Shown in pieces: positions 1 through 11,522 of a stretch of 11,522 nt of DNA. Source of the stretch: a bacterium (lineage in GTDB: Bacteria > Sysuimicrobiota > Sysuimicrobiia > Sysuimicrobiales > Kaftiobacteriaceae); contig JBIOWP010000144.1 in NCBI GenBank assembly GCA_044868695.1, forward strand, positions 1 to 11,522, read 5' to 3'. A model generated the notes under the pieces. It ran no database searches, had not been told where the DNA came from, and saw only the letters and a list, made by a program, of their open reading frames with translations. How positions within the stretch are numbered: position 1 is the stretch's first letter; each line of letters starts with the position of its first letter. The translations under genes were made by a program, and so were the position numbers.

Positions 1-419
1 GCTGCACCGGCTCCCATGTCCACTTCGAAGTGCGCGTCCAGGGCCGGGCGGTGGACCCGCTCGCCTTCCTCATGCCGTCGGCTCGCGCCGCCGCTCAGAC
101 CCTCCCGGCCGCGGGGCCAAGCGCGCGCCCAGTCCCGGCGCCGCAGCCGTTGCTCGCCCCGGATCAGATGGAGGTCGAGCGCGCCACCCGCGGCGGCGTC
201 ACGATCGTCCGGTACGTCAAGCTGGCGGACGACATGATCGTCATGACCGAGGATACGTTCCTGCGCGGGGAGCTCGTGACGCGCGAAGAAGACATCATCG
301 CGGTCCGCGACGGCCGCCGCTTCCGGACCAAGAAAATCTACACCATGCAGAACGGCCGGCTGACACTGGTGGCGGAAGACACCGTCGCGCTCGACGACCC
401 CACCGAAGACAGCGACTAG
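1..419 (+). CDS. M23 family metallopeptidase, 3' part (5'-truncated by window edge), with Pro/Ala linker and C-terminal domain of unknown function
   Basis: The frame from nt 3 reads [23 protein letters not shown], matching the M23 C-terminal HxH motif (STGPHLHFEVR..G..VDP..L). The frame is open from the window edge, so the GTG at 30 is internal. Stop TAG at 417-419. Confidence 0.85.
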
Positions 420-2197
420 CCGACCGGCTGCTCCGCCGGTAGCATCCGCTCCCCCTGCCACAACCGCTGCATCTCAGGAGACGTCCGCAGCAACTCATCC
501 AGGGAGCCCACCGCTTCAATTCGCCCGTCTTTGAGCACGATGATCCGGTCGGCGCGGCGGAAGGCAATCTTGCGGTGCGACACGACCAGGCACGTCACGT
601 CCTCCAACGCGAACAGCCGCTCCCACAACGTGCGCTCCGTCTCCACGTCCAGGGCGCTGCTGAGATCGTCGATCACCAGCAGTTCCGGTTTGCGGACGAA
701 CATGCGCGCCGCCGCGGTACGCTGAACCTGCCCCCCGGACAGCTTGACCCCCCGCGGGCCGACGACCGTCTCGAGACCTCGCTCTAGCACTTCCACGTCG
801 CGCTCCATCACGGCGGACCACACCGCCCCCGGCAGGTCTGCCCGCGTCACGGGGAGCCCGAACAGCACGTTGTCCTTCAGCGCCTCGCTGAACAAGCGCG
901 GCACCTGAGGGATGTACGAGGCTCGCGGGGCTACGAAGAACTCCGCGGGGCGTTCGACGCGTTCCCCGTTCCAGTAGATCTCGCCCGCGTCCGTGGGGAG
1001 CAGTCCGATGAGCGCGCGCACCAGCGTGCTCTTGCCCGACCCGATGCGACCGGTCACGACGGTAAACGATCCGCGCGGCAGCGTGAAGCTGATGTTCTCG
1101 ATCCCGCGGCCGGTCACCGGATCGCGGAATGTGAGACCGCGCACGTCCAGGGTTTCAAGGCGGTCACTCTCGGTCTTCTCGGCAAACGGCACGTCCGGCA
1201 GCGGTCCGGTCAGGAACACCGGATGGTGCTCCACCAGGCGCTCCGGCGGCTCGTCCTGCAGGAGTTCCACCAGGCGCTGGATCGACACGCCGGTCTGGCG
1301 GAAGCGCGCCGAGAAGTTCCCGACGAGCGTCATCGCCTCGGTCACCAGACCGAGGTAGAACACGAACAGCGCGAAGTCGCCCACCGTGAACGACCCCGTG
1401 CGGATCGTCTGACCGGCCAGCAGGAGGATGAGCCCGGTGCCCAGGTTGATCGAACTCCAGAACACCGCGCCGAGCAGCTCGGTCAGGAGGCTGTCCTTCA
1501 GCGATGCACGCCGGCGGTCTTCATTTAGGGTGCGGAAGTGTGCGATGACGTGTTCCTCTGCGCCGGCGACCTTGACGGCCTGCACTGCGCCGAACATCTC
1601 GCCGATGAGGTCGGTGACCCGGCCCGCCGCCTCCCGCGCCGCGCGCCGGTAGCGCAGGAGACGCCCGCGCAATGCCGCGACGACTCCCACGATGACCAGC
1701 AGGGGGACGATGACGACCGTGGTGATGAAGGGGTTGACCGCGAACATGATCGCCGCCCCGACGATGCCCGCGAGGAAGATGCCGACCCCGTCGACAACCG
1801 TCTCGACCAGCTTGAGCAGCTCTTCCACGTCGTCCCGGAACCGGCTCATCGCCTCCCCGGGGGAGTCAGGCAGGGCCTTTGCGCCGGGCCGGCTGAGGAT
1901 GCGCTCCAGCAGGTTCCGCCGCAGCAGCCCGGCGCGCCCGAAGAAGTACGTGGCCCAGGCGCTGACGCCCCAGATGTTGATGCCGATTCGCACCGCCGCA
2001 ACGCCCACCAGCAGCGCCAGCAGCCCGCCGAGATCGGCGCCCGCCGTCGCGCCGCCGGTGATCGCGTTGAAGATCGCCCGCATGACGAGCCCGACCAGCA
2101 GCGGCGTGAGCCAGAATGCCGTCCACAGCGCCATGTTGAGGGCAAACAGAGGAGGCTCGTAAATCAGCAGCCGCCAGAGCACCCGCCACGTGCTCAC
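416..2197 (-). CDS. ABC exporter subunit (TMD+NBD fused), 593 aa; degenerate Walker B half of a heterodimer
   Basis: N-terminal hydrophobic helices; Walker [10 protein letters not shown]-loop YIPQ, signature LSGGQ, Walker B LLVIDD, D-loop SALD, H-switch VSHR. The GTG start overlaps the upstream TGA (GTGA) and follows a GGAGGAGG RBS. Confidence 0.95.
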
Positions 2198-3930
2198 GCC
2201 AGCACCTCCTCCAGCCCCGTGCGCAGCAGCGAGGCGAAGCGGGAAGCCGGGTCGGCGGCCAGCGCTGCCCGCGAACCCTGTTCGATGGTCCGGCCGGCAT
2301 CCAGAATCATGATCTCGTCGGCCCGGTGGACCGTGGCCAGCCGGTGGGCGATGATGATGGCGGTGCGGCCGCGCAGCACCGCCGCTACCGCCCGCTCGAC
2401 CAGCTTTTCGGTGGCGGGATCAAGCCGCGAGGAAGCCTCGTCAAGGATGACTAGCCCTGGATCTTTGAAGAACACCCGCGCGAACGCCAGCAGCTGCGCC
2501 TCGCCGGCCGACAGCGCGCGTGGACCGATCTGCGTGTCCAGCCCCTGCGGCAGCGATCCGATCCACTCCACCAAACTCAGAGCCCGCAGCACTTCCATGA
2601 TCCGGGCGTCGTCGATGCTGCCGTCAAAGAAGGTCAGGTTGTCCCGCACCGACGCGTGGAACAGCTGCACGTCCTGCGTGACGAGGCCTACGCGGCCGCG
2701 CAGATCGGCCAGCGGCACATCACGAATGTCCGTCCCGCCCAGCCGGATGACGCCCGCGGTCGGGTCATAGAAGCGCACGAACAGCCGGCCGATCGTCGTC
2801 TTCCCGCTGCCGGTCCTGCCCAGCAGTCCGAGCACGCGGCCGGGCGCGAGGCGGAGGGTGATATCCTGGAGGACCGGGTCGTCCTCGACGTAGCCGAAGG
2901 AGACACCATCGACGTCCACCGCGAGGGCTCCCACGGGGAGCCGGCCCGGACCGTCCTTCGTCGCAGTCTCCAGGGTCAGGAGATCGCCCACTCGGCCGAT
3001 GCTCGCGCTCGCGCGCTGCAGCTCCTGCATCTGGCGGGTGATCTGCTCCAACGGCCGGCGGAGCATCTCTGTATAGTGGAAGAACAGGTACACCGTGCCG
3101 ATGGTGATCACGCCTGCGCGCAGCAGGTACGCGCCCATCGCGAACGCGATGGCGTTCCCGACGGCTAGCAGCCCGGCGGTGGTCGCCCACATCATCGTCC
3201 CGCGCAGCCACGCCCTCCGGGATTTCTGCAGCTGGTTGCGCAGCGCGTCGACCAGCCGCCGCATGACATACGGCACGGCGCCGGTGGCGCGGATGTCCTC
3301 GGGGCCCGACAGCCGCTCCTCCAGGAACCCCAGCAGGATGGCACTGGTCTGCCGGGCTTCCTTCCAGTAGGGCACGGCGCTTTCGATGAGCCGGCGGAGG
3401 ATGATTAGCGCACCGATCGTGAACACCGTATACACGAGCCCCACGCGCCAGTCCGATCGGTAGAGCAGCACCAGGATGCCTCCGAGCAGCACCGTATTGC
3501 CGAGCACTCTGATTACGAACTGCGAGAAGAACGAGGACAGCTGCGCGACGTCGCCGTCCACCCGTTCGATCATTTCGCCCGGCGTCTTGGCATTGTGGAA
3601 CGGCAGGTCGAGGCGCAGGCAGTGCAGGGCCAGATCCTCGCGTACTTTGTTGGTGGCCGTCCACCCCACGTTCTCGCTCGCGTAGACCGAGAGCACGGAG
3701 ACCACCTGACCGGTCACCGCCACCATCAAGAACAGCATCGCCAGGCGCACCAACTCCTCGGGGGCCGCTCCCCCTCGCGCACTGTCAATAAACCGGCTGA
3801 CGATCTGAGGGGTGAGCAGCTGAAGCCCGATGCCGACGAGCAGCAGGAGGGCCATCACCGACACCGCCAGCCACTGGGGCCGGAGATAGTCGGCGAGCAT
3901 CGTGCGATGTTGCCGGAATGACACTGCCAT
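2194..3930 (-). CDS. ABC exporter subunit (TMD+NBD fused), 578 aa; consensus Walker B half of a heterodimer
   Basis: TMD followed by Walker [10 protein letters not shown]-loop LVTQ, degenerate signature LSAGE, Walker B LVILDE and H-switch IAHR. RBS GAGGAG lies 5 nt before the ATG. Confidence 0.95.
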
Positions 3931-3954
3931 GCGAGCTCCTCACGGGTCCGCTAG

Positions 3955-3986
3955 AAATGAAACCGACCACGGCGACCCGTGGCCGG
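3955..3986 (-). terminator. Intrinsic terminator (attenuator 3:4 hairpin) in the 5' leader of the ABC exporter operon
   Basis: Minus strand reads CCGGCCACGG-GTCG-CCGTGGTCGG-TTTCATTT: a 10-bp stem (one G-U) with a 4-nt loop and a U-rich tail, ending 24 nt before the ABC start codon. Confidence 0.75.
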
Positions 3987-4056
3987 GTTGACGCGCAACG
4001 GCCACGGGATCAGAGTCCGCCCGTGGCCGCAAGCCGGTGGAGACCGGAACTACTGC

Positions 4057-4116
4057 TTACAGATCACGGGGCGCACTCAGACGGACGGCAGAACCGAGCG
4101 GTACAATCGTGAACAC
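4057..4116 (-). CDS. Putative leader peptide, 19 aa (MFTIVPLGSAVRLSAPRDL)
   Basis: GTG at 4116-4114 preceded by AAGGGGG at 7-nt spacing; TAA at 4059-4057; lies between the promoter and the attenuator hairpins. It is below the ORF-track size cutoff. Confidence 0.5.
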   Translation of the reverse strand: MFTIVPLGSAVRLSAPRDL

Positions 4117-4150
4117 CGGTGCGCCCCCTTTCCATTAACCTGCGACCCCG

Positions 4151-4179
4151 ACAGTAGCAGAAACCCCCACCCCGGTCAA
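4151..4179 (-). promoter_or_regulatory. Sigma70-type promoter for the ABC exporter leader
   Basis: TTGACC (4179-4174), 17-nt spacer ending in TGC (extended -10), then TACTGT (4156-4151). The -35 overlaps the DinB stop codon. Predicted TSS about 4144. Confidence 0.7.
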
Positions 4180-4676
4180 GCCTGCCTGGGGCCCCGCGAG
4201 CCCGCACACAGCCGCTTCAGAACAAAAATCTGCGCGGCGTGGTAGCTGTCGTGCGTTGCGATGTCGACGGCCAGGTCAATGCCCCGATCGGTCTCACCCT
4301 CCGACCACACCTTGCCGACTGGCTCTCCCAACCGCGCGGCCGGCAACGCGCGGAGATCCGCCATCAGCCGTTCATGCGCCGCCTGGAGCTCCCGTCGCGC
4401 ATCAACCCAGCCCTGGGCCGTCGCCGGGACGGCGCGCCAGTCGGATGCCTCGTCATGCGTCCAGGGCCGGCCCGCGAGTTGTGAAGCCGCGGCATCCTTC
4501 CAGTAGGCCATGTGCAGCACGATTTCGGCGATCGTGTGCTGCTCCGGGTGCGGCCGCCAGTGGGCCGCCTCGACGGTCACGTCCGCGAGGCCGGGCAGGA
4601 CACCCTTGCCTGCCCAGTTGCGCTTGCGGTAGGTCTGGTCGCAGTGCTCGATGACCCACGGCAGGACGTCCGTCAT
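4176..4676 (-). CDS. DinB/YfiT superfamily protein (four-helix bundle, His triad), 166 aa
   Basis: HTIAEIVLHMAYW and HDSYHAAQI motifs supply the three metal-binding His typical of DinB_2. RBS GAGGGGG upstream of the ATG. Confidence 0.88.
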   Translation of the reverse strand: MTDVLPWVIEHCDQTYRKRNWAGKGVLPGLADVTVEAAHWRPHPEQHTIAEIVLHMAYWKDAAASQLAGRPWTHDEASDWRAVPATAQGWVDARRELQAAHERLMADLRALPAARLGEPVGKVWSEGETDRGIDLAVDIATHDSYHAAQIFVLKRLCAGSRGPRQA

Positions 4677-4738
4677 GGCCCCACCCCCTCGAGAATCTCC
4701 CGGCCGGCGCCAGTATCGAGCGCGCGCGGTCCACCGTC

Positions 4739-4754
4739 TGTGACGTCCGTCACA
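4739..4754. promoter_or_regulatory. CRP/FNR-family binding-site-like palindrome upstream of the DinB gene
   Basis: TGTGA-CGTCCG-TCACA matches the TGTGA-N6-TCACA core exactly. It is centred at -41.5 relative to a candidate -10 GATACT (4717-4712, minus). It is also part of a longer inverted repeat at 4731-4763. Confidence 0.5.
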
Positions 4755-4777
4755 TCACGGCGGCTGCCTTCGGGCGG

Positions 4778-6094
4778 TTACTCTCGGATAGTTTCGGGGT
4801 CGGGAGCCCCTCCACCGCTGGATCCCGGTGGAGGAAGGGCCTCGCGCGTCACAAGGGGGGTATCAGGGTAGAGCAGGTACCGCTGCCGCAGCGCGAGGAA
4901 CTGCTGCAGTCCCGGTTGCCACCGCGCGACGATGGCGGCTGCGCTGTCTCCCCGAAGGATCCCGAGGCGCACCTGCTGCGTGCCCCACACGCGGTCGAAC
5001 AGGTACTGGCCGCGCCGCGGACGCCAGAAGGTGAGCCTGCGTCCGTACATCTTGCGGATTTCAACCAGCACGTACACCGCCGTGGTGGAGGGCCGGTAGA
5101 CGGCCGGATCGGTCACGTGCAGCCGCACCCCTGACCAGATCCGGCCGGTCGTGGGATGGGGGATGGATGACGCACTGAAGATGACGCCGGGCAGGCGGTA
5201 CTGGTTCAGCCGTTCGGCCAGCGCCGCGCCGTCGATCCAGGGCGCCAGGATGACGCGGAAGCGGGAGTCGGTGCTCACGCCGTTCCAGAGCCCCGTCCCG
5301 TCGACCGCGCCCGTCGTCGCGTAGTAGTAGGGGCTGTCGTCGGTCAGCAGCCCGGGGGAGGGATTGGCCCACTGGAGGCCGGTGTCCGCCCACTGCATGC
5401 GGCGCGACCAGCCCTGCATCGGAACGACCTGCAGGTCCGCCCCGATCCGGAACGCCTGATTGTACAACTGCGCCAGTTCCCCGATCGTCATGCCGTGCAC
5501 GTACGGGATCGGGTACATCCCGATGAACGACCGGTACCGCGATTCGAGCACCGGGCCATCCACGATCATGCCGCCCATCGGATTGGGCCGGTCCAGGATC
5601 ACGACCGGCTTGTTGGATCGGCGGGCTGCGTCCATCGTCAGCGCCATCGTCGACGCGTAGGTGAACGGGCGTACGCCGACGTCCTGCAGGTCGATGACCA
5701 GCACGTCCACCAGCGACAGCATCCGCTTCGTCGGCTGCGTCACCCGGCCAAAGAGACTGTAGACGGGGGTCTGCGACGGCAGCAGATCAGGATCGGACAA
5801 CTCCATTCCCGAGCCGTTGAACCCGTGCTCCGGTGAAAACACGGCGGTCAGCCGTGCGTCAAGGAGCCCCGCCACGACGACGGCGGTGTGCCGGCCGTCG
5901 CGGGTAATCGCGGCGTGGTTGCTGACGACGCCGATCCGCCGGCCGACCAGCTCGGTCGCCGCGGTCTTGACGACATCGACACCGGGGGAGACATCGGAGT
6001 TCTGCGCCGGCACCGGCACGGCGAGCAGGCAAACCACAAGTGCGCCCGCACAGGGCGCAAGAAGCCGTCGGATGGTCCGGCGCGGTCCCCTCAT
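4778..6094 (-). CDS. namZ: Exo-beta-N-acetylmuramidase NamZ family (DUF1343/YbbC) protein with N-terminal signal peptide, 438 aa
   Basis: Motifs FSPEHG, VYSLFG, DLQDVGVRxFTY, LDRPNP, HGMTIGELA and W.NPSP. The N-terminus has a basic region, a hydrophobic stretch and a VPA cleavage-like site. Confidence 0.85.
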   Translation of the reverse strand: MRGPRRTIRRLLAPCAGALVVCLLAVPVPAQNSDVSPGVDVVKTAATELVGRRIGVVSNHAAITRDGRHTAVVVAGLLDARLTAVFSPEHGFNGSGMELSDPDLLPSQTPVYSLFGRVTQPTKRMLSLVDVLVIDLQDVGVRPFTYASTMALTMDAARRSNKPVVILDRPNPMGGMIVDGPVLESRYRSFIGMYPIPYVHGMTIGELAQLYNQAFRIGADLQVVPMQGWSRRMQWADTGLQWANPSPGLLTDDSPYYYATTGAVDGTGLWNGVSTDSRFRVILAPWIDGAALAERLNQYRLPGVIFSASSIPHPTTGRIWSGVRLHVTDPAVYRPSTTAVYVLVEIRKMYGRRLTFWRPRRGQYLFDRVWGTQQVRLGILRGDSAAAIVARWQPGLQQFLALRQRYLLYPDTPLVTREALPPPGSSGGGAPDPETIRE

Positions 6095-6135
6095 AATCTC
6101 GCCTGCAAGGCGATTTTGCCCGCGGTCAGCGCCCG

Positions 6136-6858
6136 CTAGTCGCGGCGCCCGATATACAACCCGCGACCAATCAACCCTTCGCTGTCAAACGACACGTCTA
6201 GCCCCGCGGCGCGGAACGCCCCGAGATATTCCTCGTGCGTAAACAGGCCAAGAGTGTGGTCTTCCGTAAACTCCGAAATTCCTTCTGGAGTCGCGACCAG
6301 GTAGTGAAAATGCAGCACGCTGAGACTGTCCTTGCGCGCGCTCGTGTTCATGCGGGCGATTTTCAGATCGGGCTGATCCACGAAAACCGCCCCCAGGTGA
6401 CCGGCCTCGAATCGCTCCGGCGTGATCCACGGCTCGACGAGCACCACGCCGCCCGGCGCGGTGTGCCGCGCAAACGTCCGGAGCGTCTGCGCCAAGCGCA
6501 CCACGGTGTGGACGTACCCGATCGAACTGAAGAGACACAGGACCGCATTGAAGGTCCGCCGGAGATCGAAGTCCACCATGTCCGCCTGGTGGAAGCGAAC
6601 TCCCGGACAGCGCCTCCGCGCGACCGCCAGCATCTGCGGGTCGACGTCCAGACCCGCGACCTGGTACCACTCGCGCAGTACGGCGAGGTGGCCGCCGGTT
6701 CCACACGCGACGTCCAGGAGGGACGTCCCCGGCGACCGCCTGCGCTGCTGAATCAGCGCGTGAATGCGCTGCGCTTCGTTGACGTAATCCTTGCCGGCCG
6801 CGGCGTAGATGGCGTCGTAGAACGCGACCGACTTGGTGAACATGCGCTCGTTTGTCAC
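6136..6858 (-). CDS. Class I SAM-dependent methyltransferase, TylM1/DesVI-like (dTDP-aminosugar N-methyltransferase fold), 240 aa
   Basis: YD..Y...GKDY, LLDVACGTG, DMVDFDL, CLFSSIGY, VEPW..PE.F, HYLVA, LFT.EEY..AF.AAGL and GRGLY.G. The GTG overlaps the apgM stop (TAGTG); an alternative ATG lies at 6843. Confidence 0.9.
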   Translation of the reverse strand: MTNERMFTKSVAFYDAIYAAAGKDYVNEAQRIHALIQQRRRSPGTSLLDVACGTGGHLAVLREWYQVAGLDVDPQMLAVARRRCPGVRFHQADMVDFDLRRTFNAVLCLFSSIGYVHTVVRLAQTLRTFARHTAPGGVVLVEPWITPERFEAGHLGAVFVDQPDLKIARMNTSARKDSLSVLHFHYLVATPEGISEFTEDHTLGLFTHEEYLGAFRAAGLDVSFDSEGLIGRGLYIGRRD

Positions 6859-8135
6859 TACTCCCTGGCCAGCTGAGTCAGCAGCGGCATGACGTCGACG
6901 CCAATCAACTGCCCGATCGCGCCGCGGGCTGCCTCCCGTTCGCCGAATGCCTTGGTGCCGTCGGGCGGAACACCCCCGCCGGAGATCAGCAGCGGAACGG
7001 GATCGGCGGAATGCCCCGCCACCGCGCAGGGGGTCGCGTGGTCGGCGGTCACGGCCACGATGGTGTCGTTAAGACGAATCTTGGGCAGTAGTTCGCCGAA
7101 GAAGGCCCGGTCGATGACCTCGATGACGTCTCGTTTGGCCTGCCAGTCCCCATCGTGCCCCGGCTCATCAGGACCCTTGAGGTGCAGGTACAGCCCGCCG
7201 TGGCGCGGGAGCTCGACGACCGCGCGTTCCGCCCACTGCCGGTACGCGCCCTCCCGGTCGCCGGCGCTGGGGGGCACCTCGATGATGGTCATCCCGAGCA
7301 GTTGTGAAATCCCTCGCTCCACCGGCATCTCGACAAAACAGCCGAACTCTACCCCGAACCGTTCCCGGATCGACGGCGCCTGCGGGAGATGATCGCCGGC
7401 ATCGCGCAGCAGAATGAGGTTGGCGGGCAGGTCGCCGCGCTCGCGCCTACGCCGGTTGGCCGGTTGCCCATCCAGCACCTCGCGGCTCTTGCGCATGAAC
7501 TCGTTCACCAGCTCCGCGGCCGTCCACGCCTCCGGGGTGTCGTCGAGCGGCTTGCATTCTTCCACCTCGGTGCCGGCATCGGCCTTCGCCACCCCGAGTC
7601 CTTCGATGCGCGCGTACGCCGGATCGGTGTTGGAAATCTTTGCGGACAGGCGGCCTTCTTTGGGATACAGCACCACCGCACAGCGGTGGCCGATGGACGC
7701 GCGTACCGCGACGCCCGCGGGCGCGGCGGTCAGGTGAACCTCGCGGTTCACCGCCTCGGCGAGCTCCTTCGCTTCGTCGGGACGGAGGTTGCGTCCCACC
7801 CGGCGGTCCACAATGGTCCAGCCGGTGCCGACGGTCGCGAAGTTCCCGCGCAGGGCGACGTCCCCTTCGTGAAACGGCAGCCCCGCCCCCAGCGCCTCCA
7901 GCGGCCCGCGGCCGGCGTGATAGCGCAGAGGGTCGTAGCCCAGAATGGCCATGACCGCCACGTCGGACTCCGGCGCGATGCCTTTGCCGACCGTGATCAC
8001 CGTTCCCTGGCGGCCCGCGGCTGCCAGGCGGTCGAGATGCGGCGTGTCGGCGGCCTCCAGCGGCGTGCGGTCGCCGAGTTCGCGCAGCGGGCGGTCGCCC
8101 AATCCGTCCAGGACCACGTATAGGATCCGCTTCAC
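6858..8135 (-). CDS. apgM: 2,3-BPG-independent phosphoglycerate mutase, archaeal/ApgM type (alkaline phosphatase superfamily), 425 aa
   Basis: LDGLGD, TPLEAADTP, P.SD phospho-Ser, GRGPLEALG, HLKGPDEPGHDG and TADHATPC..GHSADPVP. The start was reassigned to the GTG at 8135, which overlaps the dapF TGA (GTGA), instead of the ORF-track start at 8321. Confidence 0.85.
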   Translation of the reverse strand: MKRILYVVLDGLGDRPLRELGDRTPLEAADTPHLDRLAAAGRQGTVITVGKGIAPESDVAVMAILGYDPLRYHAGRGPLEALGAGLPFHEGDVALRGNFATVGTGWTIVDRRVGRNLRPDEAKELAEAVNREVHLTAAPAGVAVRASIGHRCAVVLYPKEGRLSAKISNTDPAYARIEGLGVAKADAGTEVEECKPLDDTPEAWTAAELVNEFMRKSREVLDGQPANRRRRERGDLPANLILLRDAGDHLPQAPSIRERFGVEFGCFVEMPVERGISQLLGMTIIEVPPSAGDREGAYRQWAERAVVELPRHGGLYLHLKGPDEPGHDGDWQAKRDVIEVIDRAFFGELLPKIRLNDTIVAVTADHATPCAVAGHSADPVPLLISGGGVPPDGTKAFGEREAARGAIGQLIGVDVMPLLTQLARE

Positions 8136-9001
8136 TCGCCGGCCTCTAGCAGCCCGACAAACCGTTTGCTCAGCCTGCCGGCATACACTTCGGTGGCAGG
8201 ACCGGTCATGCGGATCTCCCAATCGGCCGATACGGCGATCTCCAGGTCGCCGCCGTCCATCGCAACCGTGAGCGACCGGTCCACCAGCGCCTTGCGCACC
8301 GCCGCCGCCGCCACCGCGCACGCGCTGCTGCCGGAGGCAAGCGTCTCGCCGGCGCCGCGCTCCCAGATGCGCGCGGCGACCCGGGTGCGGGAGTGCACCT
8401 GGGCAAACTGTACGTTGGTCCGGTTGGGGAAGAGCGTGTGGCGTTCCAGCTGCGGGCCGAGCCGGTGCAGATCTACGCGGGCGAGATCGGGCACGAACAC
8501 CACGCAGTGCGGGTTCCCCACCGACACGGCGGTAATGGCCAGGCGCTGCCCGTTTACATCGATCGTCTCATCCACGACGTCCCGCGGCGGTCCCGCCACC
8601 GGAATCCGTTCGCTGCGAAACGTGGCCGGCCCCATTTCGACGGTGATGCGGTCCACCGACCGCCCGCGCAGGTGCAGCACGACTTCCACAACTCCGCCGG
8701 GTGTGTCCACGGTGAACCGGGTCTTGGTCGTCACACCGTGATCGTAGAGGTAGCGGGCAAAGATGCGCAGACCGTTGCCGCTCTTCTCCGCCTCGCTGCC
8801 GTCGGGGTTGTAGATGCGCAGGCCGAAGTCCGCCTTCTTGGACGGCGCCGCCGCCAGGATCCCGTCGGAGCCGACCCCCAGGTGCCGATCGCAGATCAGC
8901 CGGATCGAGCGCGCGGTGAGTGGAAACGACAGCGTCTTCGGATCAATGACGATGTAATCGTTCCCCAGCGCGTGCGACTTCACGAAACCATTGCGGTCCA
9001 T
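8132..9001 (-). CDS. dapF: Diaminopimelate epimerase family, Ser/Ser active-site variant, 289 aa
   Basis: FVKSHALGNDY, DRHLGVGSDG, NPDGSEAEKSGNG, VGNPH, FPNRTNV and WERGAGETLASGSS. Confidence 0.9.
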   Translation of the reverse strand: MDRNGFVKSHALGNDYIVIDPKTLSFPLTARSIRLICDRHLGVGSDGILAAAPSKKADFGLRIYNPDGSEAEKSGNGLRIFARYLYDHGVTTKTRFTVDTPGGVVEVVLHLRGRSVDRITVEMGPATFRSERIPVAGPPRDVVDETIDVNGQRLAITAVSVGNPHCVVFVPDLARVDLHRLGPQLERHTLFPNRTNVQFAQVHSRTRVAARIWERGAGETLASGSSACAVAAAAVRKALVDRSLTVAMDGGDLEIAVSADWEIRMTGPATEVYAGRLSKRFVGLLEAGE

Positions 9002-9010
9002 ACGCTGAGG

Positions 9011-10153
9011 TCATTTCGGTAGGTCGACAGTGCCTCCCTGTGGTCGACACTGCTGCCGCGACCGGCGGAGGGCACTCCGAACAATCCGCTCTAACAACTC
9101 GGGGAACTCAATACCTGCAGCTTTGGCTGCATCGGGCAGCAGGCTGGTGGGCGTCATGCCGGGGATGGTGTTGACCTCGAGCACCACGAGGTCCTTACCG
9201 CGGGCGATCATGTCCACACGCGACATGCCCTCGCACCCCAGCGCCTGGTGGGCCCGGAGCGCCAGCGCCTGCGCACGGGCGGCGACCTCCGGTGTCACGC
9301 GCGCGGGGATGATGTGATCGCTGCCGCCGGCGCCGTACTTCGCGCGGTAATCATAGAACTCAGCATGCGGGACGATCTCGATCAACGGCAGGGTGACCGG
9401 TTCGCCGGTGTCCGGGTCGTCGACCAGACCGCAAGTGATCTCGGTGCCGCGGACGTACTCTTCGATGAGCACGACCGGACCGTAGGCCGAGGCCGCCTCG
9501 ATCGCCGGATCCAGCCCGGCGCCGTCGTGAACCAACGACACGCCGATGCTGCTGCCGCCTGCATTGGGCTTCACGACGCAGGGAAACCCCAGGTGCTGCG
9601 CGACCTGCTGGTGGAGATGCGTCCGATCGCCCTCGCGGTCGGTGCGAACGCTGAGGTAGGCCGGGACCGGAATGCGATGCCACTCGAACAGCTGCCGGCT
9701 GCGCAGCTTGTCCATGCCCAGTGCGCTGGCCAGCACCCCGGAGCCGGTGTAGGCCACTCCCAGCAGTTCCAGCAGTCCCTGCACGGTCCCGTCTTCCCCA
9801 AACGGCCCGTGCATCGCGATAAACGCCACATCGACCTCGTCGCGCGCGACCGCTTGGTCGAAACTAACGAGAGCCGGGCTCCGGGCCCCGGGCTCCGGCG
9901 AACTGCCGGACTCCGGGCTCCGGGCTTCGAGCGTGCGATGTGAACGGGGCCCGGTGCCCGACGCCCGGTGCCCGTCCGGCAGCGGCCTCAGATCCGGGCG
10001 CGGCAGCCAGCGGCCCTCCGTCGTGATCTCGACGGGAAGCACGTCGTAGCGCTGCGGATCCAGCGCGGTAACGATCTGGCTGCCCGTCGCCAGCGAGACG
10101 TCGCGCTCCGGCGACGGTCCGCCCATGAGCACCGCCACGCGCACGCGCCTCAC
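9011..10153 (-). CDS. ddl: D-alanine--D-alanine ligase (ATP-grasp), 380 aa
   Basis: VAVLMGGPSPERDVSL, MHGPFGEDG, MDK, VVKP..GGSSIG, FYDYRAKY, SRVD and LEVNTIPGMTPTSLLP. The start was reassigned to the GTG at 10153, which overlaps the gntR TGA (GTGA), instead of the ORF-track start at 10465. Confidence 0.93.
   Translation of the reverse strand: MRRVRVAVLMGGPSPERDVSLATGSQIVTALDPQRYDVLPVEITTEGRWLPRPDLRPLPDGHRASGTGPRSHRTLEARSPESGSSPEPGARSPALVSFDQAVARDEVDVAFIAMHGPFGEDGTVQGLLELLGVAYTGSGVLASALGMDKLRSRQLFEWHRIPVPAYLSVRTDREGDRTHLHQQVAQHLGFPCVVKPNAGGSSIGVSLVHDGAGLDPAIEAASAYGPVVLIEEYVRGTEITCGLVDDPDTGEPVTLPLIEIVPHAEFYDYRAKYGAGGSDHIIPARVTPEVAARAQALALRAHQALGCEGMSRVDMIARGKDLVVLEVNTIPGMTPTSLLPDAAKAAGIEFPELLERIVRSALRRSRQQCRPQGGTVDLPK
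9875..9974. repeat. Two inverted arrays of 7-bp repeats inside ddl
   Basis: CGGGCTC-like units at 9875, 9882, 9889, 9907, 9914 and 9921; opposite-orientation nnGCCCG units at 9947, 9954, 9961 and 9968. Confidence 0.75.
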
Positions 10154-11148
10154 GCGGTTTTTTCCACCCGGCGGCGCGGGGTCGCCTCCCGGCGGGCCGG
10201 CCGCCAGGCCCTGATGCGGGCTTCCAGCAGCGATACGGCTCCTTCGCTCAACACGCTGGCAAACGGAATGACCCTCGCCTGCGCCGGGATCTTCCCGGCG
10301 AGCCGCTCGAGCACTTTCGGCGATGCCAGCACGACATCGGCGCGGCGCAGCATCTCTTGGAGGCGTCCTTCCTGGTGCAGCGTCGCGGTCATCAAGTTGG
10401 GCCGCTGGATCCCGACCGCGCGGATGGATCGCTCCTTGCTGCGGACGCCCTCCTTCGTTGCACACACCAGCGCGACCTTCGCCCGCTTCGGGAGCTGCGC
10501 GACCGCTTCGAGCGTGGCGAGTTCCGGCATCGCCATCAGCCCGACGACCTCATGCCGGGGCAGCCGGCGGCGCACCTCCTCTACATGAAACATCGTCGTC
10601 GCGACGAGATCGAGCGACGGTGCGATGCGGGGGAGGTCGGTCAGGAGCACCGGCACGAGCGGGACCCGGAGCTGGTTCGCCAGCTGCCGGGCGAAATAGG
10701 AGAGATCAGATGGATTGCATTCCACGAACCCGACCCGGGGGGTCTTCCCTCTCCCGAGGGCGGCGGAGCGCCCGACAATCAGCGCGTGCAGTTCGGCTTC
10801 TCCGACCCCGTGCGCGGCGGAGAGATCCAGCAGCCGGTCAATCGTCTCCGCGAGAGCTTCGCCGCCGCCGGATACGGGGAGGTCAGCGACGAACGTCCCC
10901 CGTCCCCGGGTGGTCACCAGCGAGCCGCCGCGTTCCAGCGCGGCATAGACCTTAGCCACGGTGTTGCGGTTGACCCGCAGGAAGCCGGCCAGCACCCGCA
11001 CGGGCGGCAGCCGCTCGCCGGCGCGCAGCCGGCCCCCGCGGATGAGGGCCAGCAGCTGCTCCGCGATCTGGTCGGCGATCGGCAGCGGCCCGTCGCGGCG
11101 GACCCGCAGCGGGAAGGGGTCAATTGTCCTAGCGCGAATAGGACACAT
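10150..11148 (-). CDS. GntR family transcriptional regulator (YtrA-like wHTH plus ~200-aa C-terminal alpha/beta domain), about 332 aa
   Basis: PIADQIAEQL...G.L.AGERLPPVRVLA..L.VNRNTVAKVY..LE..G......GRGTFV. The start was reassigned to the in-frame ATG at 11148 because the ORF-track TTG at 11184 is the -35 box. Confidence 0.9.
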   Translation of the reverse strand: MCPIRARTIDPFPLRVRRDGPLPIADQIAEQLLALIRGGRLRAGERLPPVRVLAGFLRVNRNTVAKVYAALERGGSLVTTRGRGTFVADLPVSGGGEALAETIDRLLDLSAAHGVGEAELHALIVGRSAALGRGKTPRVGFVECNPSDLSYFARQLANQLRVPLVPVLLTDLPRIAPSLDLVATTMFHVEEVRRRLPRHEVVGLMAMPELATLEAVAQLPKRAKVALVCATKEGVRSKERSIRAVGIQRPNLMTATLHQEGRLQEMLRRADVVLASPKVLERLAGKIPAQARVIPFASVLSEGAVSLLEARIRAWRPARREATPRRRVEKTA

Positions 11149-11155
11149 TAGGACA
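11125..11155. promoter_or_regulatory. Putative GntR (YtrA-type) operator
   Basis: Perfect palindrome TGTCCTA-N7-TAGGACA at 11125-11145, plus a third TAGGACA half-site at 11149-11155, overlapping the predicted TSS and start codon. Confidence 0.75.
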
Positions 11156-11184
11156 ATCCTACCAGCCCCGCCCGCCGCCGTCAA
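11156..11184 (-). promoter_or_regulatory. Sigma70-type promoter of the gntR-ddl-dapF-apgM operon
   Basis: TTGACG (11184-11179), 17-nt spacer ending in TGG (extended -10), then TAGGAT (11161-11156). Predicted TSS about 11149-11148. Confidence 0.78.
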
Positions 11185-11246
11185 GGCGCCCAGAAGCGCG
11201 GCGGGGGCCGGCGCCGGTGGAGAATACCTCTGTGGGAGGGACGCCC

Positions 11247-11522
11247 ATGCCCCAGAAGCAGGTGGAAATCATTCTCATGCGGCAGCTCGCCAGTTACCTC
11301 GCGCTGCCCGTCTTTGTCGTGGATCCCGGAGGAAGTCTTCTCTATTACAATGCGCCCGCGGAGGCGCTGCTGGGCCGCCAGTTTGACGAGGCCGGTGAAA
11401 TGCCCCTGGAAGAGTGGTCGACAATCTTTGCCCCGACAGATGAGCACGGCGCTCCACTGTCCCCCGAATCACTGCCGCTGGTGGTTGCCCTGCGGCAACG
11501 CCGGCCGGCCCACCGCCGGGTC
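11247..11522 (+). CDS. PAS domain-containing protein, 5' part (3'-truncated by window edge)
   Basis: Absent from the ORF track because there is no stop in the window. RBS GGGAGGG at 11234-11240, ATG at 11247. Reads MPQKQVEIILMRQLASYLALPVFVVDPGGSLLYYNAPAEALLG..., with the PAS signature PVFVVD..G.LLYYN.PAE.LLG. Confidence 0.8.
   Translation, partial: MPQKQVEIILMRQLASYLALPVFVVDPGGSLLYYNAPAEALLGRQFDEAGEMPLEEWSTIFAPTDEHGAPLSPESLPLVVALRQRRPAHRRV

Follow-up and report, generated by a model that had tools for sequence, protein, structure and literature searches.

Transcription attenuators of the trp type use four leader segments that pair as 1:2, 2:3 or 3:4, and a ribosome at the stop codon of the leader peptide covers segment 2, the place held by strand B in the leader described here. 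In the bmrB leader of Bacillus subtilis, as described, the alternation of an anti-antiterminator, an antiterminator and a terminator ahead of the heterodimeric ABC exporter bmrCD depends on an upstream ORF (uORF), and the untranslated leader is predicted to be OFF (PMC4191407). In the accounts given of B. subtilis vmlR (PMC9226507) and of Listeria Rli53 and Rli59 (PMC8079631), the first hairpin holds a uORF, the antiterminator is released when a ribosome stalls at the uORF start, and the targets are ABC-F or ABC transporter genes. The WhiB7/WblC regulon of Actinomycetota is described as including ABC transporters, ABC ATPases, 16 GNATs and an RsgA paralogue, with wblC itself under uORF attenuation (PMC7157823).

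The window, by which we mean the whole stretch of 11,522 nucleotides that was analysed, carries a leader with the features of this class: a promoter, a short uORF with its Shine-Dalgarno sequence in the leader, mutually exclusive pairings, and a target of the resistance or ribosome-protection kind. Its elements and neighbors are as follows.

4676-4176, minus strand: DinB_2 gene upstream of the leader; its stop codon overlaps the -35 hexamer
4179-4151, minus strand: candidate sigma70-type promoter; -35 TTGACC at 4179-4174, 17-nt spacer, -10 TACTGT at 4156-4151
4128-4119, minus strand: arm A, GGGGGCGCAC; Shine-Dalgarno sequence and spacer of the uORF, and 5' strand of the putative anti-antiterminator
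4116-4057, minus strand: uORF of 19 codons, peptide MFTIVPLGSAVRLSAPRDL; GTG start, TAA ending at 4057
4076-4065, minus strand: switch strand B/B', GTGCGCCCCGTG; 3' end of the uORF, with A or seg1 as its partner
4029-4020, minus strand: seg1, which is arm C; provides the 5' strand of the hairpin conserved in the family, and pairs with B in the predicted antiterminator
4008-3999, minus strand: seg2, which is arm D; provides the 3' strand of that hairpin
3985-3976, minus strand: seg3, identical to seg1; provides the 5' strand of a second hairpin, and pairs with seg2 in the second antiterminator that is predicted
3972-3963, minus strand: seg4, followed by the U-rich tail TTTCATTTCT at 3962-3953; predicted working intrinsic terminator of the window copy
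3930-2194, minus strand: ABC exporter subunit 1, 578 aa; ABC_membrane and ABC_tran domains, Walker B LDE, degenerate signature LSAGE
2197-416, minus strand: ABC exporter subunit 2, 593 aa; Walker B IDD without the catalytic Glu, signature LSGGQ

An earlier note on this DNA had already placed the promoter, the ribosome binding site, the GTG-initiated ORF of 19 codons and seg1 to seg4 where we find them, and it had correctly described seg1 and seg3 as identical and seg2 as their complement. The promoter has an extended -10 element (TG precedes TACTGT, and the spacer ends in TGC); TTGACC-17-TACTGT was not listed by a consensus promoter scan of the window because it matches only 8 of the 12 consensus positions. 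Judged from its position, transcription would start at about 4144. GGAAAGGGGG precedes the GTG of the uORF at 4116, and the uORF stop lies 15 nt past the B core and 27 nt upstream of the start of seg1. One heptamer recurs, almost unchanged, in arms A and C, and both have B as their complement. Only 3 places in the 2.59-Mb genome have a 10-mer, its complement and the same 10-mer within 70 nt, and none of 100 order-1 Markov windows has such a triple. An unrelated element of about 50 bp with three alternating 10-mer arms is present in two copies, at G000:C45:16467-16515 and G000:C143:6976-7024.

Judged by its motifs, the exporter pair is a putative heterodimer with one degenerate site; subunit 1 resembles chains of the TM288, Sav1866 and TmrA types, with scores below all the NCBIfam cut-offs shown. 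Directly 5' of the exporter Shine-Dalgarno sequence, GACCCGTG (3948-3941, minus strand) is exactly complementary to CACGGGTC of seg3, which might give read-through RNA a further, translational layer. Upstream, positions 4176-11184 of the minus strand hold a co-oriented run of genes for a GntR regulator, a D-Ala-D-Ala ligase, a DAP epimerase, a phosphoglycerate mutase, a methyltransferase, NamZ and DinB_2, and read-through from this run would also reach the terminators of the leader.

Like the bmrB leader, the window leader stands before a heterodimeric exporter and is predicted to be OFF when untranslated, and some of the targets of its relatives are of the same kinds as those of vmlR, Rli53 and Rli59. 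None of the features of homology to the bmrB leader was found in it. The bmrB uORF is given as 53 codons with the terminator inside (PMC4191407), whereas the uORFs here have 13 to 33 codons and the terminator follows downstream, in the window at least 27 nt past the 19-codon uORF. Here the Shine-Dalgarno sequence itself lies within the putative anti-antiterminator, unlike that of bmrB and unlike that of vmlR, which is described as single-stranded (PMC9226507), and the uORFs of vmlR and Rli53 are given as only 3 codons long (PMC9226507, PMC8079631). While the mechanism is familiar, vmlR, Rli53 and Rli59 are each tied to one gene in these accounts; here one homologous leader precedes genes of at least seven families in two phyla. 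The output of the WblC regulon under translation stress is similar, but there a single attenuator controls a transcription factor and thereby a regulon, as described, whereas here a copy of the attenuator precedes each target operon. Attenuators of the trp, his and ilv type differ in another respect, in that no control-codon run and no biosynthetic targets are found here.

Rfam 15 gave nothing at gathering threshold in the window leader (and two chance matches elsewhere in the window), and at ten homologous loci it gave only an unrelated T-box outside the leader. No published description of the leader was found in the mostly open-access literature searched; the main text of PMC8632094 makes no mention of Chloroflexi, and the supplement of PMC11109978, which holds many unnamed motifs, may bear on the novelty of the leader. 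The earlier note had inferred that the element is independent and probably uncatalogued. The second part stands as far as Rfam 15 goes, while the first gives way to a family with 97 non-redundant examples.

To describe this family we used a covariance model, R1, made from an alignment of 43 examples, whose structure contains A:B and C:D only. The genome searches with R1 scored first-look candidates only and lost weak matches; on this basis matches were found in 21 of 94 genomes of the same phylum, 11 of 150 Chloroflexota genomes, 29 of 150 genomes from the class of an Anaerolineales genome, and 6 published genomes out of 101 from the class of a Ktedonobacterales genome, with a maximum of six leader copies in one genome. 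No match was found in 150 Bacillota genomes. Five further genome sets gave none in four and one weak match in the fifth (L308:1501-1658, minus strand, E 0.003), in a record titled Latescibacterota and upstream of a 142-aa ORF without a Pfam family. A pattern scan of metagenomes, in which 80 of the 120 returned stretches were examined, lost 65 to the terminator filter, three of which were recovered later by regex or model.

The earlier note had raised the possibility that the repeats belong to a genome-wide REP family. A REP-like repeat was rejected since the genome of the window holds a single copy of the leader: R1 gives one significant match there, and a loose A..B regex finds, besides the window, coding-region noise only.

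The exporter is present in 22 of 101 genomes near that of the window and in 80 named contigs. Its closest named records (79-88% identity) carry the titles Armatimonadetes, Bacillati ANGP1 or bacterium MAGs; CSP1-3 is presumably the name for this group; the more distant named records are mostly Chloroflexota. Among the 20 orthologous loci of the same phylum with upstream DNA, 19 have an R1 match and one leader is degenerate; seven of the 20 leaders show two hairpins by eye and the others one. Among the more distant exporter loci with upstream DNA, 23 of 61 have the leader and 38 do not. The degenerate copy (L018, G019:C36) precedes an orthologous exporter and has recognizable A, B and C:D by eye, with no standard start codon and no model match. 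At L009 and L028, in the stretch between B and the uORF stop region, a self-folding insertion of about 65-70 bp lies inside B, and the B core occurs in it once more. DinB_2 is not part of the conserved unit, as other genes occupy its place in many relatives; at L010 a namZ-like gene is followed directly by only a 3' remnant of dinB, which looks deleted, and the leader is intact.

Leaders in front of different gene families are homologous to each other. An exporter leader and a RIO1 leader from one genome align with a score of 142, where shuffled sequences reach at most 27; for the weakest of the pairs tested the two values were 18 and 15. The nearest neighbors among the leaders mostly share the class of their target, so spread to new genes looks old and occasional.

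For quantitative tests we reduced 111 elements to 97 members by removing 12 that were more than 90% alike, one without a parsed start and one partial match. The members are kin and were picked by motif or model, so the p-values that follow overstate significance. The earlier note had proposed aligning orthologous leaders for covariation; in the training alignment 94.6% of the cells of A:B and C:D are paired, and the covariation score is 0.213 versus 0.138 (0 of 500 shuffles). At one A:B position the compensatory changes are A-U in 30 and G-C in 7. Duplexes formed with a member's own partner were more stable than those with swapped partners, both for A:B (-19.6 versus -17.1; 0 of 2000 permutations) and for B:C, which is outside the structure of R1 (-20.8 versus -18.6; 0 of 2000 permutations). 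In the A:C control, own partners were no better than swapped ones (1748 of 2000 permutations).

These covarying pairs bear on one alternative, namely that seg1 to seg4 are plain tandem terminators of the GntR-to-dinB operon and that the exporter is driven by a weak constitutive promoter. No terminator-like site is listed between dinB and the leader, and folding of the full-length leader favors both hairpins, as this explanation would have it. On the other hand, the promoter lies upstream of the hairpins, A:B and B:C covary, and the unit is kept while the upstream gene varies and recurs before unrelated genes. We regard this alternative as extremely improbable.

The position of the uORF relative to B is also conserved. 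The uORFs start with ATG in 82 members, GTG in 14 and TTG in one, and the first in-frame stop falls within -6 to +25 nt of B in 94 of the 97, exactly at +15 in 43; the same count in the other two frames is 25/97 and 28/97. The distance from stop to terminator is at least 11 nt in all 97. A promoter pattern precedes 88 of the 97 members (shuffled control 3.3/97). Because a loose promoter was a selection criterion for the first 48 examples and R1 contains no promoter, the independent figure is 49 of the 56 model matches.

The cores GGCGCAC, GTGCGCC and GCCACGG are strongly conserved across two phyla, a degree of conservation that could speak for a switch controlled by a protein or a ligand (a protein-binding leader or a riboswitch) in which the uORF is incidental. 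Against such control, the conserved letters are confined to the pairing strands, the Shine-Dalgarno sequence and the start codon, with loops that differ in length and sequence; the stop position is conserved in the uORF frame only, and there is no match in Rfam. This makes protein or ligand control very improbable.

The uORF peptide is not conserved. No conserved leader peptide was found among the members, B is read in all three frames (63, 24 and 10 members), and no run of a single amino acid occurs, the most frequent residue being R at 12.4%. Macrolide-specific arrest was tried as a candidate and rejected, as R/K-x-R/K precedes B in only 24 of the 97. It could be speculated that RSAP, encoded across B in 40 of the 97 peptides, is an intrinsic pause like RAGP of SecM that parks the ribosome on B and so enforces the OFF state. 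Its Arg codons (CGG 18, CGA 14, CGT 11, CGC 1) and the presence of CG at that place in 44 of the 63 frame-0 members versus 7 of the 34 others would fit. The window itself, however, has LSAP, B is in other frames in 34 members, the RNA pairing accounts for the SAP, A is often the partner of the wobble base, and the count is inflated by kinship; RSAP has no occurrence in the accessible part of PMC12992588. We therefore consider a nascent-peptide pause quite improbable.

Given the observed segments, their complementarity and covariation, the stop position and the downstream classes, we think it probable that the leader is a transcription attenuator that works in the manner of bmrB and vmlR, with read-through once a ribosome is held up in the first part of the uORF. 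With no ribosome, A:B would form first, followed by seg1:seg2 and seg3:seg4, and transcription would stop near 3955. A ribosome that finishes the uORF would sit on B at the stop and leave seg1 free, so that the outcome would again be OFF. A ribosome held on the first codons would mask A, and seg1 would be captured by B as it emerges; B:seg1 would leave seg2 to pair with seg3, the U-tailed hairpin would be delayed, and polymerase would read on. A:B would thus serve as anti-antiterminator and B:seg1 as antiterminator, and the choice between them would couple the ribosome to the terminator. In members with a single hairpin the early-stall route would end at B:C.

This scheme modifies the earlier proposal of a ribosome-sensing attenuator built on 1:2, 2:3 and 3:4. 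The architecture of a uORF-linked transcription attenuator is upheld, but those pairings do not themselves sense the ribosome, because seg1 begins 27 nt past the stop, beyond its reach. What had been recognized was the last relay; the A:B hairpin and the B:seg1 helix are the upstream core that was missed.

The predicted energies of the competing helices of the window are -28.9 kcal/mol for A:B (A 4128-4119, B core 4076-4068), -27.9 for B/B':seg1 (including bases after seg1), -23.5 for 1:2, -21.2 for 2:3 and -20.6 for 3:4. Seg3:seg4, with 10 pairs, is the strongest of the seven terminator-like sites in the window. The leader as a whole, whose folding the earlier note had put forward as a check, folds no better than its shuffles (z -1.11), so the case is based on conservation and not on stability.

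We then mimicked a ribosome by forcing its footprint (-12 to +15) to be single-stranded, a treatment that ignores ribosome bulk. In nascent window RNA without a ribosome, the predicted probabilities at 3990 were 1.00 for A:B and 0.98 for 1:2, and with a ribosome at the stop 1:2 was about 1.0. With a ribosome on codons 1-3 the model gave 0.75 for B':seg1, 0.00 for 1:2 and 0.95 for 2:3. When it was on codons 5-9, A:B re-formed in this footprint-only model; the modelled ON zone is thus codons 1-3, and steric exclusion of A:B could widen it.

The 2:3 relay result is sensitive to the method. With a start at 4144 and a ribosome at the stop, 2:3 was predicted at 0.01-0.08 for RNA ends 3976-3968; at the RNA 3' end 3966 it was high in every ribosome state, and with a start at 4146 it was high in all states already from 3970-3968. 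A looser measure of 2:3 gave 0.52 with no ribosome, 1.00 at codon 1 and 0.88 at the stop. Forcing B to be unpaired had a mixed outcome, with 2:3 still at 0.94 at codon 1. Forcing seg1 to be unpaired gave 2:3 at 0.95 in all states, in line with the earlier prediction that loss of seg1 makes this copy constitutively ON, at least in silico.

Across the 97 members, B:C exceeded 0.5 in the model just after C emerged in 90 with a ribosome on codon 1, in 46 without any ribosome, and in 9 with a ribosome at the stop, the last figure being built in by the footprint. At full-length equilibrium with a ribosome on codon 1 the predicted terminator was still above 0.5 in 83 of the 97, and the full switch appeared in only 11; in the window 3:4 was predicted to return to 0.84-1.00 once seg4 had emerged. 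As the terminator wins at equilibrium, read-through must be kinetic and would need the helix formed first to last beyond the termination window. Known attenuators are likewise assumed to need an early helix that persists through this window, as discussed in PMC9226507.

Only one hairpin was detected in 79 of the 97 members, so seg1:seg2 is the terminator of the family. A second hairpin of the seg3:seg4 type is found in 18 members with several classes of target. In the 10 nt after the first hairpin, tandem members have 5.2 U versus 7.4, and the window has TTGCGCGT after its first hairpin and TTTCATTT after its second. This poor U tract after seg2 suggests that the first hairpin here is likely a relay and not the working terminator. 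Since the second, U-tailed hairpin must be overcome and the duplication itself creates seg2:seg3, the relay of the earlier note is favored for such copies. The modelling gives it mixed backing: a clear ribosome-dependent rise of 2:3 was seen in only 5 of the 17 other tandem members, and seg3 has a mismatch in close relatives. As seg1:seg2 is the terminator of the family, the earlier expectation that loss of seg2 locks the leader OFF would apply to tandem copies like that of the window (3:4 at 0.99 in silico with seg2 forced unpaired) and not to single-hairpin members.

R1 yielded 56 new matches: 5 without an ORF in the available DNA, one scanned before (RsgA) and 50 whose downstream genes were scanned. 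All 50 fall in seven families, namely the exporter family of the window (11, including two training loci), another exporter family that shares 24-29% identity (10), GNAT acetyltransferases (12), RIO1 kinases (6), ABC-2/DrrA-like proteins (6), RsgA (3) and ABC-F (2). The full-length ABC-F passes NF000355 (438 versus 380), two RIO1 proteins resemble PA4780-type kinases in NCBIfam with scores below the cut-off, and among eight metagenome ORFs five pass TIGR00157 (RsgA), one is a truncated partial match and two have no family. The six matches in the Ktedonobacteria class sit before ABC exporters. Biosynthetic or aminoacyl-tRNA synthetase genes were absent among the 50. These classes would fit translation stress, with drug substrates being putative.

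For the attenuator reading, the most likely signal would be translation-inhibiting antibiotics or similar ribosome stress. The same attenuator might instead answer to slow translation in general, through amino-acid or energy starvation, immature 30S subunits or cold. RsgA and RIO1 among the targets would be the telling ones, and an unconserved peptide with B read in three frames means that any stall could act; drug-free intrinsic activation of such leaders is reported for B. subtilis in PMC13689557. Yet 41 of the 50 targets are exporters, acetyltransferases or ABC-F, the usual classes of drug defence, and neither biosynthetic or aminoacyl-tRNA synthetase targets nor an amino-acid run accompany the leader, so we hold slow translation as the signal to be unlikely.

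Sequence comparison identifies a real, conserved leader, uncatalogued in Rfam 15, with a presumably known mechanism and a new multi-target family that includes a duplicated-terminator variant. The recurring leader is probably a single switch common to its loci, and would activate genes for exporters, acetyltransferases and ribosome-associated enzymes when ribosomes stall. Tentatively, and with somewhat more doubt than belief, we propose that Chloroflexota and the candidate phylum of the window possess a translation-stress regulon without a transcription factor, in which one ribosome-sensing leader was copied before its targets (exporters, acetyltransferases, ABC-F, RsgA and RIO1-like kinases), with relay chains of duplicated terminators, two here and about five in G019, to tune it.

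If this proposal is true, bacterial RIO1 kinases and a form of RsgA would act in small-subunit rescue or maturation under antibiotic stress, and the leader would be a sequence tag for as yet unrecognized resistance genes in uncultured bacteria of soil and sludge. Eukaryotic and archaeal relatives of the bacterial RIO1-like kinases act in small-subunit maturation. If the leader does sense stalled ribosomes, it would list candidate genes for resistance and ribosome rescue in lineages not yet grown and allow the role of RIO1-like kinases in bacteria to be tested directly. It would also be a case of an attenuator that gains terminators and stays inducible, because the duplicated hairpin brings its own antiterminator.

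Several loci have unusual arrangements. A single leader precedes five consecutive GNAT genes at L319:359-4192, RsgA is followed by an MFS transporter at L321, and at L325 MFS and GNAT genes come after ABC-2 genes. In G019:C140 (L253:1380-3060) a paralogous exporter lies behind a promoter, an A/uORF/B unit that has diverged and a tandem series of about five GGCC..GGCC hairpins; this contig is an inverted duplication around the tandem-hairpin point, possibly an assembly artefact.
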